Below are positions 1 through 39,482 of a DNA stretch of 39,482 nt, piece after piece. Both the position numbers and the translations under genes were made by a program. How positions within the stretch are numbered: position 1 is the stretch's first letter; each line of letters opens with the position of its first letter. Source of the DNA: an uncultured Candidatus Saccharibacteria bacterium (GTDB taxonomy: Bacteria; Patescibacteriota; Minisyncoccia; Minisyncoccales; UBA1441); assembly GCA_964386365.1 (NCBI GenBank), contig CAYLQR010000027.1:1-39482 (forward strand), written 5' to 3'. The notes beneath the pieces were generated by a model. That model was not told the DNA's origin. It did not search any database and was given only the letters and a program-made list of their open reading frames with translations.

Positions 1-1961
1 GAGGGCGGTGAAATAGAACCTGAAACCATCTGCTAGCAAAGACTCGGAGCTCCTTCGGGAGTGACGGGGTGCTTTTTGCAGAACGAGCCAACGAGTTTAT
101 CTGCTTTGCAAGTCTAATCGATTAAATCGAGAGGCGGAGTGAAAGCGAGGGTTAATAGCCCGTCAAGCAGAGTGGGTAAGACCCGAAGCCAAGCGATCTT
201 ACCATGGCCAGGGTGAACTTCAGTTAATCCTGAAGGGAGGCCCGAACCCGTGAGAGCGGCAAATCTCTGGGATGAGCTGTGGTAAGCGGTGAAAAGCCAA
301 TCGAGCTTGGGAATAGCTGGTTCTTCCCGAAATAGTTTTAGGACTAGCGCTCAATGCTTATTTTAGGAGGTAGAGCACTGGATGGATCTGGTTGGGTTCG
401 CCCGCCTTTTCTAACCAAACTCCGAATGCCTAAAATCATGAGTTGAGTAGTCAGACTGTGGGGGCTAAGCTCCATGGTCGAAAGGGAAACAGCCCAGACC
501 ATCATCTAAGGTCCCTAAATTGATCTAAGTGGGAAAGGTGGTCAAGTTTCTTAGATAGCTGGAAGGTTTGCTTAGAAGCAGCTGTCCTCTAAGAAGTGCG
601 TAATAGCTTACCAGTTAAGAAACTTGGCGCCGAAGATTTAACGGGGCTCAAGTTCAATACCGAAGATATGGGGCGGAATTTATTCCGTCGGTAGGGAAGC
701 GTTCCTCCGGCACTGAAGTCGTTGCGGAAGCAACGGTGGAGCTTGGGGAAGTGAGAATGTTGGCACGAGTAACCACAATTCAGGTGAGAAACCTGGACAC
801 CGAAAACCGAAGGTTTCCTTGGCAATGGTTGTCATCCAAGGGTTAGGCGGTCCTAAGGTCAACCCGAAAGGGGTAGCCGATGGACAACAGGTTAATATTC
901 CTGTCCATCTATTAGCTAAACTTGAGAGGACGAAGGGTAGTAACGAAGGCCTATTATTGGATTTAGGTCAATTAACTGAGGATTCGTCCAAGGTTAAAAG
1001 AAACTTTTTTCTTCGGAAAAGAGGATCTTCGCCAGCACCTTTCCAGGAAAAATCTCAACTATACTAGCTAATGGATTCCGTACCGCAAACTAACACAAGT
1101 CGGTAGGCGTAAGAGTGCCAAGGTGTACGGGTAAGATCTCGTTAAGGAACTCGGCAAATTAGTGTTCGTAAGTTCGCAATAAGAACTCCCTGTATTTTAT
1201 ACAGGGCGCAGCAAACGATTCTCTAGCAACTGTTTACTAAAAACACAGGTCTCTGCTAACTCGTAAGAGGATGTATAGAGGCTGACGCCTGACCAGTGCT
1301 GGAAGGTTAATCTTGGCAGTTTCCCTCTTAGAGGGAAGCCGACTGGGTGAAGCCCCAGTAAACGTCCGCGGTAACTCTAACCGTGTTAAAGTAGCGTAAT
1401 CCCTTGCCTGGTAAGTTCAGGCCCGCATGAAAGGCGTAATGACTGGAGAGCTGTCTCAACGAGATGCCCGGTGAAAATGCAATACCGGTAAAGATGCCGG
1501 TTACCTGCGGCTAGACGAAAAGACCCCGGGAGCTTTACTATAACCAGATATTGGGCTCTGATTATAGTTGCGTAGCGTAGATGGGAGACTTTGAACTCTG
1601 ATTTTCGGATCAGGGGGAGTCGCCAATGAAACACCATCCTTCTATAAGCTTAGTTCTAATCGTGTTGCCTCAAAAACAACCGAAACAGTGTCTGGGTGGT
1701 AGTTTGAGTGGGGCACTCACCTCCTAAAAAGTAACGGAGGCGTCTTTAAGGTTAGCTAACTCCGAATGGAAACCGGAGTAATAGGATAAAGCCATAAGCT
1801 AGCTTGACGGCAAGGCTGCTAAGCCGCGCCGATTCGAAAGAAGAGCTTAGTGAACCGACCGCTGTTCGTAGGACCGCGGAAGATCATCAGACAAAAGCTA
1901 CCCCGGGGATAACAGGCTGGTAGGGCCCGAGAGTCCATATCTACGGCCCTGTTCGGCACCT

Positions 1962-2241
1962 TAATGTAAAATTACATCGGGGCGCCATGACAGTAATGTC
2001 ATCCAAAAAATCTGGCTTATAACGGTGAACTCCATATGGTATAGATAAACCCATGCTATATGGACAATACCGTGGGAAGTTTAACCCAAGACTAAAAATT
2101 GGGTTATAACCCCGTAGAGACTTGATTCTTTTAAGAATCAGAGTTCTCCTAAAAAGAGAGCTAATACGCCAGCTCCCGACTGAATGTCGGGATGAAGATA
2201 TAGTCCGATCCTCTTGGTAACAAGAGAAAAATGCCGACTGG
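1962..2241 (+). ncRNA. Group I intron (IA3-like), no ORF, at 23S position L2500
   Basis: Splits GGCACCT^CGATGTCGGCTC; the exon ends in U and the intron ends in G. The guide ACATCGGGGCGCC pairs with the 5' exon (P1) and with the 3' exon CGATGT (P10). Core motifs: AATACCGTGGGAAG, CCCGTAGAGACT, TACGCCAG, GAAGATATAGTCC, plus two hairpins (P7.1/P7.2) after P7. Confidence 0.93.
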
Positions 2242-2334
2242 CGATGTCGGCTCAAGTTATCCTGGAGCTGGAGAAGGTTCCAAGGGTTCGGCTGTTCGCC
2301 GATTAAAAACTTACGCGAGCTGGGTTTAAACCGT

Positions 2335-3028
2335 CAAATTGGCGGCTTTCCCGAGCAATCGGGATTGAAAAAGTTGACTCATATCGATGAATTCCTTACA
2401 TACTTGTAACACAACCTGTCGTATGTTAGGATAATATCGAGGGAAGTTGATTATGTCTAAGATTATATCCGTAACTAAGAGAGCATATTTAGCAGGTTTT
2501 CTTGATGGAGATGGAAGTATCTATGTGAGATTAAAACCAAATTCGAGTTATAAATATGGTTTTCAAATTTCTCCATATATAGTATTTTTCCAATCAGCGA
2601 AATCAGTCAAGAACTTCAAGAAAGTTTGCGCTCTAATAAATTGCGGATACATCCGTAAACGAAAAGATGGTATATTAGAATATACTATTGGTAGAAAAGA
2701 CGAAATCATAAAATTTCTAGAATTAATCAAACCATACTTGATCTTAAAGAAAAAACAGGCTGATTTAATGATCAGAATAATAGAACAGAAAAATAAAGTA
2801 AAAAGTAGAAATGACTTTAATAAGTTAGCACGATTGATAGATAGATTTCGAGAACTAAACTACTCTAAAAAGCGTAAAAGACATAATTTAACCCCGTAGA
2901 GACTGATCCTTAAATGGAGAGAGTGATTCATATTAAAGAATTGCTAATACGTCAACCCCCTATGAAACAGGAAAAACTTCATGGGGTGATGGTATAGTCC
3001 ATACACTTAGTAATAAGTGAGAAATATG
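2335..3028 (+). mobile_element. Group I intron (IA3-like) at 23S position L2593 with a homing endonuclease ORF
   Basis: Splits AAACCGT^CGCGAGACAGG. P1 CCGTCA/TGGCGG has U.G at the splice site and the intron ends in G. Core motifs: AATATCGAGGGAAG, CCCGTAGAGACT, TACGTCAAC, GGTATAGTCC. Same site as the I-CreI intron. Confidence 0.94.
2453..2899 (+). CDS. Single-motif LAGLIDADG homing endonuclease (I-CreI-like)
   Basis: AYLAGFLDGDGSI motif, FFQS, LILKKKQA; ~148 aa; lies in intron loop L6. ATG at 2453 is preferred over TTG at 2447. Confidence 0.93.
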   Translation: MSKIISVTKRAYLAGFLDGDGSIYVRLKPNSSYKYGFQISPYIVFFQSAKSVKNFKKVCALINCGYIRKRKDGILEYTIGRKDEIIKFLELIKPYLILKKKQADLMIRIIEQKNKVKSRNDFNKLARLIDRFRELNYSKKRKRHNLTP

Positions 3029-3090
3029 CGCGAGACAGGTTGGTCTCTATCTACCGCAGGCGTCGAGTCTTGAAAGAAGTCATCCCTAGT

Positions 3091-3898
3091 AAGAAAATTG
3101 CTACTTCATGGAGCAATCCATGATGACAATCTGACTAATAACGATGAAGCCTTCATTATTTATTTGGTTGCAGAGATTGTAAACTTTGACGGTCCAAAGA
3201 TTTTACGATACAATTCGCTTGAGGACCAAATAAATATTAAGGGAATATCGTGGGAAGACTCATAAAAAATTTACAAGATGTTGATTTAGCTTACATCTCT
3301 GGATTTCTTGATGGCGATGGAAGTATCATGGTCCAAGTCAAGAAAAACAGGGATCGAAAGAATGGTTGGCGTTTAATGTTCACTATCTGTTTTTATCAGG
3401 ATAGTCGACATGAAAAACCGCTTTTCTGGATTCAAAAAAAACTAGATATAGGATATATTTCTAGGCGAAATGATGGCATGACCGAGTTGAGAATTAATGG
3501 ATATAGAAGAACGAGAGAAATTCTAGAAGCATTACATCCCTACATCAAGTTTAAAAAGAAACAGGTAAAATACGTTTTGAAGATTCTAAGTATTCTGGAG
3601 CCTTATAAAGGATTGTCCGGGCTCAAGAAAAATGACAGAGTCGCCATAGCTAAAGCCATTTTAGCTGCTAGACAAGAAACGTATCAATCTGGGTCTAAAA
3701 GAATGGAAAAGCTGAAAGCTGACTTGAAAAAAATTGTAGAAATGTAAATTTTTATGTGTCCCCGTAACGACTTTTTCTAAACTTGCCAAAGTTTAAGTTT
3801 AGAAAGGATGGTGGTTAAAACCCATCATAATACGTCAGCTCCTGCTAAAAGCAGGATGAAGATATAGTCTGAACCCGTAGAAATATGGGAAAAATTTG
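3091..3898 (+). mobile_element. Group I intron (IA3-like) at 23S position L2656 (sarcin-ricin loop) with a homing endonuclease ORF
   Basis: Splits CCCTAGT^ACGAGAGGACCGG. P1 TAGTAA-GAAAA-TTGCTA has U.G at the splice site; terminal G at 3898. Core motifs: CTGAC..TACGTCAG (P3), AATATCGTGGGAAG, CCCGTAACGACT, GAAGATATAGTCT. Confidence 0.92.
3250..3747 (+). CDS. Single-motif LAGLIDADG homing endonuclease
   Basis: AYISGFLDGDGSI motif, CFYQD, PYIKFKKKQV; 165 aa. The GTG start lies within the intron core, so the start is uncertain. Confidence 0.92.
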   Translation: MGRLIKNLQDVDLAYISGFLDGDGSIMVQVKKNRDRKNGWRLMFTICFYQDSRHEKPLFWIQKKLDIGYISRRNDGMTELRINGYRRTREILEALHPYIKFKKKQVKYVLKILSILEPYKGLSGLKKNDRVAIAKAILAARQETYQSGSKRMEKLKADLKKIVEM

Positions 3899-4178
3899 AC
3901 GAGAGGACCGGGATGAACTAACCTCTGGTGTACCAGTTGTTCCGCCAGGAGCATTGCTGGGTAGCTATGTTGGGCAGGGATAAGCGCTGAAAGCATCTAA
4001 AGTGCGAAGCCCTTCTTAAGATTAGGACTCATTAGATTCCTGGAAGATTACCAGGTTGATAGGCCTCAAGTGTAAGTGCTGCAAGGCATTTAGCTGAGAG
4101 GTACTAATATCTAACTTTTCTAATTTTCTTATTGGCTAGTAATTAGCAATTATCAATCCCCAGAGAAGCAAAAGTGCG

Positions 4179-4296
4179 CTCTGGTGGCGGCTAAACCGGA
4201 GTTGTCCCACCTGATCCCATTCCGAACTCAGTCGTGAAATACTCCCGGGCTGATGATAGTGGTTCATCCGCGAAAGTAAGACGCCGCCACCAGAGC
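4179..4296 (+). rRNA. rrf: 5S rRNA
   Basis: CCACCTGATCCCATTCCGAACTCAG..GTGAAA, GATGATAGT, GCGAAAGTA; terminal helix CTCTGGTGGCGG/CCGCCACCAGAG. Ends approximate. Confidence 0.93.
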
Positions 4297-4360
4297 GCAT
4301 TTTTTATTTCAAGAAGAATAAATTTTTCAAAAGCTATTCTTTTGGCTATAATATAAAAGT

Positions 4361-5173
4361 ATGAGCCGAAAGCTTAAAAAAGGAAAAAACCTAATTATTA
4401 TTTTTAGTTTAACCTTAATCCTTCTTTTTTCTAATCAATGGGGAGGAGAAGAAATTAAAGAGGAAGTATTTTCTCTTTCTTCTCCTTTACTAAATCTTGG
4501 TAACCAGGGAGGGTATTATCTTTCTCAAACATTTTCCTCTATTTCAGAAGATAGGGAAGGACTAGAAAAGGAAAACAAGGAATTACGCCAAGCCCTTAAT
4601 CAATTACTTTATTTAGAGGCCACCAATCAACAATTAAAGGAAGAAAATTGGCTATTGGAAAAAGCTCTTCTTTTTAAAGAATCTGAAGGAATAAAGAGTC
4701 AGCCAGTTCAGGTGATTACTCAAAATCTTGCTCAGGATTGGATTCTTGTCAATCGAGGAGAAAAAGATGGATTAAGCCTAAACCAGCCAGTAGTTACTTT
4801 TGATAAAGCCTTAGTTGGAAAAATTGTTTCCTTAACTACTCATAGTGCTAAAATTGAATTAATTTCTCATCCTAATTTTACAGTTGAGGTAGAGTCTCTT
4901 TTGTCAAACGAAGAAGAGAATTCTGTTCGAGGATTGATTCGGGGAAAAGGGGGGTCAAGACTTAAATTAGAAATGGTTCCCTTAACCAATTCTTTAGAAG
5001 TTGGAACAACTCTAGTTGTTTCTAACTTGAGTCCTAATTATCCAGCTGGTTTTTTGATTGGCCGACTTCAAGAACTTCAAAAAAACAACACTCAACCTTT
5101 CCAAGAAGGAGAGGTTTTTCCTTTTTTCTTAGAAGAAAAGTTAGATAATCTTTTAATTGTTACTCAATTTTAA
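4361..5173 (+). CDS. mreC: Rod shape-determining protein MreC
   Basis: N-terminal TM segment, coiled coil, NRGEKDGL..V..LVGKI, YPAGFLIG; upstream of mreD and pbp2. Confidence 0.88.
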   Translation: MSRKLKKGKNLIIIFSLTLILLFSNQWGGEEIKEEVFSLSSPLLNLGNQGGYYLSQTFSSISEDREGLEKENKELRQALNQLLYLEATNQQLKEENWLLEKALLFKESEGIKSQPVQVITQNLAQDWILVNRGEKDGLSLNQPVVTFDKALVGKIVSLTTHSAKIELISHPNFTVEVESLLSNEEENSVRGLIRGKGGSRLKLEMVPLTNSLEVGTTLVVSNLSPNYPAGFLIGRLQELQKNNTQPFQEGEVFPFFLEEKLDNLLIVTQF

Positions 5174-5691
5174 TGTCTTTACGAAAAATTATTTTAGCTT
5201 TTTTCTCCTTGTATTTAGCAGCTATCCTCGAAAGCAGTTTTCTAGGTTATTTCTTGCTTCAAGGAAGGGGGATTGCCCTGACTTTAATTGCCTTCCTTAG
5301 TTTTCTTCTTTTAGGTCATTGGACCAACAGCCAGCAATGGGCTCTTAGTCTTTGGACCGGTTTTCTCTTAGATGTCTTTTGTTATCCTGGCTTTGGTTCT
5401 GGGCTCTTAACAATCATTGTTTTGTTAATCATTTACAAAATTAGTTATCATTGGATAAGAAAAACTAAAAAACTTCAGGAATTTATCCTTTGGTTTTTAA
5501 TTTTGAATTTTTTATTCTATCTACTGCTTGGGCCTATAAGCATTCTTTTAGCTAATTTTATTCAGCCCTTCTTAAGGATGGATTTTATAAATCTTGAAGA
5601 TCTGGCTTTTCAATTGCTCTATAATCTTTTAGGAGGAGGAATTATTTTCCTCTTTTATCAAAAAGGAAAGAGAATTTTTCTTAGGGATTAA
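5173..5691 (+). CDS. mreD: Rod shape-determining protein MreD-like membrane protein
   Basis: Multi-TM, 172 aa, GFLLD motif, between mreC and pbp2. Confidence 0.75.
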   Translation: MSLRKIILAFFSLYLAAILESSFLGYFLLQGRGIALTLIAFLSFLLLGHWTNSQQWALSLWTGFLLDVFCYPGFGSGLLTIIVLLIIYKISYHWIRKTKKLQEFILWFLILNFLFYLLLGPISILLANFIQPFLRMDFINLEDLAFQLLYNLLGGGIIFLFYQKGKRIFLRD

Positions 5692-7578
5692 ATGTTGAGA
5701 AAAAAATTTTTAAAAATTAAGCGCCCTCTTGGAGCTTCTCTTGAACCTCAAGAAATAATTTTAGATCGAATGGTCCAAAGAAGAAAAGGGAATTACGATT
5801 CTTCTAGACAAAAGCTAGAAAGACCAATTTATCGAGGAGGGATTAAATTCTGGGCTTTGCTTTCTTCTTTAATTTTCCTTCTTTTTTTGAGTCGAGTTAG
5901 TTATTTTCAAATTGCTCAAGGAAAAGATTATCGAGAATTAGCTATTAGGAACCAATTTCTTGCTCAATCAATAGAAGCCGAAAGAGGAGTAATTTATGAT
6001 CGTTATGAACAGCAATTAGTCAAAAACGTAGCTCATTTTAATTTAGTTTTAGAGAAAAAAACTTTTCAGGAAAATCAAGATTGGGAAATGATTCTAGAAG
6101 AATTGGCCAATTTTTTCCAAGTAGAAAAAAATGAATGGAAAAATGTTTTGGAGGAAGATTCTGAAGAAAAAGTTATTCTCCAAGAGAATATTAGCCACGA
6201 CTCATTTTTGCCCTTGGTAAGCAAGGTTAGCGAGTGGCCAGGAATAAGTATTGAAAGGAATTTAGTCCGTGATTATCCTTGGAAAGAAACATTAGCTCAT
6301 CTTTTGGGTTATGTTGCTCGAACAGACCAGAAAGGCCAAGCTGGTTTAGAAAAAGAATACCAGGAGATTTTAAAATCTAATCCTGGTCTTCTTCTTATCG
6401 AAAGAGATAGTCAAGGAAAGGAAATTAACAGCCAATTGAAAGAGAATCCTTCTCCAGGAAAAAGTCTAATTTTAAATCTTGATTTAGCCTTGCAAGAGAA
6501 GATTGACGAGACTCTTCAAAAAACGATGAAAGAGGTTGGCTCGTCTGAGGCTAATGCTGTAGCTATTGATCCTCGTAACGGACAAGTGTTAGCTTTAGTT
6601 AGTCGACCAAGCTATGATAATAATATTTTCTCGAGCTCGCTTTCTTCGGAAGAGCTAGAAAAATTGATTAATCAAGAAGATTTTTCTTTCTTTAATGCGG
6701 CTATTTCTGGAACTGGTTATCCAACCGGCTCCGTTATCAAACCACTTATTGGGCTAGCCGCTTTAGAAGAAAAAATAATTGATCCTGAAGAAGAATTGCC
6801 TTGCCCAGAAAAAATATGTCTTTTAAATAAATATACCCAGGAAGAGACTTGTTATCATGATTGGAAATATCATGGACCAAGTAATTTGAGACGAGCCTTA
6901 GCTGAGTCAGTTAATACTTACTTCTATGTCGTTGGGGGAGGTCAGAAGAATTTTTCTGGTTTAGGTCCAGAAAAAATTAAAAATTGGTTAGAAAAATTTA
7001 ATTGGGGAGATTACACCGGGATCGATCTCCCTGAAGAGGGAAAAGGAGTTTTACCAATTCTAGATCAAAATTGGTCTTTAGGAGATACTTATCATTTTTC
7101 TATTGGCCAAGGTCCTTTTGCTATTACTCCTCTTCAAGTAGCGGTTGCTTATGGAGCAATTGCTAATGGAGGAACCCTTTATCAGCCTCAAGTAGTCAGA
7201 GCTATTGCTCAAGAAACTGAATGGGGTCTAAGAATTATTGAAGAAAAAAGCCCTCAAATACTAGCTTCTTCTTTAGCTTCTAATGAAAATTTAAAAATTA
7301 TTAAAGAAGGGATGAGAGAAGCTGTTACTTCTCCGGTTGGTTCTTCTCACGCTTTAAATAGTCTCCCAGAAGCAGTCGCTTCTAAAACGGGAACTGCTCA
7401 AACTGGTCAAGATGGTCATTACCATAACTGGATAGCTGTTTTTGGCCCTTATGAAGAGCCAAATCTAGTTTTAGTCATTATGTTGAAAGATGTTACCGAA
7501 AGTATGGTTGCTTGGAGACCAGCGGCTGTTGAAATCCTTAATTGGTATTTCTCTCAGCAAGATGTTAAACTTAAATAA
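5692..7578 (+). CDS. mrdA: Penicillin-binding protein 2 (class B transpeptidase)
   Basis: ERGVIYDR, RDYP, SxxK (GSVIK), SxN (SVN), SIGQG, KTGTAQ. Confidence 0.92.
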   Translation: MLRKKFLKIKRPLGASLEPQEIILDRMVQRRKGNYDSSRQKLERPIYRGGIKFWALLSSLIFLLFLSRVSYFQIAQGKDYRELAIRNQFLAQSIEAERGVIYDRYEQQLVKNVAHFNLVLEKKTFQENQDWEMILEELANFFQVEKNEWKNVLEEDSEEKVILQENISHDSFLPLVSKVSEWPGISIERNLVRDYPWKETLAHLLGYVARTDQKGQAGLEKEYQEILKSNPGLLLIERDSQGKEINSQLKENPSPGKSLILNLDLALQEKIDETLQKTMKEVGSSEANAVAIDPRNGQVLALVSRPSYDNNIFSSSLSSEELEKLINQEDFSFFNAAISGTGYPTGSVIKPLIGLAALEEKIIDPEEELPCPEKICLLNKYTQEETCYHDWKYHGPSNLRRALAESVNTYFYVVGGGQKNFSGLGPEKIKNWLEKFNWGDYTGIDLPEEGKGVLPILDQNWSLGDTYHFSIGQGPFAITPLQVAVAYGAIANGGTLYQPQVVRAIAQETEWGLRIIEEKSPQILASSLASNENLKIIKEGMREAVTSPVGSSHALNSLPEAVASKTGTAQTGQDGHYHNWIAVFGPYEEPNLVLVIMLKDVTESMVAWRPAAVEILNWYFSQQDVKLK

Positions 7579-7579
7579 T

Positions 7580-9043
7580 ATGACTCAGGAAGAAGAAATT
7601 AGAAAAGAAAGAATTCAGGAAGTAAAATCTCTTCAAAGGCAAGGGAAAGAGGTTTATCCAGCTCGAGCTGAGCGTACTCATACTATCGCCGAAGCTTTAA
7701 AAAAATTCCGTTTTTTATCTCATCGGAAGAAAGAGTTGATTTTAGTAGGAAGAATTTTATCCTTCCGTCATCATGGAGCTTTAACCTTTCTTGATCTTCA
7801 AGATGAAAGTGGAAAAATTCAAGTTTTCATTGGGAAAAAGACCTTAGGCCCCAAAGCCTATGATTTCTTTCTCCAATATTTTCACCCGGGGGATTTTGCA
7901 GAAATCCGTGGAACACTTTTAAAAACAAAAGCGGGAGAAAAAAGTATTAAGGGAGAAAAGATTGAAATATTAAGCAAGGCTCTTCGTCCCTGGCCAAGTC
8001 AATGGTTTGGCCTTAAAGATATTGAGACTCGTTATCGAAAACGCTATTTAGACCTAGCTCTCAATCCAAAAGTTAAAGAGAATTTTCTAATTCGTTCTAA
8101 GGTTATTAGCGAAATTAGAGAATTCTTAGAAAAGAATGATTTTATTGAGGTAGAAACGCCCATTCTTCAACCTCAATACGGAGGAGCAAAGGCTAATCCT
8201 TTCATAACTCATTTAGCGGCTCTTGATCTTGACCTTTATCTTCGTATTTCTCCAGAACTTTACCTTAAAAGATTGCTTATTGGAGGTTGGGAGAAAGTTT
8301 ATGAAATCGCTAAAGACTTTCGAAACGAAGGATTAGATCAAAGTCATAATCCAGAATTTACCATGCTGGAATTTTACTGGGCTTATGCTGACTACAAAGC
8401 AGTTATGAAATTGACAGAAGAGCTTTTTACTTATCTTTTAAAAAAGCTTTTTGGAAAATTGGAAATTACTTATCAAGGGAAAGAGCTTAATTTCCGCCGT
8501 CCCTGGAAAAGAATGGATTTTAGTCAATTATTGAAACAATATACTAAAATTGATCTCGAAGAAGTTAATGCTTCTGCTCTTAAGAAAGAGGCAGAAAAAC
8601 TAGGAGTAGAAGTGCCAGTTGGAGCGGCTAAGCCAGAAATTGCTGATCAAATTTACAAGAAATATTGCCGACCTAAAATTTGGGAACCGACTTTTGTTCT
8701 CCACCACCCTCGAGGGAGTTTTCCCTTAGCTAAAGAGTTAGCTAATAACCCTAATCAGACAGAAAATTTCCAATTAGTAGTTGCTAATTGGGAATTAATC
8801 AATGCCTTCTCGGAACAAAATAATCCTTTGGTTCAAGAAGAAATTTTTAAAGCTCAAGAAGAAAATTACCAACACGGTTTTAGCGAAGCCCAAAGAATGG
8901 ATAAAGACTTTCTAGTTGCTCTTGAATATGGAATGCCGCCAGCTGGAGGACTGGGTTTAGGAATTGACCGTTTAGTAACTCTTTTAACTGATTCTCGAAA
9001 TTTGAGAGAGGTTATTCTCTTCCCAACAATGAAACCCAATTAA
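7580..9043 (+). CDS. lysS: Lysine--tRNA ligase (class II)
   Basis: RYRKRYLDL, YLRISPELYLKRL, FRNEG, HNPEFTMLEFY, YGMPPAGGLGLGIDRL. ATG at 7580 directly follows the pbp2 stop. Confidence 0.97.
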   Translation: MTQEEEIRKERIQEVKSLQRQGKEVYPARAERTHTIAEALKKFRFLSHRKKELILVGRILSFRHHGALTFLDLQDESGKIQVFIGKKTLGPKAYDFFLQYFHPGDFAEIRGTLLKTKAGEKSIKGEKIEILSKALRPWPSQWFGLKDIETRYRKRYLDLALNPKVKENFLIRSKVISEIREFLEKNDFIEVETPILQPQYGGAKANPFITHLAALDLDLYLRISPELYLKRLLIGGWEKVYEIAKDFRNEGLDQSHNPEFTMLEFYWAYADYKAVMKLTEELFTYLLKKLFGKLEITYQGKELNFRRPWKRMDFSQLLKQYTKIDLEEVNASALKKEAEKLGVEVPVGAAKPEIADQIYKKYCRPKIWEPTFVLHHPRGSFPLAKELANNPNQTENFQLVVANWELINAFSEQNNPLVQEEIFKAQEENYQHGFSEAQRMDKDFLVALEYGMPPAGGLGLGIDRLVTLLTDSRNLREVILFPTMKPN

Positions 9044-9044
9044 A

Positions 9045-10277
9045 ATGTTGTCTTTAGAATTTATTAGAGAAAACCCCCAGATAGTTGAAAAAAATCTTCA
9101 GAAAAGGAAGGTTAAAGTTGATTTAGGAAAAATTCAGAAAGAAGATCAAAAAAGACGTCGTTTGATTAACTCTTTGGGAAAACTTCAGAATGAAAAAAAT
9201 ATTTTAAGTCAAGAGAAAATTAGTCCGGTAACTAGAGAAAAAGGGAAGAAGTTGAAAATTCAGATTAAAGATAAACAAAAACAGTTAAAAGAAGTGGAGC
9301 AAGAATTGTCAACTCTTCTTCTTAGTCTTCCTAATATTCTTCAAGAAGAAGTCCCTGAAGGAGAAGAGGGGATTGTTCTAAGAAAGTTTGGAGAAAAACC
9401 TAAATTTACTTTTTTACCGAAAAGTTATTTAGAATTAAACGAAAAACTTAATTTGATCGACACTCAAAGAGCAGCTAAAGTAGCCGGCTCTCGTTTTGCT
9501 TATTTAAAAGGAGAAATGGCTCTTTTAGAATTTGCCTTAATCCGTTTTACTTTAGATTTTCTTCAACCTAAAGGATTTCTCCCAATTCTTCCTCCAGTAA
9601 TGATAAAGCCAAGCATTATGGAGTCTTTAGGCTATGGGGGATTAGCTCAACAAGACATTTATTTTTTAGAAAAAGACAATTTAAATTTAATTGGGACAGC
9701 TGAACATAGTTTGGCTGCTATGTATCAAGAAGAAATTCTTGATCCCTCTTCTCTTCCTCAAAGACTTGTCGGTTTTTCTACTTGTTTTCGGAGAGAAGCC
9801 GGCTCTCACGGAAAAGATGTTAAGGGAATTATGAGAGAACATCAATTTGATAAACTAGAGATGTTTAGTTTTTCTAAGCCGGAATCGTCTAAAGAAGAGC
9901 AGGCTTTTCTTTTAAAAAATGAAGAAGAAATGCTTCAAGCGTTAGGTCTTCACTATCAAGTCGTCCGCCTGGGTTCTCAAGATATGGCGGCTTGTTCTTC
10001 CATGACTATTGATATTGAAACCTGGATTCCTTCAGAGAAACGTTATCGAGAGACTCATTCTTGTTCCAATTGTACTGATTATCAAGCTAGGGGATTGAAT
10101 ATTCGTTATCGGACACCAGATGGTAAAACAGATTTTCTCCACACTCTTAACGGAACTGCTTTTGCTATTGGTCGAATATTGATTGCTATTTTAGAAAATT
10201 ATCAGCAGGAAGATGGTTCAATTAAGATTCCGACTGCCCTTCAAAAATATTTGAATTTCCAGGAAATTAAACGATGA
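9045..10277 (+). CDS. serS: Serine--tRNA ligase
   Basis: GTAEH, CFRREAGSHGKD, HQFDKLE, SCSNCTDYQAR, HTLNGT. Confidence 0.97.
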   Translation: MLSLEFIRENPQIVEKNLQKRKVKVDLGKIQKEDQKRRRLINSLGKLQNEKNILSQEKISPVTREKGKKLKIQIKDKQKQLKEVEQELSTLLLSLPNILQEEVPEGEEGIVLRKFGEKPKFTFLPKSYLELNEKLNLIDTQRAAKVAGSRFAYLKGEMALLEFALIRFTLDFLQPKGFLPILPPVMIKPSIMESLGYGGLAQQDIYFLEKDNLNLIGTAEHSLAAMYQEEILDPSSLPQRLVGFSTCFRREAGSHGKDVKGIMREHQFDKLEMFSFSKPESSKEEQAFLLKNEEEMLQALGLHYQVVRLGSQDMAACSSMTIDIETWIPSEKRYRETHSCSNCTDYQARGLNIRYRTPDGKTDFLHTLNGTAFAIGRILIAILENYQQEDGSIKIPTALQKYLNFQEIKR

Positions 10278-11074
10278 AAGAAGAAAAGATAAAGATCTAT
10301 TCTTCTCCAGTCAATTATCGAGTTGTCGGTTCAGGAAAGCCAGTTATTCTTTTACATGGTTGGCGTAGCTCTGTTAAAAGCTGGGCCTCTTTTCAAGAAA
10401 AATTAGCTGGAGAAAAAAGAAAAGTTATTATTCCTGATTTACCAGGTTTTGGAAAAACTCCTTTGCCAAGTAGCCAAGGTTGGCCTTTAAATTATTACGC
10501 TCAATGGGTTGAAAAATTTATCCAGGAATTAGGAAAAAGGGGAGAATTAGACTTTCCTTTGACTTTAATTGGTCATTCTTTTGGAGGAAGAATTGCCATT
10601 AAGTTAGGAGCTGCTAGAAAAATTCCTTTAGACTCTATAATTCTCATTGATGCGGCTGGTTTAATTCCTCCAGCTGATTTTTCAAAAAGAATAATTGCTG
10701 AAATAGTTAAAGGAGGAGAGATTTTTTTAACTGCTTTCTATTTTCCTCCTCGCTTTAAGGAATATTTAAGGCTTCTTGTTTATCAAATTATTCGACAAAA
10801 AGATTATTTGAAGGTTAGCCCAGAAATGAGAGAAACCTTCAGAAAGGTTATTGGAGAAGATTTATTTTCTCTTCTTCCGGAAATAGATTTGCCAACTTTA
10901 ATTATTTGGGGAGAGAAAGATACTTTACTTCCTTTAGAACAAGCTTTTATTTTCCGAGAACAAATACCCAATTCTAAACTTGAGATTATTCCGGAATCTG
11001 GCCATAGTCCTCATTTAGAGACTCCTGATAAACTTCTTTCTTTGATTATTAATTTTCTCCAGGAGAATGAATAA
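10274..11074 (+). CDS. Alpha/beta-fold hydrolase
   Basis: LLHGW, PDLPGFG, GHSFGG nucleophile elbow, WGEKD, GHSPH. Confidence 0.9.
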   Translation: MKEEKIKIYSSPVNYRVVGSGKPVILLHGWRSSVKSWASFQEKLAGEKRKVIIPDLPGFGKTPLPSSQGWPLNYYAQWVEKFIQELGKRGELDFPLTLIGHSFGGRIAIKLGAARKIPLDSIILIDAAGLIPPADFSKRIIAEIVKGGEIFLTAFYFPPRFKEYLRLLVYQIIRQKDYLKVSPEMRETFRKVIGEDLFSLLPEIDLPTLIIWGEKDTLLPLEQAFIFREQIPNSKLEIIPESGHSPHLETPDKLLSLIINFLQENE

Positions 11075-12047
11075 TCAAGAAAGTTGGGACAATTTTCTAG
11101 AAAAAAATGGGGGAGAATTTTTGCAGTCTTGGTTTTGGGGAGAATTCCAAAAAAAGTTAGGGAAGAACATTTGGCGATTGAAGATTGGTCAAGAACCAAA
11201 CGTCCTCCAAGCTCAAATTATTGAAGAGAAACTGCCTTTGAATAAAAGCTCCTTTTATTTAGCTCGAGGGCCAGTCTTTTCTTCTAATAGTTCTCCAGCC
11301 GAAAAAAGAAAGCTTGAAGAAAAGCTTTGGTTAAAGATAAAAGAATTGAGTCAAAATAGTTCGGCTGTTTTTTTAAGAATTGAGCCTTTAACTGATTTGG
11401 ATTTCTTTTCTTCTTTAGGTTCACCAACTTTTAAAAAGATTCAGCCATCAAAAACCCTTTTTCTTGATTTAAGTCCTTCCTTGGAAGAAATTTTTAAAAA
11501 TCTTTCTGCTCGTTCTCGTTACAATGTTCGCTTAGCTGAAAGGAAAGGAGTGAAATGTATTCATAGTCATCAGAAAGAAGAAAACTATTTTTCTGCTTTT
11601 TTGAAACTGATTAAAGAAACTGGAGAAAGGAAAAGATTTCATCCTCATTCTTCTTCCTATTTCAAAGAATTACTTCAATTTATTCTTGAGGAAAAAAGGG
11701 GAGAATTATTTTTAGCTGAATATCAAGAAAAAATTATCGGTGCTTATTTAGTTGTATTTTGGAATAGGCAGGCCATCGATCTTCATGGAGCAGTTGATTA
11801 TCGTTACCGTTCTACTAAAGTTGCCCATTTTCTCCAGTGGGAAAAGATAAAATTTGCTAAAAACAAAAATTGTTCTATTTATGATTTTTGGGGAATTGAT
11901 GAGAAGCGTTGGCCAGGAGTAACTTTTTTTAAGAAGAGTTTTGGGGGAGAGGAAAAGAAATATCCTCTTGGTCTAGAAATTCCTTTAAAATCTAATTGGT
12001 TCTTAATCTATCAACTTTTCCGAAAAATTAAAAAAGTATGCTCTTAA
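11067..12047 (+). CDS. FemABX-family aminoacyl-tRNA-dependent peptidoglycan peptidyltransferase
   Basis: FLQSWFWGEFQ, RGPV, RYNVRLAERKGV, YDFWGI, GVTFFKKSFGG. Confidence 0.88.
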   Translation: MNNQESWDNFLEKNGGEFLQSWFWGEFQKKLGKNIWRLKIGQEPNVLQAQIIEEKLPLNKSSFYLARGPVFSSNSSPAEKRKLEEKLWLKIKELSQNSSAVFLRIEPLTDLDFFSSLGSPTFKKIQPSKTLFLDLSPSLEEIFKNLSARSRYNVRLAERKGVKCIHSHQKEENYFSAFLKLIKETGERKRFHPHSSSYFKELLQFILEEKRGELFLAEYQEKIIGAYLVVFWNRQAIDLHGAVDYRYRSTKVAHFLQWEKIKFAKNKNCSIYDFWGIDEKRWPGVTFFKKSFGGEEKKYPLGLEIPLKSNWFLIYQLFRKIKKVCS

Positions 12048-13633
12048 GCTTACCTTTAAAGAATGCTTTATTAGCTTTTGCTTTTCTTTCATTCCTTCGC
12101 CAATCACTTTTTTGGCTTTACTTTTGGCAACTGAAGGAATATCGCTGGAGCCGAATTAAAGAAGAAATTAGTCGGAATCGAAAAATTATTCCTTGGAGAA
12201 CAAGCGGAGCGGCTTTAATTATTTTTGGTCTCTCTCTTACTTATACTCCCTTAACCTTTAGCTTGGTTTTTCTTTATTTCATTTTTCAAGGAGGCCGTTC
12301 CTTGGAAAAAGCCTTTCGTAGAAATTGGATTCTTCCTCAGAAATTTACTAAAAAAATTCTTTTAAGCTTAATCTTAGCTATTGTTGGTTGGGGAGCTTTC
12401 ATTTTTTTAAAAAGTTTCTTTTGGCTCCAGGCTATTCTTTTGATTGAAGTCATTTTACCTTTTTGGATAGCCGGAGCAGTAAAATTAGCAGAAATCCCTG
12501 CTAGTCAGGTTAAAAAGAAAATTATTGCCAGGGCAAAAGAGAAAAGAGAAAAACATTCAGAATTAATAGTTATTGGCATTAGCGGTTCCTACGGGAAAAC
12601 AACCGTCAAAGAATTATTGAAAATTCTTCTTAGTTGTCATTGCGGGAAAGAAAAAGTTTTGACAACTACTCATCATGTCAATACTCAATTAGGAATTGCC
12701 CAAACAATTCTTCAAAAGCTTAATGATAATCATCGTTTCTTTGTCGTGGAGATAGGAGCCTATCAAAGAGGAGAAATAGAAGAAGTAGCCAAACTAGTTC
12801 AACCTAAAATTGGAATTTTAACTGGTATTAATGAACAACATTTGGCTCTTTTTGGTTCATTAGAAAACATTATTCAAGGAAAGCTTGAATTGATTAAAAA
12901 TCTTTCTTCTCAAGGATGGGCTGTTTTAAATGGGGATTGTTCCCATTTGACAAAAAATAATACAAGAATAAGTCAAGAAAAATTTTTTGTTTCTGCCAAA
13001 GCCCCTAATCCAGAAAGAGAATTAGAAGTAAAGAATTTAAAGGTTTTCCAAGACCATCTTGAAACAACTTTAGCTGATAAAGAAGAATCGGTTACTCTTT
13101 CCCTTCCTTTAATAGGGAAAGAACAAATAATTAATCTTCTTTTAGCTGTCTTCACTGTTCAAAAACTAGGAATGACTCTAAAAGAAATCGCTGACTGCTT
13201 AAAAACTTCATCTCTAAAGAGTCCTCAAAAGATTATCAGAAAAAAGGAAGGCTGGACGATTATTAAAAATACTTATTCCACTAATCCTTCTGCTTTTTTA
13301 GCCGATTTAGAACATCTTAAGCTTTGGCCGGGGAAAAAGATTATAGTTACTCCAGGAATGATTGAATTAGGAAAAGAGGCCTCTTTTCTTCACCAAAAAG
13401 TCGGAAGGAAATTAGGAAAAGAAGCTGATTTAGTTATTGTAATAAAGAATTATTACTGGAAAAATCTCAGGAATGGATTTGAAGAAGGAAAAAAGATTGA
13501 AGGGAGAAAAGCAGAAATTGTTTTTCTTCCTCAATCAGAATCAGTAATAAAGAAAATAAAGGATTTTGTTCAATCAGAAGATGTCGTTCTCCTTGAAGGA
13601 AGAATGAGTAAAAACATTATTGATAAATTATGA
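12038..13633 (+). CDS. murF: MurF-like Mur ligase with N-terminal transmembrane region
   Basis: GISGSYGKTTVKE, NTQLGI, VVEIGAY, NEQHL, LNGD, NTYSTNP, TPGMIELG; hydrophobic N-terminal ~150 aa with QLKEY. Confidence 0.8.
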   Translation: MLLSLPLKNALLAFAFLSFLRQSLFWLYFWQLKEYRWSRIKEEISRNRKIIPWRTSGAALIIFGLSLTYTPLTFSLVFLYFIFQGGRSLEKAFRRNWILPQKFTKKILLSLILAIVGWGAFIFLKSFFWLQAILLIEVILPFWIAGAVKLAEIPASQVKKKIIARAKEKREKHSELIVIGISGSYGKTTVKELLKILLSCHCGKEKVLTTTHHVNTQLGIAQTILQKLNDNHRFFVVEIGAYQRGEIEEVAKLVQPKIGILTGINEQHLALFGSLENIIQGKLELIKNLSSQGWAVLNGDCSHLTKNNTRISQEKFFVSAKAPNPERELEVKNLKVFQDHLETTLADKEESVTLSLPLIGKEQIINLLLAVFTVQKLGMTLKEIADCLKTSSLKSPQKIIRKKEGWTIIKNTYSTNPSAFLADLEHLKLWPGKKIIVTPGMIELGKEASFLHQKVGRKLGKEADLVIVIKNYYWKNLRNGFEEGKKIEGRKAEIVFLPQSESVIKKIKDFVQSEDVVLLEGRMSKNIIDKL

Positions 13634-14883
13634 AAGCTGTTTTAGGAGCTTTGTCACCAAACATTGAAAAAGACGACGCTTGGTTGGCTTTGAAAGTTTT
13701 TCTTCGTCCTTGGAGGTGGAAACAAGGTTCGGCTACTCAAGAACTAGAAAAAGAAATAGCTAAATATCTTCAATTAGATAATGCTTTTGCTTTTAATAGC
13801 GGACGTTCTGCCTTGATAGCTATTCTTAAAAGCTTAGATCTTCCACCTCAATCTAAAGCTCTGATTCCTGGTTTTACTTGTACAGTCGCTGTTAATCCTA
13901 TTCGTTGGAGTCAATTAACTCCTGTTTTTATAGAGATTGAAGAAGACTTAAATATTTCTTTAAAAGATTTTTCTCACAAAGCAAAAGCGGGGGCTAGTCT
14001 TTTACTTGCTCAATCTACTTTTGGTTTACCCTTAGAGATGATAGAAATTCAAAAGATTGCTCAAGAAAATCAATTAATAGTTATTGAAGACGCTGCTCAC
14101 GCTTTAGGAGCAGAAAATCAAGGAAGAAAGATTGGAACCTTCGGTCAAGCCGCTTTTTTCAGTCTTGGACGCGATAAAGTAATTTCGGCTGTTTCTGGAG
14201 GCATAGCGGTTACAAAAGACAAAGAATTAGCTAAGAAGATAAGAGATTTTCAAAAGAAAGCGAAGCCAGCTTCTTACTTTTGGATTGCTCAGCAATTGCT
14301 TCACCCTATTCTAACTTATTTTTTAATAATTCCCGGTTATCAGAAAGGAGAATGGGGGAGAAGATTGCTTCTTCTCTTCCAAAAACTAGGAATTTTAACC
14401 AAGGCTGTCCATAAAAAAGAGAAGAGGGGAGAAAAACCGACTTATCTCCCTGGCCAGTTGCCTAATGCTTTGGCAATTCTAGGAAAACACCAATTATTTA
14501 AACTGGAAAGGTTTAATCAACATCGTCAAAAGATAGCTCAAATCTATGATAAAGATATTTCTAGTTCGGAAATAATTAAACCTCCTTTTAAAAAAGGGAG
14601 AATTTATTTAAAATATCCCCTTATTCTTCCTCATCATTCGACTGAATCCATTCTTAATAAATTAAGAAAAAAGAAAATTATTCTTTATGATGGTTGGCAA
14701 AATAGTCCAATTGTTCCTTCAGATACAAAATTAAAAAAAATTGGCTACCAATTAGGAAATTGTCCATTTTCAGAAAAGCTCTCTCAGAAAATTATCAATT
14801 TGCCGACTCACATTAACGTTTCCCCAGAACAAGCCAAGGAAATAGCTATCCAGGTTAATAAAATTCTTTCCCAAGATGAATGA
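13630..14883 (+). CDS. DegT/DnrJ/EryC1/StrS-family PLP aminotransferase
   Basis: FNSGRSAL, IEDAAHALGA, SLGRDK (PLP lysine), INLPTH. Confidence 0.88.
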   Translation: MKAVLGALSPNIEKDDAWLALKVFLRPWRWKQGSATQELEKEIAKYLQLDNAFAFNSGRSALIAILKSLDLPPQSKALIPGFTCTVAVNPIRWSQLTPVFIEIEEDLNISLKDFSHKAKAGASLLLAQSTFGLPLEMIEIQKIAQENQLIVIEDAAHALGAENQGRKIGTFGQAAFFSLGRDKVISAVSGGIAVTKDKELAKKIRDFQKKAKPASYFWIAQQLLHPILTYFLIIPGYQKGEWGRRLLLLFQKLGILTKAVHKKEKRGEKPTYLPGQLPNALAILGKHQLFKLERFNQHRQKIAQIYDKDISSSEIIKPPFKKGRIYLKYPLILPHHSTESILNKLRKKKIILYDGWQNSPIVPSDTKLKKIGYQLGNCPFSEKLSQKIINLPTHINVSPEQAKEIAIQVNKILSQDE

Positions 14884-16219
14884 AGAAATTACTTATCGAG
14901 TTTTTGAATTGAATCAAAAGATTAAAGGAATTTTAGAAACTTCTTTTCCTGAAGCCATTTGGGTAAAAGGGGAAATTTCTAGTTTTGACCGTCAAGCCAA
15001 AGAAAGGAATATTTATTTTCAGCTTCAAGAAAAAGACAAGATCCACGATCGACTCTTGGCGAGTATTGACTGTTTTTTAGGAGAATGGGCCAAGCCCCGA
15101 CTTCGACAGAGATTAGTCGAAGGAGGAGTAGTTAAACAGTTAAAAGGAGGAATGGATGGCTTAGAGGTTCGATTGAAAGTGAGAATTTCTGTTTATGCTC
15201 CCGGAGGCCGATATCGATTAACGGTTGAAGATATTGACCCGGCTTTTACTCTTGGGCAAATAGAGAAAAATAGGAAAAGAATAATTGATTATTTAGAAAA
15301 AAGCGGTCTTTTAGAAAAAAATAGAGAGGAAACTTTTCTGCCAGTAGTCGTCCAAAGAATTGGGCTTATTACCAGAGAAAGAAGCCAAGCTTATTTTGAC
15401 TTTTTAAAAAAGCTAGAGAACAGTCAACTTTCTTTTACTATTCTTTTTCATCAAGCGACTGTTCAAGGACAACGATTGGCCCCAGAAATTTTGAAAGCTA
15501 TTAATTATTTCCAAAACCATTTAGAAGAAATTGACGCCTTAGCAATTATTCGAGGGGGAGGATCTAGAAGTGATTTAAGCTGGTTTGATAATCAAGAATT
15601 AGCCGAAGTAATTGCTAATTTCCCAAAGCCAGTCTTCACCGGAATTGGTCACAAAAAAGACATTAGCATCGCTGATTTAGTCGCTTACGAAGCGGCTTCC
15701 ACTCCTAGCTCTTTAGCTGATTTCCTTGTTAGTCGCAATGAAGATTTTTTAAGAAAAGTAGAAAAGATTGGAAGAGAATTAAAACTTTCTTCAACTCATC
15801 TTCTAGCTTCTCAAAAACAATTTATTTATCATCTTCAATCGGCTTTCCAAGCTGAAGCTCAAAAAAATATTCAAATGACTTCTCAAAAACTCCAATTCCT
15901 AAAAGAAGAAACTAGAACTACGAGTTTTAGAATATTGAAAGAAAAAAAAGAAATTCTCTTAGGAATAAAAGAAAAGGCCATTAATTTTAGTCAATCAATT
16001 CTTGAGAGAAATTGGAATAAGATAAAGAATTATCAAGAAAATCTTTCTTTTCTTGATCCAAGTAATGTTCTGAAGAGGGGCTTTAGTCTGACTACTATCA
16101 ATGGTAAAATAGTTAAAAGCATTAAAGAAATAAAAGTTGGAGATATTATTTGGACACATCTCCAAAAAGGTAAAATTAAAAGTCAAGTTAAAGATGCCAA
16201 AAAAGAAAAGCAAATCTGA
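14876..16219 (+). CDS. xseA: Exodeoxyribonuclease VII large subunit
   Basis: WVKGEIS, VQG, IIRGGGS..DL, TGIGH..D, TPS, LKRGFS. Confidence 0.94.
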   Translation: MNEEITYRVFELNQKIKGILETSFPEAIWVKGEISSFDRQAKERNIYFQLQEKDKIHDRLLASIDCFLGEWAKPRLRQRLVEGGVVKQLKGGMDGLEVRLKVRISVYAPGGRYRLTVEDIDPAFTLGQIEKNRKRIIDYLEKSGLLEKNREETFLPVVVQRIGLITRERSQAYFDFLKKLENSQLSFTILFHQATVQGQRLAPEILKAINYFQNHLEEIDALAIIRGGGSRSDLSWFDNQELAEVIANFPKPVFTGIGHKKDISIADLVAYEAASTPSSLADFLVSRNEDFLRKVEKIGRELKLSSTHLLASQKQFIYHLQSAFQAEAQKNIQMTSQKLQFLKEETRTTSFRILKEKKEILLGIKEKAINFSQSILERNWNKIKNYQENLSFLDPSNVLKRGFSLTTINGKIVKSIKEIKVGDIIWTHLQKGKIKSQVKDAKKEKQI

Positions 16220-16415
16220 TTCTATTGGTTACGCCGAAGCCCTCACTAGACTAGAAGATATTTTAGAAAGTCTCCAAGAAGAAAAAGTAGATATTGATCA
16301 ATTATCTGAGAATCTAAAAGAAGCTTATAAATTAGTAGACCTTTGTCGTCAGAAAATTCAGAAGGTTGAAATGGAAGTACAAAGAATTGACCAGCAATTC
16401 GAAAAGAAAGATTAA
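16194..16415 (+). CDS. xseB: Exodeoxyribonuclease VII small subunit
   Basis: YAEALTRLEDILESL..L..C..K..E pattern; follows xseA; ATG at 16194 chosen. Confidence 0.88.
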   Translation: MPKKKSKSDSIGYAEALTRLEDILESLQEEKVDIDQLSENLKEAYKLVDLCRQKIQKVEMEVQRIDQQFEKKD

Positions 16416-16423
16416 AGAAAAGG

Positions 16424-16663
16424 ATGCTTATTAAAGTAGCTGTTCAAGCAGGAGCCAAGAAAGACCAGGTTATTCTTAAAAAGGAAAAGGAATTTTTAGT
16501 TGAAACTCGTCAACCAGCTAAAGAGGGAAAAGCTAATCAGGCAGTTCGTCTTCTGCTTGCTGATTACTTAGGAATTCCCTTAAATAAAATAAGACTAATT
16601 CGGGGAAGAATACAACCCCATAAAATTTTTAGAATTTATTCCGATGATCGTAAAAACGATTGA
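16424..16663 (+). CDS. DUF167 (YggU-like) protein
   Basis: IKV.V..GAKK, PAKEGKANQAV..LLA.Y, G....HK. Confidence 0.85.
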   Translation: MLIKVAVQAGAKKDQVILKKEKEFLVETRQPAKEGKANQAVRLLLADYLGIPLNKIRLIRGRIQPHKIFRIYSDDRKND

Positions 16664-17687
16664 AGAAAAAGAAATCTGGGAAAATTTTCTTCAAAAAGTT
16701 TCGAAAAAAACTTTTTTAGAGTCTTGGAACTGGGGAGAATTTCAAAAAAAACAAGGAAGAAAAATTTGGAGATTAGGAATTTATGAAGATGAAGAATTAA
16801 AAGGAGTGACTCTTCTTGTCAAAACTCCTTTATTAAAGCTGGGAGTTTTTGAGAAGAATTTTTTCTTTTGTCCTCATGGTCCAGTTATTCTAGATAAAAA
16901 CTTAAAAGCTAGAAAAGATTTACTAGCAGTTCTCTTGGAAAAAATGAGAGTTCTAGCTAAAGAAGAAAAAGCTGTTTTTATTCGTTTAACTCCTCTTTGG
17001 GAATCAACGGAAGAAATTAAAAAACTATTTCAGTCTTTCGGTTTCCGAAAAGCTCCAATGTTTATTCATCCTGAAATAACTTGGCAACTTTCCTTGTTAC
17101 CTTCTGAAGAAAAGATTCTTCAAGATATGAGAAAAACAACTCGTTATTTAATCAGAAAAGGGCTTTCCCAGTCAAGTTTAAAAATTACTCAAGGGAAAAG
17201 TTCAGAAGATTTAGACGGTTTTTGGAAACTTTACAAAGAAACAGTTGATCGTCATCGTTTTTCTCCTTTTTCTAAAGAATATCTTACTCAAGAAATTTCA
17301 GCTTTTCAAAAAGATAATCAAATTATGGTTTTTTCTGCCTGGCTGAAAGATCAATTATTGGCTTCAGCTATTATTGTTTTTTGGCAAGGAATTGCTTTTT
17401 ATCATCATGGAGCTTCTTCTTATAAAGACCCAAAAGTGCCAGCTGCTTATCTTCTTCAATGGAAAGTGATTCAAGAAGCTAAAAGAAGAAATTGCCACCT
17501 TTATAATTTCTGGGGAATTGCTTCTACGGAATCTCCATCCCATCCTTGGCAAGGATTAACTCTTTTTAAGCGTGGTTTTGGAGGAAAGGAAGAAGCTTAT
17601 TTAGCTACTCAAGATTTGATTCTTTCTCCTTTCTATTGGCTAAATTGGATTTTAGAAAAGAGGCGAAGAGCTAAAAGGGGAGTATGA
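16644..17687 (+). CDS. Second FemABX-family peptidyltransferase
   Basis: FLESWNWGEFQ, CPHGPV, MRKTTRYLIRK, YHHGAS, YNFWGI, GLTLFKRGFGG. Confidence 0.88.
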   Translation: MIVKTIEEKEIWENFLQKVSKKTFLESWNWGEFQKKQGRKIWRLGIYEDEELKGVTLLVKTPLLKLGVFEKNFFFCPHGPVILDKNLKARKDLLAVLLEKMRVLAKEEKAVFIRLTPLWESTEEIKKLFQSFGFRKAPMFIHPEITWQLSLLPSEEKILQDMRKTTRYLIRKGLSQSSLKITQGKSSEDLDGFWKLYKETVDRHRFSPFSKEYLTQEISAFQKDNQIMVFSAWLKDQLLASAIIVFWQGIAFYHHGASSYKDPKVPAAYLLQWKVIQEAKRRNCHLYNFWGIASTESPSHPWQGLTLFKRGFGGKEEAYLATQDLILSPFYWLNWILEKRRRAKRGV

Positions 17688-18439
17688 ATTATTATTTCCG
17701 TTCTAAAAAAAAGAAAAAAAGTAAAAAAAGCAGTAAATGGCTTTGGATCTCAGCTTTGATAACTTTTCTCACTTTAGGGGGAGCAATTACTCTTTTTTAT
17801 ACTCCGCTTTTCCAGTTAACTGAAGTACAATCTTCTTCTCCTTCAGTCTTCACTCAAGAAGAATGGCAAACTCTTGTTAGAAATAATTTTGAAAGGGGAA
17901 GAAGTCAAAGCTTGTTTTTAAATTTATCCTCTTTAGAAGAAAAGATCTTAAAAATTTGCCCTTCCTTAGCTAGCGTTTCTTTGAGCAGACAGCTTCCTCA
18001 TACTTTAATCGTTTCTTTTACTGAGAGAAAAGCTTTTTTAGAAATTCAAGCTGAAGAAAGAAAATTCTTTGCCGATCAAGAAGGATTTATTTTCTGGACT
18101 CCTTCTGTTCAAGAAGATATACCAACCTTGAAAATTCAGGGGACTAATTATCAGTCGCCAGTCGTAGGGAATTATTGGTTGTCTTCTTTTTGGGAAAATA
18201 TTTCTTCCATTTTCCTTTACTTTCAAGAAAGAGAAGAAGCTCTTTCTTTAGAAGAGGGGATTCTTAAGAATTCTCAAAGACTTGATATCATTTTATTTTC
18301 TGGTCCAACTATTTATTTTAGTCTTGAAAAGCCAGCAAGTGATTCTTTAAAAGCAGTGGAGGCTTTTTCTAAGCAGGAAGATTTTAAAAATTGGGAATAT
18401 TTAGATTTAAGATTTTCTAACCGTGCCTATTTTCGTTAA
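17684..18439 (+). CDS. FtsQ/DivIB-like cell division protein
   Basis: Basic N-terminus, one TM segment, POTRA-like RQLPHTLIVSFTER, C-terminal EYLDLRF. Confidence 0.72.
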   Translation: MNYYFRSKKKKKSKKSSKWLWISALITFLTLGGAITLFYTPLFQLTEVQSSSPSVFTQEEWQTLVRNNFERGRSQSLFLNLSSLEEKILKICPSLASVSLSRQLPHTLIVSFTERKAFLEIQAEERKFFADQEGFIFWTPSVQEDIPTLKIQGTNYQSPVVGNYWLSSFWENISSIFLYFQEREEALSLEEGILKNSQRLDIILFSGPTIYFSLEKPASDSLKAVEAFSKQEDFKNWEYLDLRFSNRAYFR

Positions 18440-18458
18440 GATGACTCTCCGTTTTTCT

Positions 18459-18532
18459 TTGACAAATAAGGAAAATATGTTACACTACAAAGGAAAGATT
18501 AAACTTGAAAATCTCTTTAAGCTTGTTAAAAT
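18459..18532 (+). promoter_or_regulatory. Two tandem sigma70-like promoters for grpE
   Basis: TTGACA(18459)-16 bp-TACACT with TG extension; TTGAAA(18505)-16 bp-TAAAAT with TG extension, 6 nt before the grpE ATG. Confidence 0.55.
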
Positions 18533-18538
18533 AGAAAA

Positions 18539-19012
18539 ATGACAGGAAAAAAATTTGATTCAGCCTCAAAACAACTAGAAGAATGCCAAAAAGAGAAAGA
18601 GCAATACTTAGAAGGATGGCAAAGGGCAAAAGCAGATTTTGTTAATTACAAAAAAAGAGAAAAGGAAGAAAATGAAAGGCAAAGAGAAGAAGCTCGAGAA
18701 ATGTTGATTTTAAAGATTCTGCCTTTATTGGAAGACTTAGAAAGGCTAGAAAAAGCTAGTCAAGAAAAAGTTGAATGGGAAAATCTTCAAGTTGCTATTA
18801 ATCAAATCAGCCAGAAGATAAAACAGTTTTTAAACAACGAGAAGATTTCAAGAATTAAGAGTGAAGGAGAAGAATTTGACCCTCGATTCCACGAAGCTGT
18901 AAAACAAGAAAAAAGTGATCAGCCAAAAGGAATAATTATTGAAGAAATATCTCCTGGCTATTTATATCAAGATAAGCTTTTGAGACCGGCTAAAGTAAAG
19001 GTCTCGGGTTAA
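18539..19012 (+). CDS. grpE: Nucleotide exchange factor GrpE
   Basis: RAKADFVNYKKR, FDPRFHEAV, GY....LLRPAKVKV. Confidence 0.95.
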   Translation: MTGKKFDSASKQLEECQKEKEQYLEGWQRAKADFVNYKKREKEENERQREEAREMLILKILPLLEDLERLEKASQEKVEWENLQVAINQISQKIKQFLNNEKISRIKSEGEEFDPRFHEAVKQEKSDQPKGIIIEEISPGYLYQDKLLRPAKVKVSG

Positions 19013-19051
19013 AAGGTCTTTTAAACTTTAATTAATTAACTATCAAATCAT

Positions 19052-19474
19052 ATGGCTATTATTCCATGGGATCCATTTCAAGAAGTAGGAAAATTTTTTG
19101 ATCAGGAAGATTTCCTACCCCTTTTACCAACTCGTTGGTTAAAATTTCCTTTGACTGATGTCTATAAAGAAGGAGACGATTTGGTTGTTAAGCTGGAAAT
19201 TCCCGAAATTGACCCCAAGAAAGTAGAAATCTCAATAGAAGATAATCTTCTGAAAATTCAAGGAAAGATGAAGGAAGAAAAAGAAGAAAAGAAAAGAGAT
19301 TATTATCAGAAAGAAATTCGGAGAACGGATTTTCACAAGGAGATTTCTTTGCCAACAGAAGTTCAGGCTAAGAAAGCCAAAGCTAGCTATCAAAATGGGG
19401 TTTTAATAGTAAAAATCCCTGAAGCAAAAAAGAAAGCAGCTTCAGCAAAAGTCCCTGTTCAGATTAAAGACTAA
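19052..19474 (+). CDS. Hsp20/alpha-crystallin small heat shock protein
   Basis: WDPF, DVY, ISLP..V, ASYQNGVL.VKIP. Confidence 0.92.
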   Translation: MAIIPWDPFQEVGKFFDQEDFLPLLPTRWLKFPLTDVYKEGDDLVVKLEIPEIDPKKVEISIEDNLLKIQGKMKEEKEEKKRDYYQKEIRRTDFHKEISLPTEVQAKKAKASYQNGVLIVKIPEAKKKAASAKVPVQIKD

Positions 19475-19571
19475 ATTTCTTGAGCTAAAGAGGGAGTCGG
19501 GGCTAACGACATTTGTCAGTCAGTCCTGGCTTGTTCTTTTCCTCATCGTCTCTTAAAAAATTATTAAGTTT

Positions 19572-21482
19572 ATGACTAAAATTATAGGAATTGATCTCGG
19601 TACTACTTTTTCAGCTATGGCAATCATTGAAGCTGGAGAGCCGAAGATTATTGAAAATCGAGAAGGAGCAAGAACTACTCCTTCAGTAATAGCGATTGAT
19701 AAGAAAGGCGAAAGACTCTGCGGAGTCTTGGCTCAGCGTCAAATGATAACTAATCCAGAAAACACCGTTTTTGGAATCAAAAGATTAATTGGAAGAAAGT
19801 TTTCTGATTCAGAAGTTCAAAAAGATAAAGATCTTTATCCTTACCAACTAAGAGAGGCCTCTGATGGAGGAGTAGAAGTCAAGATAAGAGATCAATGGTA
19901 CAAACCAATTCAGATTTCAGCCATGATTTTAGAAAAATTAAAAGCTGATGCTGAAGATAAGCTAGGGGTAAAAATTGAGGAGGCAATTATTACTTGTCCT
20001 GCCTATTTTAATGATGCCCAGAGGCAAGAAACAAAAGCAGCTGGAGAAATTGCTGGTTTTAAAGTAAGGAGAGTTATCAATGAACCGACAGCCGCCGCTC
20101 TTTCTTATGGATTACACCGTAACCAAAATCAACAGATTCTAGTTTATGATTTCGGTGGAGGGACTTTTGATGCTTCTATTCTTGATATTAGTGAAGATAC
20201 GATTGAAGTTAAGGGAACCGGTGGAGATACTCATCTAGGAGGAAATGATTTTGATCAAGAAATCATTGATTGGGTAATTAAGAAATTCAAGAACGAAACA
20301 GGAATTGATCTTCAAAAAGACAGTCTTGCCCTTCAAAGAATTAAAGAGGCAGCTGAAAAAGCAAAAATTGAACTTTCGACTACTTTAGAAACAGAGATTA
20401 ATCTTCCTTTTATCACTTCTACCGAAGAAGGACCAAAACATTTACAATATTCCTTAAGCCGAAGTGAATTAGAAAAAATGGTTGAAAATTATATTCAGCG
20501 TTCAATTGAGATAACAAAGAAAGTTATTAAAGAAGCAGATTTAGAAGTAAAAGACATTGAAGAAATTGTTTTGGTAGGAGGGCAGACTAGAATGCCTCGG
20601 ATACAAGAAGAAGTCAAAAAATTGACAAATAAAGAACCAAATAAATCTATTAATCCAGACGAAGTAGTTGCTATTGGCGCTGCTATTCAAGGAGGAATTA
20701 TTCAAGGAGAAATGAAAGACGTTCTTCTTCTGGATGTTACTCCACTTTCTTTAGGAATTGAAACACTCGGCGGAGTAAATACAATTCTTATCGAGAAAAA
20801 CACAACTGTTCCAACCAAGAAAAGCCAAGTTTTTTCAACGGCGGCCGATAGTCAAACTTCAGTAGAAATTCACGTTCTCCAAGGGGAAAGACCAATGGCT
20901 AGTGATAATAAAAGCTTAGGAAAGTTTATTCTTGACGGAATCCCAGCTGCCCCGAAGGGAATTCCTCAAATAGAAGTTACTTTTGATATTGACGCTAATG
21001 GTATTCTAAATGTTAAAGCTCTTGATAAAGGAACTGGTAAAGAAAAGAGTGTTCGAGTAGAAAATTCAGCCAGTATTTCTAAAGAAGAAATTGAACGCTT
21101 GAAAAAAGAAGCTGAAGCTCACGCTGAAGAAGATAAAAAGAAGAAAGAAGCTGTTGAACAAAAGAATCAAGCTGAATTCTTGATTCATACAGCTGAAAAG
21201 ACTCTTGAAGAAGGAAAAGACAAAGTTGAAAAGAATGAAAAAGAAGAAATTCAAAAAGCGATTGAAGAATTGAAGAAAGCTCTGTCCGAAGAAAAAAATG
21301 AAGAAATAAAAGATAAAAGTGCTCAACTTTCAAGTTTGATTCAGAAAATCGGAGCTAAGTTTTATCAGAATCAAGCTCCGGAAGGGAAGAATGATTCTAG
21401 CCAAGAAAAGCCGGAAGAAAAACCAGAAGAAAAACCAGAAGAAAACTCTTCTGACTCTTCAGAAGAGAAGAAAAAGGAATAA
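19572..21482 (+). CDS. dnaK: Chaperone DnaK
   Basis: [45 protein letters not shown]. Confidence 0.98.
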
Positions 21483-22600
21483 TGGACAATCAAAACTTCA
21501 AAGATTATTATCAAATTTTAGGAGTCAAAGAAGATGCTTCGGCTGAAGAGATTAAGAAGGCTTATCACCGTCTAGCTCATCAATATCACCCCGATAAGGG
21601 GGGAGATGAAGAAAAATTTAAGGAAATGAGCGAGGCCTATCAAACTCTTTCTAACCAAAAGAAAAGAGCTCAATATGACCAATTAAGAAAAGTCTTTCGC
21701 CAAGGAGGAAGTTACAGCGGAGCTAACGGAGGGTTTGGTTTCAATCCCCAAGGAATGAATTTTGATTTTGACTTTAATAATAGCCGAGGTTTTGAAGATA
21801 TTATTGAACAGTTAGAAGAACTTTTTAATTTTGACTTTGGCCGAGGATATGCAAGACAGAAACGCTCTTCCTATCAAAGCGATATCCAACTTTCTATCTC
21901 TCTCTCCTTAGCTGAAGTTCTTTATTCTCAAAAGAAAAAGATTTCTTTGACAAAAAAAGTTATTTGTCCTCGCTGCCAAGGAAGTGGAGCAGAACCAGAG
22001 ACTGGCATGAAAGAATGCCCAGTCTGTCGGGGCCGAGGTCAAATTCCAAAAGTAGAATCAACAATCTTTGGAAGTTTTGCCCGTTATGCTCCTTGCCCAG
22101 AGTGCCATGGCCGAGGAAAAGTTCCTGAAAAACCTTGCAATGTATGCCAAGGAAAGGGTATTATAGAAAAGGAAGTAGAAATGGAAATTCTTATTCCAGC
22201 TGGAGTAGATTCGGGTCAAATCTTAAAATTAGTAGGCCAAGGGCAAACCAGAGCTTTTGGAGAACCAGCTGGTGATCTTTATATTAAAATTACAGTCAAA
22301 CCAGAAGAAAACTTCGAACGGCATGGAGACGATTTGCTAAGTCGATTATCGATTGAATATTCAGAAGCTGTTTTAGGAGGAAAAAAGAAAATTAAAAATT
22401 TAGAAGGAAAAGAGATAGAAGTAAAAATTCCTCAGGGGATAGAGGCTGGAGAAATTTTAAAAATCAAGAATCAGGGAATTCCTCATTTCCGCCGATTCGG
22501 AAGGGGAGATCTCCTCTTACAGATAAAGATTAAAATTCCCAAAAAATTAACAGCTAAGCAGAAAGATTTAATCAAAAAGATTCAGGAGTCTGGCCTCTGA
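21482..22600 (+). CDS. dnaJ: Chaperone DnaJ
   Basis: J domain with HPD, G/F-rich region, four CxxCxGxG repeats. Confidence 0.97.
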
Positions 22601-22614
22601 ACAATCATTTAAAA

Positions 22615-22686
22615 GGGTCCGTAACTCAATGGTAGAGTAACTGCCTTTTAAGCAGTAAGTTGTGCGTTCGACTCGCACCGGACCCA
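22615..22686 (+). tRNA. tRNA-Lys (TTT), CCA not encoded
   Basis: Acceptor GGGTCCG/CGGACCC, D arm ACTC/GAGT, anticodon arm ACTGC-CTTTTAA-GCAGT, T arm GTGCG-TTCGACT-CGCAC. Confidence 0.96.
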
Positions 22687-22705
22687 CATTTTATCTTTTA
22701 TTATA

Positions 22706-23908
22706 ATGTCTAAAAAAATAATCGCTCTGCTAGCTATCGTTGGTTTAATAACCGGGGGAATAGGTTTTTTCTTGGGAAAATATTTTTTCCTTTCCCAAGG
22801 TCCAATTTTTTCATCGGTTTCCTCAGAACCAGATAAAGAAGTTGATCTTTCTGTTTTTTGGCAAACCTGGAATGCAATTCAGGAAGAATTTATTGGAGCC
22901 GAGACCTTAGACAAGCAAGAGTTGATCTATGGAGCCAGTTCTGGCCTCATAGAGGCCCTAGATGACCCCTATAGCACCTTTTTCGACCCAGAGGAGGCAA
23001 AGATGTTTAATGAAGCTCTTTCCGGTATTTTTGAAGGAGTAGGCATGGAAATAGGGATGAAAGATGAACAATTAACCATTATTAGTCCCTTAGAGGGAAC
23101 TCCCGCTCAAAAAGCCGGTTTACTTCCTAAAGACAAAATTATTAAGATTGACGACCAATTTACTCAAAAATTAAGTCTAGAAGAGGCGGTTAGTCTTATC
23201 AGGGGAGAAAGAGGAACAGAAGTTAGATTAACCATCAATCGTCCCGAAGGATTTAATGAAAAAGAATTTTCTCTAATTCGAGAAGAAATCGAAATGCCGA
23301 GTGTTAAATGGGAAGCCCAAGAAGAAGAAATTGCCTATATCCAACTTCATCATTTCTACAATAATACTGATCAGAAATTTGAAGAAGTAGCTTGGGAAAT
23401 TCTAAGCCGTCCAGAAATTAAGAGGATTGTTCTTGATCTTCGAAACAATGGTGGAGGTTATTTAAACGTTGTCCAAGAAATTGGAGGTTGGTTTTTGGAA
23501 AACGGACAAACTATTGCTATTGAAAAATTTAGCAGTGGGGAAGAAATATCTTTAACAGCTGAGGGAAATAGTAAATTAGTTAATTATCCTTTAGTGGTTC
23601 TTATCAACCAGGGAAGTGCTTCCGGAGCTGAGATACTAGCTGGAGCTCTTCGAGACAATCAAGAAATAACCTTGATTGGAGAAGAGACTTTTGGAAAAGG
23701 ATCAGTTCAACAACCAACTAATTTAATTGACGGATCAATGATTAAGATAACCTGCGCTAAATGGTTAACTCCTGACGGTCTTTCTATTGACCAAAGTGGG
23801 CTAAGCCCCGACATAGCCATTGAAATGACTGAAGAAGATTACGAAAAAGAACTTGATCCTCAGTTGGATAAGGCTCTAAAAATTATTAAAGAAATTAGCT
23901 TATTATGA
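22706..23908 (+). CDS. S41-family C-terminal processing protease
   Basis: LDDPYS, PDZ domain (GVGMEI..PLEGTPA), DLRNNGGG, SASGAEI, TFGKGSVQ. Confidence 0.94.
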   Translation: MSKKIIALLAIVGLITGGIGFFLGKYFFLSQGPIFSSVSSEPDKEVDLSVFWQTWNAIQEEFIGAETLDKQELIYGASSGLIEALDDPYSTFFDPEEAKMFNEALSGIFEGVGMEIGMKDEQLTIISPLEGTPAQKAGLLPKDKIIKIDDQFTQKLSLEEAVSLIRGERGTEVRLTINRPEGFNEKEFSLIREEIEMPSVKWEAQEEEIAYIQLHHFYNNTDQKFEEVAWEILSRPEIKRIVLDLRNNGGGYLNVVQEIGGWFLENGQTIAIEKFSSGEEISLTAEGNSKLVNYPLVVLINQGSASGAEILAGALRDNQEITLIGEETFGKGSVQQPTNLIDGSMIKITCAKWLTPDGLSIDQSGLSPDIAIEMTEEDYEKELDPQLDKALKIIKEISLL

Positions 23909-24351
23909 GAATTATTCTTTTAGAAAATATTCTAAATATCGGGAAGAAGCATGAAATTAAAGAGGTTTCCTCTGGCTACGCCCGGAATTATCTTTTGCCA
24001 AGAGGAAAAGCAAAAATAGCTGATACTGCTAATTTGAATAAATTGAAAATTCAGCAGGAAGCTGAGAAAAAACGCCAGCAAAAGAATCTTCAAGAAATTC
24101 AAGAAACTATCAAAGGACTAGAGAACCTTGTTTTAGAGGTATCCGAGAAAGTAGGGGAGAAGGGGGAGTTATTTGAATCAATTACTGAACAAAAAATTGC
24201 TGATCTTCTTGGTCAGCAAGGTTTTTCTCTTAATAAATCCCAGATTGAACTAAAAGAACCTATTAAGAATCTTGGGAATTACCCAATAGAAATCAAATTA
24301 GACTCAAATACTAAAGCTAAAATAGAAGTGCGTGTCAAGGCGGAGAATTAA
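23905..24351 (+). CDS. rplI: 50S ribosomal protein L9
   Basis: MRIILL..G....[13 protein letters not shown]; GELFESIT; PIKNLG. Confidence 0.96.
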
Positions 24352-24620
24352 CGAACGTTAACTATTTTAGCTACTCTTTGAGAATCATCGAAATTTTTCT
24401 TTCGGCGAGTAGTAAACTCAACCTTCCCGTCAGAAAGAGCGTATAGAGTGTCATCACTTCCTTTTTTAACATTCTTCCCAGGAATAAATTTTGTTCCCCT
24501 CTGGCGAACAAGAACCATCCCAGTTTTAACAGCCTGACCACCAAAAGCTTTTATTCCCAATCTTTTAGATTTCGAATCTTTCCCTAATTTAGTTGTCGAT
24601 TTACCAACAGTCTTTGCCAT
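24348..24620 (-). CDS. rpmA: 50S ribosomal protein L27
   Basis: [31 protein letters not shown]. Confidence 0.96.
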
Positions 24621-24715
24621 AATAATTTGTAAGAATTATGAAGTCCTCGCTATTTTCTAAAATTATCAATTCTTAGCTATAATAATTTGTAAGAATTATG
24701 AAGTCTTCGCCATTT
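24616..24715. repeat. ~40-bp direct repeat with a 60-bp period upstream of rpmA
   Basis: ATAATAATTTGTAAGAATTATGAAGTC is identical at 24619-24645 and 24679-24705; the flanks are similar. Confidence 0.9.
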
Positions 24716-24779
24716 ACGGTATTTCTTTCTACTTATTCTTGATTATAGACTATTTAGTAAGAAAATTCAATTTTTCTTT

Positions 24780-24926
24780 ATGTTCCAAAGAGCAAAATTT
24801 TTTTTCAAAAGCCATTCTTCCTCATTGATTCTTAGCCTGACTGTCTTTTTACTCGTTCTTTTATCCTTTGCTCTTGGCTATTTAACCGGAAACCAGAATT
24901 CTATTATTCTCAAGGTTCTAGAATGA
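24780..24926 (+). CDS. 48-aa single-TM membrane protein (below the ORF-track cutoff)
   Basis: ATG..TGA frame read by hand: MFQRAKFFFKSHSSSLILSLTVFLLVLLSFALGYLTGNQNSIILKVLE; fills the rpmA-xer gap. Confidence 0.65.
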   Translation: MFQRAKFFFKSHSSSLILSLTVFLLVLLSFALGYLTGNQNSIILKVLE

Positions 24927-24933
24927 TTATTCT

Positions 24934-25869
24934 TTAATCTTTGAGAGGATGATAGCGACGATGAGTTCTAGCCGCATAACGGTCAGAAGCATTAACGTAA
25001 CGAGTAGTTGTATCTAAGGACTCGTGGCCAAGAAGAATCTGAATAGCGACTGGACTAGCGCCACTTTCAGCTAAATAAGTAGCGAAAGCGTGACGAATTC
25101 CATGAACATTAATAGGAACATTAAGTTTTAAAAGCTCTCTATACCTTTTAACTCTTTCTTCTAAATAATTAGGAGAAATTTTCTTTTCTTTTTGATTAAC
25201 GTTTTTTCCTCGATAAGGGATAAAAAGATAAGGGGATTCAGTCCGGCCTCTTTTTTCTAAATAGTTCTTTAAATGTTTTTCCGCTCGGGGAGTTAAATAA
25301 ACAAATCTTTCTTTTCTTCCTTTCCCTTTGATAAAAACTCGACCACTTTTGTCAATTTGATTACTTTTTAAGCTAATTAATTCTGAAATTCTCATTCCAG
25401 TTGAGAAAAGAACTTCTAACATGGCCCGATTTCTAAGAGCTGCTTTTTCATCTTTTTCAAATCTGCTAGGGGATTCAATTAATTTTACTATTTCTTGAAA
25501 TTCTCCAACCCGGGGATGCTTTTTATCTTTTCTTAAGAGCTCAATGCTTTCTGGGGCAATTGGCGCCTTATAATCCATCTTAATAAGATATTTCAAGTAA
25601 CCTCTCAAGCTAGAGAGAGTTCGGTTAATCGAGCCAGCAGTTAATTTCTTTTGAGGATTTTGGCCTAAGGCTGTTTTTCGATCCCGAGAAACTAAATAAG
25701 CTTTATATTCCTCAATCGTTCTTTTAGTAATTCTCTCAAAGGGGATTTTTACTTCTTCCTCTAAAAAGTTTTCAAAAGTTTTTAAATCTCTTTCATAATT
25801 ATAAACTGTTTCTGGAGAATAATTACTAACTTTAATGTGAAGAAGAAAATCTTCTAAATTTTCTAACAT
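24934..25869 (-). CDS. Tyrosine recombinase, XerC/XerD family
   Basis: N-terminal SAM-like domain (SPETVYNYERDL); catalytic R (GMRISE), K (KGRKER), HxxR (HGIRH), LGH, Y (TTRY). Confidence 0.93.
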   Translation of the reverse strand: MLENLEDFLLHIKVSNYSPETVYNYERDLKTFENFLEEEVKIPFERITKRTIEEYKAYLVSRDRKTALGQNPQKKLTAGSINRTLSSLRGYLKYLIKMDYKAPIAPESIELLRKDKKHPRVGEFQEIVKLIESPSRFEKDEKAALRNRAMLEVLFSTGMRISELISLKSNQIDKSGRVFIKGKGRKERFVYLTPRAEKHLKNYLEKRGRTESPYLFIPYRGKNVNQKEKKISPNYLEERVKRYRELLKLNVPINVHGIRHAFATYLAESGASPVAIQILLGHESLDTTTRYVNASDRYAARTHRRYHPLKD

Positions 25870-25967
25870 AATCTTATTTTAGGTTATGCTTTTACCCATA
25901 AAGCTTTATTAAAAGGGCTTAAATGGCCATTATGGAATTGAGCATTTGAAGGATTATACTCACTTTC

Positions 25968-25996
25968 ATCTTATTACTTTAAGGGAAATTTGTCAA
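25968..25996 (-). promoter_or_regulatory. Sigma70-like promoter upstream of the recombinase
   Basis: Minus strand TTGACA-17 bp-TAAGAT. Confidence 0.5.
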
Positions 25997-26011
25997 CTTC
26001 CCTATCAAAGA

Positions 26012-26287
26012 TTAATCAAAAATTTCAGTTAATTTTTCTTTCAAGAAATTTTTAAAGAAATCTTTAGTTGCCTGCCAAGCTGGATCAGCTTTTATTTCTT
26101 CTTTCGACTCTTGATAATGCTCTTCAAGTCTTCCTTTAAGTAAATTTGACCAAGAAACTATTTTTTCATCTTGAGATAAATTTTTCCCCTTATCCTTTAT
26201 CCAGGATAATAGATCGGGGTAAAACAAAAAAGCTCCTAATAATAGGAAAATCAATATCACAATGATCGTTCGAAAGAAACTAATCAT
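26012..26287 (-). CDS. Hypothetical protein with N-terminal TM/signal segment
   Basis: 91 aa; start overlaps the gltX stop (ATGA coupling). Confidence 0.7.
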   Translation of the reverse strand: MISFFRTIIVILIFLLLGAFLFYPDLLSWIKDKGKNLSQDEKIVSWSNLLKGRLEEHYQESKEEIKADPAWQATKDFFKNFLKEKLTEIFD

Positions 26288-27828
26288 AATTTCTTTAAAG
26301 CTGAATCAAGACGAGAAAGAACTTTATTTTTACCCAAAACTGTCGCAATTTCAAAAGGACCGGCTGATTGTTTCTGCCCAGTAAGAGTTACACGTAAAGG
26401 CCAAAGAACTGAACCGCGATCTTTCCCTTTTTCTGCTTCTTCCATTAATAAGCTTTTAATCCTTTCTTCAGTCCATTGTTCTGCAGACAATTTTGACAAC
26501 AATTTTTTTAATTGTTTAAGAACTTTTTTAACTTCTGCTAAAGATTGTTCTTTCCAAATTAAAAGTTCTTTTTCGTAAACAAGCTCCTCTTGAAAAAAGA
26601 AACTCGTTAAAGGACCAATTTCCGAAAGCTTTTTAAGTCTTTCCTGATAAAGACCAACGATTTTCTCTAAAGAACTAAAGTTTATTTTCTCCCCTGTCAT
26701 TGAAATTTTATAACTAGGAATAAACTTTTCCTCACCCTGATGATTTTCCTTCTCCAAAAGGCCTTCTTTTATTAAGAAAGGAATACACATTTTTGTCAAT
26801 GAAGGAAGAGGTTCTTGACGAATATAATAACCATTCATCCAATCTAATCTCTTGATATCAAAGACTGCTCCACTTTTTTGGATCTGGTCTAAAGAAAATC
26901 TTTCCGTTAATGTACTTAAAGAGTAAATTTCTTTATCTTCTCCCCCACTCCATCCCAGCAAGGCAATGAAATTGACTAAAGCTTGAGGAAGATAACCTTC
27001 TTTTTGATAATCACTTACTGCAACAACTGCTTCACGCTTGCTTAATTTTCTTTTCTCTGGCGAAAGAACTAAGGGTAAATGAGCATATTTTGGCTGAGAA
27101 AGACCCAAGGCCTTTTGAATAAGAATTTGCTTTGGAGTATTCGAAATATGATCTGCCCCCCTAACAACATAATTAATTTTCATCTCGTAATCATCAATTA
27201 CCACCGCTAAGTTATAAAGGGGTTGGTCCATTCCTTTAGAAACTACAAAATCTCCTAACTCATCTGTACTAAATTCTACTCGGCCAATAACGGCATCTTT
27301 AAAAACAACTTTCTCTCCCGAAGGAACTTTCAAGCGGACGACAAAAGATTGACCAGCTTGAAGCTTTTCTTTTACTTCTTCATCTGTCAAAGAACGACAT
27401 TTGCCAGTATAGCGAGGAGGTTGGCCAATACTAAATTGATACTGGCGTTGAGCTTCTAATTCTTCTGGAGTACAAAAGCAACGATAAGCTTTTCCTTCAT
27501 CTAGAAGCTTCTTGATGTAATTTTTGTAAATCTCTTTCCTTTCACTTTGTCGATAAGGACCATAAGGACCTCCAATCTCCGGTCCCTCATCCCAATCCAA
27601 AGAAAGCCAACGAAGATTATCTAAGATGTCTTTTTCCCATTTTCTTTTAGAACGGCTACTATCTGTGTCTTCAATTCGAATTACAAAAGCTCCATTATTA
27701 CGGCGAGCTAAAAGATAATTAAATAAAGCTGTTCTAGCCGTTCCAATATGAAAAGGGCCAGTTGGAGAAGGAGCAATTCTTACTCGAAGACCTCCTTTTT
27801 GACTTAATTTTAAACGCCCATCAGTCAT
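26284..27828 (-). CDS. gltX: Glutamate--tRNA ligase
   Basis: RIAPSPTGPFHIG, RIEDTD, YRQSER, RGADHISNTPKQ, KLSKR. Confidence 0.97.
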   Translation of the reverse strand: MTDGRLKLSQKGGLRVRIAPSPTGPFHIGTARTALFNYLLARRNNGAFVIRIEDTDSSRSKRKWEKDILDNLRWLSLDWDEGPEIGGPYGPYRQSERKEIYKNYIKKLLDEGKAYRCFCTPEELEAQRQYQFSIGQPPRYTGKCRSLTDEEVKEKLQAGQSFVVRLKVPSGEKVVFKDAVIGRVEFSTDELGDFVVSKGMDQPLYNLAVVIDDYEMKINYVVRGADHISNTPKQILIQKALGLSQPKYAHLPLVLSPEKRKLSKREAVVAVSDYQKEGYLPQALVNFIALLGWSGGEDKEIYSLSTLTERFSLDQIQKSGAVFDIKRLDWMNGYYIRQEPLPSLTKMCIPFLIKEGLLEKENHQGEEKFIPSYKISMTGEKINFSSLEKIVGLYQERLKKLSEIGPLTSFFFQEELVYEKELLIWKEQSLAEVKKVLKQLKKLLSKLSAEQWTEERIKSLLMEEAEKGKDRGSVLWPLRVTLTGQKQSAGPFEIATVLGKNKVLSRLDSALKKL

Positions 27829-29008
27829 AGTTAACTGAAGATTTATTAGATAAATTCAAATATTGAATAAGATATTGAGCAATCTTCTTTCCTGATCCAA
27901 GTTTTGCAAAAGATCGAGCTTCTTTTCCCATTTCTCTCAAAGCATAAGGCTGTTGGAACAAGCGATTGACTGTCTCCGCAAAGAAACTTGGAGTAAAGTT
28001 TTTTTCTTCAATTACCACTGATCGCTCTTCATTGTGAGAAAAACGATAAGCATTAGCAATCTGATGACTACCAGCAACCTCTTTTGTTAAGGGAATAAGG
28101 ATGCTTGGTTTTCCAAAAGCCGCTATCTCGGAAATAGTTCCGGCTCCGGCTCGAGAAATTATCAAATCAGATATCTTGTAAGCTCTTTTTAATCGCCATT
28201 CCTCTAAGAAAGAATAAGGAACATAAGATTCAAGTTGCTGATCATTATTAGTCATTACCTTGGAGAGGGTTTTAACAGTTTTAAAATCCTTCTCTCCGCA
28301 TTGATGAATAATAATGAAATCGTCTAAAAGACTAGCTAAGGACCTTAGAACAATATTATTAATTACTTGGCTTCCCTGAGAACCCCCTAAAACCAATAAA
28401 ACTGGCTTACTTAAATCTAGGCCTAGTTCTTCTTTAGCTTTTTGAAAATCAATTGGAGTTAAGAGTTCCTCGCGAACGGGATTTCCTGTTAAGAGATGCT
28501 TTCCTTCCCGAGAAGACTTGGTATGAGGAAAAGAAACAAAAATTTGGGTAGCCAAACGAGCTAAGATACGATTCGTCAAACCCATTTCAGCATCAGATTC
28601 ATGAACTAAAAGTGGAATTTGAAAAAACCAACTCCATAAAGAGGCTGGAAAAGCTCCATAGCCTCCTTTACTTAAAACAATATCAGGACCAATAAAGAAA
28701 ACATAGAAAAAACTTAGAAAAAAGCTTAAGGGAAAACGAAAAAGGATATCAATGAAATTTTTGAAGGAAAAATAACGTCTAATCTTTCCTCCAACAGTAG
28801 GATAAAACTTTGTATTTTCCTGAGCTAGAGCCAGTTTAGCAAAACGACTCCTTGGTCCAATGAAATAATATTTAAAAGTCCCCGGAGCTATTTTTTCTAA
28901 TTCTCGGATAACAGCAATCACTGGATAAATATGCCCCCCACTTCCTCCTCCGGTGAAGAGAATCTTTATTTTCCGAGAATGATTAATTTTTCTTTTTTCT
29001 GGAGACAT
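27821..29008 (-). CDS. murG: MurG glycosyltransferase
   Basis: TGGGSGGHIYP, KGGY, HESD, TGNPVR, GGSQGS, SRAGAGTISE, HQIANA. Confidence 0.96.
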   Translation of the reverse strand: MSPEKRKINHSRKIKILFTGGGSGGHIYPVIAVIRELEKIAPGTFKYYFIGPRSRFAKLALAQENTKFYPTVGGKIRRYFSFKNFIDILFRFPLSFFLSFFYVFFIGPDIVLSKGGYGAFPASLWSWFFQIPLLVHESDAEMGLTNRILARLATQIFVSFPHTKSSREGKHLLTGNPVREELLTPIDFQKAKEELGLDLSKPVLLVLGGSQGSQVINNIVLRSLASLLDDFIIIHQCGEKDFKTVKTLSKVMTNNDQQLESYVPYSFLEEWRLKRAYKISDLIISRAGAGTISEIAAFGKPSILIPLTKEVAGSHQIANAYRFSHNEERSVVIEEKNFTPSFFAETVNRLFQQPYALREMGKEARSFAKLGSGKKIAQYLIQYLNLSNKSSVNYD

Positions 29009-30080
29009 TAAAAAGGAAACCTACAGCCATTAATTCTGCCGTCAGGGCTGATCCTCCATAACTTATGAAAGGCAGAGGAATCCCTGAAACTGGCAATAAA
29101 CCTAAATTAGCTCCGATATGGATTATTGCTTGGAAGATAAACCAACTGACAATACCAAAAGCAATAAGTTGAGAGAACAAATCGCGATTCTGAAAAATTA
29201 TTTTAACACTAAACCAGCTAAAAAGTCCAAAAAGAATTAAAACAATTAAAGCTCCAATAAAACCTGTTTCTTCTGATATTATAGCATAAATTGAGTCACT
29301 CATTGAATGGGGCAAAAATCCGAACTTCTGTTGACTAAAACCAAAGCCTTTCCCCAATAAACCTCCGGAGCCAATTGATAAAATCTGCTGTCGAAGCTGA
29401 TAACCACTTCCTAAAGGATTTTCTTCCAAATGGAAGAAAACCTTCAAACGAGCTAAACGATAATAAGAAAGACCGGCAAAGGCTCCAGCTAAAGCAAGAA
29501 GAATTGGAACCATCATCGCTATTTTTTTCCAAGAAATTCCACTGACAAAATACATGACCAAAGCAGTAGCAATAATAACCACCAAGGTACTCATATCAGG
29601 TTGAGCCAACAATAGACCTCCGATAATAATAGTCAGCAACCAAAAAGCAATAAAGAGTTCTTTTTCTTTAGTCTGCTTTCTCAATTCGGAAATGAGATAA
29701 GCCCAATAGAAAATAAAACTAATTTTTAAAAACTCTGACGGTTGAAAACGAATTGGGCCTACTTCAATCCAACGGCTCGCTCCTTTGACCTGAGGACCAA
29801 GAGAAGGGATAAAAGTAGTAACTAAAATCAAGAAGCTCAACAGAAAAAGATAGGGAATATATTTTTTCAAACGCTGAAGAGGAAAAACAAAAGCTAAAAA
29901 GCCCAGGGCTAATCCCGGTAAAATTCCATACAGGAGCTGGTGTTTGGCATAAACATAAGAAGTTCCAAACTTCTCCAATGAAAGAGGCATAGAAACACTT
30001 ACTAGAGCCAAAAAACCTCCAATAATAAGAATAGAGACTACCGTCAGAAGACCAGAAAAACCTTGGTAAAACCTCTTCAT
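28983..30080 (-). CDS. ftsW: SEDS protein FtsW
   Basis: GASRWI, FQPSEFLK, QPD, GYQ, SEETGFIG, LPFISYGGS; located between murD and murG. Confidence 0.93.
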   Translation of the reverse strand: MKRFYQGFSGLLTVVSILIIGGFLALVSVSMPLSLEKFGTSYVYAKHQLLYGILPGLALGFLAFVFPLQRLKKYIPYLFLLSFLILVTTFIPSLGPQVKGASRWIEVGPIRFQPSEFLKISFIFYWAYLISELRKQTKEKELFIAFWLLTIIIGGLLLAQPDMSTLVVIIATALVMYFVSGISWKKIAMMVPILLALAGAFAGLSYYRLARLKVFFHLEENPLGSGYQLRQQILSIGSGGLLGKGFGFSQQKFGFLPHSMSDSIYAIISEETGFIGALIVLILFGLFSWFSVKIIFQNRDLFSQLIAFGIVSWFIFQAIIHIGANLGLLPVSGIPLPFISYGGSALTAELMAVGFLFNVSRKKKN

Positions 30081-31504
30081 GTTCCTAATTCTTTAACCCA
30101 CTTCTGGAATAATTCTCCCCTCTCTCGATAATTACGGAAAAGAGAAAAACTAGCCGAAGCAGGAGAAAGAAGGCAGATTTTTCCTTCTTCTGTCCATTGA
30201 TAAGCTAAGCGGACAGCCTCTTCCATGCTCCGAGCAAAAAAATGCTTTGGCAAATTACCTTTTCCTCCCTTTTTACTTACTTCTCTAGAAACAAGTTGCC
30301 AAATCTTCTCTCCTGTCGTCGGAAAAAGAATAAGATTTTTAATTCCAATCTCAAGAATCTTTTCAGCTAGAGATTGAAAAGATAAATCTTTTTCCGATCC
30401 TCCAATGATTAAAGTCCCAATTTGATCTCTAAAAAAATCTAGAGCGCCAATAGTTGCTTCAGGAATAGTAGCATTCGAATCATCATAAAAAGTTATCTTC
30501 TTAAAGATTCCAACTTTAGCTAACCTATGCTCTAAGGATTCAAAAGACTTAATAGCCTCTCTAATAATTTTAGAAGAAATTCCTAATTGCCGGCCAACGA
30601 TAATAGCCGCCATAACATTTTGTAAATTGAACTTTCCTTTAAGAGGAATTTCCTCCACCATTATAATTTTTTCAGTTTTCTCCCCTTCTTCCTGACGATA
30701 ACAAAGCCAATCTCGAGAAAGAAAAGAAGAAGCTTCCTCAACTTCAGCCAAAGAAAAAGCAAAAGATTTTCCTTTCTGTTTTTTAACTTCCTGACTAAGC
30801 CAAGGATCATCTAAATTATAGACTATTATATCTTCTTCTTTTTGAAAGCGAAGAAGATTTAATTTACTTTGGCGATAAGCCTCAAGATTAGAGAAATAAT
30901 CTAAATGATCCGGATAAAGATTAGTAAAGACTGCTATTTCTGGACTTTTATCTAAATCGGCTAATTGATGAGAAGATAATTCATAAACATAAAAAGAATC
31001 TTTTTCTCCCAAAGAAAATTGATTGGCAAAAAGAGAAAGGATGGGATTCCCAATATTCCCTACTAGATAAGCTTTAAACCGAGCAGTCTTAAGAAGATGA
31101 TAGATCAAAGAGGTAACTGTGCTTTTCCCTTTAGTCCCAGTAACTCCGATAATTTTAGCCAAACTATTATCAAAAAATATCTTTGTCTGAGAGCTTATTT
31201 CCACTCCTGTTTCTCTTGCTCTTCGAAAAAGAGGAAGATCTAAAGAAATTCCAGGAGTTCTTACCAAAAAGTCATAATCTCCGGGTGTAGAAGGAAAATC
31301 CTTCCCTACCAACAATTCGGTAGCTGAATCTTTTTCAATTTTATCTTGCCAAAAAGGAGAAAGATCCTTTTTCCCTTTTTGGTCAGCTAAACCTATTTTC
31401 TTTTTCGGAAAGAGAGAACGGAAAAAATTAAAAGAAGATTCCCCTTCTTGGCCTAAACCAACAATCAAAATCTTTTTTTCTTCTAATTCTTTTAATTTAG
31501 TCAT
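30077..31504 (-). CDS. murD: UDP-MurNAc-L-Ala--D-Glu ligase
   Basis: GVTGTKGKSTV, ELSSHQL, DHLDY, LEHRL, DDSNAT, LLSPASASF..F.NY.ERG. Confidence 0.96.
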   Translation of the reverse strand: MTKLKELEEKKILIVGLGQEGESSFNFFRSLFPKKKIGLADQKGKKDLSPFWQDKIEKDSATELLVGKDFPSTPGDYDFLVRTPGISLDLPLFRRARETGVEISSQTKIFFDNSLAKIIGVTGTKGKSTVTSLIYHLLKTARFKAYLVGNIGNPILSLFANQFSLGEKDSFYVYELSSHQLADLDKSPEIAVFTNLYPDHLDYFSNLEAYRQSKLNLLRFQKEEDIIVYNLDDPWLSQEVKKQKGKSFAFSLAEVEEASSFLSRDWLCYRQEEGEKTEKIIMVEEIPLKGKFNLQNVMAAIIVGRQLGISSKIIREAIKSFESLEHRLAKVGIFKKITFYDDSNATIPEATIGALDFFRDQIGTLIIGGSEKDLSFQSLAEKILEIGIKNLILFPTTGEKIWQLVSREVSKKGGKGNLPKHFFARSMEEAVRLAYQWTEEGKICLLSPASASFSLFRNYRERGELFQKWVKELGT

Positions 31505-32276
31505 CAGAAGAAATAATTTTTGCTTTGATTTCTCTTCCCAAAAAAGCTTGGCTGATTAAAGAAAGATTATAGGGAGGAGCGCTAAAAAAGAATTGGTTTT
31601 CTCTTTCTTTTGGAAAAGAAGCAATTTCTGGAGAATCCTCAAAGAAAGTTTGAATATCACTTACTAACTGCTGAGCTGGATCAAAAATCTCTACTCCTGG
31701 CAAAACTTCTTTTATTACCTCTTCAAGTAAAGGATAATGAGTACAAGCCAAGATCAAAGCTTCAATCCCCTTCTCTTTTAAAATAGCCAAAGAAGCATTT
31801 ACAATTTCTTTTGTTCCTGGCTTCTTGATCCAATTTTCTTCCACTAGAGGAACGAATAAGGGACAGGCTTGAAAAAAAACTGAAGAAGATAGATCTTCTA
31901 AGGCTTTTTGATAAAATCCACTCTTAATAGTAGCTGGAGTTCCAATAATCCCTAAACGCTTCTCTTTCCCCACTTCTCGAGCTATCTTCAAAAGTGGAGC
32001 TGTCATTTCAAAAAGAGGTAAAGGAAATTCCTTTTTCAATTCTTGATGGGTAATGGCTGAAGCAGTATGACAACCGATAATAATTAGACTTGCTCCCTGT
32101 TTCTGAAGCCAAGAAAGATTTTGTTTAGTCCAGCGGCTAATTAACTTAGGATTCTTTGTCCCGTAAGGAAGGTGGGCAATATCACCAAAATAAAGAATTG
32201 GGAAATTGGGCAATTTTTCCTGAAGGACTTTGACCACTGTTAATCCTCCCAGGCCAGAATCAAAAACACCAAGCAT
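31497..32276 (-). CDS. murI: Glutamate racemase
   Basis: FDSGLGGLTV, PYG, GCHTAS, ACTHYP. Confidence 0.96.
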   Translation of the reverse strand: MLGVFDSGLGGLTVVKVLQEKLPNFPILYFGDIAHLPYGTKNPKLISRWTKQNLSWLQKQGASLIIIGCHTASAITHQELKKEFPLPLFEMTAPLLKIAREVGKEKRLGIIGTPATIKSGFYQKALEDLSSSVFFQACPLFVPLVEENWIKKPGTKEIVNASLAILKEKGIEALILACTHYPLLEEVIKEVLPGVEIFDPAQQLVSDIQTFFEDSPEIASFPKERENQFFFSAPPYNLSLISQAFLGREIKAKIISSDD

Positions 32277-32280
32277 TTTT

Positions 32281-33345
32281 TTAACCTAATAATCTAATGA
32301 TAACTCCAAGAATAGCCGAAACAAAGCCAATAACCCAAAATCTCATTGTTACTTTGTAATGAGGCCATCCTTTGGCTTCGAAATGATAATGGATTGGACT
32401 AACTAAGAAAAGTTTTTTCTTCCTCAATTTTTTAGAAAGTAATTGAAGAATAACCGAAGCTGATTCTACTACCAATAAAAGAGCAATAATTGGCAGAACT
32501 ACTAAGGAATCAGTAAAAAAAGTAACAACGGTCAAGAGAGCACAAAGGCCCATTATTCCCGTCTCCCCCAGATAAAATCTAGCTGGCGGAATATTGAACC
32601 ATAAAAAAGCCAGTAAAGCCCCGACTAAAACCATGCAGAAAGCAGCTAAGTTAATTTGCTGACCAGCAAAAGCGATAACTGCCAGAGCGCTAAAAATAGA
32701 AACAAAAGTTCCTCCCGCTAATCCGTCAATCCCATCTATAACTCCCCCACTATAAACAGCTAACATTACCAAAACGAAAATTGGAATATACCACCAACCC
32801 AAAAAGAAATCTCCATTTCCAGGAATATGGAGAGATTGCATTCCTAATTTATTGTAAAACCACCAGGCACTAAAAAGAGCAATCGCCCCCATAATAAAAA
32901 TTCTCCAAGATAAACTTAAACCTCCACCAACATATTTTCCTTTTTTCCGAACTTGAAGCCAATCATCTAATAAACCAAGCAAGGAGGCTCCAACTAAAAC
33001 TGCCAAAGGAAGCCATGTTTGGCCAGGTCCAAGAAAATTGAGTTTTTCTAACCAAGGAATGCCGGTTTGAGCCAAAAGAAGAAAAAAGAAACTTACTATC
33101 AAGGGAACCATCCAAATCAACAAACCGCCAAAGCGAGGGACCGGCTTTTCAGCCGGAGCATGAATCTTGGGAGTAACTATTAGTTTCTGCCCATCAATGC
33201 TTTTTTCCTTTTTCCTTTCCTCCCAAAGCTTGTATTTATAAAGAAAGTGAGTTAGAGGAGGAACTAGAAAAAAGGCAATTAGGAAAGAAGTGAAACCTAA
33301 AACTAATATTTTAATTACATCAATCGCTATCAGAGTCATAAGCAA
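32281..33345 (-). CDS. mraY: Phospho-MurNAc-pentapeptide transferase
   Basis: P..GGL, GLLDD, DGIDGLAGG, FNIPPARFYLGETG, PIHYHFE. Confidence 0.93.
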   Translation of the reverse strand: MLMTLIAIDVIKILVLGFTSFLIAFFLVPPLTHFLYKYKLWEERKKEKSIDGQKLIVTPKIHAPAEKPVPRFGGLLIWMVPLIVSFFFLLLAQTGIPWLEKLNFLGPGQTWLPLAVLVGASLLGLLDDWLQVRKKGKYVGGGLSLSWRIFIMGAIALFSAWWFYNKLGMQSLHIPGNGDFFLGWWYIPIFVLVMLAVYSGGVIDGIDGLAGGTFVSIFSALAVIAFAGQQINLAAFCMVLVGALLAFLWFNIPPARFYLGETGIMGLCALLTVVTFFTDSLVVLPIIALLLVVESASVILQLLSKKLRKKKLFLVSPIHYHFEAKGWPHYKVTMRFWVIGFVSAILGVIIRLLG

Positions 33346-34324
33346 GATGATAGTAATTAAATAAATGGAAATAAGAATTAGAAGAAAGCCATCTTACTAA
33401 TTCTTCTGTTTCTCCAAAACGATCTGGAGAATCAAGAACAACTGTTATCAGGTAAGTTTCTTCCTTCGGCTTTTTAAAAATGGACAAGAGGCTTCCCCCG
33501 TAATTAGGCAGAAAACCAGTTTTCCCTCCAATAAAATAAGAAAATTCTCCTAAGAAATGGTGAGAGTTAGCCATCTGATGATGGAATTCTCCGTTGGGAG
33601 TAAAAAGAGAAAATTCCTGACAACCGATCATTTCTTCAAGAATTTGGTAAGAAGGATTTGTTAAGAGATAATAAGTCAAGTTAATTAAATCTTGACTACT
33701 AGCAAGATTTGTCTTCCCCTCCACTTCCAGTCCAGTCGGATTAAAAAAACGAGCCTGTTTCATTCCCAATTCAACTGCTTTAGCGTTCATTTCCTGAACA
33801 AATTCATCGACTCCCTTAATTTCTGCTAGAGCATAAGCAGCATCGTTACTAGATTCAATTAAAGACATTCTTAATAAGTCTTCAACAAACCATTGATCGC
33901 CAGCTTTCAGATGACTAGTTTCTTCTAACTGGTCAACCGCTTGCTGACTAATGGTAACTAATTGATCCAAAGGATAATTATCAATGGCAATTATCGCCGT
34001 CATCAGTTTAGTAAGACTGGCAATAGCAAAAGGATGTTGACTATTTTTATCCAATAGTTGACGTTTTTGCCCCTGATCAATTTCTATTGCCAGAACAGAT
34101 TGTCCTTGGAAAGTTGGTTCTTCTACTTCCCAATTTCTAATCGGAGAATATTTTTGAACTAAAATCTGCTCCGAACGTCGAAGATTAGCCAAATAAGAAT
34201 CCGAGTTACTTAAACTCCAGTAAAAGTAATTCTCCAAAGCCGGGGAAAGAACAAAAATCCCCCACCCCAAAGAAAGAAGGGAAAGAAAACAGACTAAAAT
34301 ATTAAGCTTAATTTTTCTTGTCAT
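33320..34324 (-). CDS. D-alanyl-D-alanine carboxypeptidase (peptidase S11)
   Basis: IASLTKLMTA, SSNDAA, NPTGL, GKTGF. Confidence 0.92.
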   Translation of the reverse strand: MTRKIKLNILVCFLSLLSLGWGIFVLSPALENYFYWSLSNSDSYLANLRRSEQILVQKYSPIRNWEVEEPTFQGQSVLAIEIDQGQKRQLLDKNSQHPFAIASLTKLMTAIIAIDNYPLDQLVTISQQAVDQLEETSHLKAGDQWFVEDLLRMSLIESSNDAAYALAEIKGVDEFVQEMNAKAVELGMKQARFFNPTGLEVEGKTNLASSQDLINLTYYLLTNPSYQILEEMIGCQEFSLFTPNGEFHHQMANSHHFLGEFSYFIGGKTGFLPNYGGSLLSIFKKPKEETYLITVVLDSPDRFGETEELVRWLSSNSYFHLFNYYHLAYDSDSD

Positions 34325-35708
34325 GAGAATCTTCTTTTTCTTTCTTCAATCCCAATTCTTCTAACTGCTTTTGACTGACATCTGAAGGCGTCCCCATCAT
34401 TAGCCCCCTTGAATCTCCAGTTTTAGGAAAAGGGATTACCTCTCTAATAGATTTCTCCCCTAATAAGACAGCCAATAGTCTTTCTAAGCCTAGAGCTATT
34501 CCTCCATGAGGAGGAACTCCATATTGAAAAGCTTTCAATAGATGACCAAATTTTTCTTCAATCTCCGCTTGAGAATGTCCTAAAACTTCAAAAACTGCTT
34601 TCAAGACTTCCCCCTTGTAAGATCGAAGGCTTCCTCCTCCGATTTCTTGGCCATTTAAAACAAGATCGTATTGATAAGCTTTCACTTCTTCCGGATGATT
34701 TTTAATTTCCTCTAAAGAATCAGTTTGAGGACGAGTAAAAGGATGGTGAACTGCCGACCATCCTTCCCGAGATTCTGTCTTTTCAAACATTGGAAAATCA
34801 AGAACAAAAGCAAAAGCTAATTCTTCAGTATCTTTAGGATCACTTCTCAAATCAGGCCGATCACTATTGTATTTCTCCATTACTTCTTGATAGCTTAATC
34901 GAGGAAAAGGCTTTTTTGTCAGGTGTTTCTTTGGAAAATGTTTCTCAATAAGGCCAATCATCATTTTTTCCATTAGATCTAAGACGTCATCTTGTTCTAC
35001 AAAGGACATTTCTAAATCTAATTGGGTAAATTCTGCTTGACGATCAGCTCGAGTATCTTCGTCTCTGAAACAACGAGCAATTTGAAAATATTTTTCTAAA
35101 CCAGCCACCATCAATAGTTGTTTGTATTGTTGGGGGCTTTGAGGTAAAGCATAAAAATTACCAGGATAAATTCTAGAAGGAACTAGAAAATCCCTTGCTC
35201 CTTCTGGAGTTGATTTAGTTAAAATAGGAGTTTCGACTTCAATGAAAGAATATTCATTCAAAAAAGAACGAATAAAGTTTTCTACTTTTTGACGAGTAAT
35301 CAGATTATTTTTTAATCGAGGACGGCGTAAATCAAGATAGCGATAGCGCAGTCTTGTTTCTTCATTAATTTCATATCCATCTCCTGATACAGAAAAAGGA
35401 AGAGTTTCTGCCGAAGAAAGAACTTGCACTTTTTCTGTTTTAAATTCTACTTTTCCAGTAGCTAATTTAGGATTAACCATTTTTTCTGGTCTTTCTTTCA
35501 CTTCTCCTTCCACTTCAATTACCCATTCGTTTCTTAAATCCTTCGCTATTTGGAAATTCTTAGGAAGAACAACCTGCATCAAGCCAGAGATGTCTCTTAA
35601 ATCAACAAAAATGATTCCCCCGTGATCACGATAGGAATCTACCCAACCGGCTAATTTTACTTTTTTCCCAACCTGGCTAGCTGCTTCAAGAATAGTTATC
35701 CTCTTCAT
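34308..35708 (-). CDS. aspS: Aspartate--tRNA ligase, short form
   Basis: RDHGG, RLRYRYLDLRR, STPEGARDF, ALPQSPQ, CFRDED.RADRQ.EFTQLD, PPHGGIALG. Confidence 0.96.
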   Translation of the reverse strand: MKRITILEAASQVGKKVKLAGWVDSYRDHGGIIFVDLRDISGLMQVVLPKNFQIAKDLRNEWVIEVEGEVKERPEKMVNPKLATGKVEFKTEKVQVLSSAETLPFSVSGDGYEINEETRLRYRYLDLRRPRLKNNLITRQKVENFIRSFLNEYSFIEVETPILTKSTPEGARDFLVPSRIYPGNFYALPQSPQQYKQLLMVAGLEKYFQIARCFRDEDTRADRQAEFTQLDLEMSFVEQDDVLDLMEKMMIGLIEKHFPKKHLTKKPFPRLSYQEVMEKYNSDRPDLRSDPKDTEELAFAFVLDFPMFEKTESREGWSAVHHPFTRPQTDSLEEIKNHPEEVKAYQYDLVLNGQEIGGGSLRSYKGEVLKAVFEVLGHSQAEIEEKFGHLLKAFQYGVPPHGGIALGLERLLAVLLGEKSIREVIPFPKTGDSRGLMMGTPSDVSQKQLEELGLKKEKEDSHDKKN

Positions 35709-35712
35709 TCTA

Positions 35713-36081
35713 TTAACGAATATATTTCTTAACTATTTCTAAGGTTTCATCCGGATCAAAGTCAGCTTTGACTACGTAGTCTCTTGCTCCTAATTCTAAA
35801 GCTTTTTCTTGAGTTTCTGGATCAGTGTAATTAGAAAAAGCTACTATCGGAATAGCCGATAAAGAAGGATCTTTCTTTATTTCCTTTAAAAATTCGAGTC
35901 CATTAACTTCTGGGAGGAGAATGTCCAAAAGAACCAGATCCGGCTTCAATTCTTTTGTCAATTTAATCCCCTCTTGAACAGTTTCCGCACTATGAACCTC
36001 AAAACCGGCTCGACTAAAAGTTTCCTGATACATTTTAATTAAAACCCTTTCATCTTCTACGAGAAGAATTTTCTTGCTCAT
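35713..36081 (-). CDS. Stand-alone response regulator receiver protein
   Basis: ILLVED, LLDILLP (phospho-Asp), SN, YVVKA; 122 aa with no output domain. Confidence 0.92.
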   Translation of the reverse strand: MSKKILLVEDERVLIKMYQETFSRAGFEVHSAETVQEGIKLTKELKPDLVLLDILLPEVNGLEFLKEIKKDPSLSAIPIVAFSNYTDPETQEKALELGARDYVVKADFDPDETLEIVKKYIR

Positions 36082-36269
36082 AATTAAAAATTAATAAAAT
36101 TAGAAATTTCTTTCAAAATAGCTGCCTATTTAAAAAAGATAAACTGACTAATTTTAATGTTAATACAAGTTAGGCCTTAAATCAAGTTAAGCTAGAAAAC
36201 TTCTCCCTAAAATTCAAAAAATAATTTTCCTAAATTTAGAAAAAAATTATTCCTAGAATTTAGAGATAA

Positions 36270-36319
36270 AATTTAAAAAAGGAAAAGGGAAGAAAGGGAA
36301 AAATCTCCTCTCTTCCCCC
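36270..36319 (-). terminator. Probable intrinsic terminator
   Basis: Minus strand stem GGGAAGAGAGG/CCTTTCTTCCC followed by TTTTCCTTTTTT, downstream of the 36376-36576 ORF. Confidence 0.55.
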
Positions 36320-36375
36320 ATTAAAAGGTCTAATTGATCAAGTTTCCTTTCAATCAGATCAAATTTAATCAAATA

Positions 36376-36600
36376 TCAATTATTGAAACTAGGAGAAGTA
36401 AGATAAAAACCTTCTTCTAAAAAATCTAGATTAAAAGAATAAATATTCTCAGCAATCTTTTTAGAGAGGTGGAAAGGCTTCCCTTCTCCTTCCCAGTCTA
36501 CTTGATAACCGCTAGCAAGAAAGGCATTTTTCACCTTATAGACATCATCGAAGGAAGACAACGGTTGTTTGGCCACATAGTAGAATAATCTTAACGGAGG
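36376..36600 (-). pseudogene. Probable 3' remnant of a hypothetical gene
   Basis: The frame stays open upstream of the GTG and runs into the opposite-strand ORF; no ATG; followed by a terminator. Confidence 0.4.
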
Positions 36601-36604
36601 CTGA

Positions 36605-36874
36605 TTGATTCCTCTTTTCTTAACGCTCCCTTTAGTAATTTATGGTTGGAATAAAGAACTATTTGGAATTCTACTTAGCGCATTTTTTTCAGGAATTGTG
36701 ATTGAAGATTTTGTTTATTTTCTTGTTAATCTTGTTGTAAAATTCAAAGAATTCTTTTCAGAGTTTACAGATTACTACCCTTGGATAAAAATAAGGGGTA
36801 AAAAGATAATCCCTGTCGGTTATATAGTAGGAATCACTTTAGCAATTTTATCATGGTATTTCTTATGGAGATAA
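36605..36874 (+). pseudogene. Membrane protein, probably 5'-truncated (cassette-like)
   Basis: Hydrophobic 89-aa frame with a TTG start, only 28 bp from the divergent ORF, followed by an attC-like hairpin. Confidence 0.5.
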
Positions 36875-36939
36875 GAGTTAGCAAAAAAACTCAAAAATTT
36901 TCCTTCGGAACGTTGCACTAAATTTTTGTCCTTCGGAGA

Positions 36940-37042
36940 ACATAACAGCGATTAAGAGACTTCGCTTTGCAGACTCCGTCCAAATTGAATTTTTGCGAGA
37001 TGCCTTAAAAAATTCAACTTCTCTTAATCGCAGATGTTATAA
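36940..37042 (+). repeat. attC-like imperfect inverted repeat
   Basis: ACATAAC-A-GCGATTAAGAGA ... TCTCTTAATCGC-AGAT-GTTATAA, with inner stem TTGAATTTTT/AAAAATTCAA. Confidence 0.6.
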
Positions 37043-37270
37043 AACATTTGCCTCCGTGCACCTACAAGGGAAAACTTAATAAGCTTATTCGCAATCATTT
37101 AATAAAGATAGAAACTCAAGAAAATTTAATTTATGATTATTGGAAAAAGTTTGCTAATTAAAATTCCAAGCTCTTCAAAGATTAGTTAAACAAAGAAAAT
37201 AAATTTTTAAAAAAGAATATTGCGAATAATCCTTCTGTTCTTTTGAAAAAACAAATATCTTGAAAAGACA

Positions 37271-37689
37271 GCAGAATGGCGGGAACAAGAGAGCCAATCA
37301 TCTGTTATTTTCGTTCAAAATCTTAGGAAAGAAATCCTGCAGGCAAAAATAAAAATGGATCGACTGAATGAGACTTATTTGGAAGAAGTGTTTGTAATTA
37401 GAAGAATTTAAGGAAAAGAAAAACATTTTAGTTGAAAAGCTATCCGAGTTAAGGTAAAAATTAAAAGATTTTGAACAAACCCGAACTCTGCCAAAACTGG
37501 GCTTTGGAAGCCAACCAAGTTAAAAACCTTGCTTTAACTGAAAATTTTTCAGAAATGAAAAACTTTCTACAAAAAATCGGCTCAAACCGCGAAATCGCGG
37601 ACAGCCGACTTTTAATCATCTTTAAAAACCTCGGAATTTCCTTTATTCTCTACCTGCTATATGCCGAGTCAACGGCTCGTTCGATGTAA
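37271..37689 (+). pseudogene. Frameshifted C-terminal remnant of a probable large serine recombinase
   Basis: Pieced frames: EWREQESQSSVIFVQNLRKEILQAKIKMDRLNETYLEEVF / LEEFKEKKNILVEKLSELR*KLKDFEQ / NWALEANQVKNLALTENFSEMKNFLQKIGSNR. These resemble, from memory, the coiled-coil tail of tRNA-adjacent recombinases. Confidence 0.55.
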
Positions 37690-37709
37690 AAAATCAAGAA
37701 TATAAACTA

Positions 37710-37734
37710 TGGTGGACTTGAGGAGACTCGGACT
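37710..37734 (-). repeat. Duplicated 3' end of tRNA-Ala (att-like direct repeat)
   Basis: TGGTGGACTTGAGGAGACTCGGACT matches 39215-39239 TGGTGGACTTGGGGAGACTCGAACT at 23 of 25 positions. Confidence 0.85.
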
Positions 37735-37768
37735 TTCTTTGTCTAACATTACAAAAAAGGGGCAAAAA

Positions 37769-38524
37769 CTATTTCTTAGCTGTCCAAAGCAATCTATGAC
37801 TGCTCAACTCCATATCTCCATCACGAAGTTTTATATCAACTTCCTCAATATGTGCTTTATCTTTTGTTTTATTAAAATCTGGAATTATTGGGGCTCTTTC
37901 GAGGATTCCCACCACATCATTGATTGATGAATAAGCTTGATAAAATTTAAAATATTTTGATTCAACAAGCTTCATTCCAGATTGTTTCAACAATTTTTTT
38001 ACCGACTCAAGCTTTGTCTCCCGATTGGGATAATTTTGCCCTCTTCCAAAAATTTTTTTGAGCTCAATTTTATCTTCTTCACCGATAGTTTCTTCAATCA
38101 TTAATCCTTCGGTTTTTAAAACACGAAAACTTTCTTTAATAAAATCAATGTTAGCCGAAAGTGGCCCTCTTGAGCTAAAAACAATATCAAAATATCCGTC
38201 TCTAAAAGGTAGGTTTTTTCCGTCCGCGACCTTAAAAATAACATTTTTAGCTCCGACTCCCTTTTTTAATTTTTCTGCAGATTTTACATAATCATCAAAA
38301 GGGTCAATGCCAACAATTTCCTTAAAAAACGGAGAAAGTTTGAGTGTTAACTCGCCCGACCCACACCCTAAATCCAATACTCTAAAATTTTTGTTAGCGT
38401 ATCTCTTAAGATATTCAAAAAAATTCGGTTTTTCTCCAGCCGTTAATTTACCTTGTCCATGAAACTCATATTTCCTGAATTTCTTTGAGTTTTTCTTATA
38501 AAAACTATCGTAATGGTCTTCCAT
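37769..38524 (-). CDS. Class I SAM-dependent methyltransferase
   Basis: VLDLGCGSG, VGID, ADGKNLPF..GYFDIV.S.RGP, RVLK.EG; ATG at 38524 preferred. Confidence 0.9.
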   Translation of the reverse strand: MEDHYDSFYKKNSKKFRKYEFHGQGKLTAGEKPNFFEYLKRYANKNFRVLDLGCGSGELTLKLSPFFKEIVGIDPFDDYVKSAEKLKKGVGAKNVIFKVADGKNLPFRDGYFDIVFSSRGPLSANIDFIKESFRVLKTEGLMIEETIGEEDKIELKKIFGRGQNYPNRETKLESVKKLLKQSGMKLVESKYFKFYQAYSSINDVVGILERAPIIPDFNKTKDKAHIEEVDIKLRDGDMELSSHRLLWTAKK

Positions 38525-39154
38525 GTCTATCTCTTTTTTTAGCGATAAATTCCAAGTTATTCTATTTTTCAAACTTTAAGTTTTTCTTTGGCAGCAAATT
38601 CTTCAATCTTTTTCCTTCAGTAAAATTGATTTAATTATTCCGAATGCACTTGGGAAAATCTGTTTCCCAAAACAAATTATCTATTGTCTGAACTCTTGCC
38701 CAAGGATTAAGGTTCTTGCTCTAAAATTAGAACATTCTCTTAATTCCCTAATTTGTGAATCAGTAAAATGGTGAGAAATATCTGCTTCGTAATAATATTG
38801 TCCACGATGAAGAGCTGTATGAATACCCTGAGGGTTTACAAAAGATTCTGTTGCTTTCCCCTTCCTTAAATTATTACATTGACCACATTTTACTTTATTA
38901 ATTTCAATCTTTTAAAAGATTGATTGAATAACCACTTTGTTTAAATTTAGCAATTTGGGTTCCCCTTAATGTTTTCATCAAAATTTTTAGAAAGCAATTT
39001 ACTGAATAAGATATTTTTCAGTTTCTCTGTTTTTTTCTGCGCCAATCTTAAAGTAAATTTCTTCTTCCCCCACTATCAAACGACTTTGGCAACGAAGATT
39101 GCAAGTTTCGTCGGGAGAAAAAGAACCAGTAGGATTATGAAGTTCTATCCTTAA

Positions 39155-39212
39155 ACAATGCTCACTCAAGAGCCTTCGCTATTTTCTTGAGTATATCAAG
39201 CGTTGGATTTTT
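39155..39212 (-). pseudogene. C-terminal fragment of an XRE/Cro-type HTH regulator
   Basis: Minus strand reads KNPTLDILKKIAKALE followed by a frameshifted (V)SI, matching the NPxxxxLxKIAxALxVS end of HTH_3 proteins. Confidence 0.55.
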
Positions 39213-39214
39213 GT

Positions 39215-39291
39215 TGGTGGACTTGGGGAGACTCGAACTCCCGACCTCCACATTGCAAATGTGGCGCTCTAGCCAATTGAGCTACAAGCCC
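39215..39291 (-). tRNA. tRNA-Ala (TGC), CCA encoded
   Basis: Acceptor GGGCTTG/CAAGTCC with G3.U70, anticodon arm CCACA-TTTGCAA-TGTGG, T loop TTCGAGT. Confidence 0.97.
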
Positions 39292-39482
39292 TTAAATATT
39301 TAGAAAAAAGAATTCTAACTTCTTTATTTTAACAAATCTAACCTAAAAATTAAAGAAAATTTATTTTACCTTTTAGATTTTTAAAAAAGGAAAGAGGGGA
39401 AAAGAGCGTTTCTGGGAGTAAACCTTAAGGTGGTTTACAGCGCCAGAAAACATCTTTTGCCCCTCTCTGAGTTGTAGCCTAT

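Follow-up and report, generated by a model that had tools for sequence, protein, structure and literature searches.

What interrupts the sarcin-ricin loop in the 23S rRNA gene of this uncultured bacterium, and does the interruption have the features of an element that moves between genomes? The gene lies at the beginning of the DNA analyzed here (the window, i.e. the whole stretch of 39,482 nucleotides), and an initial annotation had proposed that a LAGLIDADG endonuclease encoded within an intron of this gene cuts sarcin-ricin-loop DNA. Our analysis indicates that positions 3091-3898 are very probably a mobile group I intron carrying a homing endonuclease of the I-CreI class and inserted at the sarcin-ricin loop. 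In that case even the loop at which the elongation-factor GTPases contact the ribosome would have been colonized, in CPR bacteria, by a mobile intron. This leaves the known picture of how such elements work unchanged, while furnishing an anatomy that goes beyond the published catalogue, namely the exact splice sites, an ORF that occupies P6 and begins in P4, a conserved block in the target and several stages of decay. The family is also a candidate meganuclease scaffold, with a target that is present in nearly every genome.

[quoted passage not shown]

The window opens with 4.1 kb that represent the 3' four-fifths of the 23S rRNA gene, and a 5S rRNA detected with Rfam then follows at 4183-4292. 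BLAST alignment with the E. coli 23S rRNA (L026:344-3247), which was used as the numbering reference, revealed three insertions in the gene (Table 1), each preceded by an exon-terminal T and each ending in a G; the first of them is recognized by the Rfam model RF00028 with 64.3 bits. The exon upstream of the third insertion terminates in CCCTAGT, i.e. the 5' strand of helix 95 and the opening bases of the sarcin-ricin loop, and is identical at 51 of 62 positions to the same exon of an intron-less genome from the same family (G410). The downstream exon is recovered by the Rfam LSU_rRNA_bacteria model (3876-4113, 168.7 bits, model positions 2652-2912) and aligns by BLAST with E. coli positions 2657-2884. 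In E. coli AGTACGAGAGGACC starts at 2654 and position 3899 of the window aligns with 2657, with the 5' exon ending at T3090 (U2656) and exon sequence resuming at A3899 (A2657). A single A at this junction can be assigned to either side of the exon-intron boundary, and the junction was set after U2656 because of the group I rules and the P1 helix with its U3090-G3100 wobble. The intron-less allele reads ...GTCATCCCTAGT/ACGAGAGGACCG... (the slash here and below marks the insertion point), with the intron positioned between GT and AC; the alignment with E. coli thus bears out the earlier statement that the intron splits the central GTAC of this allele.

Table 1. Features of the 23S rRNA gene and of its third intron, in window coordinates, with 23S rRNA positions in E. 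coli numbering
Feature	Positions	Strand	Description	Basis
Intron 1	1962-2241		280 nt, after U2500, without ORF	Alignment to E. coli 23S
Intron 2	2335-3028		694 nt, after U2593, ORF 2447-2899	Alignment to E. coli 23S
23S exon between introns 2 and 3	3029-3090	+	E. coli 2594-2656	Alignment to E. coli 23S
P1 hairpin with 5' splice site	3087-3103	+	UAGUAA (3087-3092) pairs with UUGCUA (3098-3103)	
Intron 3	3091-3898	+	808 nt, group I intron, after U2656, last base G3898	Alignment to E. coli 23S
AAGGGA, Shine-Dalgarno-like	3239-3244	+	6 nt upstream of the GTG	Read from sequence
LAGLIDADG_1 homing endonuclease ORF	3250-3747	+	165 aa, GTG start, TAA stop	
P6 5' strand (GGG..GACUC)	3252-3261	+	Pairs with 3756-3763	
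YISGFLDGDGS codons (Y15-S25)	3292-3324	+	End of the LAGLIDADG helix, catalytic acidic D23	
P6 3' strand, J6/7 and proposed P7 5' strand	3756-3772	+	P6 3' strand 3756-3763; P7 5' strand GACU 3769-3772	
J8/7 and P7 3' strand, AAGAUAUAGUC	3859-3869	+		Agrees with Rfam RF00028 consensus
3' exon of 23S	3899-4113	+	E. coli 2657 to end; starts ACGAGAGGACC, remaining sarcin-ricin loop	

The intron RNA

The RF00028 model matches a part of the third intron (3767-3890, 30.4 bits, E=2.7e-5), as well as an ORF-less homolog of 346 nt (L032; 34.9 bits, E=2.1e-7, model positions 1-253), both scores lying below the gathering score of 50. Covariation was studied by trimming the ORFs and folding 22 distinct introns with RNAalifold; these derive from 26 introns with both boundaries, from which one identical row and three introns without the anchor motif CC[CT]CGTA[ATC]CGAC (present in 23 of the 26) had been removed. 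The consensus recovered P1, P2, P3, P4, P5, P6, P8 and P9, with compensatory pairs in P2, P3, P5, P6, P8 and P9. At least two standard pair types were observed in six of six pairs of P2 and in four of five pairs of P3. In P6 the pair 3258/3759 is AU in 8 introns, UA in 13 and GC in one, and the neighboring 3259/3758 is CG in 18, UA in three and UG in one.

The J6/7-P7 region following the 3' strand of P6 falls within the conserved CCCCGUAACGACU, and a P7 helix proposed from the group I consensus would pair GACU at 3769-3772 with AGUC at 3866-3869. In P1 the four exon-side pairs are invariant, while the two intron-side pairs are retained in 20-21 of the 22 introns; as P7 and the exon-side pairs of P1 do not vary, covariation lends them no support. 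The U3090-G3100 wobble at the 5' splice site is found in 22 of 22 introns, and the Rfam alignment of the ORF-less homolog displays the identical P1 pairing. The J8/7-P7 element, the most conserved element of the group I core, also occurs in the 2656-site introns of other genomes. Judged by the U-G pair in P1, the terminal G, J8/7, the Rfam matches and covariation, the segment 3091-3898 is a bona fide group I intron.

The covariation and a single RNA contig suggest that the P1-P9 core would excise the intron from the pre-rRNA, so that the ribosome would receive an intact sarcin-ricin loop. Contigs assembled from a pair of lake metatranscriptomes, together with those from two DNA runs, were compared with the window, and one RNA-library contig (X9), with a depth of 41.8, joins 3090 to 3899 exactly, skipping the 808 bases of the intron. 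The shorter side of the junction is 40 bases long, and one base of it is ambiguous, which the shared A would lead one to expect. Neither of the two DNA runs contains the 3090-3899 join. X9 differs from the window at 3082 and therefore comes from a relative; it offers a weak hint of splicing, as it could represent either spliced rRNA or the rRNA of an intron-less relative, and RNA libraries can hold DNA. Other contigs from the RNA libraries cover 3111-3771 at a depth of about 2-4 and belong to a ~97% identical relative, which shows that the sequence is present in the library but not that it is transcribed. Relative depth of exons and intron was discarded as a measure of splicing because exon depths sum over all organisms. 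A join of 2333 to 3028 (side of 22 bases) was likewise set aside as a splice of intron 2, since it does not match the boundary of that intron to the base; another organism is its probable source.

The ORF and the predicted endonuclease

The uninterrupted ORF of the intron has its GTG within the 3' strand of P4 (3246-3251) and its body in the P6 loop. We take this GTG as the probable start codon and the AAGGGA run upstream of it as a putative ribosome-binding site. The run overlaps the 3' strand of P5 as well as a TAA in frame with the ORF (3238-3240), and the corresponding TAAGG or TAAGA occurs in the ORF-bearing introns compared and is missing from the ORF-less L032. Given that the GTG is embedded in the P4 helix, translation and ribozyme folding may compete with each other. 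Of the 17 listed nucleotide differences that separate the ORF from that of a ~97% identical relative in a lake DNA run, 14 are synonymous and three are non-synonymous; by this pattern of substitution the ORF is under purifying selection.

Sequence profile analysis of the protein recovered one match to the PF00961 (LAGLIDADG_1) family, covering residues 16-109 (53.1 bits, cut-off 23.1, E=6.3e-14), and the protein is single-motif because the profile matches only once. The reading of the locus as an intact 165-aa single-motif LAGLIDADG ORF is thus upheld. Among natural proteins of solved structure the nearest by sequence are I-CvuI (E=2.5e-14), I-CreI (E~5e-12) and I-MsoI (E~3e-10). An AlphaFold2 model computed from an alignment of 49 sequences (pLDDT 88.9, pTM 0.84) displays a core of the form alpha-beta-beta-alpha-beta-beta-alpha, with helices at 10-23, 56-65 and 85-98 and strands at 24-32, 40-51, 69-72 and 77-83. 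The best Foldseek matches of this model, all with a probability of 1.00, are I-CvuI (E=1.3e-11, TM 0.71), I-CreI (TM 0.77) and I-MsoI (TM 0.79).

Conservation was assessed in an alignment of 49 sequences, comprising the query and 48 of the 120 listed database matches, which are 55-83% identical to it. Invariant in all 49 are Y15, I16, G18, F19, L20, D21, G22, D23 and G24 of the motif helix and its end, the residues Q50 and K102, and a set of residues distributed over the four strands of the sheet (Q29, K31, R41, M43, T45, R73, D75, E79, R81 and N83). In I-CreI-derived chains the counterpart of D23 is the second D of VDGDGS, presumably the D20 of I-CreI numbering, and Q50 and K102 fall at positions that we take to be Q47 and K98 of I-CreI. 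Given that neither the catalytic motif nor the DNA-facing residues of the sheet vary among the 49 relatives, the active site is intact and the 165-aa protein is probably an active homing endonuclease.

The P6 loop is accordingly predicted to encode an enzyme with one LAGLIDADG_1 domain that belongs by structure to the I-CreI class. Its single-domain architecture, the analogy with the I-CreI class and the cross-linking reported for I-ShaI in the available part of one study (PMC11270868) suggest that it would act as a homodimer. By analogy with the same class, the dimer would bind intron-less rDNA over a length of about 20-22 bp that includes the insertion site, cutting both strands to leave 4-nt 3' overhangs. 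Repair from an intron-bearing copy would then transfer the intron together with its ORF into the empty site, i.e. homing.

The target DNA and the position of the cut

Twenty-seven rows from occupied hosts with both boundaries, of which two pairs are identical, were aligned to define the target. Invariant positions are -6, -4 to +10, +13 and +17, although the motifs by which the boundaries were located impose part of the invariance at -4 to -1 and +1 to +10, the bases there being universal anyway. Variation is seen in these 27 rows at -5, -7 to -12, +11, +12 and +14 to +16, and pairing in helix 95 is kept despite it, with six of six pairs formed in 25 of 27 rows. The conserved block, from -6 to +13, is centered on +4 (A2660) and not at the insertion point. 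A 22-bp frame placed at GT/AC has five palindromic pairs out of 11, against 2.75 of 11 expected in random sequence; an offset of -1 gives six of 11, +4 gives five and +3 gives three, so that no frame is prominent, and the palindromic outer positions are mostly those that vary between hosts. These figures agree with the earlier description of the flanks as weakly palindromic, the best frame having six of 11. The accompanying idea that GTAC forms the central four bases for the enzyme was in contrast an assumption, from which the center of the conserved block departs.

On the target sequences, a cut centered 3-4 bp downstream of the insertion point appears at least as likely as one centered on GTAC. 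The specific version of this proposal, a 22-bp site displaced by 3-4 bp with CGAG or GAGA as the central four bases, in the loop, remains tentative, its chances being somewhat short of even, and the corollary that the footprint would then lie almost wholly within invariant rDNA is put forward with the same reserve. The location of the conserved block in the 27 occupied-host rows speaks for the displaced center, as does the consideration that a frame centered on GT/AC would load six variable positions onto one half-site; an invariant set of DNA-facing sheet residues would also fit an invariant target. I-CreI itself cleaves a few bp to the 3' side of the point where its own intron is inserted. 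On the other side, the invariance of the target is the partly motif-forced one of universal bases, palindromy is no better in the displaced frames (three of 11 at +3 and five at +4 against five at 0), and the dyad of helix 95 falls on a base rather than between bases. Whichever center applies, a homodimer would face a strongly asymmetric target, which is unusual without being disqualifying.

The breadth of cutting can be approached through the native sites of the family. The site of one occupied host (L039) is identical to that of E. coli over -12 to +15, and that of another (L023) over -10 to +17, while the site of the window itself differs from the E. coli one at -11 to -7, +14 and +15. Enzymes of this family would therefore naturally home into a site of the E. 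coli type, and cutting of diverse rDNA becomes plausible. In this respect the initial suggestion that the enzyme could cut very diverse rDNA gains plausibility from the two native sites, but such breadth is already general for homing endonucleases of rDNA and would not set this one apart. For the same reason, that some orthologs have the E. coli rrl site as their native site, the protein may prove toxic when expressed in E. coli.

The chances are about evenly balanced that the family represents a meganuclease lineage whose natural recognition block, C-N-TAGT/ACGAGAGGAC-Y-N-G (-6 to +13), corresponds to the DNA of the sarcin-ricin loop, acting as a homodimer on an asymmetric site and cutting rDNA broadly. 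If this were true, one invariant half-site would be read tightly while the variable strand of helix 95 is tolerated, and homing could extend across very distant hosts. In vitro, the rDNA of most bacteria, and possibly of archaea and eukaryotes, could be cut. The natural specificity of such an enzyme would be new, and it would offer a useful example of a symmetric enzyme recognizing asymmetric DNA.

Relatives, fidelity to the site and stages of the homing cycle

A protein search gave 2111 matches with E <= 1e-3 among 2252 candidates, which indicates that the ORF is not a chance one; the best 120 of these matches are 55-97% identical to the query and 140-183 aa long. The few named relatives among the matches listed belong to Nealsonbacteria, Parcubacteria, Paceibacterota or Patescibacteria. 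In species-representative genomes, ORFs of relatives were located at 25 loci, nearly all of them in CPR/Patescibacteria genome bins. In 25 of 25 the sequence G/ACGAGAGGAC is found ~130-200 nt downstream of the protein match, and an uninterrupted loop is found in none. From the fixed context of these loci, the element belongs to a large family restricted to site 2656 of the 23S rRNA gene. Two of the 25 loci carry other labels, namely WS2 and Gammaproteobacteria (L025). The latter was rejected as good evidence for the family outside CPR, its 3' exon being 79.5% identical to the window (127 nt) as against 72% to E. coli. A tblastn search of 50,697 phage records gave no match to the endonuclease.

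The genome bearing the window (424,771 bases, 96% complete) has a single copy of ACGAGAGGACC, which is interrupted, and an uninterrupted site was not found in it; as its one rRNA operon is already occupied and no empty site is left, the host would be immune to the enzyme. In a sample of 61 genomes from the same order, the uninterrupted site is present in 34, including G410, the only genome of the same family, and the 3' signature of the intron in six, including the window's own genome (G000), with no hits in the reversed control. One genome shows both the uninterrupted site and the intron signature, and the remainder show neither, which in genome bins often reflects unassembled rRNA. The empty site of G410 differs from the intron-less allele of the window only at -12, -7 and +14. 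In addition to the ORF-less intron of L032 at this site, another genome of the order (G226) has a 458-nt intron in the same position with an ORF remnant of 50 codons and the change D21N. A looser 12-mer, DGACGAGAGGAC, seen in 72 of 401 genomes of the phylum, was rejected as a measure of frequency on account of noise; nine of 30 inspected loci with it are 23S junctions (L031 duplicates L019), the others being tRNA 3' ends or coding sequence.

The homing-cycle model leads one to expect full elements, a decayed ORF, an ORF-less intron and empty sites side by side, and all of these were observed. An alternative is that the protein is a maturase for its own intron, or an inactive relic, and no longer a nuclease. 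LAGLIDADG maturases exist, the start of the ORF overlaps the ribozyme core at P4/P6, and the intron of G226 shows that the ORF does decay in a relative. We nevertheless regard this alternative as improbable, since none of the 49 aligned sequences departs from the two acidic residues of the motif, the equivalents of Q47 and K98 of I-CreI or the DNA-facing residues of the sheet, and since the element is patchily distributed, with close relatives that have empty sites, as expected if homing is still going on. The ORF-less L032 moreover keeps the same core, and the intron therefore has no obvious need for the protein. A further alternative, that the bacterium as an episymbiont delivers the enzyme to cut the rDNA of its host cell, found no support and is very improbable: the core of the target is indeed very widely shared and ortholog sites (L039, L023) equal that of E. 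coli, but the N-terminus (MGRLIKNLQDVD...) has by eye no hydrophobic signal-like stretch, none of the analyses points to export, the gene lies within an rRNA intron and does not adjoin secretion genes, and ordinary homing accounts for the fidelity to the site, the empty sites, the stages of decay and the immunity alike.

Relationship to known systems

A homing intron of this kind has a published counterpart. Tsurumaki et al. (2024, J Bacteriol; PMC11270868) surveyed 348 CPR 23S rRNA genes and, in the available part of their article, describe 14 recurrent insertion sites. LAGLIDADG_1 proteins predominate at 1917, 1931, 1952, 2593, 2604 and 2657 (23IS6-8 and 23IS12-14), and the authors present the group I introns of 23IS14 as previously unreported in known bacteria (PMC11270868). 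The element of the window shares with CPR 23IS14 the host group, the gene, the position 2657 (the base after U2656) and the Pfam family, and like that class it is group-I-like and encodes a single-domain protein (PMC11270868). By position, intron type, protein family and CPR genome it falls within the definition of 23IS14 given there. The kind of element, the host group and the exact site are thus already in print in the part of that article available to us, and the element of the window is an ordinary member of the class (PMC11270868). In the same part, the catalogue gives the 2657 site without anatomy, target analysis or assay, the sole enzyme assayed being I-ShaI (23IS7), which cut its own and one related site and cross-linked as a dimer (PMC11270868).

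The claim of a new meganuclease specificity stands in part: our literature search found no described enzyme targeting sarcin-ricin-loop DNA, but the class itself, 23IS14 with LAGLIDADG_1, had already been catalogued, as far as the available text goes (PMC11270868). Among the papers listed by a search on sarcin and 23S group I introns, none described an intron in the sarcin-ricin loop, and a search on the insertion site itself yielded the article of Tsurumaki et al. as its one relevant result. For archaeal LSU rRNA, the text of Nawrocki 2018 that was available (PMC6125680) names the sites 2593, 2500, 1931 and 1923; none of the strings 2655-2657 appears in the main text of that paper. The accessible part of the I-MG11 paper (PMC13748971) mentions a 23S target but does not name its position.

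The closest characterized relatives, the homodimeric enzymes I-CreI, I-MsoI and I-CvuI, have in common with the protein of the window the fold (TM 0.70-0.79), the size, the single LAGLIDADG motif and the catalytic positions, and they too are encoded in group I introns of LSU rRNA genes at a conserved functional center. The sequence identity to them is 23-30% in the Foldseek alignments. Their site is position 2593 of the chloroplast 23S rRNA gene, whereas that of the window protein is at 2656 in helix 95 and is more asymmetric. The ORF of intron 2 in the same 23S gene, which occupies the I-CreI site, is a much closer relative of I-CreI (E=1.8e-21) and is 33% identical to the 2656-site protein. 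As a side observation, G410 is also free of the 2593 intron.

I-CeuI, a homodimeric LAGLIDADG enzyme acting at position 1923 of the 23S rRNA gene, cuts the rrl genes of many bacteria; as with the enzyme of the window, its rDNA target is conserved far beyond the natural host, while the site and the sequence differ. The placement of the ORF recalls the td intron of phage T4, in which the ORF for I-TevI lies in the P6 loop with its start near the ribozyme core. The arrangement of the ORF looped out of P6 is the same in both introns, but I-TevI is a GIY-YIG enzyme and the td intron interrupts a protein-coding gene.

Companion introns in the same 23S gene

The genome carrying the site-2656 intron has a single rRNA operon, whose 23S gene is interrupted by at least three introns. 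The assembly comprises 424,771 bases in 37 contigs with an estimated completeness of 96%, a size that is very small even by the standards of CPR bacteria. The intron after U2500 is recovered by the Rfam group I model (RF00028) with a score of 64.3 bits, exceeding the cut-off. In the intron after U2593 Rfam detects a weak 3' core alone (2879-3020, 19.8 bits, E 0.04). The latter insertion point is the I-CreI/I-MsoI site, and the LAGLIDADG protein encoded there is a close relative of I-CreI (E 1.8e-21 against I-CreI chains), with an identity of only 33% to the site-2656 enzyme. The exon separating the second and third introns, i.e. those at U2593 and U2656, is only 62 nt long.

Introns and endonuclease ORF of the window 23S gene, and relatives of the site-2656 intron
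Feature	Location	Strand	Length	Remarks
Group I intron without ORF	window 1962-2241		280 nt	after U2500; Rfam RF00028
Group I-like intron	window 2335-3028	+	694 nt	after U2593
LAGLIDADG_1 ORF	window 2447-2899	+	150 aa	in U2593 intron; I-CreI relative
L058 intron	G226:C1, about 99-556 of reverse complement	reverse	458 nt	same site as the site-2656 intron
L032 intron	G176:C21, about 1511-1856		346 nt	ORF-less form of the site-2656 intron

Relatives of the site-2656 intron and its enzyme

In the same-order relative L058 the endonuclease ORF is shortened to 50 codons, consisting of 35 N-terminal residues and a short tail, with a D21N substitution in the motif; it is a homing endonuclease gene in decay. 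The ORF-less L032 is of use as the minimal ribozyme in splicing tests, and also for constructing a covariance model specific to such introns.

Relatives of the enzyme were also found in bins labelled Gammaproteobacteria (L025, CAZSSJ010000021.1) and WS2 (L011, MWBO01000044.1). The former label looks doubtful, because the 23S 3' exon of this locus is closer to that of the window (79.5%) than to that of E. coli (72%). Another same-order genome, G432, contains both an uninterrupted loop and the 3' signature of the site-2656 intron on separate contigs (C21 and C34), which may reflect two rRNA copies, mixed strains or a binning artefact.

In searches for the loop sequence, false matches arise from the 12-mer GGACGAGAGGAC, which recurs in many CPR genomes at sites resembling tRNA 3' ends (TGGTGCGGACGAGAGGACTTGAACC; loci L034-L036, L040-L048 and L051).

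Follow-up and report, generated by a model that had tools for sequence, protein, structure and literature searches.

The 23S rRNA gene and its interruption

The window, by which we mean the whole stretch of 39,482 nucleotides analysed here, opens within a 23S rRNA gene that matches the Rfam LSU model from model position 531 onward (1634.9 bits); a 5S gene lies 3' of it at 4183–4292. Near its 3' end the 23S gene is interrupted by a group I intron of 808 nt at 3091–3898, on the + strand like every other feature described below. The exon piece upstream (3029–3090) corresponds to E. coli positions of about 2594–2656 and lies between an intron at L2593 and the 808-nt insert; it ends in CCCUAGU, which makes up the 5' half of the sarcin-ricin loop. 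The 5' exon end at 3090 reads ...CAUCCCUAGU, and the upstream exon piece, taken to its 3' end at 3090, reads ...GUCAUCCCUAGU. The 3' exon (3899–4125), from A2657 to the end of the gene, starts ACGAGAGGACC and, when the 3' end was searched alone, matched LSU model positions 2683–2925 with 187.3 bits.

By blastn, position 3899 aligns with position 2656 of an E. coli 23S copy of 2903 nt (L001:1011–3913), which we take to be A2657 in the usual 2904-nt numbering, an offset of +1; the residue numbers used for the sarcin-ricin loop (G2655, A2660, and G2661) are likewise assumed. The joined flanks, CCUAGU (CCTAGT) followed by ACGAGAGGACC, are identical to the 17-mer of E. coli. The insert lies between U2656 and A2657 (site L2656), inside the sarcin-ricin loop. 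The original prediction had described an 808-nt insert splitting this loop at CCUAGU, and the alignments of the flanks to E. coli and to the LSU model agree with it, 3899 falling at 2656/2657. As intron and 3' exon both start with A, the junction may be shifted by a single base (A|A), and 2657 is an equally valid position. The same 23S gene carries two other introns, including the one at L2593 with its own LAGLIDADG enzyme.

Fold of the ribozyme

The architecture of the intron was templated on the Rfam alignment of a second, ORF-less intron, located 1.1 kb upstream in the same 23S gene and matching RF00028 (Intron_gpI) with 64.3 bits; the helices were fixed via 15 ORF-less relatives that share the L2656 site. 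P1 (3087–3103) joins UAGU|AA (3087–3092) to UUGCUA (3098–3103) with all six positions paired, and the wobble pair U3090.G3100 stands at the 5' splice site. The P2 hairpin (CAUGGA-GCAA-UCCAUG, 3107–3122) is closed by a GNRA loop and is paired throughout (6/6), all six pairs covarying in relatives. The 5' strand of P3, CUGAC (3131–3135; 5/5 paired), is followed by J3/4 UAAUA and by the 5' strand of P4, ACGAUG (3141–3146; 6/6 paired). P5 (3150–3242) consists of CCUU (3150–3153) and AAGG (3239–3242), with 4/4 paired, and bears a long extension containing a conserved pairing of GGUCC (3191–3195) with GGACC (3223–3227). In the 3' strand of P4, UAUCGU (3246–3251), the fourth pair is A-U in the window as opposed to the family's usual G-C. 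P6 is formed by GGG-AA-GAC (3252–3259; 6/6 paired) and GUC-CCC (3758–3763), the latter followed by J6/7 GUA.

The 5' strand of P7, A(C)GACU (3767–3772), belongs to the presumed guanosine-binding helix; four of its four pairs plus one are formed, and it is invariant in relatives. Two further hairpins follow, P7.1 of 11 bp (3774–3805; 11/11 paired) and P7.2 (3807–3826; 5/5 paired), and J7/3 AAUAC stands just before the 3' strand of P3, GUCAG (3834–3838). The P8 hairpin UCCUGCU-AAA-AGCAGGA (3840–3856) is complete (7/7 paired). J8/7 UGAAGAUAU and the 3' strand of P7, AGUC(U), together at 3857–3870, agree with the Rfam group I consensus, to which J8/7 AAGAUAUAGUC is identical. The P9 hairpin CCCGUA-GAAA-UAUGGG (3874–3889) has 6/6 pairs, of which five covary, and the terminal G (omega-G) at 3898 marks the 3' splice site.

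Departures of the window from the family consensus in P3, P4, and P6 are compensatory. Extra P7.1 and P7.2 hairpins between P7 and the 3' strand of P3 are the mark of subgroup IA, which the window intron, with P7.1 at 3774–3805 and P7.2 at 3807–3826, appears to resemble. A different P3, pairing UUGACG (near 3185) with CGUCAG and accompanied by a 'P2.1' helix, was overturned by the alignment of relatives in favour of the P3 strand at 3131–3135; in that alignment the region in between falls inside the P5 extension. For P10, inspection of the window by eye gave no convincing pairing between the P1 loop and the 3' exon ACGAG.

A scan of the 808 nt with RF00028 gave a match at 3767–3890, which spans P8, J8/7, and P9, with 30.4 bits and an E value of 9.4e-6. 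The match is significant by its E value, but the score stays under the Rfam gathering cut-off of 50 bits, as do those of ORF-less relatives (30.1–47.9 bits). In the window the low score, and the restriction of the match to the 3' part, arise because the endonuclease ORF splits the core. The five ORF-less relatives tested all matched RF00028 over its full length, with 30.1–47.9 bits and E values of 1e-9 to 2e-4.

A family of introns at L2656

Relatives were sought with a family pattern of 17 letters and a variable gap, comprising the end of J8/7 and P7' and, 15–45 nt on, the 3' exon. A species scan, with one genome per species across bacteria and archaea, matched at least 120 loci. By a test of the 3'-exon context, the 120 matches listed comprised 67 interrupted 23S genes, 2 uninterrupted 23S genes, and 51 chance matches, the last being expected of such a pattern. 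Loci from the phylum and from the species scan were combined, with L010 left out for missing downstream sequence. In the combined set at least 86 loci, the window included, are interrupted exactly before ACGAGAGG, which leaves at least 85 loci besides the window whose intron occupies exactly L2656, nearly all of them in records named for CPR/Patescibacteria lineages; the last intron nucleotide is G in 86 of the 86 loci listed, among them G3898 of the window, the terminal G of the original prediction. Identity in the 3' exon is about 80–87% throughout and does not set apart the records that bear the labels Gammaproteobacteria, Pseudomonadales, or Elusimicrobiota (L059, L116, L140, L105, and L060) from those of CPR.

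The 5' splice site could be placed in 81 of the 86 listed loci by comparing identity without gaps and by requiring a complementary stem. Among the 81 placed introns, 18 are 296–459 nt long and gene-free, 4 are 536–618 nt, and 57 are 685–889 nt, mostly with open frames of about 155–205 codons; in L109 and L116 the placement of the 5' splice site looks wrong, and both were excluded from later counts. The covariation alignment took in 15 of the 18 listed ORF-less introns, the three longest being left out, and 36 pairs. Across those 15 introns, 99.3% of 538 pair cells are paired as compared with 84.4% after shuffling and 35–42% with slid partners; 18 of the 36 pairs are altered on both sides, and none of 500 shuffles matched any observed measure. 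The signal is strongest in P2, P3, and P9, while P4, P6, and P7 are nearly invariant and thus carry little information either way. With the anchor for the 3' strand of P3 chosen independently of the 5' strand, a count over 70 listed introns found all five P3 pairs in 61 and four of five in the other 9, with at least four pair types at the first position.

The four exon pairs of P1 and the U.G wobble are formed in 58 of 58 listed relatives placed by anchors, and in three relatives the exon CAGU is matched by the guide GCUG. The wobble at the splice site (U3090.G3100 in a P1 of 6 bp) and the P3/P4/P6/P7 core, each part of which is paired in the window, were both claimed for this insert at the outset, and the covariation above now stands behind the core. 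That 3091–3898 is built like a group I intron is confirmed, with a fit far beyond chance.

Might the ribozyme be unable to fold alone and rely on the LAGLIDADG protein, or on a host factor, as a maturase? The RF00028 scores below the Rfam cut-off, the short P1 with only 4 exon base pairs, and the failure to find a P10 would suit such dependence, and homing endonucleases may also act as maturases according to the accessible text of PMC11270868. Yet the 18 listed gene-free members keep a fully covarying core, which argues that the protein is not generally required in cis, and the core helices of the window are intact. We consider protein-dependent splicing unlikely and continue to read the insert as a mobile group I intron.

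The endonuclease gene and a probable start codon in the core

Loop L6 holds a gene (3250–3747) for a predicted single-domain LAGLIDADG_1 homing endonuclease of 165 aa, the probable GUG start of which overlaps P4'/P6. The protein matches Pfam PF00961 (LAGLIDADG_1) with 53.1 bits against a cut-off of 23.1, through a single motif at residues 16–109 of 165 aa. Matches among PDB entries included I-CvuI (2.5e-14), I-CreI (about 5e-12), and I-MsoI, with E values of 1e-10 to 1e-14 overall. In the printed alignments GFLDGDGS of the window stands opposite GFVDGDGS; the Asp of the motif is kept, as are the Gln and Lys columns, the active-site roles of these three residues being those of I-CreI. In 43 alignments of at least 120 aa with other L2656 enzymes from the listed loci, identity was 40–59% (median 49%), as compared with only 33% between the window's L2656 enzyme and its own L2593 enzyme; the higher identity within a site than across sites indicates that the enzymes form a site-specific lineage. 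The L2656 enzymes are putative small homodimeric meganucleases with a universal target.

The start codon was followed through those listed introns whose open frame spans 140 codons or more (n = 51). In 47 of the 51 the frame is in phase with a core GUG, within the invariant CC-GUG-GGAAG at the P4'/P6 junction; in 40 of these 47 the core GUG is the sole ATG, GTG, or TTG ahead of the LAGLIDADG helix, and in 34 introns an in-frame stop lies four codons 5' of it. P4' contributes its final two bases to the GUG and P6 its opening base; the AAGG located 7–10 nt upstream belongs to P5, as its 3' strand. The endonuclease start codon very probably lies within the ribozyme core, as judged from sequence, and translation of the endonuclease would most likely initiate at this GUG of P4'/P6. 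Folding of the ribozyme and initiation of translation are then probably mutually exclusive on one RNA molecule. The core GUG start codon may be an unreported detail.

It is tempting to go further and propose that, with the gene fused to the core, each RNA serves as ribozyme or as message and never as both, and that, as the sarcin-ricin loop can form only after excision, this switch also times the first activation of translational GTPases by the 50S subunit. We hold that joint proposal to be quite unlikely as a whole; if it is true, the mobility of the intron, its splicing, and the late maturation of ribosomes would be inherently coupled in organisms that have one rRNA operon. The mobile intron with an endonuclease of its own is the reading we carry forward.

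Distribution and the host genome

The assembly that contains the window totals 424,771 b in 37 contigs with 96% completeness, and genome sizes in the phylum sample range from 0.4 to 2.1 Mb; by these sizes, and by the record names of relatives with the same intron, the host, at about 0.42 Mb, is very likely a member of CPR/Patescibacteria. This draft assembly yielded one 23S 3' end; a second rRNA operon, being a repeat, could have been collapsed, which makes a single copy less than certain. Because the intron sits in the only 23S copy found, its splicing must work for ribosomes to be made. Of 401 genomes from the phylum, 20 carry the L2656 intron, the window's own among them, and these fall in 20 of 320 genera; the reversed-pattern control yielded 1. 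An uninterrupted loop was found in 248 of the 401, and both states were found in two genomes (G224 and G304). Within the host's order the intron is present in one of five relatives, and the loop is uninterrupted in four of the five.

These numbers bear on the suggestion that the intron has been co-opted as a checkpoint, the timing of its excision controlling activation of the 50S subunit. In favour of a checkpoint, the intron physically splits the loop that activates GTPases, it occupies the only 23S copy found, and the start codon with its upstream AAGG lies in core strands, through which folding and translation could be coupled. A host function sits poorly, however, with so patchy a presence (20 genomes with the intron against 248 uninterrupted across the phylum, and one against four in the host's order), with the ORF-less and shortened forms, such as arise when a selfish element is acquired, degenerates, and disappears, and with the two further introns in the same gene; and no regulatory element was seen. 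The suggestion in the original prediction that the intron could gate 50S maturation amounts to no more than the truism that an rRNA intron has to come out, and nothing was found that points to regulation. We regard a checkpoint as very unlikely. The patchy presence, together with the ORF-less and shortened forms, is better matched by a selfish element that is acquired, decays, and is lost again than by a host function.

RNA and DNA contigs

One RNA contig (run X9, depth 41.8, shorter side 40 letters) joins 3090 to 3899 exactly, as splicing would; on the other hand, it differs at 3082, was matched at 90% likeness, and comes from a lake metagenome, and it may be the rRNA of an intron-less relative. 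The contig is compatible with splicing without being proof of it, and is unassignable to an intron-bearing genome. Most of the other joints (3063 to 3899, 3073 to 3899, and others) have helix-95 letters of their own and were set aside as rRNA from other organisms. Cover of the intron in RNA runs X9 and X10 is near absent beside very deep exon cover, a comparison that is uninformative because exon depth sums many organisms. RNA contigs of low depth (2–4) lie inside the intron and represent a variant about 97–98% identical, the same one that is found with the intron in DNA run X5; their origin may be intron RNA, the precursor, or DNA carried over.

Ligation also matters for the notion that the insert is an intervening sequence excised by RNase III, with no ligation and a fragmented 23S rRNA as the outcome. 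A break within the sarcin-ricin loop inactivates ribosomes, as cleavage by alpha-sarcin does, which counts against excision without ligation, and the insert has the hallmarks of a group I intron and not a simple long stem. Intervening sequences are known in bacterial 23S genes and, in the accessible text of PMC11270868, are suggested for some CPR insertions at 23IS2 and 23IS4, but the same text assigns 23IS14 to group I introns instead. We judge this explanation extremely improbable.

Finally, a chimeric assembly or a defunct rRNA gene at this locus is scarcely credible, even for a draft of 37 contigs, given that a Logan contig of 13,718 nt from run X1 (which may be the source sample) covers 2258–4300 with zero differences, that DNA run X5 holds a relative about 97% identical with the same intron-exon junctions, that the exons match the LSU model (1634.9 and 187.3 bits), and that the genome assembly shows no further 23S 3' end.

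Proposed mechanism and significance

The best explanation overall, and one in which we place high confidence, is a mobile group I intron inserted between U2656 and A2657 of the sole 23S gene found, a selfish homing element that has to be removed. Splicing most likely takes the usual two-step guanosine route. The proposed order of events is as follows: the intron would be transcribed as part of the pre-23S RNA, and P1 would arise from pairing of the end of the 5' exon, UAGU, with the internal guide GCUA; in it U3090.G3100 would mark the 5' splice site. The P3–P9 core would fold, and a free guanosine held in P7 would attack after U2656. Next, the terminal G3898 would occupy the guanosine site, and ligation of the exons would restore CCUAGUACGAGAGGACC, and with it the sarcin-ricin loop. 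The 165-aa enzyme encoded in L6, of the I-CreI/I-MsoI/I-CvuI type, would by analogy act as a homodimer; it would be expected to cut intron-less rDNA at the sequence that codes for the loop, whereupon repair would copy the intron in (homing).

Because the sarcin-ricin site is invariant and demanded by ribosome function, it offers a safe and universal target to a selfish element. The presence of the LAGLIDADG gene points to selfish homing as the reason that an intron lies in an invariant sequence, and selfish targeting accounts for the location better than does a benefit to the host. In genomes with apparently one rRNA operon, selfish introns reach even the most conserved and critical loop of the ribosome. 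Such introns lengthen and split rRNA genes, which misleads the annotation of rRNA in CPR bacteria and hampers the design of primers for them.

Comparison with known systems

Group I introns in bacterial 23S genes have been known from sites L1917, L1931, L1951, and L2593, in Coxiella, Thermotoga, Simkania, and cyanobacteria; these are other sites, none of them within the sarcin-ricin loop. In other respects they are comparable to the window intron, being likewise of the self-splicing type, with LAGLIDADG genes, and at conserved 23S sites.

The closest precedent is the survey of 348 CPR 23S genes by Tsurumaki et al. (2024, J Bacteriol; PMC11270868), cited here from its accessible text, in which the frequent insertion sites 23IS1–14 were defined. 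LAGLIDADG_1 genes were located there mainly at 1917, 1931, 1952, 2593, 2604, and 2657 (23IS6–8 and 12–14), and the group I introns at 23IS9, 10, 11, 13, and 14 were described as previously unreported in bacteria (PMC11270868). Within the one-nucleotide sliding ambiguity, 23IS14 (position 2657) is the L2656 site, and it has in common with the window a group I-like insertion, a single-domain LAGLIDADG_1 enzyme, and, very probably, CPR-type hosts (PMC11270868). We find no essential difference between the two; in its accessible parts, the main text of that article is silent on the splice junction, the secondary structure, and the start codon of 23IS14. The suspicion, voiced in the original prediction, that L2656 might be a new site does not hold, as 23IS14 was catalogued in 2024 (PMC11270868, accessible text) and the family is present in 20 genomes of the 401 from the phylum and in at least 67 loci of the species scan. 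The phenomenon has been published before, and the insertion site is known for CPR.

The only CPR homing endonuclease to have been tested biochemically, according to the accessible text of the same survey, is I-ShaI of 23IS7, which cleaves insertion-site DNA and dimerises (PMC11270868). Like the window enzyme, it has one LAGLIDADG_1 domain and resides in a group I-like insertion of a CPR 23S gene; unlike it, it belongs to site 23IS7, with its ORF central in a 691-nt insertion (PMC11270868, accessible text). For CPR 16S insertions, self-splicing was backed by metatranscriptomics in the 2015 Rifle study, as related in the accessible text of a review (PMC9698310). Among the papers listed by a literature search on L2656, 2656, 2657, or sarcin-ricin group I introns, none but PMC11270868 was relevant, and 2655, 2656, and 2657 are absent from the accessible main text of an archaeal survey (PMC6125680).

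To this record the present analysis adds the exact junction, a fold backed by covariation, the distribution, and the start codon of the endonuclease embedded in the core. Beyond bacteria, the nearest counterparts are the I-CreI and I-CeuI introns of the Chlamydomonas chloroplast (L2593), along with I-MsoI and I-CvuI, which likewise combine a group I intron in LSU domain V/VI with a single-domain LAGLIDADG enzyme. The Chlamydomonas chloroplast introns differ from the window intron in site (2593 as against 2656), in target sequence, and in residing in an organelle and not in a free bacterial genome. In the position of the endonuclease gene the two agree, since the gene for I-CreI likewise lies in L6.

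Probable endonuclease start codon in the ribozyme core

The endonuclease reading frame of the L2656 introns, the group I introns of the 23S sarcin-ricin loop, very probably begins within the ribozyme core (3239-3259 in the window, with relatives L006 to L144). In 47 of 51 of these introns among the matches listed, the GUG of the invariant core motif CC-GUG-GGAAG (P4'/P6) was in phase with the endonuclease frame; in 40 of the 47, again among the matches listed, this GUG was the sole canonical start ahead of the LAGLIDADG helix. The AAGG located 7-10 nt 5' of the core GUG is the 3' strand of P5 in this family.

Sequence variation was also observed where the intron meets its exon. At three relatives' loci (L016, L059, and L138) the 5' strand of the loop reads CAGU rather than UAGU, and the intron guide reads GCUG rather than GCUA; this is a compensated exon-intron change. 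An additional small GC-rich hairpin, AAGCCC...GGGC, was present in the P1 loop of L049, L007, L122, L062, L005, L006, L008, and other loci, where it separates the splice site from the guide.

Distribution and host genomes

Genuine L2656 introns are also present in entries that bear the names uncultured Gammaproteobacteria, Pseudomonadales, and Elusimicrobiota (L059, L116, L140, L105, and L060), that of L116 on a 615-kb chromosome. These non-CPR names could be mistaken, or else the family could extend outside the CPR; comparison of the exon sequences fits either reading. Two genomes of the phylum sample carried interrupted and uninterrupted sarcin-ricin loops on separate contigs (C56 and C72 in G224; C47 and C50 in G304); a second rRNA copy, a mixture of strains, or wrongly binned contigs could explain this. 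The assembly to which the window belongs comprises 424,771 bases, is rated 96.4% complete, and falls at the small end of its phylum sample (range 0.4 to 2.1 Mb).

Multiple introns in 23S genes

Further group I-like introns (Rfam scores of 26.8-51.5 bits) were located upstream in the same 23S gene in L019 (1-137 and 758-1050), L005 (34-357 and 742-1105), and L023 (720-1011); multi-intron 23S genes are thus common in this group. Two additional group I introns interrupt the 23S gene of the window itself. The first, at 1962-2241, is 280 nt long, contains no ORF, and exceeds the cut-off of the Rfam Intron_gpI model with 64.3 bits. Its 5' exon ends in GGCACCU, at U2500 in 23S numbering, and its terminal G is followed by CGAUGUCGG. 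A DNA contig of a relative in sequencing run X5 joins position 1961 directly to 2242. The other, a 694-nt intron at 2335-3028, scored just 19.8 bits with Rfam, over its 3' part; it encodes its own LAGLIDADG_1 protein at 2447-2899 (Pfam, 51.1 bits), and lies between ...AAACCGU and CGCGAGACAGG, the classic L2593 site.
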